Origin: Candidatus Woesearchaeota archaeon
Lineage (GTDB): Archaea > Nanobdellota > Nanobdellia > Woesearchaeales > JAHWHD01
Assembly: GCA_019323515.1 (NCBI GenBank)
Contig: JAHWHG010000004.1
Span: 1,859 to 65,858, forward strand
Direction of reading: 5' to 3'
DNA: 64,000 bases
Part shown: one piece after another, positions 1 to 64,000 of the stretch
Numbering within the stretch: the first letter of the stretch is position 1
How the letters are laid out: every line of letters begins with the position of its first letter
Made by a program: the position numbers and the translations under genes
The notes under the pieces: model-generated
Seen by the model: the letters and a program-made list of their open reading frames with translations, nothing else
Databases searched by the model: none
Told to the model about the DNA's origin: nothing

Positions 1-1545
1 GGAGCAATGACGATTGCTTCAGAAACCACTGCAGGAAATCCAGGTATAAGATTAGCTACTGGTTTATCTAATGAGAATTACTGGGACATGTATACATTTG
101 GAACTATAGCAAATAAAGGTTTGTTTATCAGATACAATGGCGATGACAAAATACAAATAACAAAAGAAGGGAATGTTGGAATAGGCATTACTAGCCCATG
201 GGTAAATAACGCAACACAAAAGCTTCATGTAGAAGGTAATGCAAATATTACTGGAGATCTTTCAGTAATAGGCAACATTACAATAGGCACTGGCACAATC
301 TTACTTGATGGTCAAAGGTCAAATATTGAACTATCTCCAGTGGATCCTGTAAAGATTGGAGAGGCGTTACTAAACAGTACAGCGTTGGAGGTTTTTGTTG
401 CAGGAAAATATGCATATGTTGGAACTTCAAATTCAAGTAAAGATGTTGAAATTTTTGATATTAGCAATCCTACAGATATTTCTATTGTAGGTTATGCAGA
501 CTTAACGAATAGTGTAAATGGTATTTATGTATTAAATAAGTACATGTACACTATTAGCAATGATCTTGGAGGGGATGATTTTGAGATATTTGATATCTCA
601 AATAAAAGCAATCCTGTAAAAGTGGCTGGTGTTGAGCTTGGTGCTAATGGTGATGAAATCTATGTTTCAGGGAGATATGCATATATTGGAACTGATGGAA
701 GTAATGAATTTAAGATATATGATATATCTGACCCAACAAACCCTGAACTGATAGGAACCGCAAATCCCGGAGATAATGTTAGAGGGCTTTATATCTCAGG
801 GAAGTATGCTTTTATTGGTTTTCAGGCTGGTGGGTCAACATTGATAAAGATATATGATATTTCAGACCCTACAAACCCTAAGCAAGTAGAATCCAACAAT
901 CAAGCATCTGGTACTGTAATTAATATGTATGTATCAGGCAATTATCTTTACACAATAAGTAGCTATAGTTCAAATAATTTACAGGTATGGGATATCTCAG
1001 ATATATCAAATATTGTGAATATTGGTAATGCAACAGCTGCAGATAATGCATATGGATTAGATGTGGCTGGGAAGTATGCTTATGTAACCAGTGGTTCAAC
1101 TGGGGATGATCTTGAGGTGTTTGACATCTCAGACCCTACAAATCCTACAAAAGTTGGAGGGGTTGAATTTGGAGGGAGTTCATATTCACAAACTATCAAA
1201 GTTGTAGGGAAATATGCATACATAGGGAATACATTGACAGGAGAATTAATGACATATGATATATCTGGTTCAGATTTACCAGCAGCAACTATTGGAACTG
1301 TCTCTGCAACAACTGCAGATGTATCTAATAATATGCATGTAGGGAATGATTTAGTTGTAGATAATGCACTTATTGTAGGCCAAGGTTTAATGGTTGATGG
1401 ACCAGCTTCATTAGGTATAAATGCTAGTTTAGTTGTTGATGAAGCTGGATTGATGAATTTAACCGGGAATCTCCATGTAGAAGGATGTATCAAATACAAT
1501 TGCTCACAGCCAACTGGATGTGTAACTTTAGGTGTTTGTATCTAA
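1..1545 (+). CDS. LVIVD-repeat beta-propeller surface protein (probably 5'-partial)
   Basis: ORF 7..1545 is in frame with nt 1-6 and has no upstream stop. About 9 iterations of GKYAY(V/I)G...(L/F)E(I/V)(F/Y)DISDPTNP match the LVIVD-repeat signature. The C-terminal tail is Cys-rich (GCIKYNCSQPTGCVTLGVCI). Confidence 0.75.
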   Translation, partial: GAMTIASETTAGNPGIRLATGLSNENYWDMYTFGTIANKGLFIRYNGDDKIQITKEGNVGIGITSPWVNNATQKLHVEGNANITGDLSVIGNITIGTGTILLDGQRSNIELSPVDPVKIGEALLNSTALEVFVAGKYAYVGTSNSSKDVEIFDISNPTDISIVGYADLTNSVNGIYVLNKYMYTISNDLGGDDFEIFDISNKSNPVKVAGVELGANGDEIYVSGRYAYIGTDGSNEFKIYDISDPTNPELIGTANPGDNVRGLYISGKYAFIGFQAGGSTLIKIYDISDPTNPKQVESNNQASGTVINMYVSGNYLYTISSYSSNNLQVWDISDISNIVNIGNATAADNAYGLDVAGKYAYVTSGSTGDDLEVFDISDPTNPTKVGGVEFGGSSYSQTIKVVGKYAYIGNTLTGELMTYDISGSDLPAATIGTVSATTADVSNNMHVGNDLVVDNALIVGQGLMVDGPASLGINASLVVDEAGLMNLTGNLHVEGCIKYNCSQPTGCVTLGVCI

Positions 1546-1686
1546 GAATTAAGGAATAAAAATTTTAATCAAAACTAGTTTCTTTTCTAAATTATTTTTT
1601 TAGTTAACGCTTAAAACTTTTGTACAGAAAAATAAGGGTTCACTATTGACAATTTATTTAAACTAGTAAAGATTATTAATCTTGCA

Positions 1687-2148
1687 ATGGAGTTTCCTAG
1701 TTTAGATGAAATCGTTGAAGACATTAAAGAATTACATTTACCTGAACATAGAACCATTGGAAAGAAAAGGGATAGTGAAACATGGGAAGAGAGTTTTGAC
1801 AGGCAATTTCTAGGGATAATTGAAGAGACATATAATAGGATAAAAATGAATTCTGAATTTTATATGATACCGCAAAAACCTTATGATGGGAAGTGCACAC
1901 ATACAAAGTCCTATATCTTACAGGTGCAAATGGCAAGAGAGAGGCATCTGCATGGGTTTGAGGATGATGCATTCTTTGCTGCAAGAGGTTGGGTTGTTAG
2001 AACTGTTTATTGCAGGATGTGTCCAGAGAATAAATTATGTAAATGGAACCCAAAGAAGGAACTTGAGAGTCATAAGCATTCTCGTAGTGCAGCACATTGT
2101 GAGGAGAAATTCTTCAAGGATCATCCAGAGTATTCATTTTCTGGGTAA
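1687..2148 (+). CDS. hypothetical protein (Cys/His-rich)
   Basis: 153-aa ORF with no recognisable family motif. CRMCPENKLCKW and HKHSRSAAHCEE could form a metal site. Confidence 0.45.
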   Translation: MEFPSLDEIVEDIKELHLPEHRTIGKKRDSETWEESFDRQFLGIIEETYNRIKMNSEFYMIPQKPYDGKCTHTKSYILQVQMARERHLHGFEDDAFFAARGWVVRTVYCRMCPENKLCKWNPKKELESHKHSRSAAHCEEKFFKDHPEYSFSG

Positions 2149-2283
2149 AAACATTAGATATTTATAGTAGTTCGCACAATATACATTGTATGTACCTTTA
2201 GTTATATGAAAATAAAGAGAAGTACAAAAAACGTATAATTTGGCTTGAAAAGGCCAGGCTTTTGAACAAAAAAGAGGCATGAA

Positions 2284-3093
2284 ATGAGCGACAGATTAAG
2301 GCAGTTGGAGACTGAACTTAAGCTTAGAGGTTTTAGTGAGAAGACCATCAGAAACTACAAACACTATAATAATGATTTTCTTAACTTCCTAGGAAAGAGT
2401 CCAAATGAAGTAGAGGAGTATGATGTAAAGGAGTACATAGCACATTTGATTTCTGATAAAAGTATGAAGCCTGCAACAGTTAACCTTGCAAGATGTGCAT
2501 TGAAGTTCTTTTATGTAGAGGTGCTTGAGAAAAACATATTTGGAAGGATTAAGACAGTCAAGGCAGAGAAGAAGATACCAACTGTATTGTCAAAAGATGA
2601 AGTGCAAAACATTTTAGCGGTGATAAAAAATAGTAGAGACAGGCTTATGGTTGAATTTATGTATTCTGCAGGGCTGAGGGTTTCTGAGGTAGTTGAGTTA
2701 GATGCAAGGAATCTTGACTTCAAAGAGAAGATTGGCACTGTAAAGGCTGGAAAAGGTAAGAAAGATAGACTGATAATCCTTAGTGATAAGTTGATTAAAG
2801 GATTACAGAGGCATATTGAAAGTGAAGGGGTAGAGGGATTAGTGTTTCCTGTGAGCAAGAGGTATGTGCAAAAGGTGGTTAGTAGCGCAGCTGAGAAGGC
2901 AGGGATAAAGAAAAGAGTGTTCTGCCATGCATTGAGGAGCAGCTTTGCAACACATTTGCTGGAAGCAGGAACAGATATAAGGATAATCCAAGAGCTGTTA
3001 GGACATGCAAATTTGGCAACCACAGAGCGCTATACCAAAGTAAGCAAGGAACAATTGAAGAAAGTAAGATCACCATTAGATGATTTGAGATAA
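2284..3093 (+). CDS. xerA: tyrosine recombinase, XerA/XerC/D-like integrase
   Basis: N-terminal SAM-like core-binding region (LRGFSEKTIRNYKHY...). The catalytic region carries RVSEV (Arg), HALRSSFATHLLEAGTDIRIIQELLGHANLATTERYTKV (H-x-x-R, H, Y) in canonical order. Confidence 0.85.
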   Translation: MSDRLRQLETELKLRGFSEKTIRNYKHYNNDFLNFLGKSPNEVEEYDVKEYIAHLISDKSMKPATVNLARCALKFFYVEVLEKNIFGRIKTVKAEKKIPTVLSKDEVQNILAVIKNSRDRLMVEFMYSAGLRVSEVVELDARNLDFKEKIGTVKAGKGKKDRLIILSDKLIKGLQRHIESEGVEGLVFPVSKRYVQKVVSSAAEKAGIKKRVFCHALRSSFATHLLEAGTDIRIIQELLGHANLATTERYTKVSKEQLKKVRSPLDDLR

Positions 3094-3144
3094 AACTTTT
3101 AATCAAAGATAAGAATTTGTTTGGCTAAAACATTTAAGAGAAGA

Positions 3145-3660
3145 TTAATCGTTTTCTACTTGTTCTGAAGAACCATTATCTATACCAACAACATTCTCTT
3201 TTGCCTGCACTTCCTTGAATTCTGAATCAAGAGATATAAGAGGAGCAGCATTGATATATTTTATAATAATAGGAATACCCTTATCAATCATATTTTGTAC
3301 ATAGGTTTTTGCAAGTGACTCTGATATGTTGAGTTCAACAGCTATCTGGGAGTATGAAAAAGGTTCTTCATGCGCATACAAACACTTGAAAACCTGTTTT
3401 TCATTGATTGTCAGAGGCTGAATCTTAACTGTAAAGGTCTTAGGAAGGGGTAGCTGCTGTAGCATCATCTGCATTTCTTCAATACGCTCACTAAGCTTGT
3501 CTATCTTAGAATCAAGGTCCAGGATAGCCTCATAATTCTCCTGGATCTCGTTAGTATTCTCGTTTATAGCGTTTAGGTGGTCCTCTAACTCCTCACGGAT
3601 TTTAGCAAAAGAATGCTTTATTTTCTTATTTACATTAGCAGCAAATTCTTTAATATTCAT
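3145..3660 (-). CDS. hypothetical coiled-coil protein with C-terminal winged-HTH-like region
   Basis: N-terminal heptad-rich segment (EELEDHLNAINENTNEIQENYEAILDLDSKIDKLSERIEEMQ). The C-terminal part (FSYSQIAVELNISESLAKTYVQNMIDKGIPII) looks like an HTH. Confidence 0.55.
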   Translation of the reverse strand: MNIKEFAANVNKKIKHSFAKIREELEDHLNAINENTNEIQENYEAILDLDSKIDKLSERIEEMQMMLQQLPLPKTFTVKIQPLTINEKQVFKCLYAHEEPFSYSQIAVELNISESLAKTYVQNMIDKGIPIIIKYINAAPLISLDSEFKEVQAKENVVGIDNGSSEQVEND

Positions 3661-3762
3661 ATATGGTTAGACAAAAGCCTATCTTAAATATTTTTCCAAT
3701 ATTGAATATCGAGAATAAAAATCAAAAGTTTTATAAACAATCGGGCGATTTATTTATATATT

Positions 3763-4473
3763 ATGGGGTGGCTTAAACCGAAACAGACACTTAGTATTGA
3801 TAAGTGGCATAGGTTTCAGTATATGCTTAAAGCCTCGTTTTCTCGACTTAGAAGCGACATAAATAACCTAGTTTCCTGGGTGCAGTATTTTCAGGGGAAG
3901 CATGAAGATGTAGATACAAGGCTATCAAGAATAGAGAATTATATGCATCTGCCACAGCAGGACATCAATAAGATCCATGCAAGAATAGGAGAACTTGAGA
4001 AATCTCACATTATGCCGAAGTATGAACTTGAAAAGGTAAATATGAGGATAGATAGGCTTGAGGAACATAATGAGAGGAAAATTACAAAGGATGATGTTGA
4101 AGTTATTGTTGGGAGGCATTCTGCGTTTGAGAATATGCTTGCAAAGATGCAGGAGATGGAGGCAAGGATTGCAAATATTGAGCTGAATAAAGCAACCCCA
4201 AAACAGAATTTAAGGGAAAAGATTGTTAGAAATATTACAAGGAATTCTAAGGAATATGTCAAGAATTTGATAAGAAATTTAATCCTTAAATATGAACGGA
4301 TTTCAGGGTTGCAGATGAAAGAGATGGTTGTTGATGAGCAAGGGCTTTGCTCAAAAAGTTCATTTTATAGGATCCTTCAAGAAGTTGAAGAAGAAGGACA
4401 AGTAGGGTTCTTGAGGGAAGGTAAAGAGAAGAAGTATTTTGCGAAGGCTGGAAAGATAAAGAGTTTTGAGTGA
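3763..4473 (+). CDS. hypothetical coiled-coil protein with C-terminal winged-HTH-like region
   Basis: Divergent from 3145..3660 and has the same architecture: long coiled coil, then GLCSKSSFYRILQEVEEEGQVGFLREGKEKKYF (wHTH-like). Confidence 0.55.
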   Translation: MGWLKPKQTLSIDKWHRFQYMLKASFSRLRSDINNLVSWVQYFQGKHEDVDTRLSRIENYMHLPQQDINKIHARIGELEKSHIMPKYELEKVNMRIDRLEEHNERKITKDDVEVIVGRHSAFENMLAKMQEMEARIANIELNKATPKQNLREKIVRNITRNSKEYVKNLIRNLILKYERISGLQMKEMVVDEQGLCSKSSFYRILQEVEEEGQVGFLREGKEKKYFAKAGKIKSFE

Positions 4474-4487
4474 GCTGATTTCTGCTA

Positions 4488-4823
4488 GTCCCAAGTAGGA
4501 CTGAGACTATTTTATCGACGACAAACATTTTGGGAATGGGACTGAGACTGGAAGGAGAGATTAACGAGGGAACGAAATTTGCGCGTAGCGCGCTCTGCGC
4601 ACGAACTATATTCTATCAGTCCTAAATAAGGCTATTGGGACTGTCCCAAGATGGGACTGAGACTGTTTTGGGAGTATTTTGGGAATATGAAAGAGGGTTT
4701 TGGAGAGCAGTTTCTGACTTAGAAGTGCAAACATAAAGTATAAATAGTTAGTCTTATTTGGGATTATTGTGAGACTGGGACTATACAGTCCCAGGACTGT
4801 TTGGGAATGGGACTAAGACTGAC
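4488..4823. repeat. array of GGGACT / AGTCCC short repeats (both orientations), with a 23-nt unit TTTGGGAATGGGACT(G/A)AGACTG present twice
   Basis: GGGACTGAGACTG occurs at 4538-4550 and 4653-4665, and GGGACTAAGACTG at 4809-4821. Palindromes GGGACTGTCCC (4637-4647) and GGGACTATACAGTCCC (4777-4792) are present, with further GGACT copies at 4498, 4617 (rc) and 4794. A GC island lies at 4581-4603. Confidence 0.8.
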
Positions 4824-5090
4824 AAAACAGAGGGTAAAAGAGCGATCGCAACCAGACAAAAGGGCGCTTGGAGATGGATGAAAAAAGAGCCGAAAAAAAC
4901 AGAAGCCAAGACCCGTCAATCACAATGAACACCAAAAGTGTGCCAGCAAAAAACAGCAGGAAGTGAGGCATAAAAAGATTGCACAGGAGCAGGGAATCCT
5001 TGTGTAGGTGGGCTTTACAGGGATTAGATATGAGTTTATAGACGGTGAAATAGCAAAATCTGTGAGTGATTAGAGTGAAGAGAGTAGGGC

Positions 5091-5747
5091 CATATATGAA
5101 AATAAATGAGAAGTGAGGGTTGTAATATACGTTTAAGGTTAGTACAAAGAGGCTCCACATATATGAAAATAATTAACAGAGATGATTAATGTGCAGAATA
5201 TGAGGGATACAGAGACTGGGAAGGCTGAATTCAGAGAAACACAAGATAAATTGAGTAGGCCATATATGAAAATAATTAAAAAGTGAGAGATAAAATAGGG
5301 GATTTAAGGGCTAAAATCATGTTTTGTGCGTGTATAAGCATGAAAATGAGTGAGAACATAGTATCTGGTTCTGTTTAGAGGTGCTGAAACAATTGAATTC
5401 GAGGGTTTGAGGGCTTTATTACGCAAATCTGCGATATAGAATACAGGTGGTTAGTATAGAAAGAACAGTAAATGAGCATAGAGGTATATGAAAATAATTA
5501 GAAAGTGAGTGTTAAATTAGAGTGTAAACATATATAAACAAGTGAAATATGTGATTATTTAGCGTTATACGTTAATATAGCGATTGTGAGGGCTATACAG
5601 GGATTTATGAGAATATACGTTAAAATGGCTTTAAATGAGCGTTTAAAGCGGTTTTAGAGGTTACGTGGCTTTGTAATATGAGGCTTACATATGAGGTTAT
5701 ATTGAGATCATAGTGACTGAATATTGAAAATAATCTAAAAGTGAGGA
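5091..5747 (+). repeat. dispersed direct repeats of (C)ATATATGAAAATAAT(T)A.AAAGTGAG (5 copies plus degenerate copies)
   Basis: Copies at 5091-5119, 5158-5181, 5261-5290, 5484-5511 and 5720-5747; a partial copy at 5338-5357; a related copy at 2203-2224 upstream of the recombinase. The last copy ends about 17 nt before the ATG at 5764, so the motif may be a BRE/TATA-type promoter. Confidence 0.75.
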
Positions 5748-5763
5748 TAAAGAGGAAAAGAAA

Positions 5764-6420
5764 ATGCCAGGCATAGGAAAGATACATTCAAAATCTGCAT
5801 TAGCAATAGTGTTATCGAGGCTGAAAGTGTTCAAGAGTCCTAAAGTAAGCATAGAGCAATATCCTACAGATTCAGAGATTGCAGCTGCAGTGTTATGGGA
5901 TGCAGGGTTGAGAGGAGATATATACGGGAAAGTAATAGTTGATCTTGGCTGCGGTACAGGGATATTAGGCATAGGAGCAGGTTTGTTAGGCGCTAAGAGA
6001 GTGATATTTATCGACGCTGACAAGGAAGCACTTGAGAGGTGTGAGGAGAATATCAAGTATGTGCAGGAGAAAGAAGGGACTGAATTTGAGTATATTGTAA
6101 AAAAATCTAAAGTGAGTGATATCATTGATGGAAAGGAATTAGGTGCTGAGGTAGTGATACAGAACCCTCCGTTCGGGGTGAAGGATAAGCATGCAGACAA
6201 GGAGTTTTTAGAGAAAGCGACAGAGATTGCAGATATAGTTTATAGTTTTCATAAGGCCTCTACAAAGAAGTTTGTGCAGAAGTTCAGCGACGATAAATTG
6301 TTCGATGTTACACATTACAGCGAGTTCATGTTTCCCCTTAAATCGACGATGATGTTTCACAAGAAGAAAATACACAGGATAAAAGTAGGTGTGTGGAGAC
6401 TTGAGAGGAGAGCAAACTAG
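5764..6420 (+). CDS. class I SAM-dependent methyltransferase, COG2263/METTL5-like (NPPF motif)
   Basis: SAM-binding motif I VIVDLGCGTGILGIGAGLLGA, acidic loop IFIDAD, and motif IV VIQNPPFG, which is typical of N6-adenine/rRNA methylases. Confidence 0.75.
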   Translation: MPGIGKIHSKSALAIVLSRLKVFKSPKVSIEQYPTDSEIAAAVLWDAGLRGDIYGKVIVDLGCGTGILGIGAGLLGAKRVIFIDADKEALERCEENIKYVQEKEGTEFEYIVKKSKVSDIIDGKELGAEVVIQNPPFGVKDKHADKEFLEKATEIADIVYSFHKASTKKFVQKFSDDKLFDVTHYSEFMFPLKSTMMFHKKKIHRIKVGVWRLERRAN

Positions 6421-6482
6421 TTGTACAGTTTAATAGGAAAGTTTTATAAATAAGGTCTAGATTAGAGGATAAAGGTGGTTTC

Positions 6483-6758
6483 ATGGAACTAAAAGTTATT
6501 GAAGAGGGTAAGAACAGACTAATAGTCGAGATACAAGGAGAAGATCATACATTCTGCAATGCTTTAAAGAAAGAGCTTTGGAATGATAGTCATGTCAAAG
6601 CAGCTGGATATAACATAAGCCATCCTTTAGTAGGAGAGCCAAGGATTATTGTAGAGACAGACGGTAAAGTTGATCCTAAGAAGGCTTTGGCTGAAGCTGC
6701 AAAGAGACTGAAAAAGACAATAGAGAAGTTCTCAAAAGCCTTTGATAAGATGAAATGA
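6483..6758 (+). CDS. rpoL: DNA-directed RNA polymerase subunit L (Rpo11)
   Basis: 91 aa. The segment GEDHTFCNALKKELWNDSHVKAAGYNISHPLVGEPRIIVETDG is the Rpo11/RpoL signature. The SD-like sequence AGGTGG lies 6 nt upstream. Confidence 0.88.
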   Translation: MELKVIEEGKNRLIVEIQGEDHTFCNALKKELWNDSHVKAAGYNISHPLVGEPRIIVETDGKVDPKKALAEAAKRLKKTIEKFSKAFDKMK

Positions 6759-7300
6759 AAGGGGAACTTCTCATCAGTTTAGCAAGGGATGCTATTAAAG
6801 CACATTTCTCAAATGAAAAGTTAAAGATTAGCGAGGAGCTTAAAAGTGAGTTTTCTGATAAGCAAGGGGTGTTTGTCACACTTACTATAGATGGTGAGTT
6901 GCGTGGATGCATTGGGTTTATTGAGGCAATATATCCTTTGTATGAATCTGTGATAAAAGCAGCTGAATCTGCTGCGTTCTCTGACCCTAGGTTTAAGCCG
7001 TTGAATGAGGCTGAGTTCAAGAGATTGAAGGTTGAAGTGTCTGTGTTGACAAAGCCTGAACTTATTGCAGTGGGGAAGCCAGAGGACTATGTAAAAAAGA
7101 TTAAAGTTGGCAGAGACGGACTAATAGTTGAGAAAGGTATGTACAAGGGTTTATTGCTGCCGCAGGTAGCTACAGAATATAACTGGGATTCTAAAGAGTT
7201 TTTAGAGTACACGTGCCAGAAAGCTGGTTTGAATAAGGATGCATGGAAGAAGCCAGGAGTTAAGGTTTATAGGTTTGAATGCGAGATTTTTCATGAGTAA
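6755..7300 (+). CDS. AMMECR1 domain protein
   Basis: GVFVTLTIDGELRGCIGFIEAIYPLYESVIKAAESAAFSDPRFKPL matches the AMMECR1 core (GxFVT...LRGCIG). It is ATGA-coupled to rpoL. Confidence 0.85.
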   Translation: MKGELLISLARDAIKAHFSNEKLKISEELKSEFSDKQGVFVTLTIDGELRGCIGFIEAIYPLYESVIKAAESAAFSDPRFKPLNEAEFKRLKVEVSVLTKPELIAVGKPEDYVKKIKVGRDGLIVEKGMYKGLLLPQVATEYNWDSKEFLEYTCQKAGLNKDAWKKPGVKVYRFECEIFHE

Positions 7301-7386
7301 ATTCTTAGGATATAGGCCTTGTAAAGCCGAAAAACTTAAATATCTGCTAGTGCCTAACTGGAGTTTATTGGTTTAAGGGGATTAAG

Positions 7387-7929
7387 ATGTTTGTACGTGT
7401 GAAGAAGATAAAAGGGAATGAGTACTTGTATGTTGTTGAGAATAGTTGGAAGAATGGAAAGGTCAAGCAGAAGGTCAGGAAATATATTGGCAGGGTGTAT
7501 CCGCTGAAGAGAGTTAAAGACGAGGACTTTTATTCTTTTCATAATATTGAAGATATCAACAAGTATCTTTCAAAAAGTGCAAAGGATATTGTCAAGGATA
7601 TACTTAAGTTTGAGCTAGGAGTGCATGGGTTTGAGTTCAAGCCTGGGAAGGGTAAAGAGGATATTATGAAGAAGGAGGAACTTATTGTTGACCTCTCACG
7701 GATGAGAGTGAAAGGTTATAGCAATGATATTGCGCTCAGACTTAACAAGGCTGGATATATTTATGGTGAAAGTATAAAAGAAATCATTGAGTTCAAGGCT
7801 GGACGTGATAAAGAGAAGAGCGGGCTTGAGCTGGCTAAGTTATTTGCAGGGATGGGGATTGAGCCTGACAAGAACATTTTTATAAGATTAATATTGGGTA
7901 AGGATTTTAAGGTTGATGAATATGAATGA
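7387..7929 (+). CDS. hypothetical protein; N-terminus resembles the DNA-binding N-terminus of IS1634/IS4-type transposases
   Basis: MFVRVKKIKGNEYLYVVENSWKNGKVKQKVRKYIGR resembles the conserved N-terminal beta-hairpin motif of IS1634-family transposases. No DDE region is present (only 180 aa). Confidence 0.5.
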   Translation: MFVRVKKIKGNEYLYVVENSWKNGKVKQKVRKYIGRVYPLKRVKDEDFYSFHNIEDINKYLSKSAKDIVKDILKFELGVHGFEFKPGKGKEDIMKKEELIVDLSRMRVKGYSNDIALRLNKAGYIYGESIKEIIEFKAGRDKEKSGLELAKLFAGMGIEPDKNIFIRLILGKDFKVDEYE

Positions 7930-8626
7930 TAAAAAGGTTCCAAATCATGTTGGAATTATAATGGACGGAAACAGAAGGTTTGCAAAGAGGTTGATGCTTG
8001 AGCCATGGAAAGGGCATGAGTATGGTGCAGAGGTGCTTGAGAAGGTACTTAACTGGTGTAATGAGCTCGGTGTCAAGGAGTTGACGCTTTACACTTTCTC
8101 AGTTGAAAACTTTAACAGGCCTAAGAAGGAGTTTGATTACCTGATGCAGCTGTTCAAGAAAGAGTTTGAGAAGCTTATGAATGATGACAGGGTTGACAAG
8201 AGAAGGATTAGGATTAGGTTCATAGGACGACTTAAGATGTTTGATGAAGAGTTGCAGAATCTGATGAAGAAGGTTATGAAAAGGACAAAGGATTATGATG
8301 ATTTCAGGTTGAACTTTGCAGTTGCTTATGGAGGAAGGCAGGAGATTGTTGATGGTATAAGGAAAGTGGTTGAGCTTGCAAAGAAAGGGATGATAAATGA
8401 AGAAGATGTTGATGAGGAGAATTTTGGGAATTATCTATACCTTAAGTCACAGCCTGAGCTTGTCATAAGGACTGGTGGTGAGAAAAGGTTGAGCAATTTC
8501 TTAATGTGGCAGTCAGCGTACTCTGAGCTGATGTTTATTGATAACATGTGGCCAGAGTTCAGTAAAGAGGAGTTTGCAAGGTGTATTGAGGAATATGGTA
8601 ATAGAGAGAGAAGGTTTGGAAGATAA
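7913..8626 (+). CDS. uppS: cis-prenyltransferase (undecaprenyl/di-trans,poly-cis-polyprenyl diphosphate synthase)
   Basis: HVGIIMDGNRRFAKR, YTFSVENFNRP and IRTGGEKRLSNFLMWQSAYSEL are canonical UPPS motifs. Confidence 0.9.
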   Translation: MMNMNDKKVPNHVGIIMDGNRRFAKRLMLEPWKGHEYGAEVLEKVLNWCNELGVKELTLYTFSVENFNRPKKEFDYLMQLFKKEFEKLMNDDRVDKRRIRIRFIGRLKMFDEELQNLMKKVMKRTKDYDDFRLNFAVAYGGRQEIVDGIRKVVELAKKGMINEEDVDEENFGNYLYLKSQPELVIRTGGEKRLSNFLMWQSAYSELMFIDNMWPEFSKEEFARCIEEYGNRERRFGR

Positions 8627-8627
8627 C

Positions 8628-9245
8628 ATGGATGAAGAAAGGTATGAGGACCTTGAAAAAGAGGATGATAAGAAGTTTAAAGGGCCGATAAAGGTAATAC
8701 TAGGAGTTTTCTTGATATTTATGATTGTGTTGATGGCTGTGCCTTATTATGGGTTAAAGGATAACCCTGAGCCAGAGGTTGTGATTGATTATACTTTGGA
8801 AGCAGATAATTCTATTGGAAGGTTTGATACGATAGATGATGTGTATGATTATGAGATATCTAAAGAGTTAAGAGAGGCTGCTTCAAAGATTGCAACAACT
8901 GGTTGCTATTCAGGGATAAAGATGTGTCAGATGAAGGCATTGTATTATTTTGTGCGGGATAATGTCAAGTATGTGAATGATCCAAAAAGCAGGGAGTATT
9001 TCCAGACACCTGAATCAACGCTTTATGTGAAGTCAGGTGATTGTGATGATAAGAGCATATTGCTGGTTGGGCTTTTGAAAGCTATAGGAGTGGATGCTAA
9101 AGTTAAGACAGTGCCAGGCCATGCTTATGTTCAGGTAAGTTATAATGATGCGCCAAAGAAGTATCTTGATGATGAAGGACTGATTAATCTTGACTCAACA
9201 TGCAGTTATTGTAAGTTTGGGGAGCTGCCATTAGAGTATAGCTAA
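8628..9245 (+). CDS. membrane-anchored transglutaminase-like cysteine protease domain protein
   Basis: The start is moved to the ATG at 8628, directly after the uppS stop; the tracked start at 8538 lies inside uppS. There is one TM segment (VILGVFLIFMIVLMAV). The core SGDCDDKSILLVGLLKAIGVDAKV...GHAYVQV fits the transglutaminase-like Cys/His pattern. Confidence 0.65.
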   Translation: MDEERYEDLEKEDDKKFKGPIKVILGVFLIFMIVLMAVPYYGLKDNPEPEVVIDYTLEADNSIGRFDTIDDVYDYEISKELREAASKIATTGCYSGIKMCQMKALYYFVRDNVKYVNDPKSREYFQTPESTLYVKSGDCDDKSILLVGLLKAIGVDAKVKTVPGHAYVQVSYNDAPKKYLDDEGLINLDSTCSYCKFGELPLEYS

Positions 9246-9292
9246 GAAATTTAAAAACATTTAAATACTATAAATAGATATGTTGTGGTATA

Positions 9293-9448
9293 ATGAAAAA
9301 AAAGAGGGCTGTTAAAAAGAAGGCTAAGCCTTCAGCTAGAACGCTTAAGAAGGAAATTGAGAAAGAGCGTGAGATAGAAATCTGGTTTTGGATAATTCTG
9401 TTCTTGATCATAATCGGGTTGGTATTGTCAATCCTTAGAGCTATCTGA
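9293..9448 (+). CDS. possible small tail-anchored membrane protein (51 aa)
   Basis: Not in the ORF track (<60 aa). ATG at 9293, TGA at 9446-9448. Sequence is MKKKRAVKKKAKPSARTLKKEIEKEREIEIWFWIILFLIIIGLVLSILRAI: a basic N-terminus followed by one TM helix. Confidence 0.35.
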   Translation: MKKKRAVKKKAKPSARTLKKEIEKEREIEIWFWIILFLIIIGLVLSILRAI

Positions 9449-9856
9449 ACCTAGGTTTGTAATCTCTTTCCATTCTTTAATCTTAGTAAGGATAGTTTGG
9501 TATAGGTTTATCATCCTTTCTGCTATATTTAATGCTTTGTCATAGTCGTTTATTTGGTGGTGAGGTGCTACATTTCTCGCCTGCTGCAGGTGTTTATAGT
9601 GAATCTTTTCAGTTTCAAGGTTTAGCTTGAGTTCGTTTTCTGCTTCCTGAATTGCTTGTTCTCTTGTAAGGCCTTCAGCCTTGCATTCCTTTTCAAGCCT
9701 GGAGATTTCCAAGTGTTTAGTGATATCGTCAAGGCATTGCATTGTCTGAATCTTTCTCAGACCTTCCTGGAGTTCCTTGAAGTATTGTTTTTCTAAAACC
9801 TGTTCCCTTGTCTTAATGTAAGAAATAACTGCAAAGTTGTGGTCCTTTGGTTTCAT
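9428..9856 (-). CDS. hypothetical alpha-helical protein
   Basis: 142-aa ORF in an otherwise empty interval, with coding-like composition and no family motif recognised. Confidence 0.5.
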   Translation of the reverse strand: MKPKDHNFAVISYIKTREQVLEKQYFKELQEGLRKIQTMQCLDDITKHLEISRLEKECKAEGLTREQAIQEAENELKLNLETEKIHYKHLQQARNVAPHHQINDYDKALNIAERMINLYQTILTKIKEWKEITNLGSDSSKD

Positions 9857-9960
9857 ATACGTTTGAAGGGTTTGAGGTTATAAGAGGATTTGTATATTAT
9901 GATGTATACGTTAAAATATTCGCTTTTTACCCCATAACCTCCCATAAAGCGAAATAAAAC

Positions 9961-10100
9961 TGCGCTTAATAGGTGTTAAGTTCTCCGAGTGCGAAGCACG
10001 AGAGTGCAACGTGACCGAGCGACTGAAAGGAGCGAAGGAGTAAAATTTGAGTTCCAAATAAAATCGAGCGTAGCGAGTGTAGAAGTAAGGGTTCTTTGTT
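9961..10100. repeat. left arm of mosaic inverted repeat bracketing the 10110-11360 cassette
   Basis: GGGTTCTTTGTT (10089-10100) and TAAAATTTGAGTTCC (10041-10055) are exact reverse complements of 11374-11385 and 11393-11407. Further shared blocks are GAGTGCAAC / CGACTG / CGAAGGAG / GTTAAGTTC. Confidence 0.75.
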
Positions 10101-10109
10101 ACATGGGGC

Positions 10110-10538
10110 TTATTCCTTTTTATCATTAATTAGTTCATATATCTCACGATAACGCTTTTGTGCTCCTTTAAAAATTTGTTTTCCCCAATCATCTGTTTTT
10201 TCTAAATTGTGTTTGCCGATTATTCTTACACCCGGAAATGCCCGTCCACTTCCACCTCCAGCTATAAAGCAATCAAGTGAACCATCTCCATCAGAATCAT
10301 ATAACTCCGTATAACCGCAGATATTACTTGAACTTATTCGGACAGCATTTGAATTAATACCTTGATATACACTAGATTTAGAACCGTAAGAATCTGAAAT
10401 GGTTTTAACAAGTTTCCAATTAGTATGCTTATCATAGTAATCCATAGCCGGCATAAAAGTAGCAGCCAATGCAAAAGCCCCAACTATTAAAGTTTCAATT
10501 CCATATTTTTTTATTTTTTCTTTAAGTGTCATTTTCAT
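10110..10538 (-). CDS. hypothetical membrane-anchored protein with DxDGDG Ca-binding-like loop
   Basis: N-terminal TM segment (IETLIVGAFALAATFMPA) and the motif YDSDGDGSLDCFIAGGGSG. Confidence 0.55.
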   Translation of the reverse strand: MKMTLKEKIKKYGIETLIVGAFALAATFMPAMDYYDKHTNWKLVKTISDSYGSKSSVYQGINSNAVRISSSNICGYTELYDSDGDGSLDCFIAGGGSGRAFPGVRIIGKHNLEKTDDWGKQIFKGAQKRYREIYELINDKKE

Positions 10539-10830
10539 TTATTTCTTGTTCTTTTGGATCATCTGGTGCAAGTCCATAACCACAAATGAGACCAAATAGT
10601 CCCATTGAAGTGCCGTAAACAATGCCGAGTGCTTTGATATTTTTAGCATAAACTTGTTGAGGTTTTTTGCACATCTCATAATGCCCATTGTTGTATCTAT
10701 AACTTTCATAGAGTGCTGGAATTCCTGTTCCAAGACTTGCACTCAATGCGGATACTGCTACTGCAACTTTTAATTTTTTTAATAAGCCCATGCCATAGAG
10801 ATTCTGCACATGATTTATTAACTTATTCAC
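10522..10830 (-). CDS. hypothetical small membrane protein (2 TM)
   Basis: 102 aa with two hydrophobic segments. It overlaps the downstream gene by 17 nt, which suggests an operon. Confidence 0.5.
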   Translation of the reverse strand: MNKLINHVQNLYGMGLLKKLKVAVAVSALSASLGTGIPALYESYRYNNGHYEMCKKPQQVYAKNIKALGIVYGTSMGLFGLICGYGLAPDDPKEQEINENDT

Positions 10831-10886
10831 AAAATTTTCCTCAAATTGGGGAAAGTTTTATAAATTATTGCAGTTTCTCGGCAAAT

Positions 10887-11360
10887 ATGGTTAAAATTGA
10901 TCAAAAAGATAAGAAAGTATTGGAACAATTACAAATAAATGCTAGACAATCAGTAAGTAAAATCGCCAGAAAAACTAAACTACCAATTGATGTTGTTAAG
11001 TATAGAATCAAGAAATTGGAAAAAGAAGGCATAATTAAATCTTATCACGCATTTCTTGATCCATTAAAATTGGGTTATCCACTTTATGCGTATGTAGTAT
11101 TTTCATTATCTAATCTAAAACCTGAACAAGAAAAGCACTTGATTGGTTATTTAAAATTACATAAAAGAATTGTTTATGTTTCTAAAAATTCTGGTAGGTG
11201 GGATATTGTAATTGGTGTTTGTGCAAAAGATTACAAAGATCTTGATGAAGTTGTTAAACAAATTAGAGCAAAATGTACTGATTCTATAAAAGATTTTGAA
11301 GTGATTCCTGTGATAGAAGAATTCAAATACGATTATATGGCAGATTTAATAGAGGTATGA
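10887..11360 (+). CDS. Lrp/AsnC family transcriptional regulator
   Basis: The start is moved to the ATG at 10887. MVKIDQKDKKVLEQLQINARQSVSKIARKTKLPIDVVKYRIKKLEKEGIIKSY is an HTH_AsnC motif, followed by a RAM-like domain (AYVVFSL...VIPVIEEFKYDY). Confidence 0.85.
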   Translation: MVKIDQKDKKVLEQLQINARQSVSKIARKTKLPIDVVKYRIKKLEKEGIIKSYHAFLDPLKLGYPLYAYVVFSLSNLKPEQEKHLIGYLKLHKRIVYVSKNSGRWDIVIGVCAKDYKDLDEVVKQIRAKCTDSIKDFEVIPVIEEFKYDYMADLIEV

Positions 11361-11373
11361 TATAGTCCAATAG

Positions 11374-11525
11374 AACAAAGAACCCGTTAAAAGGAACTCA
11401 AATTTTATTGAACTTAACAGGAATTAATTGGCTCAGTCGTTGCACTCCTTCGACCCAAATCCACCTCAACACCACCCTAGCCTATGTTGCACCCTAGGAC
11501 TTCAATTAATTCCGATGTTAAGTTC
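11374..11525. repeat. right arm of mosaic inverted repeat; contains a long interrupted hairpin (possible ncRNA)
   Basis: 11410-11430 GAACTTAACAGGAATTAATTG pairs with 11503-11525 CAATTAATTCCGATGTTAAGTTC, giving 9-bp and 10-bp helices around about 72 nt. Blocks are shared with 9961-10100 in inverted orientation. Confidence 0.7.
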
Positions 11526-11633
11526 AATAATTTCTAGTGGCTTAAACTAAACACCGACAATTTCTAAAGAGTAATTTATATATCACATGATTATAAAAGT
11601 ATCTTTAAATAGAACCCTCTATTCTAAGATAAT

Positions 11634-12248
11634 ATGGAAGAAACACCAAAACCATTTGGACATCCTGATGACAAAGGATTTTATGATACAGAGATTTATC
11701 CTGGAAGTGAAGTACTATCAAAAATTGCTCAGATTCTAGTTGCATCACACAGTTCTTCATTAGAATACTTAGCTCTATCTGGCTACATCCATCGAGACTA
11801 TCCTGCTGAGACTGAAGAAAAAGATTTTGACTGGAAATGGCATATTCTTGTAGGGGTTGATCAAAACGCATCGGAAGAATCAAGAGACCTAATTTATAAT
11901 CAAAGTTTTGAAAGAGGAATTGAAGCTGCATATAAAGAGGTCCTTGGAAAGAACTTATGGCACCATGGTCCACTAAAGCCAGTTATCCTAGACTATCATA
12001 AGATAAATGAAGAAAAGATACAACCAGGAACGCTACTCTATTCTCTTGTAGAAAAAGCAGTTCCATTGTGGGAAAAACCTGAGATTTTAAAGCCTTGGGG
12101 CGACTGTGAGCTTTCTCCTTTTGAACACTTGCAACAATATTTCTTTCAATTCTATAACAGACCAGCAGTTCCTGATCAAGACTATGTATATGTAGTGTCA
12201 GTATCAGGAGATGAAGCAAAGCGCTATATTATGGTAAAAGAAGATTAA
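11634..12248 (+). CDS. hypothetical protein
   Basis: 204-aa ORF with no motif recognised. Confidence 0.5.
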   Translation: MEETPKPFGHPDDKGFYDTEIYPGSEVLSKIAQILVASHSSSLEYLALSGYIHRDYPAETEEKDFDWKWHILVGVDQNASEESRDLIYNQSFERGIEAAYKEVLGKNLWHHGPLKPVILDYHKINEEKIQPGTLLYSLVEKAVPLWEKPEILKPWGDCELSPFEHLQQYFFQFYNRPAVPDQDYVYVVSVSGDEAKRYIMVKED

Positions 12249-12345
12249 TCAAGGGGAATACATAATTGCGAAACCTTTATAAACAAGTTATTTTCACAAA
12301 GAAATATAACCGTTAATACTATCCAATGGATAGAAGGTCAGAAAA

Positions 12346-12996
12346 ATGGATAAATCTGAAGTATTAAAAACAATTGAACAAGTAAAGAAGGATTCTAAAA
12401 AACGTAACTTTAAACAGAGTTATGATTTGATTATAACATTGAAGAACCTGGACCTGAAAAAGCCAGAACATACACCTGATTTCTTTCAAGAGCTGCACTT
12501 TGATATCGGGAAAAAGAAGAAGATTGCTGCTTTAGTAGGTGCTGAGCTTAAAGATGAGGCTTCAAAGGTTTGTGATTTGGTTATAATTGATGATGATTTC
12601 CCAGGGTATGACAAGAAGAAACAGAAAGCTATTGCAAAGGATTATGATTATTTCATTGCCCAGGCTAATATGATGGGTAAGGTAGCTACAACATTCGGTA
12701 AAGTGTTAGGTCCAAGAGGGAAGATGCCGAACCCAAAGGCAGGGTGTGTTGTACCGCCAAAAGCAAGCCTTAAACCTTTATATGATAAATTACAAAGATT
12801 GAGCAGGATCAGTGTGAAGAAAGCGCAGATGATGCAGATGATAGTAGGCAAGGAAGATATGAAGGATGAGGAGGTTGCTGATAATATAATCACAGTTTAC
12901 AATGGATTAATACATCACCTGCCTAATGAAGTTAACAATGTCAAAGCTGTAATGCTGAAGCTTACAATGGGTAAGCCTGTTGAGATTAAAAAATGA
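12346..12996 (+). CDS. rpl1: 50S ribosomal protein L1 (uL1)
   Basis: NFKQSYDLIITLKNLDLKKPE...GKVLGPRGKMPNPKAG is the uL1 signature. It is the first gene of the conserved L1-L10-L12 operon. Confidence 0.92.
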   Translation: MDKSEVLKTIEQVKKDSKKRNFKQSYDLIITLKNLDLKKPEHTPDFFQELHFDIGKKKKIAALVGAELKDEASKVCDLVIIDDDFPGYDKKKQKAIAKDYDYFIAQANMMGKVATTFGKVLGPRGKMPNPKAGCVVPPKASLKPLYDKLQRLSRISVKKAQMMQMIVGKEDMKDEEVADNIITVYNGLIHHLPNEVNNVKAVMLKLTMGKPVEIKK

Positions 12997-14381
12997 AAGC
13001 GCATGTAAGTGATTTCAAGAAAAAGGTTGTAGCTGATTTTGCTAAATTGATTTCTGAGTATCCGATTGTTGGTCTTCTTAACATGGAGAACCTTCCTGCG
13101 CCGCAGCTTCAGAACATGAGAAAGCAGTTGAGTGAGACAGTGGTAATCAAGCTTACAAAGAAAAGGCTGATGAAGTTTGCTTTTGAAAAGGCAGCTGAGA
13201 AAAAGCCAGGTGTCGAGAAACTGCAGGAGCATTTCAGGGGCATGCCTGCGTTATTGTTCACAAAAGAAAATCCGTTTAAGTTATTCAAGATGCTGCAGAA
13301 GAATAAAAGCAGTGCGCCTGCAAAGGCTGGTCAGACTGCGCCTAATGATATTGTGGTAGTCGCTGGTGCAACTTCATTTGCTCCTGGACCTGTAATCGGT
13401 GAACTTGGTTCATTTGGGATAAAGACAGGTGTTGAAGGAGGAAAGATTGCAATCAAAGAGGATAAGGTTATTGCTAAAGCTGGGGATGTTATTTCTGGTA
13501 AGCTTGCAAGTCTTCTGTTAAGGCTTGGGATTGAACCGATGGAAATCGGTCTTGACCTGGTTGCAGTGTATGAAGACGGAACCATATATACAAAAGATAT
13601 ACTGAACATCAATGAACAAGATTACCTTGATAATATTGGGTTATGCCATAAATGGGCATTCAACCTTGGGTTTGAGGTAGGGTATACAACCAAGGATAAT
13701 ATTGAACTATTCATAACTAAGGCTTTCAATGATTCAAAGGCAGTTGCACTTGAATCCAATTTCATGGCTGATGCTGTTGTTGAGCAGTTATTGGGTAAGG
13801 CTGAGAGAGAGATGCTGAGTCTTAAGAATACAGCTAATATAACAGTGGAAGTTAAGAAAGTTGAAGAAAAGAAAGTAGAACCAAAAGCAGAAGCTGAGGT
13901 GAAACCTCAGGTCAAGGAAGAGTCTAAGCCTGTTGAGGAGAAAAAGGAAGCTGAGGCTCCAAAGGAAGAGAAGAAAGAAGCTGTTGAAGAAGTAAAGATA
14001 GAGAAGCCTGAAGAACCAAAAGAGGAGCCTAAACAAGAAGTTCAAGATCAAGAAGCACCCAAAGAAGAAAAAAAGGAAGAAGCTGCTGAGGAAAAGAAAG
14101 AAGAGCCAAAGGCAGAAGCTGAGGTGAAACCTGAGGTAATGGAAGGGCCTAAGCCTGTTGAGGAAGTTAAGGCAGAGGAAACAGAGGATAAAGCTGAACA
14201 GATAATCAAGGAGACTAAAGAGGCTTTTGACAAGGGTAATCTTGTCAAGAAGGAGGAAGAGAAAAAGCCAAGTGCTTCAGATATTTTAGAGGAGATAAAA
14301 GAAGAGGAACCAAAAAAGAAAGAACCTGAAAAGGTGCCGACTGCATATGAACTTATGCAGAAAAAAAAGAAAAATTCATAA
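12993..14381 (+). CDS. rplP0: ribosomal stalk protein P0 (uL10) with about 170-aa E/K-rich C-terminal extension
   Basis: ATGA-coupled to L1. The N-terminal 290 aa are typical P0 (YPIVGLLNMENLPAPQLQNMRKQL...GPVIGELGSFGIKT...). The C-terminus is low-complexity E/K/P/A and ends ...AYELMQKKKKNS. Confidence 0.88.
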   Translation: MKAHVSDFKKKVVADFAKLISEYPIVGLLNMENLPAPQLQNMRKQLSETVVIKLTKKRLMKFAFEKAAEKKPGVEKLQEHFRGMPALLFTKENPFKLFKMLQKNKSSAPAKAGQTAPNDIVVVAGATSFAPGPVIGELGSFGIKTGVEGGKIAIKEDKVIAKAGDVISGKLASLLLRLGIEPMEIGLDLVAVYEDGTIYTKDILNINEQDYLDNIGLCHKWAFNLGFEVGYTTKDNIELFITKAFNDSKAVALESNFMADAVVEQLLGKAEREMLSLKNTANITVEVKKVEEKKVEPKAEAEVKPQVKEESKPVEEKKEAEAPKEEKKEAVEEVKIEKPEEPKEEPKQEVQDQEAPKEEKKEEAAEEKKEEPKAEAEVKPEVMEGPKPVEEVKAEETEDKAEQIIKETKEAFDKGNLVKKEEEKKPSASDILEEIKEEEPKKKEPEKVPTAYELMQKKKKNS

Positions 14382-14399
14382 TTATGGAGGTCATTCAAA

Positions 14400-14720
14400 A
14401 TGGAATACATATACGCTGCAATGTTATTGCATAAAGCTGGAAAAGAGGTTAACGAAGACAATGTCAAAAAGGTTCTAGAAGCTGCTGGAGTTGGGGTTGA
14501 TGATGCTAGAATAAAAGCATTAATCGCTGCACTTGAAGGCGTTAATATTGATGAAGCAATCGAAAAGGCTGCTGTAGCGCCTGTTGCTGCTGCGCCTGCA
14601 GCTGCTGCAAGTGGTGAAGCTTCTGGAGGACAAGCTGCTGAACCTAAGAAAGAGGAGAAAAAGGAAGACAAGAAGTCAGAGGAACAGGCTGCAGCTGGAC
14701 TAGGAGCATTGTTCGGTTAA
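14400..14720 (+). CDS. rpl12: ribosomal stalk protein P1 (archaeal L12)
   Basis: [30 protein letters not shown]... with an Ala-rich hinge and the canonical C-terminus [21 protein letters not shown] lies upstream. Confidence 0.92.
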
Positions 14721-14770
14721 ATAAAGAGTATTTTTTTTATTTTATTTTTAACAATGGGTCGAAACAGGAA

Positions 14771-15655
14771 ATGTTATCGGATAAAGAGAAGAAACAGTTG
14801 TTTAGAGAATTTGATGAAAAGAAGAGAGATATTTCTAGACTGAGAAAAGATCTTAACAGTCTTAATGCCAAGAAAGAGGCTATGTTTGCTAAAGTATCAA
14901 AGATTTCTGAAGAGATTAATAATATAAAAAAACAAGCTGGAAAGTCCAAGGATAAAAGGAATGCGTTCACAAAGCAGGTAAAGGAAGAGAAAAAGCTCCG
15001 CGAGGAGCTTAACAAGTCCATAAGAGAGAAAATCAAGCTTGCCAAGGAACTTAATGAAGAGAAGATAAAGATACAAAAAAAACATAATATCAAAGGAGAT
15101 CCCTCAAGGATAAAGGACGAGATTGAGAAGCTTGAGATGAGTATTGAGACTGAAGCATTGTCTTTTAAGAAAGAACAGGAAGTGATGAAGAAGATAAAGG
15201 AGCTAAAGAAAAGGTATCAAGAGGCTCAGCAGGTAAGCAGTGTATGGGAGAAACTGCATAAAGTGTCTAAAGAGATTGATGATGAAAAAAGAAAGGCAGA
15301 GGAAGTGCACAGGAAAATACAAAATAAGGCAAAAGAGAGCCAGACAAGGCATGAGGAGTTAATATCATCATCAGAAGAGATAAAAGAGTTAAGAAAGAAA
15401 GAGAAGGAAGCGTTTGATAAGTTTACAGAAATCAAAAAAAAGTTTAATGAGATCAACGACGAGCTTAAGAAGAAGCTTGTTGAGTTTAATGAGATTAAGA
15501 ATAAGGTTGATGGAATAAGGGACGAGAGTAATAAAGAGAAGAAGAAAAAGATTGAAAAGAAGTTAAAGGATCTTGAAGCTAATGTTGAGGAGAAAATAAA
15601 AAAGGGCATGAAAATCACTACTGAGGATTTGTTGGCTTTTCAGGGGAAAAATTAG
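14771..15655 (+). CDS. K/E-rich coiled-coil protein (archaeal COG1340-like)
   Basis: 294 aa, almost entirely heptad-like charged sequence. It sits downstream of the stalk operon. Confidence 0.55.
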   Translation: MLSDKEKKQLFREFDEKKRDISRLRKDLNSLNAKKEAMFAKVSKISEEINNIKKQAGKSKDKRNAFTKQVKEEKKLREELNKSIREKIKLAKELNEEKIKIQKKHNIKGDPSRIKDEIEKLEMSIETEALSFKKEQEVMKKIKELKKRYQEAQQVSSVWEKLHKVSKEIDDEKRKAEEVHRKIQNKAKESQTRHEELISSSEEIKELRKKEKEAFDKFTEIKKKFNEINDELKKKLVEFNEIKNKVDGIRDESNKEKKKKIEKKLKDLEANVEEKIKKGMKITTEDLLAFQGKN

Positions 15656-16251
15656 AATTCTAGATTAAGTTTTTTTAGTATCTCGGGGAGATTATCAGGG
15701 TTATAGCAAAGTGCTGCTTGGAATCCTTTTTCAATAGCACCATTAATGTTTTTTTCCGAGTCGTCGAGTACTAGGATTTCATGTGCCTTGAATTTAGTAA
15801 TCTCTGGCACCTTGTCGAGAAGTGATGGTTTTCTTATTCCATGTTCATATGATAATATCACATAATCAAAGTCCTTTAGAAAGTTAAATTTCCTGTCTAA
15901 TATTGCGATTCTTTCCTTGAAGTTGTTTGAACAGATAACTGATTTTATGCCTTTGTTTCTTACTCTCTTGATTAAATCAACTGCAGGTTGGTTAAGTTCG
16001 TAGCCTGAGACTAAGATATATAATAGTTCATCCTTAGTAGCAGGGATTTGCCATTGCTTTATAGCAAAGTCCCAGAATTCGTCTCCAGTTAGTATGCCTT
16101 CTTTATACTTCTGCATCTGATCGCTTCTCAGGTAGATATCTTTTACTTTTTCTATGTCAAGGTTAAAACCAGAAGAGATTCTCTTAAGAAAGTTTTCAGT
16201 GCCGTTCTTAAAATAGACTCCGTCTAAATCAAAAATAATTCCTTTAATCAT
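15652..16251 (-). CDS. HAD-superfamily hydrolase (subfamily IA-like)
   Basis: Motif I IIFDLDGV, motif II SVICSNN, and motif IV-like LVLDDSEKNI. Confidence 0.75.
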   Translation of the reverse strand: MIKGIIFDLDGVYFKNGTENFLKRISSGFNLDIEKVKDIYLRSDQMQKYKEGILTGDEFWDFAIKQWQIPATKDELLYILVSGYELNQPAVDLIKRVRNKGIKSVICSNNFKERIAILDRKFNFLKDFDYVILSYEHGIRKPSLLDKVPEITKFKAHEILVLDDSEKNINGAIEKGFQAALCYNPDNLPEILKKLNLEF

Positions 16252-16259
16252 TCTTAGAA

Positions 16260-16475
16260 CTATTTCTTACCAGTAAACTCTGTATAATGACACTGGCCGC
16301 AGTAAAGTCTATCCTTGTGCTCTGATAAAAATACTCCAACACCGCATTTTGGGCAGAATTTCTTTTTTCTTTCTAATTTGTCTCCAGATGCTGTATAATG
16401 TTTATACTTTGCGCTTGTCTTCTTAGGTTTTCTGGTTTTTTTACCTTTTTTAACTACTTTTGGTCCTTTTCCCAT
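16260..16475 (-). CDS. rps27ae: 30S ribosomal protein S27ae (eS31)
   Basis: Zn-ribbon FCPKCGVGVFLSEHKDRLYCGQCHYT with a basic N-terminus. It lies in the conserved S24e-S27ae pair. Confidence 0.88.
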   Translation of the reverse strand: MGKGPKVVKKGKKTRKPKKTSAKYKHYTASGDKLERKKKFCPKCGVGVFLSEHKDRLYCGQCHYTEFTGKK

Positions 16476-16822
16476 TATTGTTCACCCTTTGCTTTAGGTT
16501 CTTCCTTTGTCTCTGCTTCTTCTTTAGGAGCTTCCTTTTTTTCTGAAGCTTTAGCCTCTTTCTCTCTCTGTTTCTTGGATTTTACCTCAAACCTGTTCTT
16601 GTTTTCCTTAGAATCATAGATATGGGCAATAGCTTTACTTGTTGTATCGCCGAACTTGTTATAGATATGTCTTATCTCTATAACTTCTTCCTTGACAGCA
16701 AGCTGTTTTGAAAGTGATGTCTTTATTTCTTTGTTTGAGGGGGTAGGTCCTTTTTTTTCAAATATAACAGTAACCCTTTTTCTTGCTAAAAGTGGTTGTT
16801 CAATTGTTTTTGTAACTTCCAT
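16475..16822 (-). CDS. rps24e: 30S ribosomal protein S24e (eS24) with K/E-rich tail
   Basis: NPLLARKRVTV-like start (QPLLARKRVTVIFEKKGPTPSNKEIK) and GDTTSKAIAHIYDS. The extra C-terminal tail is KKQREKEAKASEKKEAPKEEAETKEEPKAKGEQ. Confidence 0.85.
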   Translation of the reverse strand: MEVTKTIEQPLLARKRVTVIFEKKGPTPSNKEIKTSLSKQLAVKEEVIEIRHIYNKFGDTTSKAIAHIYDSKENKNRFEVKSKKQREKEAKASEKKEAPKEEAETKEEPKAKGEQ

Positions 16823-17008
16823 CTATCTCACCTTAATTGCGTATTCCCCTTTTATTTTAATCCCTAACTTTTGTGCAATCTCTGATTTATTAGCGTCTAT
16901 AACGTTAAGTCTGCCGAACCACGTAGTTGTGAAATTACTATTCTTACAGATTGGGCAGGTACTTCCTTCAACAAAGATTTTACATGATTTGCAAGCTTTT
17001 TTCTTCAT
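16823..17008 (-). CDS. spt4: transcription elongation factor Spt4 (RpoE'')
   Basis: 61 aa. The Zn-ribbon CKSC...CPIC is followed by TTTWFGRLNVIDANKSEIAQKLGI, and the gene lies immediately downstream of rpoE'. Confidence 0.88.
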   Translation of the reverse strand: MKKKACKSCKIFVEGSTCPICKNSNFTTTWFGRLNVIDANKSEIAQKLGIKIKGEYAIKVR

Positions 17009-17017
17009 TTTATTACC

Positions 17018-17617
17018 TTATTTTTTCTTTTTAACAGCTGGTTTTTTCTCAACCTTTGCTGGCTCAGATTTTTCAGCTTTTTTATTCATATCTTCTTCAA
17101 TCCATTCAAGTTTTCCTAAAAACGGCTGACGCATTGTCAAACCGATCTTTGGGTTAGTGATGTCCTTATATGAAACTGCAATCACTCTGGCTCTGCACTT
17201 GTCACCAACCTTAAGGTTTCTTTTTGATTCCTTGCCTGTCAAGACTTTTTCCTTGCTAAAGCTTACAAAGTCGTCCATTGTCTGGGAGACATGGATCATT
17301 GCTTCAATAGGTCCTACAGACATAAAAACTCCGAACTCTGCAATGTCTTTTACTCTTCCGAGAAGGACTTCCTTAACCTCTGGTCTGAAGACAAGAAGTT
17401 CAAAGGTTGTCTCATAGTAAGCAGCTCCGTCTCCAGGTATGATAACTCCTTCGTGAATGTCATTAACCTTGTCAACATCAATAACAATACCGATGTCTTT
17501 TGAAATAAAACCTTCATAATCCTTTTTCAGTCTCTTAAGTACAGCTTCTTCCCTTGGAAGACCGAATAGTTCTGGAGGGACCCTAACATGGTCCTTTATC
17601 TCAGTTCTGTAAAACAT
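17018..17617 (-). CDS. rpoE: DNA-directed RNA polymerase subunit E' (Rpo7) with S1 domain
   Basis: MFYRTEIKDHVRVPPELFG is the N-terminal Rpo7 domain, and GRVKDIAEFGVFMSVGPIEAMIHVSQ is the S1 fold. A basic K-rich C-terminal tail is present. Confidence 0.9.
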   Translation of the reverse strand: MFYRTEIKDHVRVPPELFGLPREEAVLKRLKKDYEGFISKDIGIVIDVDKVNDIHEGVIIPGDGAAYYETTFELLVFRPEVKEVLLGRVKDIAEFGVFMSVGPIEAMIHVSQTMDDFVSFSKEKVLTGKESKRNLKVGDKCRARVIAVSYKDITNPKIGLTMRQPFLGKLEWIEEDMNKKAEKSEPAKVEKKPAVKKKK

Positions 17618-17624
17618 ATTTTGT

Positions 17625-18026
17625 TCACCCTATAAGTGTTAGATATTTTTTTTGCCTTAAAATAATCCGTTTTGCATTATTTTCCTTTAATCTGGCTTTT
17701 AAAGGCTTATCCTGGGTTGCTACAATATAATCCTGCTCTTTTATCAAGTCCAAGATAAGGTTATCTACGTCTTTATGCTTTGCTGTAGTGATTATATTTA
17801 TATCTTTTGTTTTTATAAGCTTTAAGGCGAGTTTTGCTGATTTCTTGTCAAAACCCTTTTTTGCGGTCCCTGAGACCTTCTCAAGCTCGTCAAGGGTCTT
17901 ATCAACAATGTATAGTTTATACTTAAAGTCGCAGATCTTTGCTAATTCCTCAAATATATCAACCTTAAACTGGAATGGAATAAGTAGGAAATTAGTGTCG
18001 AGTATAATTTTAGTAATCTTCTGCAT
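17625..18026 (-). CDS. PIN-domain protein (Fcf1/Utp24-like, COG1412)
   Basis: ILDTNFLLIPFQFKVDIFEEL (first acidic PIN motif) and VATQDKPLKARL. Its position upstream of rpoE'-spt4-S24e-S27ae is conserved in archaea. Confidence 0.8.
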   Translation of the reverse strand: MQKITKIILDTNFLLIPFQFKVDIFEELAKICDFKYKLYIVDKTLDELEKVSGTAKKGFDKKSAKLALKLIKTKDINIITTAKHKDVDNLILDLIKEQDYIVATQDKPLKARLKENNAKRIILRQKKYLTLIG

Positions 18027-18129
18027 TTATATATGAATTTAAGAGGGTATTTATAAAGGTTATTGATGATTTGGAGTGTATTCTGGAATATATAAAAATT
18101 TATAATTTGATTGTGGGTTTTTTGGTAGT

Positions 18130-18564
18130 ATGAGCTTAAGAAAATTAGTTTTAGGTGCTGCGCTTGTTGGGTTAAGTGGTTTGCTGGGATGCGGTGAGGT
18201 TGAAGGAGTCAGAGAGATTAATGAAAATTGTCATAAACTAAATATTTATAAATATACTATTAAAATAGGAGATAAGGAAGTAGAAGCACAATTCGGATAT
18301 AATCGAAAATATCTCTTGAAAATCGGTAAAACTGTAGTTAACTATGAAGGACCTGATTATGTTGTTAGTGTTGATGGACATCTTATATCCTCGCAGGGAG
18401 CTGTTGAAAAAGCTAGGGATATGGTCAAAATGGCATATGAAGATATATTAAAACAGCAGAAAGAGGAGTTTGAGAGAAGGGAGAGGGCTAAAAAGCAGAG
18501 ACAAAAGCAGGCATTGTACGATCTTAAACCAAACTTCAAGACTGAAAAGACTAGTTCTCCTTAA
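18130..18564 (+). CDS. hypothetical lipoprotein-like secreted protein
   Basis: Signal peptide with a lipobox-like LSGLLGCG, and a charged C-terminal tail. Confidence 0.5.
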   Translation: MSLRKLVLGAALVGLSGLLGCGEVEGVREINENCHKLNIYKYTIKIGDKEVEAQFGYNRKYLLKIGKTVVNYEGPDYVVSVDGHLISSQGAVEKARDMVKMAYEDILKQQKEEFERRERAKKQRQKQALYDLKPNFKTEKTSSP

Positions 18565-18604
18565 GAATTTAAAAAAAGTAATTAAATCTGCTTATGTATA
18601 TTAA

Positions 18605-18898
18605 CTAATAATTAATAATATACTGAAAAGAAAAAGCCAACAATAGCACGATTGTAGCAATAGTACTCATCCTTAATTGGCCTAATAAACTCGTATACCT
18701 AGAATCTTCAGGGTGAAAGTTATGGAATAATAATGCATATTTGTTTGATTTACGTTGAAACCTATCTGCAAATATATCCCCTGTTTCAAACAGATGTTTT
18801 GTTTCTGGGTGGTTCTTTCCAACATGAGACTTTAAGGAATACCAAACAGATACATTCCATATGATTGCTGCAACTGCTAAGATTATTAGTGATATCAT
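18605..18898 (-). CDS. hypothetical small membrane protein
   Basis: 97 aa with N- and C-terminal TM helices. Confidence 0.45.
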   Translation of the reverse strand: MISLIILAVAAIIWNVSVWYSLKSHVGKNHPETKHLFETGDIFADRFQRKSNKYALLFHNFHPEDSRYTSLLGQLRMSTIATIVLLLAFSFQYIINY

Positions 18899-18962
18899 AA
18901 TACCTAGATATGTAAAAAAGCTTTAAATACCTTTGGTAAGAACAGTGAAAATATTTTCGAGA

Positions 18963-19730
18963 TTATCCCTTAAACCATTTCAACATCTTAAGCGCGTCGC
19001 CTGGTGGGTCTGGTGATTCACAGACAATATAAGCTGGCTTTTTCCATTTCTTGAGCTGCTTTGCAAGAGGATTGAAGAATGATTTTGTCAATGGGATATG
19101 GTTTCTTTCACCCTTTGCTGTGAAGTTTATGCCAGAGAAGTGTGCATGCAGGTATGGAAGATGCTTGATTTTTTTGAAGATTTCAGGATAGTCAATCTTT
19201 CCATTGTTCCTTGCATAGATGTGTGCAAAATCTATGACTATTCCGCAGCCAGTCTCTTTTCTTAGACGCAGAAGTTCGTCAATATCTCCAAATTGTGAAG
19301 GTTTTCCAGTTGTCTCTGGAGATATCTGTATTTTCCAGCGCTTCTTTTTTATGTAAGATTGCATGTCTTCTATTTCTTTTTTAACTGCTTGATAGATTTC
19401 TTCAGGTTCTCTTTTTCCATAGTATGCTGGATGGAATGTAACAGCTTTTGCCTTAAGGTAATGGCCGCGTTCGCATGCAGTAAGAATGCGTTTTTTTGAT
19501 GCAGTAATCTTTTCCTTTTCAGTTGAGGTAAGGTTTATGTAATAAGGAGCATGGATTGTCAGAGCGATGTTATTCTTTTTTGCATAATCTCCTACAATCT
19601 TTGCATTATCATTTTTCATATAGACTGAATGCGTGAACGCTACTTCGCATACGCCAAGGTTATTTTGTTTAAGAAAATCAATCATGTCAAGAGGTTTAGG
19701 GCTCAGACCTGCTGGTCCGAACACTATCAT
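18963..19730 (-). CDS. AP endonuclease family 2 / xylose-isomerase-like TIM-barrel protein (endonuclease IV-like)
   Basis: TIHAPYYINLTS, VTFHPAYY, ISPETTG, VIDFAHIYA and HAHFSGI form an Endo IV-like ladder of metal ligands. Confidence 0.6.
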   Translation of the reverse strand: MIVFGPAGLSPKPLDMIDFLKQNNLGVCEVAFTHSVYMKNDNAKIVGDYAKKNNIALTIHAPYYINLTSTEKEKITASKKRILTACERGHYLKAKAVTFHPAYYGKREPEEIYQAVKKEIEDMQSYIKKKRWKIQISPETTGKPSQFGDIDELLRLRKETGCGIVIDFAHIYARNNGKIDYPEIFKKIKHLPYLHAHFSGINFTAKGERNHIPLTKSFFNPLAKQLKKWKKPAYIVCESPDPPGDALKMLKWFKG

Positions 19731-20941
19731 TTCAAGACCTCTTTATGGAGGAACTTGTTTGCAAACTTTACAACAATTGTTGATAGAAGTATGCTGTAAA
19801 GCAAGAAGATAAGTGTAAGGTCAAGTATAGGTGACATCCCTAGGATGTATTTCTCACTACCTGGTACAGTGTATGATAAGAAAGTGGCTGCAACAACTGC
19901 AACTGCAATGCCTTTCGGAGCGTTAAGTGCCATAAATACCTTTTCGCGAAGTTTGTATTCTTTTCTTATGAAGGATAATTCTATTGAGATGAACCTTAGT
20001 AAGATAAAGATAGCAAAAAGTGCAAATGATTTAAGGAAAAAGATTGCATTAAAAGGTATCTCAATTAGAAGACCTACAAATACAAAGACCAAAATCTCAA
20101 GGAAGTTTGAAAATATTAGTGAAAACTCTAGGAGATGTTCCTTTTGTTTGATATAGAATGTTCCGAATAGAATGCCTGCTACTGTCACTGCAAGAACTCC
20201 ATTGCCACCAAGATGTTCAGCAGCAATATAAGTAAGAAGACCTGCTGCAATGAGAGCAAGCGGGGATATACGTTCTTCATATTGTTTTCGCATTACCTTA
20301 AAGAACAGGAGTCCAACAAGTACACCTGCTCCGATGCCGCTTACAATCTGTAAGAAAAAAGGCCGAATCTGTTCAATGAATAGGTTGACTGTAAATTTTC
20401 CTTCTAAAGTTCGCATAAGATCTATTATGATGAATGGAATCAAGACCATTATAGGAGTGTTAACTATTGATTCAATCTCCAAAAGGTCAGCGACCTTGCT
20501 TTTACCTTCCTTGAACATGGTTACAATTGCGCTTGGAGCAGTGCCTGACATAAGTGAAGCAAAAAGTACAGAGAGAAGGATTGATTCTGGTCTGAAGATG
20601 AAATCAGTAGCGATTGTAAGAATCACAAGGTTAAGTAAAAGAAAAATCATAGTTAGCTTGAATGCCTGGATAGATAGTTCATCAAGTTCCTTTAACTTGA
20701 AACGCGAGGCACTGTCAAATACAATAACTACCAAAGCTAGCAAGCTTATGCTTGTGATAAAGTCTGTTGGAAAGTAAACAAGAGGCTTTCCTTCAAAAGT
20801 CACATTATTAAGTATTATTCCAACAAGTAAAAGGAGAAGGACATTAGGAATCTTAAGCCTTCTTGCAATTATAGAGCATAAAATGCCTAGTAATAAAACT
20901 GCTGCTAGATATGATAAGAATATTAATGAGGCAGATGCCAT
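19727..20941 (-). CDS. cation:proton antiporter (Na+/H+ exchanger family, CPA1/CPA2)
   Basis: 404 aa with about 11-12 TM helices. The segments ...FDSASRFK... and ...SLMSGTAPSAIV... are typical of Na_H_Exchanger proteins. Confidence 0.7.
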   Translation of the reverse strand: MASASLIFLSYLAAVLLLGILCSIIARRLKIPNVLLLLLVGIILNNVTFEGKPLVYFPTDFITSISLLALVVIVFDSASRFKLKELDELSIQAFKLTMIFLLLNLVILTIATDFIFRPESILLSVLFASLMSGTAPSAIVTMFKEGKSKVADLLEIESIVNTPIMVLIPFIIIDLMRTLEGKFTVNLFIEQIRPFFLQIVSGIGAGVLVGLLFFKVMRKQYEERISPLALIAAGLLTYIAAEHLGGNGVLAVTVAGILFGTFYIKQKEHLLEFSLIFSNFLEILVFVFVGLLIEIPFNAIFFLKSFALFAIFILLRFISIELSFIRKEYKLREKVFMALNAPKGIAVAVVAATFLSYTVPGSEKYILGMSPILDLTLIFLLYSILLSTIVVKFANKFLHKEVLK

Positions 20942-21085
20942 GTTTCACCTTCTTTTTTTTAAGAGATTTAATTGAAGTTTCTTTATTAATGTTTCGGTAT
21001 TTTCGACTGTAGTATTGATATTCTAAAATAGAAAAGTATATAAACATTTGAGTGTTCAATTTTAAACAAAAATTGGTGGTTTGAA

Positions 21086-21718
21086 TTGATAAAAATAGTT
21101 AAAAAATTCATCAGGAAGATTATAAATAATATTTTCAGAAGAAAGCAGCATCTTAGGTTAGGGTTATATGGGCCTCCGAATGGAGGAAAGACTACTCTTG
21201 CTAATAGGATTTGCGAGGATTGGCTTGGAGAAAAGATGGGTTCTGTTTCTAGTATAGCTCATGAGACAAGAGAGATTCAGATAAAGGAGCAGATTAATAT
21301 CAAATCCAAAGGTAAAGAGCTTAGCTTTAATCTTGTTGATACTCCAGGTATTGCAACAAAGATTGATTATGAAGAGTTTCTGAAAAAAGGTATGAAAGAG
21401 AAAAAGGCCAAGGCACGTGCAAAGGAAGCTACAAAAGGTGTTATTGACGCAATCAAATGGTTGGATAATATGGATTGTGTTATAATCGTGCTTGATGCTA
21501 CAAAGGATCCTTATTCACAGGTCAATATCACAATAATAGGTAATCTTGCTGCAAGAGATATACCAGTATTAATAGTTGCTAATAAGATTGACCTGAAAAA
21601 GGCAGACATCAAAAGGATTGAATCAGCGTTCCCTCAGTATGATGTTGTGGGAATATCTGCTAAATATGGGACAAATGTTGAAGAGTTTTATGAAGCATTG
21701 TTTGTATTAGCTGGATAA
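21086..21718 (+). CDS. small GTP-binding protein (OapA-like), TTG start
   Basis: G1 GPPNGGKTT, G3 VDTPG, G4 ANKID. The TTG start is preceded by TGGTGG (SD-like). It is the first gene of a GTPase / DUF2073-like / Zn-ribbon triad. Confidence 0.75.
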   Translation: MIKIVKKFIRKIINNIFRRKQHLRLGLYGPPNGGKTTLANRICEDWLGEKMGSVSSIAHETREIQIKEQINIKSKGKELSFNLVDTPGIATKIDYEEFLKKGMKEKKAKARAKEATKGVIDAIKWLDNMDCVIIVLDATKDPYSQVNITIIGNLAARDIPVLIVANKIDLKKADIKRIESAFPQYDVVGISAKYGTNVEEFYEALFVLAG

Positions 21719-21782
21719 AAACATTTATATTTAAATAGTAGTTTTGTTTTTGCTATAAAAAGACACAGAGGAATCAAAAAAA

Positions 21783-22184
21783 ATGGGACTTACACTTGAA
21801 ATAATACCATATTCACAGATATCTAGCTTAACTTCAGTCGGAAGGATAAGAAAGCTGCTTAATATTGCAAAGGAAGGAAAGATTGTTCTATTACAAGGCA
21901 GGCTTAGAAAAGAGGAAGAGGCAGAGCTGATAAAGACAACAATGGAAGAAATAAATAAAGAGTTCAAAGGTATTGAGTTAGCTGTGATATATCCTGATGC
22001 CTCTAAGGAAGCTGATGCATTTCGAAAGATCCAGACAAGTGTGAGGAATTTTTTGTTAGGGAATAGTGTTGGGTTCACTGTTATTGGTCCTGCTAGCATT
22101 GTAAAAAGCATTAAGAGAGATCCTAATAAAATAGAGTTGCTTACTAAGGATTCTCGAAACGGCAGGAAAAGGAGAAGAAGGTAA
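21783..22184 (+). CDS. conserved archaeal protein, DUF2073/OapB-like
   Basis: 133 aa. The assignment rests on size, position between the GTPase and the Zn-ribbon gene, and my recollection of the OapABC triad. It is not verified by search. Confidence 0.45.
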   Translation: MGLTLEIIPYSQISSLTSVGRIRKLLNIAKEGKIVLLQGRLRKEEEAELIKTTMEEINKEFKGIELAVIYPDASKEADAFRKIQTSVRNFLLGNSVGFTVIGPASIVKSIKRDPNKIELLTKDSRNGRKRRRR

Positions 22185-22583
22185 ATGCCACACCAATGCG
22201 TTAGATGTAACACATTCTATAATGATGGTGCATCTGAAATATTGAAAGGTTGCAAGTGCGGAGGCAAATTATTCTTTTTTGTTAAAAAGGAGCAGCTTGA
22301 AAAAGCTAAAGAGATAACCACTAATCTATCTAGAACTGAGAAAAAACAGATAGAGACTGATGTTTATGACTTAATCGGAGATACTATGGATAAGGATGCT
22401 CCAGTTGTTCTTGATTTAGAGTCTATCAGGATACTTAAGCCAGGAAAGTTTGAGATTGATCTTGTGCACCTGTTCCAGAAGGGACAACCGCTAGTCTATA
22501 AACTTGAAGAAGGTAAGTATATGATTGATGTTGCAAGTTCGTTTAAGAAGTTCTTTGATCATGAAGGAGAGGATGAGGATTAG
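22185..22583 (+). CDS. Zn-ribbon protein, DUF2072/OapC-like
   Basis: N-terminal ribbon CVRCNTFYNDGASEILKGCKCGG. The start abuts the stop of the upstream gene. Confidence 0.5.
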   Translation: MPHQCVRCNTFYNDGASEILKGCKCGGKLFFFVKKEQLEKAKEITTNLSRTEKKQIETDVYDLIGDTMDKDAPVVLDLESIRILKPGKFEIDLVHLFQKGQPLVYKLEEGKYMIDVASSFKKFFDHEGEDED

Positions 22584-22725
22584 TGCTGGATTATATATCT
22601 AAGATAAAACAATATATTTCTGACTTTGTTGAGGAAAACAATAAGAAGAGTGAAGATAGTTTCAGAGAGCTTGAATTGATGACTTACAAAAGAATAGAAC
22701 AAGCATGGGATGAGAAGGAATAGGG

Positions 22726-23925
22726 TTACTTGTTACTGACTATCTCAACAACATCTCTATGCTTAAGCTTATGGTCCTTGCCGACAGTCATCTTTGTCTT
22801 TACATCAATTGCTCTTATGAACTTGTCACCGAAGTCTGAATGGATAGCATAAGCAAAGTCAAGTGCTGTGGAGTTTGGCTTTAGAAGGAAGCAATCTGGA
22901 AGTACATTTCCGTCTTTATCAGATAGTTTGTTAACTCCTCCAGGGAAGATCGCTATATATCCCAGGAGTTTAAAGACAGCAGTGTCTAAAACTTCCTGGA
23001 CGCCTGTTGAACCGAACTTCTTAAGGATATTTTCCCTTACAAAGTTTAAAGCTGCAGATTGTTTTTCGTTTACCTTCTCTGGACTTTTGATCGTGAAATC
23101 AGGGTTTCCTGGGATGTATTCAATTATATTATTCTTTGCTGCTAATCTTAAGACCAGCTCTGATTCAGCTGAGCAAGGTACAAAGATGTAGTTTGGATAC
23201 ATTTCCTTTACACGCTCAAAGTTCTCTTTTGCTCCAGGAACATCTATCTTGTTGCATGCAATAACCATAGGTTTTGTTATACGCCTAAGTTCAACTGCAA
23301 GTGATTTTAAGTTTTCTTCAGTCCAGGTGTTAGGTTTTTCCTTGTTAAGGTCAAGCTTTTTTATGCAATCACCGACCATCTCTTCGTTTACTCCTAAACC
23401 CGAGAGTTGCTTTGCAAGAGCTTTATGGATTTCACTTTTTTCCTGCATTACTTGTCTTGCGAATTTTTCCCAACCTTTTTTTAGAATTCCAAGGTACCAC
23501 ATGTCAAGTTCCTCCTCAAGAAAGCTGACGTCATTAGCTGGGTCGTATTCGCCTGGCGTGCATGCTTCTCCTTTTTCATTAGTTGAACCTGAGATGTCGA
23601 CAACATGTACAAGAACATGTGCCTGCCTTAAATCGTCAAGGAATTGATTGCCCATGCCCAGTCCTTGGTGTGCTCCAGGAACAAGACCAGCCACGTCTAT
23701 CAATTGAACAGGAACAAAACGTTGATGATTTACGCAGAAACCTACCCGTGGGTTGCATTGCGTGTCAAAGTCCTTGTCAACGCATTCTACCTTGACATAG
23801 CCAACACCTGAGTTAGGTTTTATTGTTGTAAATGGATAGTTTGCTATGTCAACCTCTGCTAAAGTAGCTGCCTTGAAGAAGGTTGATTTTCCTACACTGG
23901 GTTTACCGACGACACCTATTAACAT
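22726..23925 (-). CDS. Obg-family GTPase/ATPase (YchF/DRG-like) with C-terminal TGS domain
   Basis: G1 GKPSVGKST, PFTTIKPNSG (G2), DVAGLV (G3), CNKID (G4), and a TGS-like end ...KLKHRDVVEIV. The start is placed at Met21 (23925) because a TTTATATA box lies about 30 nt upstream inside the tracked ORF (leaderless-type promoter). The tracked start at 23985 remains possible. Confidence 0.8.
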   Translation of the reverse strand: MLIGVVGKPSVGKSTFFKAATLAEVDIANYPFTTIKPNSGVGYVKVECVDKDFDTQCNPRVGFCVNHQRFVPVQLIDVAGLVPGAHQGLGMGNQFLDDLRQAHVLVHVVDISGSTNEKGEACTPGEYDPANDVSFLEEELDMWYLGILKKGWEKFARQVMQEKSEIHKALAKQLSGLGVNEEMVGDCIKKLDLNKEKPNTWTEENLKSLAVELRRITKPMVIACNKIDVPGAKENFERVKEMYPNYIFVPCSAESELVLRLAAKNNIIEYIPGNPDFTIKSPEKVNEKQSAALNFVRENILKKFGSTGVQEVLDTAVFKLLGYIAIFPGGVNKLSDKDGNVLPDCFLLKPNSTALDFAYAIHSDFGDKFIRAIDVKTKMTVGKDHKLKHRDVVEIVSNK

Positions 23926-24046
23926 ATTAGATGAGTATGAAGTGATTGTATATAAAAAGTTTGGTTGTTCAGAAGTTTTTTTCAATATTGCAAGTATATA
24001 TAATTTTATAGTTAAATTTATATATAATTGATAGTTTTAAGGAGTT

Positions 24047-24220
24047 ATGGCAGGAAATAGAAGTAAATTGCAGTATCCTAACAAAAAGCAGTTTATGATT
24101 ACTATTCCTAAGTCTCTTGTTGCTGCCAAAGGTTGGAAGCAGGGAGATGAGCTTGAGTTTGTTCTTGATTCTAAAGGTAATATCGTGATGAAGAAAGTGA
24201 AGGTGAAGAAGAATGGATAA
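24047..24220 (+). CDS. AbrB/SpoVT (MazE-like) swapped-hairpin DNA-binding protein, 57 aa
   Basis: Not in the ORF track (<60 aa). Sequence: MAGNRSKLQYPNKKQFMITIPKSLVAAKGWKQGDELEFVLDSKGNIVMKKVKVKKNG. The segment ITIPKSLV..GWKQGDELEF is the AbrB-type motif. SD AAGGAG lies at 24039-24044, and the gene overlaps the next one by 8 nt. Confidence 0.7.
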   Translation: MAGNRSKLQYPNKKQFMITIPKSLVAAKGWKQGDELEFVLDSKGNIVMKKVKVKKNG

Positions 24221-25157
24221 GAAAGCACAGATAACTATATTCATAATTATAGGGATTTTGATAGTTTTACTTGGAGTGTTTGTATATATTTTTACAAGGA
24301 CTCCTGAGGTTCAGATAGAAGCAAATGTTGATGGAGTCAGAAGTTTTGTTGAGGGATGTATTCAGAACAGGTTAGAGAGAGGGATTGATTTAGTGTCAAT
24401 GCAAGGAGGAAGCATTTATCCTGTTGATTATATTGAGACTGAAGAAGGAGTAGTAGGGTTGGCTTATGATAGTAGAGATGTGTTTGTTTCAATTGAAGAG
24501 ATTGAGGTAGAGTTAAGCGCGTTTGTTACTAGCACTTTAGGTTCGTGTATCCAGAACTTTTCGTTGTTTGAGGAGCAGGGTTTAGATATTGAAGAGGGTG
24601 AGGCGTTTGCACGTGCAAGAGTTCTTCCTCAGGTTGTGAGGGTTGATGTTGAATATCCTTTGAAGATAGTTGATGGCGGGGTTGTTGAGTTAAATGAGTT
24701 TACAGTTAGTAAAGAATCTAGGGTTGCTGAAGCGCATACTGTGATAAAAAGTATTGTTGAGAATACTAAAGAGGATTGGATTGATCTTGCGTTTTTATCT
24801 TCACTTGGAGATGTTACAGTTCTGCCAGTGAGTTCAACTGAGCAGTTGTATTCAGTTAATTATGATGATTACAGTTTTGTTGCAGGGTTTAGATTTAGTG
24901 AGAACCTTGGTCCTGTGATTGATGCTGAGGAGAGGTATCAGTTAGTAGATGGGCAGTTGTTTACTCTTGATTTAGATGTGAGCGATCCTGAAGGCGATTC
25001 ACTTGAGTGTACAGATGACACGCATCTGTTTGATATCAGTTCAGATTGTAGGATTGAGTTTACTCCAGAAGTTCCTGGTGAGTATGAAGTATTGATAACT
25101 GCTAAGGACAGTCACAGGAATTCGGTAAGTAAAACAATTGTGTTTGAGGTAGCATGA
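24213..25157 (+). CDS. secreted/pilin-like protein with class III (type IV pilin-like) signal peptide and C-terminal Ig/cadherin-like domain
   Basis: MDKKAQITIFIIIGILIVLLGVF has the KKAQ plus hydrophobic stretch pattern of archaeal prepilin signals. The C-terminus DLDVSDPEGDSLECTDD...FTPEVPGEYEVLITAKDSHRNSVSKTIVFEV is like He_PIG/cadherin Ig domains. It is ATGA-coupled to the giant ORF. Confidence 0.6.
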   Translation: MDKKAQITIFIIIGILIVLLGVFVYIFTRTPEVQIEANVDGVRSFVEGCIQNRLERGIDLVSMQGGSIYPVDYIETEEGVVGLAYDSRDVFVSIEEIEVELSAFVTSTLGSCIQNFSLFEEQGLDIEEGEAFARARVLPQVVRVDVEYPLKIVDGGVVELNEFTVSKESRVAEAHTVIKSIVENTKEDWIDLAFLSSLGDVTVLPVSSTEQLYSVNYDDYSFVAGFRFSENLGPVIDAEERYQLVDGQLFTLDLDVSDPEGDSLECTDDTHLFDISSDCRIEFTPEVPGEYEVLITAKDSHRNSVSKTIVFEVA

Positions 25158-28100
25158 ATAGGTTTGAAGATATTTGGAAGAGAGGATTTGCAATCTTTGT
25201 AGTGTTAAGCTTAGTCTTAAGTTCAGTCAGTGTTAAAGCTGTGGAACCTGGTGAAGAGGGTTTTGACTGGGAGAAGGCAGACTATGAGAAGATTGATTAT
25301 ACTAAAATTACTGACATAAACAGTATTCCACAACAGTATTATTCTAAAATCCCATGGAGCAAGTTTCCAAAAGAAGTGATTGTTAAATTTAGTGGAGATG
25401 CACGTATCAGAGAACTGGTTAAAGTATTAGAGGTACAGTCAAAGGAAAGTTTGAAGTTACTTACATCAGCACAGGTTAAGAATATTTTAGGAGAGTTCAA
25501 GGACCTTAGTATCCTTAATCATGCGGAGGTTGCAAAAGCGTTGGTTGCTAAGGGTGAGTTTCCGGGTGGTGCTGTCCTTAACTTAGTTCCAGGGGTTGTA
25601 TACAAAGATGGGAAGCTGATTAATCCTAAGTTCCCAAATGGGCTTGGTATCAAGTCGCTTGGAAGTGATGTCACAAGTGTGTCAGCTGTTGTAACAGAGA
25701 TAGGAACTGAAGGGTTTATCATATGTAAAGGTACTAAGTGTAATGAGGTTACTTCAGCAATTGCTGGTGAATTTACCGGGGTGAGCAGGGATAAGGATGG
25801 AAATTTGGTGATTGATACTACTAATGGGCCTGTTAAACTTGATGGAAACATAAGAGCTGTTGTTGATGTTTCTGGGGATGTTGTTTATCTTACTGATGAT
25901 GGAACATTTATACAGCATAAAGGGTTTAGTTTTACAGCTCGCGGAACAACCCAGAAGACTAATTTCAAGTTTAAAGGCAATAAACTTACAATGGAAGGGC
26001 CTGGTGAGGTAAGCAGTGATGGTAATAGGGTTAGTGGTAAGGTTGAGGGAAGCTTTACTGTTGAGATTGGATTGACTGCTGATGAGTTTAAGGTTACTGG
26101 GAATAAGGCTGATATAACTGTATATGGGAAGGACAGGTATACAGGTGATTTTTCAAATGAGTATAAAGAAGGAAAGCTGATGATGTTCAGTCTTGACAGT
26201 TATATGTCATCTGCAAAAATTAGAGGGCATCTTGCGATAACTAATGATGATAATATCAAGAAGGTTTACATCACACAGAATAATCCAAATGCTAAGACAC
26301 TTGAGCAGGTGTGGCATAATGCTGCAGTTATAACTACTTTCAATGAAGAGAAGCTGAATATTGATAAGTTAAAGGATGCGGATGTTAAGAAGTATGTTTC
26401 GGATTCTATTGAGAAGAATAAAGCTAAGATTGAAGCTTTGAAGGCTGCTAAAGAGAAAGCTAAGACTGATTATGAGAAAAGCCAGATTCAAAGCAAGATT
26501 GATTATCTTGAGGTTTATGTGAAAGACCTTGAAGGGATTACTACAAAAGCTGCTTTAATGGGTGTTGTTGATAATACTATCAGCAGATTAGAGGCAGATA
26601 ATGCAAGGATATGGAAGACGCATCCTAATACAGGGTACCTTGAGGTTGTTAATTCTGATGTTAATCTGTATGGTGATAAGAAGTCTACTGATTCAATACC
26701 TGGAAGGTTAGTTATACTTCCAGGAAAGTCGAGTTATGGTGTTAGTGAATTGGATAGCAGGAGCATGAGCGGTGAGCAGGCCAATGTATACTCAATCTAT
26801 AGTCCGCCGGAGTATTCAGATGCGTCTGGTAAAGACCTGAAAAAGAGAGGAATAATGTATTGTGCTAGTGGCAGTACTGGTATAACAGGTGACATGTGCA
26901 GTGCAAGAGCAAAGACTTCTGTGGGATTAGTTGAAATCATGTCTGGGAGGGATAGTAGCGGTAATGGATATAGCAGGGTTTCAAGGAATTCTGCTGTGAA
27001 GAATAATGTTGATGATGCTGGGTTGATTGTTGTAGGACCTACATCCAAGGATGCAAGGACTAGCATGATTAAGCTTGATGCTGACGGGATACATGCAATT
27101 GATAGTTTGGTTGGTGAGGGCAAAAGCAGGGTCTATACAAATCCCACGATTATTGATAAGATTGCTGAGAATTATAAGAAAGTAAGGGATATTGCTTTAG
27201 GTGTTCTTAGAGCAGCTGGACTTTTGAGAGAGGATGAGAAGGTAAGTGAAGAGGCGAGGAAGAAAGCGCAGGAATTAAAGCAGAGATTAGCTGCGACGTT
27301 TGTTGAGGAGTTTAAGGATATAAGGGAGTTTGTTGCTGGTGAGTTGAGTGAGCTTGAAAAGAGAATGCCAGGTGTAACACAAAAGTTGATTGATCTTAAC
27401 ACATATAAAGTTGAGCAGAATGAACAGGGGTTGCTTTCTATGTTAGCTGCTGAGAAGGATGAGCAGATGAAGGACAGGATAAGGGCGAGTATACTTGATG
27501 TCTATAAAGCTCAGGGTGAGACTGGTAAAGAGGAGGCTTGGTTAAAGACATGGGAACAGCAGGCTCCTAATAGTAAGTGGTTGGCTACAATTAAAAGTCA
27601 AAGAGCGCAGCAGCAGACATTAAGAGTAGATTATAGTAAGATGACTAATGCAGAGCTTGAGGCATTGGCTGAGACAAAACCTACAGTTGCATTGTATCAA
27701 GAGTTGACTAACAGGTATCTTAAAGATAAGGATTATGCTAATGCGCAGAAGTATGCTGATTTAGCTAGGACAGAGGTTACTCTTGGTTTGGAGAGGGCTG
27801 AGTTTAATCTAGAGAAAGCAGGTTACAGTGATCTGTTTGACATGACTGACAGGATGACTACAGTGTATCAAACACTAGCTGATGTTAGTCTTGCGAATAA
27901 GGATAATCTTCTTGCTGAGGATGCGTCGAGGTTTAACCTGGCTATTAATAAAAGGAATTATAGAGCAGCACAGACATTAAGCGCTGCGTTGATTGCACAG
28001 GATAAGTTAAAGGATAATGTTGCTGCTTGGGAGAGTTATAGTAATGAGAATAAAGATGCAAGCAGACTATATGATAGAGCTGGAGTAAATCTGATTGATG

Positions 28101-31100
28101 CTTATACTAGGATTAAAGCATATGATAAAGTCGAAGAAAAGTATTTAGATATAGAAGTAACTAAAAATACTGATATTAAAAAAGAAGCTGATGTTGCATA
28201 TGTAAGATCATTGAATGTGCAGAGTAGTGAGTTGTTGAAGGATAAGAAATATGATGATGCATTAGCAAAAGCAAAGAGAGCTTTACAAGTTGATAAGAAT
28301 GATAAATTCTCTTTAAGTGTGATGTCATCAGTTGCTAGTTCTTATTATAGCAGTAAACGTTATGATGATTCAATTGCTCTTTTAGAGGATTTGAAGAACA
28401 GGAAAGGAAGTTTAACTGAATCTGAGAAAGTAACTCTTGCTGGAGCATATCATGGGAAAGGTAATATTGCAAAAGCTAAAGGGTTGTATGGAGAAGTTAA
28501 AGATGCATTTGAGAAGAAAGGTGTAGCAAAGTTATCTAATACAGATAAGTTTTCATATGCACAGGCACTTGATGGGCTTGGAGAGAGTGACAAAAGTTAT
28601 GAAGTATGGAAGCAATTATCACAGATAACTCCTGCTAATGATAATGAAAAGAATCTTAAGAGTATTGCGCAGAATGTTGTTAGTCAGATTGATACTACAA
28701 GAGGGTTCCAGGCAGCGCTAAAAGGGATCACTGAGAAACAGGAGACTGTGCAGGCTTATGATAAGGTTGTTGATGGCTTGAGTTCTAAGGATGCGCTAAG
28801 GTTAGCTAATAGTATTGCTGGGAAAGCAGACAAGTTTACAAAAGAAGCAGATGCAAAAGCTTTCTTAAAGAAAGTTGGACAAAGTAATTTCCAAGTTGCT
28901 GAGGCAAGGGCGATTAGTAGGGAGGGTCTGGACTTAGTTAAGCAAGGATTGCAACAAGTAAAAGAAGGTAAAGATGTTTCTCAAGCATTAGCAACATATA
29001 ATGGAGGATTGGATACGTTACTTAAGGCAACTATATCTCCAGATAAGAGAAAAGAATCTGGTGGCAAACTGGATAACCTAAGAGAAAAGATTCAAATTTT
29101 AAAAAGGCAGATTGCCGATGCAAAGGAGAGCAGAGACAAAGCTCCAAGCGGTTGGTTTGGCACTAAGACTAAAGAATATGAAACTTACAATTCATTATAT
29201 GAAGCTAGATTGAAGGATTTAGATGCGGCACAAAAGGAATATTTGAAATTAAGACAACAAATTCTTTCAGGTGCAAACCTTGCTGATAAGAGAGAATTAA
29301 TTAAGTTACAAGAGGATTTGCTTAGTGAACTTAGAGGCCAGAAAGCTCAAGGTTATTTAGGGTCTGCAGAAACAGTAAGACAATTAGAAGAGACAACTGA
29401 CCAATTTATTGCAGAAGTAGCAGGACAATATGGTTTCTTATTAGAAAGGTATGATCAACAATCAAGTGGATTGTGGACATTGATAGTTAGTGAGAAAGAA
29501 AAACTAAGGGATAGAAGTTATAACACATATCTAAAACAGGGTTATACTGCTGAACAGGCAAAAGATATGGCTGAAAAACAGGCCCAGGATTATGTTAATG
29601 TTCGGATGAAAAATATTGGTTTAGAAAATGCGGATTTGTTTCAAAAAGATTTACTTGATGCAAAAACAAAAAGGCAACAATTAAGTTTAGAAACAGATAA
29701 CCAAAGAAGGGAAGCTGCTGCTGCACATGCTGCAGGAGGGTGGAAAATTGGACAATATGTAATTGTCTCCAATAGAAATATTGATATTGTTAAAAATTGG
29801 TGGGCTTCAGATGGAGTTTTAACTGATTATACTAAAAAGGCAGAGGTTGGCTTCTTAGGGAATTTTGGATATAAGGTAGCAAATGGGGTAAGTAAAACAG
29901 TGGGTCTATTTTTAGAAGTGGGTCTGCCTGTTGCAATTGGTAGCTTGGTAGCAAATGTAAAAGACGGCGTCTTATTAGCTTCAGGAAGTGCAACAACCAA
30001 TGAACAGACAATACAAGAAAAGAATAAAGCAGTAGCAAAAAACCAACAAATAATACAAGGATTACAGTATCTAAGCAAAATTACACAAGAAACTTCTAGC
30101 GCAGATATGGAAGCACTTGCTAGAGCTGTGAAATCAAAGTCGACAACAGGATTGACTGACTCTCAGAAAAAGCTTTATGAGAAATATTTTACTGGAACTG
30201 AAGGTACGAAGGCAAAAGAATCAGTATTATTAGCTGTGACTGATAATAGATTAAACAACCAGGATTTTGGGCCGGGAGGAGTTTTAGAGTATGCATCTGG
30301 TGTCAATGATTTAACACCGGAAGAGATTGCAAAAAGACAGGCACTTCTAGCCAATGCGCAGAAGACTGAGTACTTCAAGGATGCAAGAAACAAATTATTG
30401 GCAGGATGGGGCTTGGATGAAAAAGGGGATTATTTTGCTGATAGTAAGGGGAATTATTTATCTCTTGAAGCTGGAGGAAGACTTCTTGGAAGATTAATAA
30501 ATCCAAAAGAGACGCTGACGCAGGTAACACATTTAGCATGGGCTAATGAAAACCTTGCAGGGGTATTAAATTTCTTCGGGACAAGTTCAAATGAATACGA
30601 AAAATTAAAGTATCTTAATAGAAAAGGATCTGAACTTGCGAAAACAACCCAAATGGTAAAGTTGCTTGAAGAAGGGAAATTCAAGGATTTGAGTGCGATA
30701 TATAATAATGAAGGCGATGTATTATCTCCAGAACAACATAAAGAGTACAGACAACTAATTGATTTAGATGTAAACTTAAGAACTGCGAGATTAGTGGAAA
30801 AGTATGGGAGTTATGACAAGATTCCACAATCAGAGATTCAAGCCATTAATAGACTTAAGGTTGCAGACGAAGTTGGGAGGTATAATTGGGAAGCTGCAAA
30901 GGGATATGCTCAACTTACCCAAGATCCTAATTTAGTGTCACAGGTCCAGGATACTCAGACTTATCAACAAACTCTGAATAGAATGGGTGAGACTGCCGGA
31001 TTCTTTGCAAATATGGCAATATTTGGTGCAGCAACTAGAGGACTTTCGTCACTTGGTGGAAAGATTCTTTCTTCTGAACCTGCAAAGACACTAGGTAGGA

Positions 31101-34100
31101 TAGTCAGTAAGAGTCAAACAGGTAAGAAAATTATAGATTTTGCTACTAAATATGCTGATGATGTAAGACTTGGACAGATGGCTGAGCAAATTGATGATGT
31201 GACAAATAATCTCGTTAAAGAAAGTTGGATGCTTAAGTTAAAGAATAAGGTTGTAAAGACTATTTGGAAAAATGCTGATGATGCTGCTGTCCAGACAGCT
31301 GATGACGCGCTTGCACAGATTACAAGCCTTAAGAATCAGTTTGTTAATGCAAGGGCTGCAGGTGATGTAACAAAAGCTAACCAAATAACTCAACAAATCG
31401 CAAGAATACAAGCTGATGCTTTAGCAAAGATAAATGGCCAATATCTAGGATTAGCAAAACAAGGTGCACAGATGTTAGTAAAATCTGCAAGTTTTGAAGA
31501 AATCAAGGAGGAAGCACAAGAAGAACTTGCAGGAGATATAGGTAAGAACCTCAAGGATAAATTAGGGGGTTCTGCTGGGGTTTTAGCAGAAGCACTTGTT
31601 ATTTTTTACAATATGAGAAAAGGAATTGTCAGCGGCACTATTTCAAGCGCAGATGTAAACCTTTACAACAACCAACTTAAAACAGCATCAAACGCGATGC
31701 TTAAACCTTTTGTAGATACTAATTTCCAAAATAAGGTCATTGTGTTCGATGGGAATAATTATGATTTCAAAACTAATCCAGATGGATCAATCACCTTGAT
31801 TAACAGCGATGGTGTTACTGTGAAAAAAATTGATGGACTTCTTGACTTACAAGCATTAGTAAGAGAAGGGAGAGTGCAGGTTCCAGGTGTTGTTGATTTG
31901 AATGTGTTAGTGGATAAAGCTGCATTAGATATACCTCTTAATGTTGAGAATGCAAGGACTGATGCTGAGATAGACACATTAAGGACAGAACTACTTGATC
32001 CTGGGATAACAGCAGAAAGGAAAGCAGAGGTACAAGCTAGGATTGAAAGCCTTGAGAGCCATAAAAATGAGATTGGAAAAAGCATTGATGCGCAAAAGTC
32101 TAATGTTGATATAAAACAAAAGAAACAGGAATTAGCTGATGCTGAGCAACAGGGTGACCTAAACAAGATACAGGAAACTACAACAGCCCTTAGAGAAGCT
32201 GAGACTGCAAGAGCTAACAGTCTTTCTGAACTACATACTGCACAAATTGAAGGGATTGAAGCAAGGAAGAGGGCTTATGAAAGTAAGATTGCTGAAACTA
32301 AGAAGACACTTGCGGGAGAGACTGATGCAAAGGTTCAGGCTGAGATTGAGGCAAAGTTGAATTCGTTACAGGCGCTTTTATTGGATGCTGATGTTGAGAT
32401 ATTGGCAGCAGAATCTGCAAAGTTAGAAGCAGAGATTGATAGTCTGAGAAAGCAGAGTAAGATTGCAAGTGATACCGAGAAAGCAAGACTTGAACAGGAG
32501 ATTGAGCAGAAAAGAAAGCAGTTACTTGATAAATCGATTCAGCAAAAAGAGGCAGAGATAGAGAGAGAACAGGCAGTGCAACAGACTGTGGCTGATGAAC
32601 TAAAGAAAGTAGAAGGTGACACCACTGGATTGTTTGTAGGGAGTGATATTTCGGGTTTAAGAGCGTTACAGGATGCAACTGATAGGTTAATCGAGCAAAA
32701 ACAAGAACAAAAAGAGACTTTAGAAAGGCAGAAGGAATTTAATGAGAAAGAAGGTAATGATGATGTTAAAAGACAGCAGAATGAGTTAGAAGAAAGAAAG
32801 AGTGATTTCTTTAGGGATGTTGAAGACTACCATGCACTTAAAGAGTCTGAAAAAGAGAGTGAAGCTGGTAAAGCTTTAAGGGCTAAGTTAGAGAATGAAC
32901 AAAAGGCAATAACTGTCAACCAATTACAGATTGATGCTGCAGTGCAAAAATCTTTAGGTACAACTGAGCCTGTTTCTGAAGAAGGAAGGCTTCAGAAGAA
33001 GGCATTGGAAAAGGTTGAATCGTCAATCAAAGAGGATCAGCAGCTTGACACCGACGAAAAAGAAGCAGTGAGCGAACTGACTAAGTTGCAGAATGAGAAA
33101 CAGAAGAAGGAAAGACAGGTTGAGTATGTTGAAGGAGAGATGGCAAAACCTGATGTTGGTGATGAGTATGAACTTGATGGGAAAAAGTATAAAGTAACTA
33201 ATATCTTAACAATCGGAGGAAAAACATATTATGAGGTTCAAACTGAGTCCGGCGAAATAAGAGGATTCACTGCAGAGAAGATACAGGCAGCGACTAAGAT
33301 TTCTAGTAGCCTAACTGCGAAGAGAGGGGTATTAAATACTATAAGGATACAACTTGAGAATGATATCAATAATATTGAAACACAAGAAAAAACTGTTGAA
33401 GAGAATTCTGATACTAAGGATGCACAAAAAGAGGCTGAGAAAGAGCCTGAACAAGTTACAAAAGAGAAAAGGATAACGGATTTGACTGCTCAGATTAATG
33501 AACTTGATGGTAAGATTGCTGAAGCTGAAAGGAATGGAGATTTTGTTTCACTTGAAGATCAACAAAGATTGAACAGGCTTAAGCTTGAGAGAGGCACATT
33601 AGAATTAGATTTACTATTAGGAAAAAAACTTGAACCGACAGAGGTGGAAGTTGCCAAGGAGCAGCAGGTGAAAGCCTTAACTGCTCAGATCAATGAACTT
33701 GGTGCAAAGATTGCAGAAGCTGAAAGAAGAGGTGACTTTGTCTCGGCTGAAGATCAACAGACTTTAGAGAGGCTTAAGACACAGAGGGCTGGTTTAGAGT
33801 TAGAGATATTATTAGGAGCAGACTTTGAAGCAGCAGAAGCAGTACAACCTGAACTAAAGATAGGAGAACCTGCCAAAGTCACAGAAGACGCAGGTACTCT
33901 AAAACAACAACTACAACAGCAAGGGGTACGCCAGGACCTAATAGACCAGGCTGGTGATGATATTGGCCAGTTAGAGACTTTGTTAAGAAGAGCAGGTACA
34001 CCAGAAAGCAGGGCAGAGGCAAGGCAGTTTGCAAGGAGAGTAACACCATCACAGATGGAGAGAAGCAGGTTGGCTGAACTAACAAGTGAAGCGCAAAGGG

Positions 34101-37100
34101 ACGTTGGTTCGGTATTAGATGCAATCTCTGGGGTAAGCTACCAGAGAGGAGCAGTTAATCTAGATTCAATCACATTAGGAGATATAGAGATAAAGATTGG
34201 ATATGGAAGAAGCCCATGGCTTGGACCTATCTATTCAGAACAGGTTGATGGGCAGTGGCAGATACAAATTGATACAGGAAGGTTAGCAAGTTTATTTGCA
34301 TCGTTAGACACACAACAGGAGCGTGATCTTGCATTTAAAGCATTGATTGCGCATGAGCTTGGAGAGATTGCAGGTGTGGAGAATGGTTTCTTGGTCGCTG
34401 ATGATTCTCATGTTATAGGAGCAAAGATTGCTAAGAATGTGTTGGGGGAGTTAACAACTGATTCTAAACAGTATATAAAGGTTAAACAGGCACTCAATAA
34501 TTTCGCATGGGCACAGAGTGATCCTATCAATATCGAAGGAGAAATGACTGAAGGAATACGTCAACGTGTATTGAGCGACTATCATTTCAGGAATAGTAAG
34601 TTAGCTTATGACAATCATTTAGTAAGGATTGCAGGGGGTGAAAAAGCTACAAGACCTATAGCAACAGTTTATCACAAGGTTGGAAAGACCTTTAAGGTAA
34701 TTTTTGAACATGGGAATGGAGAGGTGCAGATAGCGACGATTGATGTCATGGATTTCAAGAATCAAATCAATACTAGATATGGGCATATTGTAGGCGATAA
34801 TTTCATAACGCAGATTGGAGGTGCATTGGCAGATGCAATGGCTAATTGGGATGGAAGTGATGTTACAACCTACTTAAACAATCTGCTTAATGATAATGAT
34901 TTCAAGCAGAATATCATAAATAAAGTCCCTAATCAAAAGGTTGAAGCTCCTTTAGAGACTGATACAGAAAGCAAAGGTGATGATAGGAAGCTCAAGTTAG
35001 GTGAGTTTAATTTCTATGCTGGAGTTTCTGAAAGGTCAACAGTGGACAGCATACCGGGAGCGCAAAGGCTGAATGACCAGTCAACAGTTGCAGGTAAGAC
35101 TGCTGAGTTAAATATAGGTGGTGTTGATATTGATCTGTTGGCTGAAGTACAGAACAGGCAGCCTGAAGATGTATTAAGCGCTGATACTGTTAGCAGGCTG
35201 ACAGGAGGGTCAATACAGGGGTCAATGACATTGGATGCACTGCTTGCACAGCTTAAGACAAAGCAAGGTACAAAGGTCCTGGAGTTTGCTGACACAAATG
35301 ACTGTTGTAAGACAAAGGCAGTTCCGCAGATATTTGCAAATGAGTATGAATTCTTTGGAGAGAAGATAACAACAGCTGATATGACTGAATTGTTTAGGCA
35401 AAGACGAAGAGCAATTACAGAAGCGAATCTTGAACAGGCAAGGCAGCTAACAGAGGCTATATGGGAATCTGCATCACTTAACCAGGAGTTTGGAGGATAT
35501 CTTGATGGTAATGATCTTTTCAAGCTTGCAACTAACAAACTGCTTGATGACAGAGGCGACAGAGACTTTGCACAAGTGTTCATAATAGGAGGGGATGAAG
35601 TAGGTATTGTCAAGAGCGGTAATGGAAGAGTTACATTCGGAAGGATAGATATCAATAACTTTGGAAAGACCAATCAAAGGTATGGTGTTGAGTATGCTGA
35701 TGCATTAAAGGTTCAGATTCTAAAGATAATACAAAGGAACATTGAAGGAGAGATTAATGCTGATACTGCTAAGAAGATTAATACTGAGATACTAACTTAT
35801 GTTCAAAGCACAGGCAGGGAGTTCTCACAAGAACTTATGCCTTCTGTAAGTATAGGTATTATTAATGTTGATTCAAGGTTTAATGAGATTGATGCTACTA
35901 AACTGAATGAGTTAGCAGATGCTGCTAGCGAGAGGATAAAAGCAGAATCAAAGGCAAGGATAACTGATACAAGGACGACTGCTGATGTTGTGAATGAAGG
36001 CGGATTCTTTACAGAAGCTGAACCTGATTATGAAGTTATTGATAAACCAAGACCAACACCAATTACTGATTCGCTTGCTGACTGGATGTTTAACTTTGAC
36101 CAACAACAAAGGTTAAAGACGCCTGAACAGAAGAAGGCTGATGCTTTAAACGATCTGTTCTCAGATGATGTATGGCAGCAGTCTCCTTTGCAAGGGTTCC
36201 TGCACCAGACTGATAATCAAGGGAGGACAGTCCAGCAGAGGTTAGAGAGCAAACTTCAGAGCGGAGAGACTGCTGAGGATGTTGTCGCAGACATTAAAGC
36301 AGGAATCTTTCACAGATTCCCTAATGATTATATACCTGGTAATATTGAGGTTCTATTACAAGGATTCATCAATGATGTGAATGATATAGATGTTGAGACT
36401 ACTATTGATGATTTAGTTGATAAAGGTTTTACAGATGTTACAGAAGTTGGAAAAGGTGCTGTAGGGAATGTGTTTAAAGCAGAGAGAGCTGGAGAGACTG
36501 TTGCAGTCAAGACACTGCAGAGAGAGAAAGCTACTCCTGAAGCAGTTGCATTGTTTGAGAAAGAACCGCAAGTCTTAGCGCAATTGGATCATCCGAATGT
36601 TGTAAAGGCAAAAGAATCAGGTGTTAAAGACGCAAGGCCGTACTTTACTCAGGAATATGTTGAGGGAGAAGGTCTTGACCAGAAAGTAGCAGAGGCTAAG
36701 TATCAACAAAGGCCTTTATCAGTGCAAGAGGTTTCTGATGTTGCAGTGCAGTTGTTTGATGCATTGCAATATCTGCATGACAGGGGTATAATCCATAGGG
36801 ATATCAAGCCAGGGAATATAATCGTTGAACCAGATGGTACTATAAAACTAATTGATTTTGGATTTGCAGGGTTTGACCAGGAGTTAAGAGAGAGGTTTGG
36901 ACTTGAAGGTATACCTCAGGTTGGCAGTGCTCCTTATGACGCGCCTGAGATATTTAATGAAAAAAGAATGGCTGACAGGTTTGGGATAACTAAGTTTGAT
37001 GAGACTAAGGTTGACATCTATGCAGCTGCGTGGATGGTTTATGAGATGTTAACATTGAACAGTCCAATTTCTAGTGGACTTAAAGCAGATGTTGATTATA

Positions 37101-38248
37101 AAATTGATACTGACTTACTAAGAGCTAATGGTGTTCCAGAAAATCTTATACAGGTTTTAGAGCGTGCTTTAGCACAGAATCCTAATGAAAGGCCTGATGC
37201 TGCAAGCCTTAAAGCTGCATTTGAAACAACAACCACCCCAACTGGGTTAGAAGCGATAGTGGAAAAATCTGGTGAGCCAGTAAGTATCGGCAAGGTAATT
37301 GGAGGAAGGTATGATGTACAAACATCGATTGGTGTAGGCGGCTTTGGACAGACGTTCACTGCTGTTGACCAGGAGACAGGAAGGACTGTTGTGATAAAAG
37401 CGTTTGAGCCTAAAACAATGGAGCCAGCTGCAGTTGAACAGATGAAAGAATTGTTCAGAGAAGAAGCAAAAGTTCTTCAAAGACTGTCGCATGATGGAAT
37501 TGTTAAAGTGTTTGACGCTGCTCTTGAGGGAGATAATCCGTATATTGTTGAAGAGCATGTAAACGGTAAAACTTTGGAGTCTATGATCGGTGAAAGTACT
37601 GATCCAATGAGTCTTGAGACTGTGAATGATATTGCAGTTAAGGTTCTGGGGATTGTTGAGTATATGCATCAACAAGGTGTTATCCATAGAGATCTTAATC
37701 CTAATAATATAATAATAACTCCTGATGGAGATGTTAAGATAATCGATTTTGGTTTGGCAGGATTTGATAAAGAGTTTAGGACAAGGCATGGTTCCACTGG
37801 GTTCACTGGTGACTTTAAGTATGGAAGTCCAGAGCAGCTTGACTTAGATGGGTTCATGAAGACAGCTGAGTCTGATCCTGAATATGATGAGAAAGCGATG
37901 GATGCGTATACAATTGGAACTGTCCTCTATAATATGATGACCAAGAATAATCCTTTAGGATTGCCAAGTACTGCCACTTCAATAGGTTTCTTGGGTAAGA
38001 AAGGGGTAGGATATGATGCAGTTAATCCTACTGAATTCAATAAAGACATACCAAATGTGATTGCTGATGTTCTGCAGAGGGCTGTTACAAAGGATTACAA
38101 GCAGCGACCTACTGTTGCAGAGATAAAGAAAGCTTTTGATAATGTTGATGAGGACATTAACGTATTTGGAACAGAGGTTGGAGGAACTCCTAGTATTGCC
38201 ACAATTAATATAATGGAAGAAGCAAGAGCTGCAAGTTCATGCGGTTAA
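25154..38248 (+). CDS. giant (4364 aa) secreted multidomain protein: signal peptide, beta-rich region, TPR/coiled coil, GGDEF-like palm motifs, tandem Ser/Thr protein kinase domains
   Basis: A single uninterrupted ORF. The N-terminal signal is FAIFVVLSLVLSSVSVKA. TPR-like and long heptad regions are present, with a 65-aa tandem repeat at 33482-33817. IDVMDFKNQINTRYGHIVGDNF (about 34735-34800), GGDEV (35588-35602) and RIDINNFGKTNQRYG (35641-35685) are GGDEF-like. Kinase 1 has GKGAVGNV...VAVK...HRDIKPGN...DFG (36440-37220). Kinase 2 has GVGGFGQT...VVIK...HRDLNPNN...DFG (37290-38150). Confidence 0.85.
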   Translation: MNRFEDIWKRGFAIFVVLSLVLSSVSVKAVEPGEEGFDWEKADYEKIDYTKITDINSIPQQYYSKIPWSKFPKEVIVKFSGDARIRELVKVLEVQSKESLKLLTSAQVKNILGEFKDLSILNHAEVAKALVAKGEFPGGAVLNLVPGVVYKDGKLINPKFPNGLGIKSLGSDVTSVSAVVTEIGTEGFIICKGTKCNEVTSAIAGEFTGVSRDKDGNLVIDTTNGPVKLDGNIRAVVDVSGDVVYLTDDGTFIQHKGFSFTARGTTQKTNFKFKGNKLTMEGPGEVSSDGNRVSGKVEGSFTVEIGLTADEFKVTGNKADITVYGKDRYTGDFSNEYKEGKLMMFSLDSYMSSAKIRGHLAITNDDNIKKVYITQNNPNAKTLEQVWHNAAVITTFNEEKLNIDKLKDADVKKYVSDSIEKNKAKIEALKAAKEKAKTDYEKSQIQSKIDYLEVYVKDLEGITTKAALMGVVDNTISRLEADNARIWKTHPNTGYLEVVNSDVNLYGDKKSTDSIPGRLVILPGKSSYGVSELDSRSMSGEQANVYSIYSPPEYSDASGKDLKKRGIMYCASGSTGITGDMCSARAKTSVGLVEIMSGRDSSGNGYSRVSRNSAVKNNVDDAGLIVVGPTSKDARTSMIKLDADGIHAIDSLVGEGKSRVYTNPTIIDKIAENYKKVRDIALGVLRAAGLLREDEKVSEEARKKAQELKQRLAATFVEEFKDIREFVAGELSELEKRMPGVTQKLIDLNTYKVEQNEQGLLSMLAAEKDEQMKDRIRASILDVYKAQGETGKEEAWLKTWEQQAPNSKWLATIKSQRAQQQTLRVDYSKMTNAELEALAETKPTVALYQELTNRYLKDKDYANAQKYADLARTEVTLGLERAEFNLEKAGYSDLFDMTDRMTTVYQTLADVSLANKDNLLAEDASRFNLAINKRNYRAAQTLSAALIAQDKLKDNVAAWESYSNENKDASRLYDRAGVNLIDAYTRIKAYDKVEEKYLDIEVTKNTDIKKEADVAYVRSLNVQSSELLKDKKYDDALAKAKRALQVDKNDKFSLSVMSSVASSYYSSKRYDDSIALLEDLKNRKGSLTESEKVTLAGAYHGKGNIAKAKGLYGEVKDAFEKKGVAKLSNTDKFSYAQALDGLGESDKSYEVWKQLSQITPANDNEKNLKSIAQNVVSQIDTTRGFQAALKGITEKQETVQAYDKVVDGLSSKDALRLANSIAGKADKFTKEADAKAFLKKVGQSNFQVAEARAISREGLDLVKQGLQQVKEGKDVSQALATYNGGLDTLLKATISPDKRKESGGKLDNLREKIQILKRQIADAKESRDKAPSGWFGTKTKEYETYNSLYEARLKDLDAAQKEYLKLRQQILSGANLADKRELIKLQEDLLSELRGQKAQGYLGSAETVRQLEETTDQFIAEVAGQYGFLLERYDQQSSGLWTLIVSEKEKLRDRSYNTYLKQGYTAEQAKDMAEKQAQDYVNVRMKNIGLENADLFQKDLLDAKTKRQQLSLETDNQRREAAAAHAAGGWKIGQYVIVSNRNIDIVKNWWASDGVLTDYTKKAEVGFLGNFGYKVANGVSKTVGLFLEVGLPVAIGSLVANVKDGVLLASGSATTNEQTIQEKNKAVAKNQQIIQGLQYLSKITQETSSADMEALARAVKSKSTTGLTDSQKKLYEKYFTGTEGTKAKESVLLAVTDNRLNNQDFGPGGVLEYASGVNDLTPEEIAKRQALLANAQKTEYFKDARNKLLAGWGLDEKGDYFADSKGNYLSLEAGGRLLGRLINPKETLTQVTHLAWANENLAGVLNFFGTSSNEYEKLKYLNRKGSELAKTTQMVKLLEEGKFKDLSAIYNNEGDVLSPEQHKEYRQLIDLDVNLRTARLVEKYGSYDKIPQSEIQAINRLKVADEVGRYNWEAAKGYAQLTQDPNLVSQVQDTQTYQQTLNRMGETAGFFANMAIFGAATRGLSSLGGKILSSEPAKTLGRIVSKSQTGKKIIDFATKYADDVRLGQMAEQIDDVTNNLVKESWMLKLKNKVVKTIWKNADDAAVQTADDALAQITSLKNQFVNARAAGDVTKANQITQQIARIQADALAKINGQYLGLAKQGAQMLVKSASFEEIKEEAQEELAGDIGKNLKDKLGGSAGVLAEALVIFYNMRKGIVSGTISSADVNLYNNQLKTASNAMLKPFVDTNFQNKVIVFDGNNYDFKTNPDGSITLINSDGVTVKKIDGLLDLQALVREGRVQVPGVVDLNVLVDKAALDIPLNVENARTDAEIDTLRTELLDPGITAERKAEVQARIESLESHKNEIGKSIDAQKSNVDIKQKKQELADAEQQGDLNKIQETTTALREAETARANSLSELHTAQIEGIEARKRAYESKIAETKKTLAGETDAKVQAEIEAKLNSLQALLLDADVEILAAESAKLEAEIDSLRKQSKIASDTEKARLEQEIEQKRKQLLDKSIQQKEAEIEREQAVQQTVADELKKVEGDTTGLFVGSDISGLRALQDATDRLIEQKQEQKETLERQKEFNEKEGNDDVKRQQNELEERKSDFFRDVEDYHALKESEKESEAGKALRAKLENEQKAITVNQLQIDAAVQKSLGTTEPVSEEGRLQKKALEKVESSIKEDQQLDTDEKEAVSELTKLQNEKQKKERQVEYVEGEMAKPDVGDEYELDGKKYKVTNILTIGGKTYYEVQTESGEIRGFTAEKIQAATKISSSLTAKRGVLNTIRIQLENDINNIETQEKTVEENSDTKDAQKEAEKEPEQVTKEKRITDLTAQINELDGKIAEAERNGDFVSLEDQQRLNRLKLERGTLELDLLLGKKLEPTEVEVAKEQQVKALTAQINELGAKIAEAERRGDFVSAEDQQTLERLKTQRAGLELEILLGADFEAAEAVQPELKIGEPAKVTEDAGTLKQQLQQQGVRQDLIDQAGDDIGQLETLLRRAGTPESRAEARQFARRVTPSQMERSRLAELTSEAQRDVGSVLDAISGVSYQRGAVNLDSITLGDIEIKIGYGRSPWLGPIYSEQVDGQWQIQIDTGRLASLFASLDTQQERDLAFKALIAHELGEIAGVENGFLVADDSHVIGAKIAKNVLGELTTDSKQYIKVKQALNNFAWAQSDPINIEGEMTEGIRQRVLSDYHFRNSKLAYDNHLVRIAGGEKATRPIATVYHKVGKTFKVIFEHGNGEVQIATIDVMDFKNQINTRYGHIVGDNFITQIGGALADAMANWDGSDVTTYLNNLLNDNDFKQNIINKVPNQKVEAPLETDTESKGDDRKLKLGEFNFYAGVSERSTVDSIPGAQRLNDQSTVAGKTAELNIGGVDIDLLAEVQNRQPEDVLSADTVSRLTGGSIQGSMTLDALLAQLKTKQGTKVLEFADTNDCCKTKAVPQIFANEYEFFGEKITTADMTELFRQRRRAITEANLEQARQLTEAIWESASLNQEFGGYLDGNDLFKLATNKLLDDRGDRDFAQVFIIGGDEVGIVKSGNGRVTFGRIDINNFGKTNQRYGVEYADALKVQILKIIQRNIEGEINADTAKKINTEILTYVQSTGREFSQELMPSVSIGIINVDSRFNEIDATKLNELADAASERIKAESKARITDTRTTADVVNEGGFFTEAEPDYEVIDKPRPTPITDSLADWMFNFDQQQRLKTPEQKKADALNDLFSDDVWQQSPLQGFLHQTDNQGRTVQQRLESKLQSGETAEDVVADIKAGIFHRFPNDYIPGNIEVLLQGFINDVNDIDVETTIDDLVDKGFTDVTEVGKGAVGNVFKAERAGETVAVKTLQREKATPEAVALFEKEPQVLAQLDHPNVVKAKESGVKDARPYFTQEYVEGEGLDQKVAEAKYQQRPLSVQEVSDVAVQLFDALQYLHDRGIIHRDIKPGNIIVEPDGTIKLIDFGFAGFDQELRERFGLEGIPQVGSAPYDAPEIFNEKRMADRFGITKFDETKVDIYAAAWMVYEMLTLNSPISSGLKADVDYKIDTDLLRANGVPENLIQVLERALAQNPNERPDAASLKAAFETTTTPTGLEAIVEKSGEPVSIGKVIGGRYDVQTSIGVGGFGQTFTAVDQETGRTVVIKAFEPKTMEPAAVEQMKELFREEAKVLQRLSHDGIVKVFDAALEGDNPYIVEEHVNGKTLESMIGESTDPMSLETVNDIAVKVLGIVEYMHQQGVIHRDLNPNNIIITPDGDVKIIDFGLAGFDKEFRTRHGSTGFTGDFKYGSPEQLDLDGFMKTAESDPEYDEKAMDAYTIGTVLYNMMTKNNPLGLPSTATSIGFLGKKGVGYDAVNPTEFNKDIPNVIADVLQRAVTKDYKQRPTVAEIKKAFDNVDEDINVFGTEVGGTPSIATINIMEEARAASSCG

Positions 38249-38892
38249 GAGATTACTCTACGTTCTATGTTAAGCGCAATAGGAACTTCATAGTCAATCA
38301 ATAACTTATGACCAAATGCTTGGAATTTTCTTCTGCCATACATAAAACTTGACATCACATCTTTTCTAAACATTGGTTTTGCTTCTTGAGGTGTCCAGAT
38401 TTGTATCTTGCTTATTCTTCTTTTGATATCAGCGTCAACTGGCAAGCTTTCTATAGCTGAATCTGAGGTTATATCACAGAGGCAGCTTTCATCTGATAAG
38501 ATTTGTTTAAGGTCAACCCAGGAAGAAATTTTGTTAAGGTTAGATGCCTGAAGGTCCAGGTAGGAGATATACTTAAAGAGTTCATTATGGTCACAACCAG
38601 GGTTATATTCCATAAGTTTTGTGTGAAGTTTTTGTATGTAATACTGATATACTGGAAGCTCTCCTGTCTTTTCACAGTAGAGGTCATAAGACAGAATCAC
38701 TTTACTTTCAGGTTCTCCACCAAAGATAACCCTTTCCATTGTTTCACTTAGAACTTCACGGTTCTTTGGGCCTGTGAATGCTTCAATCTTGATGTTTTTA
38801 ACAAAGAACTCTAAGTTATGAATCTTCTTATAGTTCATGATTGAAGCTTTCAAGTCTTCTGCAATTAGTTTAGCCCTTTCAACAATCCCCAT
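38245..38892 (-). CDS. hypothetical protein
   Basis: 215-aa ORF convergent with the giant gene, with a 4-nt stop overlap. No motif recognised. Confidence 0.5.
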   Translation of the reverse strand: MGIVERAKLIAEDLKASIMNYKKIHNLEFFVKNIKIEAFTGPKNREVLSETMERVIFGGEPESKVILSYDLYCEKTGELPVYQYYIQKLHTKLMEYNPGCDHNELFKYISYLDLQASNLNKISSWVDLKQILSDESCLCDITSDSAIESLPVDADIKRRISKIQIWTPQEAKPMFRKDVMSSFMYGRRKFQAFGHKLLIDYEVPIALNIERRVIS

Positions 38893-39087
38893 AATTTGTT
38901 GTAAGAGGAAAAGTAATATAAAGATTATTGATTTGGTTTATTTTATTAATTTATATTTAATTTTTCTCTATAGATATTTTTATATACTCTAATAATATCT
39001 TAATGTATTAATAGATATTCTTATTTTTCTTTATTTCTGCTTTTTTTACCAAAAGATATATAAATAGTATTACATTTTATCTATCTT

Positions 39088-39534
39088 ATGCAAGATTTGA
39101 GTAAGAAAGAGGCAGAAGCATTATTCCAGGAGTTTGTGGAATTTTTGAAAAAGAAGAAGATTTCTGTAAAGGGGTTAGGTGAGTATGCTATTCCCATCTC
39201 TATATTTTCCAAGAAGTTAAGCGCTACAGAAGCTGTTGTCAAGTACTTGCGTGAAGAGCATGAGCTAGGTTACAATAAGATTGCAAAGCTGCTGCATAAG
39301 AATCCTGGGCCTGTTGGTGTAACTTACAGGAATGCTAAAAAAAAGTTTAGAGGAAAGTTAAGTGTTGATTCTGATCATTTTATTCCAATAAATAAGTTTG
39401 ACGGAAAGAATACTGTATTTGAGGTTGTTGTTAAGTTTATGAAAGAGGAGTTAAAGTTTAGTTTCAAAAAAATTGCTAAGTTGATGGGAAGGAATTACAG
39501 GACTGTATGGACTGTGTATAGGAGGGCTGCATGA
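39088..39534 (+). CDS. small DNA-binding protein with two tandem HTH-like repeats
   Basis: Internal duplication: ...LSATEAVVKYLREEHELGYNKIAKLLHKNPGPVGVTYRNAKKKF versus ...TVFEVVVKFMKEELKFSFKKIAKLMGRNYRTVWTVYRRA, a sigma-r4/LuxR-like HTH pattern. The stop overlaps the ATG of the 2387-aa ORF (ATGA). Confidence 0.6.
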   Translation: MQDLSKKEAEALFQEFVEFLKKKKISVKGLGEYAIPISIFSKKLSATEAVVKYLREEHELGYNKIAKLLHKNPGPVGVTYRNAKKKFRGKLSVDSDHFIPINKFDGKNTVFEVVVKFMKEELKFSFKKIAKLMGRNYRTVWTVYRRAA

Positions 39535-42500
39535 AAAAGGTAATCAGTGTGCTATTGATATTTGTATTGTTGCTGAGCAGTGTTAGCGCTGATTGTCTTA
39601 CTCCTTTAGGTAAAGAGAGATTGGTTGAACAGAAGACTCCTGAATTGGTTGAGCAGGGGTTGAGTAAAGAGCAGGCTGATACTTTGTTGAGGAGTGTGGT
39701 TGAAGGACAAAAAGAATTACCTGCTACTGAATTAACTTACCAGCAGAAGATTGATGAGGTTCAAGGATTGATAGATAGAGAAGAGTTTGATGCTGCTGTT
39801 GCAAGATTGAATGAATATGGGATTAGTATTCCAAGATTTGATACTTCTACAGGAGAGGCTTTGGATACTCCTGAGAAGCAAGCAAGAGGGGCATTAAGGT
39901 TAGAAGCTGAGAAGAGGAGGCCTATTGTTGAAAAACAGGTTGATGAAGCAATTGAGAAATTAGCAAGTTCCTCAACTAGTACGCGGATTGAAGGTTCTAA
40001 TGCATTAAAAAGCATTGGAAAAGAAGCTGTACCTAAACTTATTGAAGCTTTAGATAATGATAATCCAGACATAAGGTGGCAAGCTGCAAGATCCTTAGGT
40101 GACATCGGAGATGAAAGAGCAATTCCAAAGTTGATTGAAAAGTTAAGTGACAAAGACACTACTCTGCAAAGTAATGTAATTGTTGCACTTGGAAGACTGA
40201 AAGCTTATGATGCTGTGTATGCACTTAACAAAATCGCTTTTGATAAATATAAAGCGAGTTATCTTAGAAGGAATGCGATAACTGCATTAGGTGAAATAGT
40301 AGGTCCAAGAGCTGACGAAGTAAACAAGAAGTTAGGAGATACAATAGGTGTTTTAACAAAAGCTCTGACTGATAAGGATCCTCAAATACGTGAAGCTGCA
40401 GCAAAGGCTTCTGGGCTAATAGGGAATGCTGATCCATTACAAATCTCAAGATTAATTGGCTTACAACAGGATAAGAATGAATATGTAAGAGATTCTGCAT
40501 CTGAAGCACTTTCTCGGATTAGAGAGAAGATGATAAGCAATATGAATTCAGATGATGCAAAAGTTAGAAGAGCATCGATTGATATTATTGAAGTATTTAA
40601 TGACCCTACGCTTGTGCCTGTTTTAATTGATGCTTTGAATGATGCAGACTCAAATGTAGTTACTTATGCAATGAAAGCTCTAGCCAAGTACAAGGATAAT
40701 AGAGCGGTTTTACCGTTGATAGATAAATTAGATAAGGGGAATGATTTTGAACGTTCTGTAGCTGCTAGAACTCTAGGCCAAATAGGTGGTGCACAAGCTG
40801 TTCCAGCTCTTTCAAATGCATTAAGAGATGCTGATGCGTTTGTAAGAAGAGAGGCAGCTAATGCATTAGGGTTAATAAGAGATAAAAGTGCAAGTAGTAG
40901 TTTGATTGAAGCATTAACTGACACTGATGTAGATGTAAGAGCTAATGTTGTTGAAGCTTTAGGTAGAGTTTTTTATGATTCTCAAGATCAAACTGTATCG
41001 GAAGCATTAGTGCAATCTTTAAGTGATTCAGATGCACGAATAAGGAGAATGTCTGCTGAAGCATTAGGAAGGATTGGTGATACTGAAATAGTCCCTGGCC
41101 TTATTGAAGCAAGAAATGATAATGAGGCGTCTGTTCAAGATGCTGCATTGAAAGCTCTTGCATTATTAGGCAATCAAGATGCAATCAATGAATTTATTCA
41201 GGACTTGAAATCCGACTCCAGTGAAAAACGGATTAATGCTATAAACATCTTAGAGGAAACTGGTAAGGGGATTAATGAGATATTAAATTCTGAAGCTTTA
41301 TTTGAAGATGAAAATACTCAGAGGTATGCAGTCATAGCTGTTATGAGAAATGGTAATGCTAATGATTTGATCAGATTAATGAATATAATTAAAAGCACGA
41401 CTAACCCAAAAACAAAAGCAAATTTAATTGAAGCTATGACAGGCAGTACCATTAGTCAAGCAGATAGGATATTAGGATTAGATAATTTTGAGCAGCTTCC
41501 ACCTTTATTTAAAGAATTTCTGAAAAAAGGCGAGATTCAGGGAGAGGAGATGGGATTAGTTATTGGAAACCTTCCATCAGTAGCTACTGAAGGGATTGAA
41601 AGGTCTAGTCTAGAGTCTAGGATTGAGCAGGAATTAAGCGGTTTAAGTTTCACATCAAGGACTGCAGGTGATAGGAGTTTTGAAGATGATACGTTCACTG
41701 GACAGAAGCATAAATTAAGTTCAAGTGATTTAATCAAGATATTACAAATTGTGCACAGTCTGAAGAATCCTAATTTCAGGAATAGCATCGGAAAGAACAT
41801 TGTCTATGATTTGGAGCATTATGGTAGCGAACTTGGAGGTCTAGCTTTTATCAATGAAGATGGAGAGCTTGAGCTTGAGGATTTTGCTCCAAAATGCAGG
41901 GGAGATAATTGTGCTTATGTGTCTTCAGAGACCAGGAGGCTGAAGGCAAATGAAGCTTTCTTTGACTGGCACCAGCATGCGACTGGAGATGCAAATCCTG
42001 AAAGATATGTTGGGCCAAGTGGGAGTACTGAGGGGGGTGCGGATTTAGGGGTTGCGCGGAGAGATAGACATGACGGTGTGGTAATTGCATATTTAGGGGG
42101 TAATAAGTTTAATCTTCATTTCTACACCCCAGAAGGGTATGTTGTAAATTTGGGCAATTATGAATGGGATAGTGATAATGTAGGTGTTATTGATATAGAT
42201 GCCATACGCGCATATTATGAAGTGGCGCAGAGGGGTTATGATAAGAATCCTGCAGCTGCATCTGAGATTACATCAAGGTCAGAGCTTAGTAGAAAACAAC
42301 AGGCGGATTATCTTAAAGCAGTCGTAGATAGAAATGTGGATGAAGAAGGACTACGGAAAGAGATGGAAAATGACGGGATACCTAATGCTGCTGATGTAGC
42401 CAGAGCTGTGTTTACAGCAGAGGCACCTTCTAAAGCAGAAGAAGCTGCGCTTGCACAAGAATCGCCGCTTCGAGATTTAGTAGGAGATAATCTTCCAATA

Positions 42501-45500
42501 ACTACGCCTGCTTTTGAAAAAATGCCTTCAACTCCTTTGGGGTTTGAACCTTTAGATGTTAGTGATGTCGAACAACCAACAGCTGAGTTTAGAGATAAGA
42601 TATGGGGTGGAGATACATTAGCTATCCCTATAACTTCACCAACTGAATATAGGAAAAATTTAGCTGCGCCTTTAGTTACAGATTCTGAGAATCTTGCTGA
42701 GGGTGGACTGCAGTATAAACCAGGAGATAAAATTACACTTGTAAGATACATAAGAGTTGATAAAGCAACAGCTGAAGCTATCAAAGGTTCTAAGAGAGTC
42801 CTATCACAGGAGGTTGCAAAACAGCAAGGTGATATAAGTAAAGCTGAGGAAGAGTTTAATGCATTAACTGGTAAGGATCTAACATTAGAATCATTGCTGC
42901 AACATACATGGGATATTGGGAGAAGAGGTAATCTTGGAATATCAACAACATATGATCCAGGGATATTATTAGCAGATTCTACAACTGATGACTGCTGCAT
43001 AGTGAAGTATACAATAGAAGTTCCAGCTGAGAGGGTTGTCAAAGTTGGCGGGACTGTTGAGAATCCAGTATTCCCTGCAGGGTTTGACCTTAGAAGAGGT
43101 GATGTGAAGAACTTTGGTTTTGTTAATCCTTCTAACTATGAATCAGAGATTACTTTCTTGTATGAAGTTCCAAATGAGTATGTAAGTAGGATTGATGTTA
43201 TTGAGGATAGTCCTCAGAGTTTAGTTAATATGATTGAGAGTGATGCTTTTGTCACAGAGCATAAACTGCAGCAGATAAAAAAATCTTCATTGTTCAGCTC
43301 TCAACAAAAATCTGAACTAGAGAGTATCCAGGATCCTGTTGAGAGGTTAATGAGAGCAAGGGAGATGTTATTGGGAAGGGCTGAAGTACCTGCAGACCTT
43401 GAAGAAAGAGTTAACCAGAGATTAGAAAGATATGGCCAGCCAGTCACTGAAACAGTGAGGCAGAATGAACTGCAGCAGGAACAGATGATTGACGAGATTG
43501 CCAAAGAGATAGAAAGTTTATGTGAAGGGATATGCGGGAAGCCGATAATAATCGAAGGCGGAGCAGGTCTGTCAACAGATTATCTGCCAGGAGTAAGTGA
43601 TAGGGATATTTCAATATTTGTTGACGGCTTGACATTGGAACAGAAAGCAAATCTTGATAACATAATAAACAGGCTTAGATTAAAGTATCCTGGTGAACAG
43701 GTTAGTTTCTTCATATATAATACTGATTTACTTAAAGGAGGAACTGAGCAAACAATTGCAAGTTCTGAAGAGCCTTATCCTTTAGCAAGAAACTGGATAT
43801 GGGCAAACACGTTCAGGACAGCTAGAGTTTTGTACGGGCAAGCTGAGTTTGACAGGATTGCTGCTGCACCTTTATCAGAGTTAAGCCAGAAGGTTCCTCT
43901 GAATGCTGAGGACGGAGAGAGTTATAGAATTGGGATGACTGAGAGTTTTATTGAGAAGTTAAAGGCTTACAGAGAGCAAGGACTGCAAGTGGATCTGCAT
44001 AAGACAGCTAAGGCAGGGTTAAGGGCTGTTCTTGGGAGAGTTATGAGAGATAATTTTGATGTTGTTAAAGGTGCTTTAGGTGCTCCTGATGCTTCTACTA
44101 AGTCTGAGACTAATTTTATCCTTGATGTTGCAAGGAATTCTGGACTTTTCAATGAACAGGAGATGGATTTAATTAGAAAGATGGCTGACCTGAGATTAAA
44201 TCCACAGAGAGGGATTACAAATGCTGAGGTAGATGTTTTAGAGGATTTTGTGTTTAAGCAGGCTTTAGTCACAGAAAGACCAACTATTGAAGTAACACAA
44301 GACATAAAAGATTTCTGGGCTAATGCAGATGAAAATCAATTCAGAGCTAACTGGCAAGACCTTCCAGCTGATGCAATGGAGGAAGCAATCAAGAATCCTG
44401 AGAGGAGGGTTGATATTTTATTGGAGTATTATCCTGCAAGCCAGATTATGATGGGAGGGACTGTTGCGCCTTCACAATCTTTAGCTGATCAACAGTTCTC
44501 GGAACAGGTAGAGCACATAATCGAAGCTGCAACTAGGAGTAGCCGGATTAATGATATCCATGTGCATCTAAGTCAAGCATTGCCTGTGGAGATGTTAAAG
44601 GATATTATGGATGTGGTTCTGCAAGGAGATGAGTGGAGTCAAAATGAAAAAGACGAAGCAGTTAAGAAATTTGCTGCATATTTAGGTAGGCAGTGGAAGT
44701 CTGCATATGAAGAGATATGGTTTGGTAGCATTCAGCAGCAATCTGAGGAGATTCAGAGGAGATTGGAGAATATTCTACAATCTCTTTCTAAACTAGAACA
44801 GGGTTATGATCAAAGTGTGTGGAATAATTTTTGGACTGAAATTCAGCTTCTATTACCCTTGTTAGATTTATCATCTATGGAAAATTATCAACAAAGGAAC
44901 GACGAAATGGTAAATCGGTTATATATTGCAGCAAATGACCAATTCAAAGCAGGAACAAAAAATATAGCAGGGGATATTATCCCAAGGATAGCATCAAGAG
45001 CCAAGGGTTATTTTGAAATTAGGCATGCTATTCAAGGAACAGACCCGAAAGATTTAGATAATATGCTAAAAAGATTCTCTGATGCTGATATTTCAGAAGA
45101 TGAAGCGGGCTTTATCCTGTCATTCACAAGGCGTAGTATTGGCAGCTTAAAGGGAAAGAGCATACCATTGGTTTCAATAATGGCAAGACTTGAGTCGCTT
45201 GATCAGATTAGCGCTTTACTAGAGCAAGTTACATCGAAGAATGATTTAATGGGAATTTACAGAGTACTTTCATATGCGCAGAGGGATAGTGATACAGAAA
45301 AAGCGATTGAGCAGATGACGGATGACTCCCAGGAGATTGAAAGGCTTAAAGGGATGATAAGAAACAAACAAATAAATCGGATAGAGAACAATCAAGCTAG
45401 TAAGAAAAAGATTAATGATTTTTTGGAACGTTTCAATAAATATTTTGTAGGAATTGATATCACTGGTCATGAGGAATTTCCTTTTGCAGGCTATGATGGT

Positions 45501-46694
45501 GTTTATGATATTAGCCAAGATTTAGATGTGTTAGAAGCTTTAGAAAACAATGATAAAATTGGAACAACTGTACATGCAGGTGAAAACTTCAGAAGAAGAA
45601 GTATTGAAAGTGCAATAAGGCAAGTATATCAAGTAGCTGAACATGCAGATAGAATTGGACATGGATTGGCAGCAGTTGTTGATTTGGAAAGTATTGTAGA
45701 ATCCGATCAAGAAATCGAAGATAAGCTTATTGATCCAAAGGAGATAGTAGAAACCAGCACATCTGGAATAACAAGTTTCTCTGTTGAAAATATATTTGAA
45801 AGCGGTCATAGGTTTGAGAGTTTGGACCAAAGATTGAAACAGCTTGAATTTGAAAAATCGCACATTAATGAAATGAATCATTATTATTCAAATGAAGGTG
45901 TTCAACAATTAAATACTGAAGATATAGATAATGAGATTGTTGTACTGAACAAGATTATTGAAGCTTCAAAAAGAATCACATCTGATGATATTACTGATGA
46001 ATCAAGACGGATGAAAGATGAAGTGAAGCAAGCTCTTTCAGGAAGGGAAGAACTAATGCCACTGATTGATAAAATTATGGGAGAGCCTCCTACTTTTAAA
46101 ATACAGAGAATAAGTAAAGATGGTATTATCACAAGGTCGTTGTTGCTGAAGCGTCCATATATTACCGAAGATAACGAACTAGATATCGATGCAAAGAAAA
46201 GGATAGATGCTCTGCAAAAGATGACAATAGATAAGATGATTGAGAACGAGGTTGTACTTGAACTAAACCCTTCTTCAAATGATGAGATACATAAAGTGGG
46301 TTGGTTGCATTATGGGAGATTATTTACATACACATATTCAGGTACCAAGCCAGAATTTCAGGGAAAAAAATTAAGAGTTACAATTAATACTGATACTGAG
46401 GCAACTTTAGAAAGTACAATTGAAGATGAACATCGCGAAGTATTGAGAAATCTCTTAAGATCATATGATTCTAGAATAGATAAGTTAAGAGCAGAATTGG
46501 CGCAAACAAAAGATGGTAGTGAAAGACAACTCGCTATTAGACATGAAATTGTAATGTTGGAAAATCAACAGGACATAATTGCATCGGCTCTTAGAGATGA
46601 ACCAGAAGCCATCATAGATTTCATAATGCCATCCTCTTCAGCAATAGCATTAAGTCCTGCAAAAAGGGGTATGATAGAATCAGCTACATCTTAA
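39531..46694 (+). CDS. giant (2387 aa) secreted multidomain protein: signal peptide, HEAT (PBS-lyase type) repeats, JAB-like HxH motif, minimal nucleotidyltransferase motif, adenosine/AMP-deaminase-family domain
   Basis: Signal VISVLLIFVLLLSSVSADC. More than 10 HEAT_PBS repeats (DPDIRWQAARSLGDIGDERAIPKLIEKLSD...) span about 39990-41280. WHQHATGD...GPSGSTEGGAD lies at about 41965-42040. GGAGLSTDYLPGVSDRDISIFV (43552-43620) fits a pol-beta NTase. The ADA motifs are DIHVHL (44553-44570), TVHAGE (45567-45584), DRIGHG (45648-45665), LELNPSSN (46258-46281) and INTDTE (46382-46399). Confidence 0.85.
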   Translation: MKKVISVLLIFVLLLSSVSADCLTPLGKERLVEQKTPELVEQGLSKEQADTLLRSVVEGQKELPATELTYQQKIDEVQGLIDREEFDAAVARLNEYGISIPRFDTSTGEALDTPEKQARGALRLEAEKRRPIVEKQVDEAIEKLASSSTSTRIEGSNALKSIGKEAVPKLIEALDNDNPDIRWQAARSLGDIGDERAIPKLIEKLSDKDTTLQSNVIVALGRLKAYDAVYALNKIAFDKYKASYLRRNAITALGEIVGPRADEVNKKLGDTIGVLTKALTDKDPQIREAAAKASGLIGNADPLQISRLIGLQQDKNEYVRDSASEALSRIREKMISNMNSDDAKVRRASIDIIEVFNDPTLVPVLIDALNDADSNVVTYAMKALAKYKDNRAVLPLIDKLDKGNDFERSVAARTLGQIGGAQAVPALSNALRDADAFVRREAANALGLIRDKSASSSLIEALTDTDVDVRANVVEALGRVFYDSQDQTVSEALVQSLSDSDARIRRMSAEALGRIGDTEIVPGLIEARNDNEASVQDAALKALALLGNQDAINEFIQDLKSDSSEKRINAINILEETGKGINEILNSEALFEDENTQRYAVIAVMRNGNANDLIRLMNIIKSTTNPKTKANLIEAMTGSTISQADRILGLDNFEQLPPLFKEFLKKGEIQGEEMGLVIGNLPSVATEGIERSSLESRIEQELSGLSFTSRTAGDRSFEDDTFTGQKHKLSSSDLIKILQIVHSLKNPNFRNSIGKNIVYDLEHYGSELGGLAFINEDGELELEDFAPKCRGDNCAYVSSETRRLKANEAFFDWHQHATGDANPERYVGPSGSTEGGADLGVARRDRHDGVVIAYLGGNKFNLHFYTPEGYVVNLGNYEWDSDNVGVIDIDAIRAYYEVAQRGYDKNPAAASEITSRSELSRKQQADYLKAVVDRNVDEEGLRKEMENDGIPNAADVARAVFTAEAPSKAEEAALAQESPLRDLVGDNLPITTPAFEKMPSTPLGFEPLDVSDVEQPTAEFRDKIWGGDTLAIPITSPTEYRKNLAAPLVTDSENLAEGGLQYKPGDKITLVRYIRVDKATAEAIKGSKRVLSQEVAKQQGDISKAEEEFNALTGKDLTLESLLQHTWDIGRRGNLGISTTYDPGILLADSTTDDCCIVKYTIEVPAERVVKVGGTVENPVFPAGFDLRRGDVKNFGFVNPSNYESEITFLYEVPNEYVSRIDVIEDSPQSLVNMIESDAFVTEHKLQQIKKSSLFSSQQKSELESIQDPVERLMRAREMLLGRAEVPADLEERVNQRLERYGQPVTETVRQNELQQEQMIDEIAKEIESLCEGICGKPIIIEGGAGLSTDYLPGVSDRDISIFVDGLTLEQKANLDNIINRLRLKYPGEQVSFFIYNTDLLKGGTEQTIASSEEPYPLARNWIWANTFRTARVLYGQAEFDRIAAAPLSELSQKVPLNAEDGESYRIGMTESFIEKLKAYREQGLQVDLHKTAKAGLRAVLGRVMRDNFDVVKGALGAPDASTKSETNFILDVARNSGLFNEQEMDLIRKMADLRLNPQRGITNAEVDVLEDFVFKQALVTERPTIEVTQDIKDFWANADENQFRANWQDLPADAMEEAIKNPERRVDILLEYYPASQIMMGGTVAPSQSLADQQFSEQVEHIIEAATRSSRINDIHVHLSQALPVEMLKDIMDVVLQGDEWSQNEKDEAVKKFAAYLGRQWKSAYEEIWFGSIQQQSEEIQRRLENILQSLSKLEQGYDQSVWNNFWTEIQLLLPLLDLSSMENYQQRNDEMVNRLYIAANDQFKAGTKNIAGDIIPRIASRAKGYFEIRHAIQGTDPKDLDNMLKRFSDADISEDEAGFILSFTRRSIGSLKGKSIPLVSIMARLESLDQISALLEQVTSKNDLMGIYRVLSYAQRDSDTEKAIEQMTDDSQEIERLKGMIRNKQINRIENNQASKKKINDFLERFNKYFVGIDITGHEEFPFAGYDGVYDISQDLDVLEALENNDKIGTTVHAGENFRRRSIESAIRQVYQVAEHADRIGHGLAAVVDLESIVESDQEIEDKLIDPKEIVETSTSGITSFSVENIFESGHRFESLDQRLKQLEFEKSHINEMNHYYSNEGVQQLNTEDIDNEIVVLNKIIEASKRITSDDITDESRRMKDEVKQALSGREELMPLIDKIMGEPPTFKIQRISKDGIITRSLLLKRPYITEDNELDIDAKKRIDALQKMTIDKMIENEVVLELNPSSNDEIHKVGWLHYGRLFTYTYSGTKPEFQGKKLRVTINTDTEATLESTIEDEHREVLRNLLRSYDSRIDKLRAELAQTKDGSERQLAIRHEIVMLENQQDIIASALRDEPEAIIDFIMPSSSAIALSPAKRGMIESATS

Positions 46695-47139
46695 TAACAT
46701 ACTTCTTAATCCTTGGGTCATCCTTTGATACATATCTTGGTTCTGCTTGTAATGCCCAACTTGTAAAAACTGAGTTATGTACACCCCTATGCGTAATCCA
46801 ATACTTTGCGAATGTTTCAGGGCTATGGTCACAATAAGAATTAATTATATTATTCTCGTGGCTATTTGTATACTCTTTTATTAATGCCTCCAAATCAGGT
46901 TCTATTAATTGTTCTGATTCAAATAGAACATGTTCACAGGCAACATTAACAACCCTATCGCCTGATTCTGATTTATCATATCTACAGAAGCCTCCATTAA
47001 TCTTTAGTTTATGATATTGGCCTGCAAATTTTCCCTCATGATAGATAATCAATATATTTTTCTGTTTAGAACTATATTGTTTAACATATTCCCAACCTTC
47101 TTGTTTTCTTGGCACTAGCTTTGCCCAGATATCTTCCAT
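46684..47139 (-). CDS. hypothetical protein
   Basis: 151-aa ORF convergent with the giant gene, with an 11-nt overlap. No motif recognised. Confidence 0.5.
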   Translation of the reverse strand: MEDIWAKLVPRKQEGWEYVKQYSSKQKNILIIYHEGKFAGQYHKLKINGGFCRYDKSESGDRVVNVACEHVLFESEQLIEPDLEALIKEYTNSHENNIINSYCDHSPETFAKYWITHRGVHNSVFTSWALQAEPRYVSKDDPRIKKYVIKM

Positions 47140-47171
47140 TATGTCACCTTCGATTTCTTAGTTTAAATATC

Positions 47172-48110
47172 TTATTGTGTATTTTCGAAGTATTTACGTG
47201 CCTCTTCGATAAGCAGATGCTCTTGCTTAAAATACCTTCTTGAAAAATGTACTAGTTCTAATTGCTCTACCTCTGCATCCTTTGCAAGTAAAGCTACTTC
47301 CTTTGCTGTCATGTGCATGTGCTTCTTTGCTAGTTCAATATCTTCTTGGGTAAAGTGTGATTCACAGATAAGATAGTCAGCATTTTTTGCAAATTTAACA
47401 ATAGAATCGTAATTACCATTAGGTCTGAAATCAACCAAATATACGAGCTTGGTCCCTTTTTTTGGTATCAATAAATGTTTGAAGTCCTCAAGTCTTAGTT
47501 TTTTACCATCCACTTCAGAAGTATCAGGTGAACCTGAGTTAGCATAGTTAAGAAGGTCGGTTACCCAAGGACCCTGTTCAATGCCTGTTGCTTTAAGCTT
47601 TTCAACATCAACCTTAAAATAACCATTGTTCTCAATAGAATATCCTATTGAAGGAATAAGATGATTTAGCTGAATATGTTTTATCTTAAAATTATCGTTT
47701 TCATAAATTGCATCTTCAGTATAAGTTGAAGAAAAACTTCCTTCCAAGTCTCCAGAAATCTGGAATGAAGTTGTATGTCTCTCCCCTTCACTGAGTTCAT
47801 GAACATGCAAGTTAAGAGCATCCTTGCTTGCGAGGTTCCATGAATATGAATTAAGTTTATTATGTACATGCTTTGTGATGTGTTCTGGGCCATATACATC
47901 AATAGTCTTCCCTTCATTAAGCTGTATTCTTACAATGTCGTCTAAGCCAATGAAGTGATCTATATGTGTGTGGGTAACAAGAACCTTATTTATCCAGGGT
48001 AATGTAAATGGGGTTAGTAACCGCCCACAATCAAGAAGGATATTTTCAGAGAAATTCCTGACTAAGATAACAGGGTCCTCAAATTTAGTGTTTAGTAACC
48101 TATACTCCAT
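47172..48110 (-). CDS. metallo-beta-lactamase fold nuclease, RNase Z-like
   Basis: VLVTHTHIDHFIGLDD (HxHxDH); a central arm-like segment LKATGIEQGPWVTDLL...VDGKKLRLEDF; and a C-terminal HMTAKEVALLAKDAEVEQLELVHFSRRY. The length of 312 aa fits short-form RNase Z. Confidence 0.6.
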   Translation of the reverse strand: MEYRLLNTKFEDPVILVRNFSENILLDCGRLLTPFTLPWINKVLVTHTHIDHFIGLDDIVRIQLNEGKTIDVYGPEHITKHVHNKLNSYSWNLASKDALNLHVHELSEGERHTTSFQISGDLEGSFSSTYTEDAIYENDNFKIKHIQLNHLIPSIGYSIENNGYFKVDVEKLKATGIEQGPWVTDLLNYANSGSPDTSEVDGKKLRLEDFKHLLIPKKGTKLVYLVDFRPNGNYDSIVKFAKNADYLICESHFTQEDIELAKKHMHMTAKEVALLAKDAEVEQLELVHFSRRYFKQEHLLIEEARKYFENTQ

Positions 48111-48217
48111 CTACCTTCAGGTATAAGTTAAACGAAAAAGCTTTAAATAGGTTATGGAGGGATACTACCCTTAAGTTACAAACAAACTATATAAAAAGAA
48201 TCCTCTTTATAAAGATA

Positions 48218-48805
48218 ATGCCTACAGTTAAAGCGTTAGAGGAATACATAAGGAAGACATTAAGCCAGGGACATTCTGCTAAAGAGATAAGGGACTTTTT
48301 GATAAAAAAGGAGAATATTTCAAGGGACTTAGTTGACAAAGCTTTCAAGGAACTAAAGAAAGAGCCTCCTAAGTTCAGGAAGTTTAAGATAACTCCAAGG
48401 ACTTTAGAGATAACAGGGATAGTTGTGCTTGTGTTAGTAGTGTTTTTTATAATAGTATTCAGTGGAGAAAAGAGTCTTGAGTGTTCAAGCGCATCATGTT
48501 TTATAGATGCTGCACAGGAATGTAAGTCAGTTACTTTTGTTCAGGAGGAAGTAGGCAGTGAAATATTATATGAAATAAAGGATGGTTGCGTGCTTGAAAA
48601 AAGTATTCTTAACTTTGGACCTAATGAACCTGTGGAAGTAGTTCAGTTGTTTGAGAGCAGGAAGATGACTTGTCCATATCCAGAAGAAAATTTTAATCCT
48701 GCCTCTATAAATAGTCTGCTTGAGGACATTGATGCGTGCAGTGGAGAACTGAAGGACGCTATATTTGAGTTAAGGTTAGCGCAGTATGAGTTATTACAAG
48801 GGTAA
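48218..48805 (+). CDS. hypothetical single-pass membrane protein
   Basis: A helical N-terminal domain, a TM segment ITGIVVLVLVVFFIIVF, and a Cys-containing ectodomain. Confidence 0.5.
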   Translation: MPTVKALEEYIRKTLSQGHSAKEIRDFLIKKENISRDLVDKAFKELKKEPPKFRKFKITPRTLEITGIVVLVLVVFFIIVFSGEKSLECSSASCFIDAAQECKSVTFVQEEVGSEILYEIKDGCVLEKSILNFGPNEPVEVVQLFESRKMTCPYPEENFNPASINSLLEDIDACSGELKDAIFELRLAQYELLQG

Positions 48806-48839
48806 AGCTTTTAAATGAGCGATTTTCTGGTTTCTGTAT

Positions 48840-49541
48840 ATGTTAAAAGCTGACCTACATATGCATTGTTATGGGGATCCTGAAAGTACTTATATGGATT
48901 ACCGCGCAAAGGATTTGATAAAGTACTGTGCAAAGCAGAAGTTTGATGTTATATCAATAACCAATCACTGGTCAATCCATTATAATGAAGACCTAGCAAG
49001 GTATGCAAAGAAGCAAGGTATCCTTTTAATTCCTGGGATGGAAGCCAGGGTTAAGGGGTATGATATGCTCATAATAAATCCTCGATTGAAAGCAAGGAAT
49101 CCTACTACATTAAGAAGAGTGAAATGGTTAAAGGATGAAGGCGCTTTGGTGATTGCTCCGCATCCCTTCTTTAGGATGCATAGCATGGGTCGTGATCTTG
49201 AGAAGAATATTGATTTAGTTGATGGAATTGAATATTCGTATTTCTATAACAGGTTTGTTAATCTTAACAGGAAGGCTGAGAAGATTGCAAAGAAGTATAA
49301 CAAGCCATTGATTGGAACATCTGACACTAAGTATCTGCATCTGATTGGAAGTAATTATACACAAATAGATGCTGCAAAGAATGTTGATTCTGTGCTTGAG
49401 GCGATAAGGAAGAATAAAGTTAAAGTTGTTACAAGGCCCTTGACTGTGGTTGAGCACCTGAAAGCTTTCAATGATGTACTAGTAGTAGGGAATATCAAAA
49501 GTTTTTTTTATAACTTCAATGGGCATGCTAAAGAACTCTAA
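48840..49541 (+). CDS. PHP-domain metal-dependent phosphoesterase
   Basis: ADLHMHCYGD (HxH), ISITNHW and IAPHPF form a PHP motif ladder. Confidence 0.65.
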   Translation: MLKADLHMHCYGDPESTYMDYRAKDLIKYCAKQKFDVISITNHWSIHYNEDLARYAKKQGILLIPGMEARVKGYDMLIINPRLKARNPTTLRRVKWLKDEGALVIAPHPFFRMHSMGRDLEKNIDLVDGIEYSYFYNRFVNLNRKAEKIAKKYNKPLIGTSDTKYLHLIGSNYTQIDAAKNVDSVLEAIRKNKVKVVTRPLTVVEHLKAFNDVLVVGNIKSFFYNFNGHAKEL

Positions 49542-50121
49542 GATTGAAGAGTAATCTTTCAAGTTCTTCTTCACCTGTAAAACGAATAAATTTCATACCT
49601 AACCCTATAACAAGCTTTTCATAATCTGGGTGATTGTCTATAAATAGTATCTCGTCTGGTGATAACCCGCTTCTCTCAAAAAGTATCTCAAATATCCTCT
49701 TGTCTGGTTTCTGCACACCTTCGTCCTTTGAAATTATTAGATAATCAAATTCCTTATAGAAATCGTACTTTTCATTAAGTTCATCAAGCCAGGTAGTCTG
49801 GTTTGTCAATAAAGCGACCTTAAACTTCTGTCTTATCCTTTGAACAAGCTGTAACATATCAGGGTTTGGCTTAAAGTGATCAATTACAATATCGTGCAAC
49901 TTTCCTATATCGTGCTGCTTGTTCAGCTTCTTTAGAAGTGAGTTCCAGAATTCATATTCAGTACATTTACCAGTTGTGAAATTATCTAATTCTTTTGAGT
50001 CGTAGGCAGGAATAAGGTTTTCCTTGAATATCCCTAACTCCTTTGAAAGAGAGTCCATCAGTATATGAAAGTCGTAATGGAAAAAGACTCCTCCAAAATC
50101 AAATGCTATTAATCTTATCAT
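49528..50121 (-). CDS. HAD-like hydrolase paralog with degenerate motif I
   Basis: Collinear with 15652..16251, but motif I reads IAFDFGGV (DxG instead of DxD). Motif II is ALLTNQ and motif IV is LFIDNHPD. Confidence 0.6.
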   Translation of the reverse strand: MIRLIAFDFGGVFFHYDFHILMDSLSKELGIFKENLIPAYDSKELDNFTTGKCTEYEFWNSLLKKLNKQHDIGKLHDIVIDHFKPNPDMLQLVQRIRQKFKVALLTNQTTWLDELNEKYDFYKEFDYLIISKDEGVQKPDKRIFEILFERSGLSPDEILFIDNHPDYEKLVIGLGMKFIRFTGEEELERLLFNLRVL

Positions 50122-50172
50122 AAAGAAAACATAAACATAAGCTTTTTAAAAACTTTACTTTTTTCAGCTGCG

Positions 50173-51171
50173 ATGGGGATTAAAGATGTCATAGGTGCAG
50201 TAATATTGTCAGGAGCAGTCAGTCTAAGTAGTGCTACTGCTAATCCGAATATAGAGAACCACACATTCTACGAAGATTTAAGGGGTATTGATCAAGTTAT
50301 TGAAGAGATAAATGAAAATAATTTTAGGATTAAAGTGAAAGTTAAAGGGGAAATAATCAAGTGTGGATTTTATCACTATGAATGGGAGTTATGTAAAAGG
50401 TTTGACATGCATGAGGATGAAAGGAATGAATATTTAGAAGATATACTAAAACAAGTTCTTCCAGTTGTTGCAGAAAAAAGGTACGTTATGTCGATTGAGA
50501 ACCTTAAAAAATGGGATGGGATAAGAAAGGTAAATGCTGAAGCAATATCTTTCTATACAGTTCTTGCTGCAATGATGACTGAGACGAACGGGCATAGAAG
50601 ACCTAAATCTAATGAAGGTTGCAATGGTTGGTTGCAGATTAAGGATTTAGTTTCAGAGGATACAAGGAGATATGCAAAAAGGAATAAAGATAAGTTTGAT
50701 CCTGCCTTAAGGAAGCTTGCTGAAAAAGTCAGAGGTCTCAAGAACAAGCGTGTAAGGAATAGCATTAGCGCACAGATTATGATGTGGGAGTTCCATAGGT
50801 ATATCATAAAGAAGAGGTTAAGGTTTTATTGGGGGAATAGAATTAATAGAGATATGTCTCTGTTTGCTGATGCTGCTTATAATGGAGGGATAGGTTTGTT
50901 TAGGGTCCTAAGAGACATTTATGGCAAAGAATTAAGATGGGATACTGTAAAGGATAAAATCTTTTCAGTTGATAATATTTTATCAAAGTATCCAAACAGT
51001 GATGTGGAATGGGCAACATGGAAAAAAGCTGTAGCATGTTCCTATGTTTATTTCTGCGATTATTTTAAAAAAAGGCTTAAACAAGATTTTAGTCCAGGGG
51101 ATTTGGTTAGGCATAAAATGGCGAAAAAACCAGAAACATTTATAAATAAAAATTCTACATATACTGAGTAA
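50173..51171 (+). CDS. secreted protein with lytic-transglycosylase (SLT/lysozyme-like) motifs
   Basis: Signal peptide VIGAVILSGAVSLSSATA. The motifs AAMMTETNG (catalytic E-T/S), GCNGWLQIKD (GLMQ-like) and DAAYNGGIG (AYNxG) occur in SLT order and spacing. Confidence 0.55.
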   Translation: MGIKDVIGAVILSGAVSLSSATANPNIENHTFYEDLRGIDQVIEEINENNFRIKVKVKGEIIKCGFYHYEWELCKRFDMHEDERNEYLEDILKQVLPVVAEKRYVMSIENLKKWDGIRKVNAEAISFYTVLAAMMTETNGHRRPKSNEGCNGWLQIKDLVSEDTRRYAKRNKDKFDPALRKLAEKVRGLKNKRVRNSISAQIMMWEFHRYIIKKRLRFYWGNRINRDMSLFADAAYNGGIGLFRVLRDIYGKELRWDTVKDKIFSVDNILSKYPNSDVEWATWKKAVACSYVYFCDYFKKRLKQDFSPGDLVRHKMAKKPETFINKNSTYTE

Positions 51172-51776
51172 TGGCAAAGAAGGTTAAGGAGAGGGCTGTT
51201 GGAAAGTATCAAGTAGCGAAGTTAGGAGTAACATATAATGGGGTATTTAACCTGAAAGAACTCTATAAATTGATACACGAATGGCTTAAAGATGCAGACT
51301 GGCAAGATAAATGGGACGCAAATAAAGAGATGCCACATGAAATCATGTATCATGAGAGAACCGGAATCAGCGGGCTTAAGGACATGTGGATCTGGTGGAG
51401 ATTGAAAAAGGCTTCTCCTAACAAATATTATTGGTATGAACTTGACATAAATTACCTTGTGCTTGCTGTAAAGAAGACTGAGATTGTACATGAAGGAAAG
51501 AAAGTTAAGTCTGATGTAGGAGAAGTTGTTATTGATATCATTGCCACATTGATGCTAAACCAAAAAGAATGGGACAAGCATCCAATACTTAAGATGTTCA
51601 GGTATTGGTTCCCTGAAAGGGTTTTCAAAGAAGACCTTGAAGCGCATAAAAAGGAGTTATATGATGAAGCTTACAAGTTACAGGGTGCGATAAAGAAGTT
51701 TCTGCATCTTAAAGGGTTCTTAAGTGAGATGGAGGTTGAGCCTTTTACGCCTTCGCTAGTGTATGACCAGATTTAA
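51171..51776 (+). CDS. hypothetical protein
   Basis: 201-aa ORF whose start abuts the upstream stop. No motif recognised. Confidence 0.5.
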   Translation: MAKKVKERAVGKYQVAKLGVTYNGVFNLKELYKLIHEWLKDADWQDKWDANKEMPHEIMYHERTGISGLKDMWIWWRLKKASPNKYYWYELDINYLVLAVKKTEIVHEGKKVKSDVGEVVIDIIATLMLNQKEWDKHPILKMFRYWFPERVFKEDLEAHKKELYDEAYKLQGAIKKFLHLKGFLSEMEVEPFTPSLVYDQI

Positions 51777-51834
51777 AAAGAAATTCAAAACTTTTATAAA
51801 TAGCCTTTTTTCTCTTTCAGATTATACAATACTT

Positions 51835-51931
51835 ATGCCTCTGTAGCATAGGTAGGAACTGAATTCCTCGGTTCAAAAGGAAATACGACTCCTAGTTGCA
51901 AGCAACCGGAGTCCCATAAATAAAAACCAAT
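51835..51931 (+). other. duplicated tRNA-Thr 5' fragment (17 nt) plus hairpin element GACTCC-TA-GTTGC..GCAAC-C-GGAGTC
   Basis: ATGCCTCTGTAGCATAG at 51835-51851 is identical to 51930-51946 (the start of tRNA-Thr). It is followed by the hairpin GGAA/TTCC (51855-51867) and the conserved hairpin at 51887-51913. No T-arm or 3' acceptor follows. Confidence 0.7.
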
Positions 51932-52027
51932 GCCTCTGTAGCATAGTAGCTATTGCGATGGCCTTGTATGCGTTATAATAACGTAGAAGTAAGCCATAGG
52001 TCGGGGGTGCAAATCCCCCCAGAGGCT
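51932..52027 (+). tRNA. tRNA-Thr(UGU) with 23-nt canonical (37/38) intron
   Basis: Acceptor GCCTCTG/CAGAGGC; anticodon stem ATGGC/GCCAT; loop CTTGTA|intron 51969-51991|A; T-arm GGGGG-TGCAAAT-CCCCC; discriminator T. The D-loop lacks GG and the T-loop reads TGC rather than TTC, which is unusual. Confidence 0.75.
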
Positions 52028-52063
52028 TATTACATATTTGTAACTGAAATAGGGTGTTATAAG

Positions 52064-52687
52064 ATGAAGATAATATTTCTAGGGAAACCTGGTTCTGGGA
52101 AAGGAACACAAGCAAAAAAGTTAGCTAACCATCTGAAGATTCCGCATATTTCTACAGGTCAGATGTTCAGGTTTGCATATCAGGACAAGACCACATTAGG
52201 GATAAAGGCACATGACGAGTATTGGGGCAAGGGTAAACTTGTGCCTGATGATATAACAAATAAACTTATTGAAGAAAGGTTAATTAAGTGCAAGAATGGA
52301 TTTATACTTGATGGATATCCCAGGACAGTTAACCAGGCAGAGTTCTTGAAAAAACTAGGACATGAGATTGATTTAGTGATTGACCTTGATGTTCCTGATG
52401 AAGTTGTTATAGATAGGATTTCAGGTAGAAGGACATGTCCAAGATGTGGCACGAATTATAATATATTGACATCTCCAAAGCCGAAACAAGAGGGGATGTG
52501 CGATAAATGTAATGTTGAACTTTACCAGAGAGATGATCAGAAGCCTGAGGTTGTAAAAATAAGGTTAAAAGAGTATAAAGATTTGACAAAGCCACTTAAA
52601 GAGTTCTATAAAGATAAGATTAAATTGGTTGATGGAAACAAAGACATTGATTCAATATTCAAGGATATTCTTAAGCTTGTGAAATGA
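52064..52687 (+). CDS. adk: adenylate kinase (long, Zn-lid type)
   Basis: The start is moved to the ATG at 52064; the tracked start overlaps the tRNA. P-loop FLGKPGSGKGTQ, LDGYPRT, and lid CPRCGTNYN...CDKCN. Confidence 0.9.
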   Translation: MKIIFLGKPGSGKGTQAKKLANHLKIPHISTGQMFRFAYQDKTTLGIKAHDEYWGKGKLVPDDITNKLIEERLIKCKNGFILDGYPRTVNQAEFLKKLGHEIDLVIDLDVPDEVVIDRISGRRTCPRCGTNYNILTSPKPKQEGMCDKCNVELYQRDDQKPEVVKIRLKEYKDLTKPLKEFYKDKIKLVDGNKDIDSIFKDILKLVK

Positions 52688-53121
52688 TATTTACAACGCA
52701 TCTTCTAGCAGGGTTATTACTTTGGAAAACATTTAAGGTAGGGTTTTGGGCTTTTGTTTTAGGAGCAGTTATCTTAGATATAGATCATCTATATGTCTAT
52801 ATCAAGCAAGGTATCTATAATCCTATTACGATGTTTAAGCACAGCAGTGATCCTAAGTACGGAAATCATAGGACGCATTGGCATTCAATAATTGGGGTCT
52901 TTGTAATATCATTTGTAGTATGGTTATTTAATAGAGAATTTGGATTGTTCTTTGGATTAGGCATGTTATCCCATATATCTTTAGATGCTCTTGATAAAAA
53001 GGGAATAACATTCTTGTTTTATCCTGTTAAAGGATATCAGAGAGGTATCTTTAATTTTAATGTCATAACAGAATTGATTGTGACTAGTCTTCTGATTTGT
53101 ACAGTTCTTCTATTACTGTAG
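52684..53121 (+). CDS. membrane-bound metal-dependent hydrolase-like protein (DUF457/YdjM-like)
   Basis: 4 TM helices with conserved His/Asp clusters (LDIDHLY, HWHS, SHISLDALD). Confidence 0.5.
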   Translation: MIFTTHLLAGLLLWKTFKVGFWAFVLGAVILDIDHLYVYIKQGIYNPITMFKHSSDPKYGNHRTHWHSIIGVFVISFVVWLFNREFGLFFGLGMLSHISLDALDKKGITFLFYPVKGYQRGIFNFNVITELIVTSLLICTVLLLL

Positions 53122-54058
53122 TTGCGTACGAACCTTTTGGAAGCGAGAAAGTAAGAAGTTGTTTGAACATTCCTTTGTTTAATTCGTCCAAGTCAGTTTT
53201 GATTTCCAAATCTTTAATCTCAGTAAAAGCTTTTCTTTTATCTCCTTCTGCAGAAAGCTCTGGTATCTGAGGGATTATAAAGTCGCGGAGTGTAATTATC
53301 TCAGAATCCATAAAATTTTTTATTATATTATCAACAACACTATCGCCAAGTTCAGTTCCAAAACCTAATATAGGAATAAATTCCACCTTATGGTTGTCCT
53401 TCAAGCATTTTTCCAGGGTCTTGTTCCATATATAAGATTGGTATGAATGAACATACATGCGCAGGATTTTAATGTTAATCTTTCTTAAAGCGCCAACAAA
53501 GTCGTTAGGTTTATGGGTTATATGGTCAAGAACCTTGGATTCTTGGTCTCCAGTATTTTCAAGAATAAGTTCAACTGCTTTTTTGAAATATTTCTTGATT
53601 ATAGCTTTTCCAATCTCTGCATTGTTCCTACTGAAGCGCTGCTGTCCAAAGTAGTTAGGTATCTTTGGGACATGCTCGACTAACTGATTCTTTTCAAGGT
53701 TTCTTACAATGATAATAAATTGATTTCCAATCAAGTCACCAAGGGATAGTGGAGTATCGCCGTATCCATAAAAGTTCAACTCGATATCCTTTAAAGTTAT
53801 ATTAGCTATCTTTTCTTTAGAAACTGATTTTTTAATTGAAATAAGTTGCTCTGTTACAGCTGATTTATCCTTAGTGCCTGCAAAGCCAATTGATTTTGAG
53901 TTGATTTTTAACTTGGAGGCTAATGTTTCAATTGCTCGTAAAGTGGTGTAATTCTTCTTCTTAAGCCAGATATACGTGTAACTGCCTGAATCTTTAGGCT
54001 TGAGATTAGTTATTTCCTTTACTATAAAATCCTCTGGATGCTGCTTAATCTTGTACAT
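53084..54058 (-). CDS. truD: tRNA pseudouridine synthase D (TruD/Pus7 family)
   Basis: KQHPEDFIVKEI, then FAGTKDKSAVTEQ (catalytic Asp motif GxKDxxAxTxQ), then NYFGQQRF. Confidence 0.88.
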   Translation of the reverse strand: MYKIKQHPEDFIVKEITNLKPKDSGSYTYIWLKKKNYTTLRAIETLASKLKINSKSIGFAGTKDKSAVTEQLISIKKSVSKEKIANITLKDIELNFYGYGDTPLSLGDLIGNQFIIIVRNLEKNQLVEHVPKIPNYFGQQRFSRNNAEIGKAIIKKYFKKAVELILENTGDQESKVLDHITHKPNDFVGALRKINIKILRMYVHSYQSYIWNKTLEKCLKDNHKVEFIPILGFGTELGDSVVDNIIKNFMDSEIITLRDFIIPQIPELSAEGDKRKAFTEIKDLEIKTDLDELNKGMFKQLLTFSLPKGSYATTVIEELYKSED

Positions 54059-54076
54059 AATCTTTAAAAATAAGGC

Positions 54077-54091
54077 AAAAATATATAAAAA
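54077..54091 (+). promoter_or_regulatory. TATA-box-like element upstream of the tRNA-Arg locus
   Basis: AAAATATATAAAAA is centred about 30 nt upstream of 54115, the first GCGCCTG. The second GCGCCTG copy at 54251 has no comparably spaced box. Confidence 0.4.
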
Positions 54092-54108
54092 TGACTCAAA
54101 TTAAGAGC

Positions 54109-54244
54109 AAATATGCGCCTGTAGCGCAGCCATGGGAAATGGTTACGCTCATTTCATTAAGTTCGTAAACACGAACTTAAATTCGCAACTTTTGCGAATT
54201 TAGCAAGATACGACTCCTAGTCGCTTTGCGACCGGAGTCCTATA
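54109..54244 (+). repeat. first copy of a 136-nt tandem unit: tRNA-Arg 5' exon (GCGCCTGTAGCGCAG) plus three-hairpin intron-like RNA
   Basis: A 21-nt identity AAATATGCGCCTGTAGCGCAG links 54109-54129 and 54245-54265. The hairpins are TTAAGTTCG/CGAACTTAA (54157-54180), AATTCGCAA/TTGCGAATT (54180-54200) and GACTCC..GGAGTC (54212-54239). Each has a structural counterpart in the second unit. Confidence 0.75.
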
Positions 54245-54250
54245 AAATAT

Positions 54251-54521
54251 GCGCCTGTAGCGCAGTCTGGTAACTGGTTACGCTCGGTTAACTAAGTTTG
54301 CTAAGGCAAACTTAAATTCGTTGGTTAAGCGAATTTAGCAAAAGGCGACTCCTAGTCTACGACCGGAGTCCCCTGCGGAGAGGTGTAACGGTTGGGCAAA
54401 TAGCGCGACAGCCTCCTACGCTGATGATGAGCTCTGGAGTAGTACTTTGCTTTGCAAAGTAGAAAGAGAGTTAGCAGAAGCAGAAAGCTGTAGGTCGGGG
54501 GTTCGAATCCCCTCAGGCGCG
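54251..54521 (+). tRNA. tRNA-Arg(CCU) with a long non-canonical intron in the D-loop region and a second about 67-nt intron at or near the anticodon loop (exact splice sites unresolved)
   Basis: 5' GCGCCTG-TA-GCGC-AG...(about 130 nt)...AAATA-GCGC-G-ACAGC-CTCCTA...(about 67 nt)...A-GCTGT-AGGTC-GGGGG-TTCGAAT-CCCCT-CAGGCGC-G. The acceptor, D, anticodon and T stems all pair, and the anticodon CCT lies at 54412-54414. Confidence 0.65.
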
Positions 54522-54528
54522 TTTTTTT
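54522..54528 (+). terminator. oligo-T terminator after tRNA-Arg
   Basis: TTTTTTT lies immediately after the discriminator base. Confidence 0.5.
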
Positions 54529-54531
54529 AAA

Positions 54532-55614
54532 ATGATAAATTATCGGCAATTAAAAGAGGGTTGGAGAATTCTATTAAGAGGTATAAGCAGAGGGCATTAT
54601 AAGAAGTATAAAGGTAATGCAAAGGAAATTTGTCAGCAGATTGTTAAAGACTGTTGGAATGGAAAATATTTTCAAACAAGTCTTGGACATTTCAGCCAGT
54701 TCTATGTAAGGGATTTCAGTTATTGTGTTGAGGGTTTACTGAAAGCTGGCTATAGGGAAGAAGTCAAGAAAACTCTGGAATATGCTCTAAGGATTTTTAA
54801 GAGAGAAGACAGGATTACAACTACAATAACTCCAGATGGTAAGACTGTGAACATATTCAGGTATACGCCTGAATCAGTTGCGCTTATGACAAGAGATCTT
54901 AGAGTGCTTAATGACAAAGCATTGATAAAAAGGTATAAAGCATTTATTGAGAAAGAGGTACATAAAGCCTATGAGTATGCTTTTGATAAGGAAAAAGGTT
55001 TACTGAAGAAGGATATTGAGTTTAGTTCAATAAAGGATGGTGCTAAAAGAAGAAGTTCATGTTATAACAATTGTATGATTGCAATGCTGAGCAATGAACT
55101 GAACAAACTTAAGTTTTATAATCCATTTGATCATTATGATCTTAAAAGAAACATAAAAGAAAATTTTTGGAACGGTAGATACTTTATTGATGACCTAAGC
55201 GGTGTTAATTATGTTGCAGGTGATGCAATTACCTTTGCGTTCTGGACTGGAGTGTTTGATTCAAAGAATATGTTTAGAAGTTGCCTTGGAGCAATAAAGA
55301 GAGATGGACTTGACAAACCATGGCCGCTTAAATATACCAAAAATAGACTGAAGTATCATATCATACAAGAGATTTTTACTCCAAATTATGAAGGGAATAC
55401 TTTATGGATGCATTTAGGAGCATGTTTTCTTAAAGTTGTAAAGAAATATGATAAAAAGGCTTTTAAAGAATACATTACTAAGTATACTAAAGTTATTGAG
55501 AAGAATAAGAATTACATGGAGCTTTTTCATCCGAATGGAAAAAGGTATAAAACATTGTTTTATAAAGCTGATGAAGGGATGTTGTGGGCTGCTATGTACT
55601 TAGAACTGGGGTGA
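54532..55614 (+). CDS. hypothetical protein, possibly (alpha/alpha)6 glycoside-hydrolase-like
   Basis: 360-aa ORF. GHFSQFYVRDFSYCVEGLL resembles the GDE_C/six-hairpin motif. The functional call is weak. Confidence 0.4.
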   Translation: MINYRQLKEGWRILLRGISRGHYKKYKGNAKEICQQIVKDCWNGKYFQTSLGHFSQFYVRDFSYCVEGLLKAGYREEVKKTLEYALRIFKREDRITTTITPDGKTVNIFRYTPESVALMTRDLRVLNDKALIKRYKAFIEKEVHKAYEYAFDKEKGLLKKDIEFSSIKDGAKRRSSCYNNCMIAMLSNELNKLKFYNPFDHYDLKRNIKENFWNGRYFIDDLSGVNYVAGDAITFAFWTGVFDSKNMFRSCLGAIKRDGLDKPWPLKYTKNRLKYHIIQEIFTPNYEGNTLWMHLGACFLKVVKKYDKKAFKEYITKYTKVIEKNKNYMELFHPNGKRYKTLFYKADEGMLWAAMYLELG

Positions 55615-55619
55615 GACTT

Positions 55620-56132
55620 ATGCTTAAATCTAACAGACTCGTGTTAAGGCACTTCAAAAAAGATGATGCAAAGGATTACCTTAAAGCGCATGATAAGGTA
55701 GCTGCAAGGAACTTCAGAAGAGTGCCAAAGAATTTAAGAGAATCAAAAGCTGAGGTAGATGAACATATTGAACAATATTCTGTTCCAGTGAATAAAAGAA
55801 AAGAAGAGGCTTTTGTGATAGAGATTGATGAAGAGTTTTGTGGCTGGATCAATGTACATGACATACGGTATGGGCATAAAGCAGTGACTGCTTCGTTAGT
55901 TGATAAAAAGTATAGAGGAAAGGGGATAGGAACAGAGGCACATAAATTGCTATTACCTTATGCATTCAAAAAATATAAACTAGTAAGGATTTCTGGGAGA
56001 TTAAGGGCTTTTAATAAGGCATCTGCAAAAATGCTTGAGAAGTCAGGATACAGATATGAAGGTACGCATAGGAAAGATTATAAAAAGAATGGAAGGTATT
56101 ATGATCATCTTGTCTATGCTGTGGTTAGATAA
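55620..56132 (+). CDS. GNAT family N-acetyltransferase (RimJ/RimL-like)
   Basis: The start is moved to the ATG at 55620. LKSNRLVLRHFKKDDAKDY... and YRGKGIGTEAHKLLLPYAF (acetyl-CoA Q/RxxGxG/A motif). Confidence 0.75.
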   Translation: MLKSNRLVLRHFKKDDAKDYLKAHDKVAARNFRRVPKNLRESKAEVDEHIEQYSVPVNKRKEEAFVIEIDEEFCGWINVHDIRYGHKAVTASLVDKKYRGKGIGTEAHKLLLPYAFKKYKLVRISGRLRAFNKASAKMLEKSGYRYEGTHRKDYKKNGRYYDHLVYAVVR

Positions 56133-56204
56133 TTTAAGAGATAATTTCAAATAAAGTAAAACCTATAGGTATATTTATAAAGGTTTTTTGATTATAATTG
56201 TATT

Positions 56205-56924
56205 ATGGCAAAGAAAGATACATTTTTACTAGTGTCGTTGCAAGAGGATAAGGCAAAGGAAGTTGCACAGATAATAACAAATAGGACCTGCAGGAAGATA
56301 CTTGATTTCCTTGCTGAGAATGAGGATTCTACTGAGAGCAAGATTGCTAAAGAGCTTAAGCTTGCAATATCAACTGTACATTATAATCTTGAAGCATTAA
56401 GAAAAGCTAAACTTGTTGAGAGTGATGAATTTCATTATAGTATCAAAGGTAAAGAGGTTAATCATTACAGGCTTGCAAGTAAGTACATTATAATTGCTCC
56501 AAAGTCTACATGGGGGATAAAAGAGAAGTTAAGAAGTATACTCCCAATAGGGCTTATGACAGCTGGTGCTGCGTTTGTAATAAACTGGTTATCAAGAGGG
56601 ATGTATAAGGTAAGCTCTGCAACAAAAAGTTTTGGTTTTGCTGGTCAACTTAGTGAGACTATGTCAGTTGCGCCACAGGTAGCTGAAAGTGTTGCGACAG
56701 TTACAAAAACTACTGTGGACAGCGGAGCCTTAGAGGTTCTGCCTAATGCAGCTGATTTAATGTATGAGAATATTACGCAGATACCAGAGAATATTACAAA
56801 AATTGTGCAGACCATCACTGTTGAGCCAAGCGCATGGCAGAATCCTGCTTTATGGTTTGTGCTTGGAGCAATCTTTGTAGCAGTAATTTATACATTATTT
56901 TACCTGATTAAAAGAAGAAAATGA
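56205..56924 (+). CDS. ArsR-like winged-HTH protein with C-terminal TM helices
   Basis: RKILDFLAENEDSTESKIAKELKLAISTVHYNLEALRKAKLVE is an ArsR-type HTH. TM segments lie at about aa 110-130 and 215-235. Confidence 0.65.
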   Translation: MAKKDTFLLVSLQEDKAKEVAQIITNRTCRKILDFLAENEDSTESKIAKELKLAISTVHYNLEALRKAKLVESDEFHYSIKGKEVNHYRLASKYIIIAPKSTWGIKEKLRSILPIGLMTAGAAFVINWLSRGMYKVSSATKSFGFAGQLSETMSVAPQVAESVATVTKTTVDSGALEVLPNAADLMYENITQIPENITKIVQTITVEPSAWQNPALWFVLGAIFVAVIYTLFYLIKRRK

Positions 56925-56935
56925 GGTGAATCTAA

Positions 56936-57271
56936 ATGAAAAGGGTTATTATGTTTATTTTAATTTTAAGTTTAATACTGTTTGTTGGCTGTAATGGGGA
57001 TTCTGTTGTAAATGGAAGTGATAATGTCCCTGGCCAGTATGAAGAAGAGTGTAAAGCTGATGAGGATTGTATTGTAGGGGGATGTTCTGGGACAATATGC
57101 AGTTCAAAACAAGCAGGGCCTATATTCTCAACATGCGAATGGAAGCCGGAATATGAATGTTATAAAGAAGCTAATTGTGGTTGTGTGCAAGGTAGATGTG
57201 CATGGAAAGATGGGAATCTAGAATCCTGCATACAAGAGAAAAAAGATTCTGATGCTCCTGTTATTGTATAA
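56936..57271 (+). CDS. small secreted Cys-rich (8-10 Cys) lipoprotein-like protein
   Basis: Signal plus lipobox-like LFVGCNG, followed by CKADEDCIVGGCSGTICSS...CEWKPEYECYKEANCGCVQGRCAW. Confidence 0.55.
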   Translation: MKRVIMFILILSLILFVGCNGDSVVNGSDNVPGQYEEECKADEDCIVGGCSGTICSSKQAGPIFSTCEWKPEYECYKEANCGCVQGRCAWKDGNLESCIQEKKDSDAPVIV

Positions 57272-57300
57272 AAATTAGAGAAATAGGATTAATGTAGGCC

Positions 57301-59133
57301 TCATTTAACCATCTTATTTAGCAGTTCTACAATCTTTTTTCCTTCTGCTTTTCCTCTTAACTCTGACATAGCTTTGCCAATGATTGCGTTGATTTTAAGC
57401 TTTTTATTCTCACTTACAATGCGTTTGAGTTCTATTTTTAGCTCAGAATCACTGAGCAAGCGGAAGGATTCATAATCAATCATCTCACCTTTTGCAATCC
57501 TTAAAATGATTTCTTCTAGGGATTCCTTTGCTATCAAGCCTTTATCGAGATGCCAAAACATTGTTTCAAATTCCTTGGCAGAGATGCTGATTGAGCCAAG
57601 GTTGTTTTTTCTCTGGATCTCCTTAAGTTTAGGGATAAGCAGTTCTCCGATAAAGCTTGGTTTTAGGTTAGAAAATTCCTTAACAAATCTTTCGAAAAGG
57701 TCTGCTTTTGGTGATTTTGCAAGAAGTTCTGCCAAATCCTTCCCAATATTGTACTTGCGCTGGAATCTTTGTGACTTATCTGTTATAAGTTCTGGAAGGA
57801 TTATGTTTTGGGTATCAGGGATTATTGGGACAATGTCTGTCTCTGGGTACATCCTAGCAGATCCAGGAATAGGCCTATTGAATGATGAGGTTCCGTCAGG
57901 GTTTGGTCCTCTTACTTCCTTTGGAATACCCTGTAGTGTTTCAAGAGCTCTCCTAACAACCTCATACAATGCTTTTTCTGCCTTGAAGGGTTTATCAGCA
58001 ACCAAGACAAATGCGTCTTCTTTTGCGCATTTCAGTTCTTTGTTTATCTGCTTGACGTTCTTATCAGTGATACCGTATTTAGGGAGTTCATCTGAGTGGA
58101 AGATTCCTCCAACACCTGCAAGTACCTTTGCCCTGTCTGAGAATTCTGTCCCGAGTCTTCTTCCAGGTTGAACCTCTTTACCGACTAAACCTGAGAATTT
58201 TGGGAGCTTAACTGCAAGGACTATTCCGTTCCTTTCAAGAGCAGACTTTATCACACCCGAACCTGTATCTTCGAAGAGGTGTGTGACGTCTATGAATTTT
58301 TCAGGAATCTTAAGTGATCTTGGGAGTGAAGCCTTGATTTCAAGTAAGTTTTTCTGACGCATCACTTCGTATTCGACATATGTACTTGTCAGTTTTAAGT
58401 CCTGCACACCTTTAATTTCTATACGTGTACCTCCAGTGATTGAGATATTAAGATCTTGACGTATTGTGCCTAAGCCACGCTTGCACATGCCTGTGCTTCT
58501 CAGTAAAAGACCAATAGTCTCTGCTGCTTCCCTGCATTGTAAGGGGGTCTTGATATCAGGCATTGTGGCAATCTCTATAAGGGGGATTCCCAGGCGGTCA
58601 AGCCTGAAAGTTACTGAATCCTTAGTCTTCTCGATTTCCCTTGCTGCATCTTCCTCTAGAAAGATTGCCTGAAGTCCAACTTTTTCGCCAGAAGGAAGTA
58701 TCAGTGAACCATTTCTTGAGATAAGTGCTGTCCTTTGGTAGCCAGAGACAGCTGAACCATTTACGATTGTCTTACGCATAACATTTATCTCGTCAACAAT
58801 GTTGGCATCTGTCATCATAGAAATCTGTAGAGCTGTGTCAAGAGCTTCACGATTGATATTCTTCGGAGGTTCCTCGTCTAATTCCACAAGACAGGTTGTG
58901 TTTGAGTATGCTTCATACATGTATTCTTTTTGTTTCTTTGCCTCAGCTAAAGCTGCAACATCAACTGAACCTAGTTCGCCTGCTGCTGCCTTTAGTTTTC
59001 TCTTTAAAGTTATATCAGGCCTATCGTCCCTTATAATTGAAGGACAGTTACAGAACAATTTATTAGTGTTAAGCTGCTGGTGGATCTCAAGACCTACCAT
59101 TAATCCTAATGTTTCATAGTCTTCCTCTGCCAA
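57301..59133 (-). CDS. gatE: Glu-tRNA(Gln) amidotransferase subunit E
   Basis: GLEIHQQLNT..KLFCNCPS; the GatB/E core; and a C-terminal YqeY-like tail. It is paired with gatD upstream. Confidence 0.92.
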   Translation of the reverse strand: MAEEDYETLGLMVGLEIHQQLNTNKLFCNCPSIIRDDRPDITLKRKLKAAAGELGSVDVAALAEAKKQKEYMYEAYSNTTCLVELDEEPPKNINREALDTALQISMMTDANIVDEINVMRKTIVNGSAVSGYQRTALISRNGSLILPSGEKVGLQAIFLEEDAAREIEKTKDSVTFRLDRLGIPLIEIATMPDIKTPLQCREAAETIGLLLRSTGMCKRGLGTIRQDLNISITGGTRIEIKGVQDLKLTSTYVEYEVMRQKNLLEIKASLPRSLKIPEKFIDVTHLFEDTGSGVIKSALERNGIVLAVKLPKFSGLVGKEVQPGRRLGTEFSDRAKVLAGVGGIFHSDELPKYGITDKNVKQINKELKCAKEDAFVLVADKPFKAEKALYEVVRRALETLQGIPKEVRGPNPDGTSSFNRPIPGSARMYPETDIVPIIPDTQNIILPELITDKSQRFQRKYNIGKDLAELLAKSPKADLFERFVKEFSNLKPSFIGELLIPKLKEIQRKNNLGSISISAKEFETMFWHLDKGLIAKESLEEIILRIAKGEMIDYESFRLLSDSELKIELKRIVSENKKLKINAIIGKAMSELRGKAEGKKIVELLNKMVK

Positions 59134-59360
59134 ATGAGTACACCTTTTCTTCTCACTTCCCTAATCCTATGCATTGGTATATAAACTTCACGATTATTTT
59201 TCTCAAGTACAAGTGTGTAACCTTGAATGTCTATTATATCATTGTACCTGATTTTTACTTTTTTTCCTGAAACCCTGTCGTAATAAAACAAGGTGTAATC
59301 TATAGGATTTTCGCGTTTATCGTATTTAATCTTATTGATTAAATCCTTGATAGTTTGCAT
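59106..59360 (-). CDS. DUF504/UPF0248-like small protein
   Basis: 84 aa. ...YDRVSGKKVKIRYNDI...IPMHRIREVRRKGVLIWQR follows the MJ1316-family pattern. It overlaps gatE by 28 nt. Confidence 0.55.
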   Translation of the reverse strand: MQTIKDLINKIKYDKRENPIDYTLFYYDRVSGKKVKIRYNDIIDIQGYTLVLEKNNREVYIPMHRIREVRRKGVLIWQRKTMKH

Positions 59361-59372
59361 TTTAGGTGATTA

Positions 59373-60662
59373 TTATGCAATAAAAGTGTTCTCTTCAATC
59401 CTTTCTGAGATTTCACCCTTAATGTTCTCATCGTAAAGTTCACGAACCTCTTTCTTAGTGTAATTGCTTAGTAGCCAAGCAAGCTTTATAAATGCTGTCT
59501 CTGTGGTCATGTCTGAAAAATTTCCAAGAACACCAAGTTTCTGAAGATCTCTGCCTGGAGAGTATACATCCATCTGCAGTCTGCCGAAGATAGTCTGAGG
59601 AGCTGCAACAAGGACTGTCTTTTTTGAGAGGTCTTCAATTGCTTTTCTTATCTTGAAATGTTCTTTTGTAAACTCATCAATCTGTGAAGTGGGAGCATGA
59701 CCTAGCCCAGTCAGTTCAAGTACAAGTCCGTCGTAGCCCTTATAACAAAGAAACTGGTTGGCGTACATGTTTGTATGAGTTCTAAGGATGCCAACCCTAA
59801 TATTCTCCTTTATAGGCATTAGTCTAAGCTTCGAGTTTGAACGATGCCTATAAGTTTTTCTTAGATAAGTTATTGTTCCGTTCTTATCAACACGGGCCCA
59901 GGGTCTTACATTAATAGGTTTGAATGCATCTCTTCTTGAGGTATGAAGCTTTCTTGATTTCAATCCAGGAATGAGAATACAAGAGTCATCACTTATTGTC
60001 TCATGCATACAAATAGCAACTTCTGCAAAATCTGAATTTGCAGCAAAACTCACGGCACAGAATATGTTAAGAGCTGCATCAGTTGAACCTCTATCTGAAC
60101 TTCTCTGGGCGCCCACAAGTATAACTGGTACAGACAAATCCTGAAGTATAAAGCTTAGAGCTGCAGCAGTGTAATGCATTGTATCAGTTCCATGGGTTAT
60201 AACTATTCCTGAAGCGCCTTTCTTAATCTCTTTCTGTATCTCTTTTGCTATTATATTATAATGAGCAAAACGCATCATCTCAGACTGAATGTTTCTAATA
60301 AGCCTTGAGTGAATATTTGCAATATCGCTTATCTCTGGGAACATCTGAACAAGTTCTTCAGGTGTGAACTGTGCAATAACACCACCAGTCTCGTAATCTA
60401 CCTTTGAAGCTATTGTCCCGCCAGTGTGAAGGATTGAAATCTTTGGAAGGCCTTTCTTAGATGCTACCTTTGGAAGTTTGGATTTCCTCTCTTCTGCACT
60501 CTTAACAACCTCAACTCTAACAACGCGGTCTTCGTTCAAACCAATATTATAACCATTTTCTAATTTAATGACTATTATGTCCTTTTCAAAAGATGGAACA
60601 AAAATACCTTCAATAATTTCGTCCTTTGTGTGAACACGTACTTTATCTCCTTGTTTTGCCAT
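59373..60662 (-). CDS. gatD: Glu-tRNA(Gln) amidotransferase subunit D (asparaginase domain)
   Basis: An N-terminal beta domain, then ILHTGGTIAS (asparaginase Thr motif) and VITHGTDTM. Confidence 0.92.
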   Translation of the reverse strand: MAKQGDKVRVHTKDEIIEGIFVPSFEKDIIVIKLENGYNIGLNEDRVVRVEVVKSAEERKSKLPKVASKKGLPKISILHTGGTIASKVDYETGGVIAQFTPEELVQMFPEISDIANIHSRLIRNIQSEMMRFAHYNIIAKEIQKEIKKGASGIVITHGTDTMHYTAAALSFILQDLSVPVILVGAQRSSDRGSTDAALNIFCAVSFAANSDFAEVAICMHETISDDSCILIPGLKSRKLHTSRRDAFKPINVRPWARVDKNGTITYLRKTYRHRSNSKLRLMPIKENIRVGILRTHTNMYANQFLCYKGYDGLVLELTGLGHAPTSQIDEFTKEHFKIRKAIEDLSKKTVLVAAPQTIFGRLQMDVYSPGRDLQKLGVLGNFSDMTTETAFIKLAWLLSNYTKKEVRELYDENIKGEISERIEENTFIA

Positions 60663-60698
60663 TTTAATACCTCTTTTGTTGAATTTATATTTTAATAA

Positions 60699-61445
60699 TC
60701 ATAATTTGCAAGGAACATCAATAAATTCTGTATCAATATCAAACTTTTCTTTTAACAAATCTGCCAAAGCCATAACTCCAAGCTTTTCTGTGTTATAATG
60801 TCCTGCAAAAATCAAATTGATTTTGGATTCTTTAGCCAATGCATCCATGTGTTCCTTTGGTTCTCCTGTTATAAACACATCTGCTTTGCCAATAATGCTC
60901 TGGAATTCATAACCTCCTGCCCCAGATACAATAGCAACAGTCTTAATATTATCCCTCCCATGTTTCAAAAGAAGTGCCTCGGTTGAGAGTATACTATTGA
61001 TTTCATGCAATAGTTGGTTAATATCTTTTTCGGACTTAAATTCTCCAATATAACCAAGATCAAATTTTGCAAAGCGTTCCCTAACATCTAAAGCCAATTT
61101 TTTTAGTAACTGAGCATTGTTTCCGGAGTCGTAGTGTGCATCTAAAGGAAGATGGTACGCTAGAAGAGTTATGTCATTGTCAAATAATATCTTGAGGCGC
61201 TGCTTTGCGATATTATCAATTACTTTAGGATTGAAGTCTGCAATCAGGCCGTGGTGCAATATAATCATATCTGCCTTTTTCTCTACTGCTTTTTGAAATA
61301 ATTCTAATGATGGAGATACTCCTACAACAATCTTGTTGACTTCTTGCTTGCCAATTATCTGTAAGCCGTTCAGGATTTTATCTTCAAATTTAGATATTTC
61401 CAGAAATTCATCTAAATAATTAATAATCTTATCCCTTGGTACCAT
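60699..61445 (-). CDS. NIF3-family dinuclear metal-centre protein (GTP cyclohydrolase 1 type 2 homolog)
   Basis: MIILHHGL, YHLPLDAH, FITGE and AGHYNTE are NIF3 metal-ligand motifs. Confidence 0.8.
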   Translation of the reverse strand: MVPRDKIINYLDEFLEISKFEDKILNGLQIIGKQEVNKIVVGVSPSLELFQKAVEKKADMIILHHGLIADFNPKVIDNIAKQRLKILFDNDITLLAYHLPLDAHYDSGNNAQLLKKLALDVRERFAKFDLGYIGEFKSEKDINQLLHEINSILSTEALLLKHGRDNIKTVAIVSGAGGYEFQSIIGKADVFITGEPKEHMDALAKESKINLIFAGHYNTEKLGVMALADLLKEKFDIDTEFIDVPCKL

Positions 61446-61547
61446 TTTTAAGTATTGAACATTAAATCAAGCTAAATATATAAGATTTTCTGCGATTTTG
61501 TTATTACTAAAAAAGAAATAATTTGATAAAATTAATAAAAAGGTAAT

Positions 61548-63836
61548 TTAACCAACAAAGCTTCTGTCCTTTTCTTCTTTAATCTCTTTTGCTTTTGCAC
61601 GCTTGAAAGTGTCTCTTAAAGATTCATAAGCTTCAATCACTTCTTTTGTAACAGAAGGTTTTACCTTATCAAATGCTTTTTCAAAATGTTTTGATTTAAC
61701 CTCCTTAGCTTTCATATCTTCACGTAAAGCAAGGATTGCTGCTTCTCTGCATAATGATTCAATGTCTGCGCCAACATAACCTTCAGCTTTTTCAGAGAGT
61801 TTCTTTATGTCAACGTCTTTAGCAAGTGGCATTGATTTTGTATGAATTGCAAATACCTTTTCCCTTGTCTTTATATCAGGCACTCCAACATGGATAATCC
61901 TATCAAATCGTCCTGGTCTTAGTAACCCTGTATCTATAATGTCGGGTCTGTTAGAAGCTGCAATAACAACTACGTCGTGGAGCTCCTCTAATCCGTCAAT
62001 CTCTGTAAGTAGCTGGTTAACTACGCGCTCAGTCACATGCGAATCATGACTTAATCCACGTTTTGGTGCAATTGAGTCCATCTCGTCAAAGAAAATGATT
62101 GTAGGTGAGGTCTGTCTTGCTTTCTTGAACACTTCGCGAACTGCTCTTTCTGATTCGCCGACCCATTTTGAGAGCATCTCAGGACCTTTAACTAGTATGA
62201 AGTTAGCATCTGATTCGTTTGCAACAGCTTTTGCTAATAAAGTCTTGCCTGTACCTGGTGCACCATAAAGTAAAATCCCGCGCGGAGGTCTAATACCGAG
62301 TTTAGTGAAGGAAGCAGGGGTCTTTAGAGGCCATTCAACTGCTTCCTTAAGTTCCTGTTTAACATCCTCAAGGCCACCAACGTCGTCCCATTTAATATCT
62401 GGAACTTCTACAAGCACCTCTCTCATTGCAGAAGGACGTACCATCTTCAGAGCTTCCCTAAAATCCTTATTAGTAATGACTAATTTCTCAAGAAGTTCCG
62501 GAGGGATTGCTTGTTCTTCAGAAAGTTTAAGGTCTGGAAGAATCCTTCTAAGAACTACCATTGCTGCCTCTTTTGCCAAAGCCGAGAGGTCTGCGCCGAC
62601 AAACCCATAAGTTACTTCTGCAAGTTCCTTAAGGTTTACATTCTTATGCAAGGGCATGTTCCTTGTATGAATCTTTAAGATATTTAATCTGCCTCCTTTA
62701 TCAGGGACTCCAATTTCAATCTCCCTGTCAAATCTTCCTGGACGTCTTAAAGCAGGGTCTAGTGCATTAGGAATATTCGAGGCTGCAATTACAACAACCT
62801 TGCCACGAGATTTCAAACCGTCCATTAAAGCAAGAAGCTGTGCAACTACTCTTCTCTCAACCTCGCCTTTCATTTCTTCACGTTTTGGTGCAATTGCGTC
62901 AATTTCGTCAATGAATATAATCGCTGGAGAATTCTTTTCTGCTTCCTCAAACTTGTTCCTTAGATTTTCCTCTGACTGGCCATAGTACTTGCTCATTATT
63001 TCTGGACCATTAATTACAATGAAATGTGAATTTGTTTCATTTGCAACTGCTTTTGCCAGCAAGGTCTTACCTGTGCCTGGAGGACCATGTAGAAGGACTC
63101 CTTTTGGTGGTTCAATGCCAAGCCTTTCAAAAATCTCAGGGTGTTTAAGAGGAAGTTCTACCATCTCTCTGATCTTCTTGATTTCTTCATCAAGACCACC
63201 AATATCTTCATAAGTAACATCTGGAATCTTTTCTTCGTCGATATCAACTGCCTCAGGGTTTAGAATTATCTCAGTCAGGTCTGAGATTATAACTGCTTGC
63301 TTTGGATTTGTGTCTGCAATTACAAATTTAATATCTGCAAAACCTGAAAAACCCGGTACAGACATTTCATCGAATATAGAACTGAACATATCATCAAATG
63401 ATGAACCTGAAAGTGAAGTTCGCCTGCTTCTTGCACCTCCTAAACTTACAATATCCCCTTTCACAACAGCTCTTCCAAGAAGGCCGTGTTTGAAAGTCTC
63501 AGGAGAACCCCTAACAATCACACCTTTTGAAGCGGGAGCAATTGTAATCTTTTTTGCTTCTTTTACATCGATTAAGCGAACTTTAACATTTTCACCGATT
63601 CCTGAACCGCTGTTTCTTCTAATAATTCCATCCATTCTTATAATGTTCAAACCTATATCTCCAGGATAAGCGCGATCTGCAATAGCAACAGTTTTTCTAG
63701 TGCCTTCTATCTCTACTATCAATCCTGGACGTATACCAATCTTGCGCATATAGTCAGAATCAATCCTAACTATGCCTTTATTTACATCATCCTGTACTGC
63801 TTCAGCAACCTTTAATTCAATGTCTTTAACAGCCAT
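61548..63836 (-). CDS. cdc48: CDC48/VCP-type AAA+ ATPase (N domain plus D1 plus D2)
   Basis: The N-terminal double-psi barrel begins LKVAEA...GIVRID. There are two Walker A motifs ([30 protein letters not shown]), two Walker B motifs ([16 protein letters not shown]) and SRH regions. Confidence 0.93.
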
Positions 63837-64000
63837 TTTTAGGTTATTTGATTAAGAAGTTGTAAATAAATATTTTGTTTTTATATATGAAGATTATAAA
63901 GTCAATACTTTATAAATAGATGTAGACAAATAGATGCAGACTTATAAGAAATAAAGAGGAGATAAGAAGATATAATTTAGAAAAAAGAATAAATGAATAT

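What the first reader, a model, noticed from the sequence alone, without database searches (positions are those of the whole stretch)
54109..54521. tRNA-Arg(CCU) locus with tandemly duplicated 5' exon plus structured intron unit and at least two introns
The only 3' half (D-stem 3' strand GCGC, anticodon arm ACAGC-CTCCTA..A-GCTGT, T-arm, CAGGCGC-G) lies at about 54394-54521. The matching 5' acceptor/D-stem strand GCGCCTGTAGCGCAG occurs twice, at 54115 and 54251, as part of a 136-nt tandem unit with 21 nt identical at the start.

The rest of the unit has diverged in sequence but keeps three hairpins with compensatory changes: TTAAGTTCG/CGAACTTAA versus TAAGTTTGC/GCAAACTTA, and AATTCGCAA/TTGCGAATT versus AATTCG/CGAATT. 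Only the first copy has a well-spaced TATA box (54077-54091).

The mature tRNA therefore needs removal of a 130-nt or larger D-loop-region intron, or about 266 nt if the first exon copy is used, plus an about 67-nt intron near the anticodon loop flanked by a GCTG direct repeat. Conservation of structure despite sequence drift suggests the intron RNA itself is functional or mobile.
Basis: partly seen in the sequence, partly recalled or inferred. Interest (0 to 1): 0.65.

Follow-up and report, generated by a model that had tools for sequence, protein, structure and literature searches.

The report
Fragmented tRNA-Arg gene, recurrent hairpin intron
This is a real arginine tRNA gene of a tiny DPANN archaeon that is broken by two introns and preceded by a decoy copy of its own start, and its large intron belongs to a previously undescribed, apparently mobile family of hairpin-bearing elements that invade tRNA and other stable-RNA genes in these archaea.

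Summary
Joining 54251-54270, 54400-54418 and 54486-54521 gives a clean 75-nt tRNA-Arg(CCU), collinear with four orthologues. Intron 1 (54271-54399, 129 nt) lies in the D-loop at 19/20. Intron 2 (54419-54485, 67 nt) lies at the canonical 37/38 site. Upstream (54109-54244) is a 136-nt tandem copy: 21/21 nt identical over leader plus tRNA nt 1-15, then 75% identical with compensatory hairpin changes. Three independent assemblies reproduce it.

New here: both units, and a third unit upstream of tRNA-Thr(UGU) at 51835-51931, carry the hairpin CGACUCCUAGU-(stem-loop)-ACCGGAGUCC. This motif marks about 120 loci, nearly all in Woesearchaeota/Nanoarchaeia MAGs. It occurs as a sense intron in D-, anticodon- and T-loops with splice-site helices that fit. 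It also occurs beside intact tRNA or SRP RNA genes, flanked by a 17-49-nt direct repeat of the gene end, always in one polarity. Some copies are intergenic.

I read it as a low-copy mobile element. It survives as a BHB intron where it can be spliced, and otherwise next to a regenerated gene end. Unit 1 is most likely unspliced 5' leader, not an alternative exon. The insertion mechanism and the hairpin's function remain inferred.

The parts
54079..54092 (+). A/T-rich TATA-like box, presumed promoter of the whole locus
   Evidence: Sequence reading. It lies 23-36 nt upstream of tRNA nt 1 of the first copy. No transcript data are available.
54109..54129 (+). Upstream partial copy: 6-nt leader AAATAT plus tRNA nt 1-15
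   Evidence: 21/21 identical to 54245-54265.
54130..54244 (+). Unit-1 element: altered D-loop tail and P1 hairpin (54128-54144), two extra hairpins (54157-54180, 54178-54202), an A-rich linker, and the conserved motif with its 3-bp clamp (54208-54243)
   Evidence: Fold z = -6.6. Covariance model R1 scores 54.9 bits at 54199-54246. 75% identical to unit 2, with compensatory changes.
54251..54270 (+). Exon 1 (tRNA nt 1-19)
   Evidence: In-silico splicing gives tRNA-Arg(CCT).
54271..54399 (+). Intron 1 in the D-loop (19/20), 129 nt: P1 54272-54289, hairpins 54292-54314 and 54314-54336, motif 54343-54374, and a 3' segment 54380-54399 that closes the splice-site helix
   Evidence: R1 scores 56.3 bits at 54334-54377. 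The fold pairs UAACUG.GUUACGC with GGUGUAACGGUUG. The helix GUCU/GGGC was also found by the targeted scan. Boundary fixed by the intron-less orthologue L129.
54400..54418 (+). Exon 2 (A20 to A37, including anticodon CCU)
54419..54485 (+). Intron 2 at the canonical 37/38 site, 67 nt, with an inner hairpin UACUUUGC/GCAAAGUA
   Evidence: The splice motif is relaxed: CUCC against GCAG pairs at 3 of 4 positions.
54486..54521 (+). Exon 3 (nt 38 to discriminator G)
54522..54528 (+). T7 run, presumed terminator
   Evidence: Sequence reading.
51835..51931 (+). Third family member: a copy of the first 15 nt of tRNA-Thr plus 2 leader nt (51835-51851), a P1 hairpin, the motif (51883-51917) and a spacer
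   Evidence: 17-nt direct repeat. Motif hit. R1 scores 54.5 bits. Fold z = -3.4.
51932..52027 (+). Intact tRNA-Thr(UGU) with a 23-nt canonical intron
   Evidence: Rfam tRNA at 55.8 bits. ARAGORN with intron search.

Best explanation
**Shown**
- 54251-54521 is a working, fragmented tRNA-Arg(CCU) gene of a Woesearchaeota archaeon.
- It has three exons, a 129-nt intron in the D-loop and a 67-nt intron at 37/38.
- The D-loop intron is one copy of a conserved element built as: a variable P1 hairpin, an A-rich linker, then a clamp (3 bp, C.C mismatch, GACUCC/GGAGUC, UA/C internal loop, variable distal hairpin).

**Inferred: expression**
- The locus is transcribed from the single well-placed A/T box at 54079-54092.
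- The primary transcript therefore starts with unit 1. RNase P removes it as a long structured 5' leader.
- The splicing endonuclease and RtcB-type ligase remove the two introns.

**Inferred: origin**
- The element is a low-copy, non-autonomous mobile element that acts at the DNA level.
- It targets conserved loop words of stable-RNA genes: the D-loop, and TTCRAA in the T-loop.
- Sense copies whose 3' end can pair with the exon form a bulge-helix-bulge motif and persist as introns.
- Copies that cannot be spliced persist only where the cut-off gene end was regenerated on the motif side of the element. These are antisense copies, or copies lacking the 3' pairing segment.
- That regeneration leaves a partial gene copy on the P1 side. 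Unit 1 and the tRNA-Thr unit are arrangements of this kind.
For: **Gene structure**
- In-silico splicing gives a 75-nt tRNA-Arg(CCT), collinear with L129, L127, L102 and L021.
- L102/L005 is orthologous by synteny: TruD 52% identical, downstream protein 45%.
- The intron-less D-loop of L129 reads AGTCTGGATA.

**A conserved family**
- Three motif hits in the window against 0 expected.
- 45 DPANN loci in species-representative genomes, up to 6 per MAG.
- 76 metagenome loci.
- No hit in viral contigs.

**Structure is conserved**
- The three clamp pairs are Watson-Crick in 88-91 of 93 copies, with GC/UA/AU swaps.
- The distal stem has 347 Watson-Crick pairs, 5 G-U and 1 A-C.
- 92 double-change cells against 28 expected; 0 of 500 shuffles reach this.
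- The outer stem co-varies in L098 (GGCUCC/GGAGCC) and L110 (GACUUC/GAAGUC).

**It behaves as an intron**
- 23 T-loop copies have the T-stem plus a perfect 4-bp TTCR/YGAA helix at 59/60. 7 D-loop copies have GYCU/RGGY.
- tRNA-His (L030) and tRNA-Gly (L048, L069) carry it at 37/38 with perfect helices.

**Direct repeats and polarity**
- Flanking repeats are bimodal: about 24 of 90 copies have z >= 8, the rest have none.
- The partial copy is always on the P1 side (reading).
- The same arrangement occurs at an SRP RNA 3' end.
- The same P1 subtypes occur in all contexts.

**Unit 1 derives from unit 2**
- Both share two extra hairpins that the orthologues lack.

**Target word on both strands**
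- Antisense partial copies end after ATTYGAAC. Sense T-loop introns start after TTCRAA.
Against: - There is no transcript, splice-junction or circular-RNA evidence.
- No transposase, integrase or reverse transcriptase is linked to the element.
- No filled-versus-empty allele pair was found, so mobility rests on distribution alone.
- Copy number per genome is low for a transposon.
- The repeats vary in length (11-49 nt) and no known insertion mechanism predicts that.
- The partial copies stay 100% identical to the gene while the element drifts (21/21 against 75%). In L008/L017 the partial copy follows its own gene at nt 9. This hints at a function, or at gene conversion, which the model does not explain.
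- L082 breaks the polarity rule.
- Intron 2 has only a relaxed splice motif.
- The motif set was collected with an exact pattern, so conservation of the outer stem is partly by construction.
Confidence: 0.6

Rival explanations
1. Alternative 5' exon. Both copies of the 5' exon are used, so the locus yields two tRNA-Arg(CCU) isodecoders that differ in the D-loop (AGUCUGG versus AGCCAUGG). Splicing would run from either copy to the single 3' splice site.
For: - Both copies are 100% identical over nt 1-15 plus 6 leader nt, despite 25% divergence in the rest.
- A product using unit 1 is still called tRNA-Arg by ARAGORN.
- Unit 1 keeps GGUUAC, which can pair with GUAAC at 54385-54389.
Against: - The 4 nt that must pair with GGGC are CCAU in unit 1, which gives at most one G-U pair out of four; unit 2 has GUCU.
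- The same one-base change in the D-loop tail (CCRYGG) occurs in the upstream copies of L008, L017 and L101.
- In the tRNA-Thr locus and most other such loci, the downstream tRNA has no D-loop intron, so there is no acceptor site.
- Antisense arrangements cannot be exons.
Confidence: 0.1
2. Integrase footprints. The partial tRNA copies are attL/attR repeats left by site-specific integration of a plasmid or virus into tRNA genes. The hairpin element would be the remnant or arm site of that integrating element.
For: - Direct repeats of a tRNA end flanking inserted DNA are the classic signature of archaeal integrative elements.
- Sugahara et al. 2012 (PMC3293823) describe a 5' tRNA fragment plus intron gain linked to a 1.8-kb recombinase element.
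Against: - The inserted DNA is only about 70-140 nt and has no ORF.
- The same core sits inside tRNAs as introns without repeats.
- Repeat length and sequence differ at each target, including SRP RNA.
- There are no hits in 2.9 million viral contigs.
- Compensatory evolution shows the structure is maintained.
Confidence: 0.08
3. Host-selected functional RNA module. The hairpin is kept because the excised intron or the leader does a job. Examples: a stable circular RNA that binds a protein through a sarcin-ricin-like UAGU/ACC internal loop, or a processing chaperone for the pre-tRNA. Its spread would reflect selection rather than selfish mobility.
For: - Motif strands stay identical in orthologous D-loop introns of genomes whose TruD is only 52% identical, while the rest of the intron diverges.
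- The model is strand-specific: 54-56 bits against 7 bits.
- All intron copies are sense.
- Copy number per genome is low.
- 16 of 16 nt match the two strands of the E. coli 23S H95 stem.
Against: - Orthologues manage without it. L129 has no D-loop intron, and L127 has a motif-less one.
- Other introns of the same build carry unrelated hairpins.
- Antisense copies next to tRNA 3' ends would place the reverse complement in the tRNA transcript.
- This rival does not exclude mobility.
Confidence: 0.2
4. Decaying pseudogene. The locus is a dead tRNA gene disrupted by repeats, and the functional tRNA-Arg(CCU) lies elsewhere.
For: ARAGORN and Rfam at its gathering score do not report a tRNA here. 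The only Rfam match is a 16-bit, chance-level one at a permissive E-value.
Against: - The three exons give a perfect cloverleaf with no mismatch in the acceptor, D and anticodon stems and a single G-U pair in the T stem.
- It is collinear with four orthologues, including A20.
- It sits in the syntenic position next to TruD.
- Splice-site helices are intact.
- A T-run terminator is present.
Confidence: 0.03

Closest known systems
Transposed tRNA introns of Thermoproteales (Fujishima et al. 2010, as summarised in PMC4033280)
   Same: Similar intron sequences occur in different tRNA species and at non-canonical positions. A splicing endonuclease removes them at BHB-type motifs. This is read as intron gain by transposition.
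   Different: - The lineage is different: DPANN Woesearchaeota/Nanoarchaeia.
- The introns are much longer (about 80-145 nt) and have a strongly conserved structured core.
- The same core also lies outside genes, flanked by partial gene duplications in both orientations.
- It also occurs at SRP RNA, in an rRNA spacer and in intergenic DNA.
Caldiarchaeum subterraneum tRNA-Thr(GGU) disruption model (Sugahara et al. 2012, PMC3293823)
   Same: A 5' fragment of a tRNA lies upstream of an intron-bearing copy of the same tRNA, with inserted DNA between them. The authors propose this as a route to intron gain and gene splitting.
   Different: There the insert is a 1.8-kb element with a recombinase gene. 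Here it is a 70-140-nt non-coding hairpin element, recurrent at more than 20 loci with a fixed polarity.
Integrase att duplications at tRNA genes (SSV- and pNOB8-type archaeal elements; from my own knowledge)
   Same: A direct repeat of a tRNA gene end leaves one intact gene and one partial copy.
   Different: There is no integrase and no kb-sized cargo. Repeat length varies. The core also occurs as an intron.
tRNA-Trp intron encoding a box C/D sRNA in Euryarchaeota (from my own knowledge)
   Same: A long, structured tRNA intron that carries a conserved RNA module.
   Different: No C/D boxes pair up here. Intron 2 has UGAUGA but no D box, and Rfam finds nothing. The module function is unknown.
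MITEs, REP elements and IS200/IS605-derived palindromic elements
   Same: Short, non-coding, hairpin-forming repeats scattered in a genome. The hairpin is imperfect, with a mismatch and a bulge, like the sites bound by HUH transposases.
   Different: There are no terminal inverted repeats and no fixed target duplication. The two hairpins are unlike each other. There is a strong bias to stable-RNA genes. No linked transposase is known.

Membership tests
Archaeal BHB (endonuclease-spliced) tRNA intron | Removing the insert restores a canonical tRNA | tested here: met
   A 75-nt tRNA-Arg(CCT) results, collinear with four orthologues.
Archaeal BHB (endonuclease-spliced) tRNA intron | A 4-bp central helix between the exon-1 end and the intron 3' end, with cut sites 2 nt beyond on each strand, plus flanking helices | tested here: met
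   Intron 1 has GUCU/GGGC (2 G-C, 2 G-U), bulges GG|U and AA|A, and inner helices AACU/GGUU and GUUAC/GUAAC. The outer helix (the D-stem) is offset by A14 / U20a-A21, so this is the relaxed HBh' type. The same build occurs in L005, L021, L034, L053, L057 and L078.
Archaeal BHB (endonuclease-spliced) tRNA intron | The same motif for intron 2 (37/38) | tested here: inconclusive
   CUCC against GCAG pairs at 3 of 4 positions (C34.C mismatch). The anticodon stem is intact and the 3' bulge is AA|A. Orthologues L021 and L129 have the same 3-of-4 pattern, while L102 and L127 have a perfect CUCC/GGAG.
Archaeal BHB (endonuclease-spliced) tRNA intron | Cleavage by the splicing endonuclease and ligation by RtcB | not testable with these tools
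   No enzyme assay or RNA data are available. PMC5829648 reports DPANN endonucleases with an extra loop, associated with disrupted tRNA genes.
Transposed or mobile tRNA intron family | Homologous intron sequence in different tRNA species and at different positions | tested here: met
   The same core occurs in the D-loop (Arg, Ile and others), at 37/38 (His, Gly, Glu) and in the T-loop or T-arm of many tRNAs.
Transposed or mobile tRNA intron family | Presence/absence polymorphism at orthologous sites | tested here: met
   The tRNA-Arg(CCU) next to TruD varies: no D-loop intron in L129, a motif-less one in L127, motif-bearing ones in the window, L102 and L021. The T-loop intron is present only in L102 and L021. 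These genomes are distant (TruD at most 57% identical), so loss is as possible as gain.
Integrase-mediated integrative element | An integrase gene or kb-scale cargo between the att repeats, or attP on a virus or plasmid | tested here: not met
   70-140 nt between the repeats with no ORF. 0 hits in viral contigs.
MITE | Terminal inverted repeats and a target duplication of fixed length | tested here: not met
   The ends are not inverted repeats. Repeats are absent in about 70% of copies and span 11-49 nt in the rest.
Any Rfam family (ribozymes, C/D sRNA and others) | A match to a curated covariance model | tested here: not met
   No relevant match at E <= 10 over 53900-54700.
Sarcin-ricin / bulged-G (S-turn) module | UAGUA / GAAC (or GACC) internal loop with a sheared A.G pair next to a closing pair | tested here: inconclusive
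   The motif has UAGU/ACC and the stem CUCC/GGAG, identical to E. coli H95. It lacks the A.G pair and the GAGA loop. The host's own H95 has a different stem. There is no 3D evidence.

The most novel reading that the evidence does not exclude
The hairpin element is a new kind of non-autonomous mobile element of DPANN archaea that homes to the conserved loop sequences of stable-RNA genes on either DNA strand. Spliceable insertions become BHB introns. Unspliceable ones force a polar duplication of the gene end. The family would then show, caught in the act, how continuous tRNA genes turn into multi-intron, fragment-bearing and eventually split tRNA genes.
Probability: 0.35. Interest if true: 0.85.

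Novelty: new variant of a known kind. Interest (0 to 1): 0.68.

Why it matters
How archaeal tRNA genes acquire introns at odd positions, and how they become split, is a long-standing open question. So far it has been argued mainly from Thermoproteales intron similarities and one Caldiarchaeum locus.

This family offers about 120 dated-by-divergence examples in one clade:
- The same recognisable core occurs as an intron at three tRNA positions.
- It occurs as a leader or trailer next to regenerated gene ends.
- It occurs at SRP RNA and in an rRNA spacer.

This makes the question testable in three ways: by a census of complete genomes, by metatranscriptomics for junctions and circles, and by biochemistry with the lineage's endonuclease.

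It also has a practical side. Standard tRNA finders miss these genes, so DPANN genomes may be wrongly scored as lacking tRNAs. The 2026 Nanobdellota preprint 10.64898/2026.05.13.725050 notes order-specific missing tRNAs.

Tried and rejected
- **General BHB finder.** A scan requiring a 4/4 central helix and at least 3/4 flanking helices fired at 96% of random places, so I dropped it. Targeted T-loop and D-loop versions were usable, with 7% and 14% false positives.\n- **Brute-force deletion scan with ARAGORN.** It was too permissive to classify contexts. I classified contexts by reading the flanks instead.\n- **Extra copies in the window.** A covariance-model search with filters off found none. 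The weak hits at 12756, 27552 and 9312 lie in coding sequence and are chance.\n- **Close relatives for a filled/empty comparison.** The window's TruD matches only identical contigs, and the next best is 57% identical. The downstream protein is not on record.\n- **Strand test by G-U versus A-C counts.** Too few non-Watson-Crick pairs to decide: 5 against 1 in the distal stem, 2 against 3 in the clamp.\n- **Motifs considered and rejected.**\n - Box C/D sRNA in intron 2: no D box.\n - K-turn: no tandem G.A pairs.\n - H/ACA guide RNA: no pseudouridylation pocket and no ACA box.\n - Hammerhead and other ribozymes: no conserved core, and no Rfam hit.\n - CRISPR-like array, TnpB/IscB guide RNA and IS110 bridge RNA: the architectures do not fit a duplicated target in cis.\n - Casposon-like insertion: no terminal inverted repeats, and the duplication length is not fixed.\n- **Literature.** Searches by topic and by the motif sequence found no description of this family.
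Full report
**1. What is in the sequence**

The region 54109-54528 reads as follows:
- AAATAT plus GCGCCTGTAGCGCAG;
- about 115 nt of hairpins;
- the same 21-mer again;
- about 130 nt of related hairpins;
- then TAGCGCG ACAGC CTCCTA ... AGCTGT AGGTC GGGGG TTCGAAT CCCCT CAGGCGC G TTTTTTT.

The repeat finder confirms two exact 21-mers 136 nt apart, followed by a 90-nt stretch that is 77% identical. A global alignment gives 21/21 over the 21-mer and 83/111 (75%) over the rest. ARAGORN and Rfam's gathering threshold see no tRNA here. A permissive Rfam scan finds nothing relevant.

Joining 54251-54270, 54401-54418 and 54486-54521 gives a tRNA-Arg(CCT). Contigs from at least three other sequencing projects that carry the neighbouring TruD gene are identical to the window across 54042-54514. 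The tandem unit is therefore not an assembly artefact.

**2. Gene structure from orthologues**

The flanking genes are TruD (divergent) and a 360-aa protein downstream. They identify L005/L102 as the syntenic locus in another Nanoarchaeota MAG. TruD homologues led to further loci.

| Locus | TruD identity | Introns in tRNA-Arg(CCU) |
|---|---|---|
| L129 | 55% | No D-loop intron (D-loop AGTCTGGATA); one 39-nt canonical intron |
| L127 | 57% | 44-nt motif-less intron at the same D-loop site; one at 29/30; a canonical one |
| L102 | 52% | D-loop, canonical and T-loop introns |
| L021 | not determined | D-loop, canonical and T-loop introns |

All of these splice in silico to collinear 75-nt tRNA-Arg(CCU) sequences.

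This fixes exon 2 of the window at A54400. That base is A20, an arginine identity element by my own knowledge. Intron 1 is therefore 54271-54399 (129 nt). Intron 2 is 54419-54485 (67 nt, position 37/38).

**3. Splice-site competence**

*Intron 1:*
- Exon nt 15-18 (GUCU) pair with GGGC at 54394-54397.
- The bulges are GG|U and AA|A.
- The inner helices AACU/GGUU and GUUAC/GUAAC follow.
- The D-stem is offset by one to two unpaired bases, so the motif is of the relaxed type.
- The same design, with co-varying bases, occurs in L021 (GCCU/GGGC), L005 (GUCU/AGGC), L053, L057, L078 and L034.

*Intron 2:*
- It has an intact anticodon stem and an AA|A bulge.
- The central helix is only 3 of 4 (CUCC against GCAG).
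- L021 and L129 share this imperfection. L102 and L127 have a perfect CUCC/GGAG.

PMC5829648 reports that DPANN endonucleases carry an extra loop associated with disrupted tRNA genes. Cleavage itself is untested.

**4. The unexpected part: a family**

Upstream of the only tRNA that Rfam sees in the window (tRNA-Thr(UGU), 51932-52027, 23-nt canonical intron) lies a third unit. It consists of:
- a 17-nt copy of the tRNA's own start (51835-51851);
- a hairpin;
- the sequence GACTCCTAGT-N-ACCGGAGTC, which is also present in both Arg units (3 hits, 0 expected).

Scanning public collections with CGACTCCTAGT-N(3-16)-ACCGGAGTCC gave these results:

| Collection | Result |
|---|---|
| Species-representative genomes | 46 loci; 45 are DPANN Woesearchaeota/Nanoarchaeia MAGs (a few carry other labels), up to six per MAG |
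| Metagenome contigs | 76 loci |
| Viral contigs | None |

The window's TruD is named as Candidatus Woesearchaeota by NCBI.

**5. Anatomy of the element**

The element is built from:
- a variable P1 hairpin, in several sequence classes and sometimes with extra A4/T4 hairpins nested in it;
- an A-rich linker such as GUAAAAAGC;
- a 3-bp clamp, a C.C mismatch, GACUCC/GGAGUC, a UA/C internal loop, and a 3-5-bp distal hairpin.

Evidence that this structure is maintained:
- The clamp pairs are Watson-Crick in 88-91 of 93 non-redundant copies, with GC, UA and AU alternatives. Pairing stops exactly after 3 bp.
- The distal stem has 347 Watson-Crick pairs, 5 G-U and 1 A-C across at least 15 different stems.
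- On a 60-sequence alignment, all six variable pairs change on both sides: 92 such cells against 28 expected, with 0 of 500 shuffles reaching this. Slid controls collapse.
- Covariance model R1 finds only the three copies in the window (54-56 bits; the reverse strand scores 7 bits).
- R1 finds five diverged copies elsewhere. Two of them carry compensatory changes in the outer stem.
- Other introns of the same build carry unrelated hairpins in place of the motif.

**6. Contexts**

I classified about 90 non-redundant copies by reading the flanks.

| Context | Approximate number |
|---|---|
| T-loop 59/60 (one at 53/54) | 24 |
| D-loop 19/20 | 11 |
| Anticodon loop 37/38 (His, Gly, Glu) | 4 |
| Just outside an intact gene, flanked by a direct repeat of the gene end | 23 |
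| Directly abutting a tRNA end, no repeat | 3 |
| Other places: upstream of ORFs, an rRNA operon spacer (L082), intergenic | 25 |

- All intron-type copies are in the sense orientation.
- A targeted scan confirms a perfect T-stem plus TTCR/YGAA helix in 23 T-loop copies, against a 7% false-positive rate.
- Flanking repeats are bimodal: about 24 of 90 copies have z >= 8, the rest have none.
- Repeat-flanked copies obey a polarity rule. The partial copy lies on the P1 side and the intact gene on the motif side.
- Sense cases duplicate the tRNA 5' end up to G15, or up to nt 26 in one case.
- Antisense cases duplicate the 3' end from the T-arm. One case does this at the SRP RNA 3' end.
- The repeats can extend up to 24 nt into the flank, with more mismatches there than in the RNA-coding part.
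- Antisense partial copies end right after ATTYGAAC, and sense T-loop introns begin right after TTCRAA. The T-arm is palindromic, so both DNA strands offer the same word.
- The same P1 classes occur in every context.

**7. Reading of the window locus**

- Unit 1 shares with unit 2 two inner hairpins that no orthologue has. It therefore arose by local duplication of [leader + exon 1 + intron up to the motif], with a junction GGAGTCC-TAT-AAATAT.
- Several compensatory substitutions have accumulated since, so the duplication is not recent. Yet the 21-mer is intact (0.75^21 is about 0.002).
- Its D-loop tail is changed (AGCCAUGG), which destroys the helix with GGGC. The same kind of one-base change (CCRYGG) is seen in the upstream copies of L008, L017 and L101.
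- The A/T stretch in front of the second copy is only 1-11 nt from it. In other loci of this type, the spacer between motif and gene is 10-30 nt.
- The gene must therefore be transcribed from upstream of the partial copy.
- I infer that unit 1 is a structured 5' leader removed by RNase P, not an alternative exon.

**8. How it most likely works**

*Shown:*
- the gene structure;
- family membership;
- structural conservation;
- the range of positions and orientations;
- the repeats and their polarity.

*Inferred:*
- endonuclease and ligase processing;
- a DNA-level insertion process aimed at conserved loop words;
- persistence of spliceable sense copies as introns;
- rescue of unspliceable insertions by regeneration of the gene end. 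One possible route is repair from an intact chromosome copy or transcript, joined next to the motif.

*Unexplained:*
- the enzyme responsible;
- the variable repeat length;
- the perfect identity of partial copies with their genes. In the paralogues L008 and L017 the partial copy even follows its own gene at nt 9;
- the exception L082;
- what the hairpin binds.

**9. A lead on the hairpin**

The motif strands CUCCUAGU and ACCGGAGU equal the two strands of the E. coli 23S sarcin-ricin helix. The apical ACGAGAGG is replaced by a plain hairpin. Woesearchaeal 23S shares only UAGU...A(A)C. The internal loop could be a truncated bulged-G module, or the match could be chance. I estimate chance at roughly 1% once hairpin self-complementarity is allowed for.

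**10. Comparison and novelty**

The closest precedents are:
- the similar introns spread over many tRNAs in Thermoproteales (Fujishima 2010, via PMC4033280);
- the Caldiarchaeum tRNA-Thr fragment plus intron gain beside a recombinase element (PMC3293823).

Neither shows a conserved structured core, the polar duplications in both orientations, or the spread to SRP RNA and rRNA spacers. Topic and sequence searches of the literature found no description.

I rate this a new variant of a known kind.

Noticed in passing
window 54211-54240, 54346-54371, 51886-51914: The motif strands CUCCUAGU / ACCGGAGU are identical to the two strands of the E. coli 23S rRNA sarcin-ricin helix (H95), with the apical ACGAGAGG replaced by a variable hairpin. 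The Woesearchaeal 23S rRNAs in L082 and L023 share only UAGU...AAC. This may be a truncated bulged-G module.
   Followed up: partly
window 51932-52027: An intact tRNA-Thr(UGU) with a 23-nt canonical intron. ARAGORN misses it in default mode and finds it only with intron search.
   Followed up: yes
window 54240-54250: A TATA-like CTATAAAATAT sits about 24 nt upstream of the first base of intron 1 (54271). If it is active, the element RNA could be transcribed on its own. No evidence either way.
   Followed up: no
window 54059-54100: A 21-nt tandem pair of A/T boxes (AATCTTTAAAAATAAGGCAAA / AATATATAAAAATGACTCAAA) lies in the divergent TruD / tRNA-Arg intergenic region. These are probably the two promoters.
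   Followed up: no
window 54511-54514: All independent Logan contigs carrying TruD stop here, inside the palindromic T-arm GGGGGTTCGAATCCCC. This is probably an assembler break.
   Followed up: partly
L127 about 1230-1330 (minus strand): A box C/D sRNA-like gene (TGATGA ... CTGA with a terminal stem cttcagt/actgaag) lies between TruD and tRNA-Arg. The tRNA-Arg there has three introns, including one at 29/30 in the anticodon stem.
   Followed up: partly
L015 249-401: The element, with a 20-nt direct repeat, abuts the 3' end of an SRP RNA gene (Rfam 129 bits, 390-660 minus strand). The arrangement is therefore not restricted to tRNA genes.
   Followed up: partly
L082 6797-6942: A copy lies in the rRNA operon spacer between a tRNA and the 23S rRNA. 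A 12-nt copy of the tRNA 3' end sits upstream of P1, with the intact tRNA on the same side. This is an exception to the polarity rule.
   Followed up: no
L064, L080, L083, L035 (second introns of the same tRNAs): Introns with the same P1-linker-hairpin build carry other hairpins instead of the conserved motif. Several keep only the base NNN-C-GAC...GUC-C-NNN.
   Followed up: partly
L008 and L017 (same MAG): The paralogous tRNA-Glu(CUC) and tRNA-Glu(UUC) genes each have an upstream partial copy plus element. Each partial copy carries the A9 or G9 variant of its own gene, which points to concerted evolution.
   Followed up: partly
L001: The single non-archaeal hit (Microthrixaceae, GC-rich, inside coding-like sequence) looks like a chance match to the pattern.
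   Followed up: no
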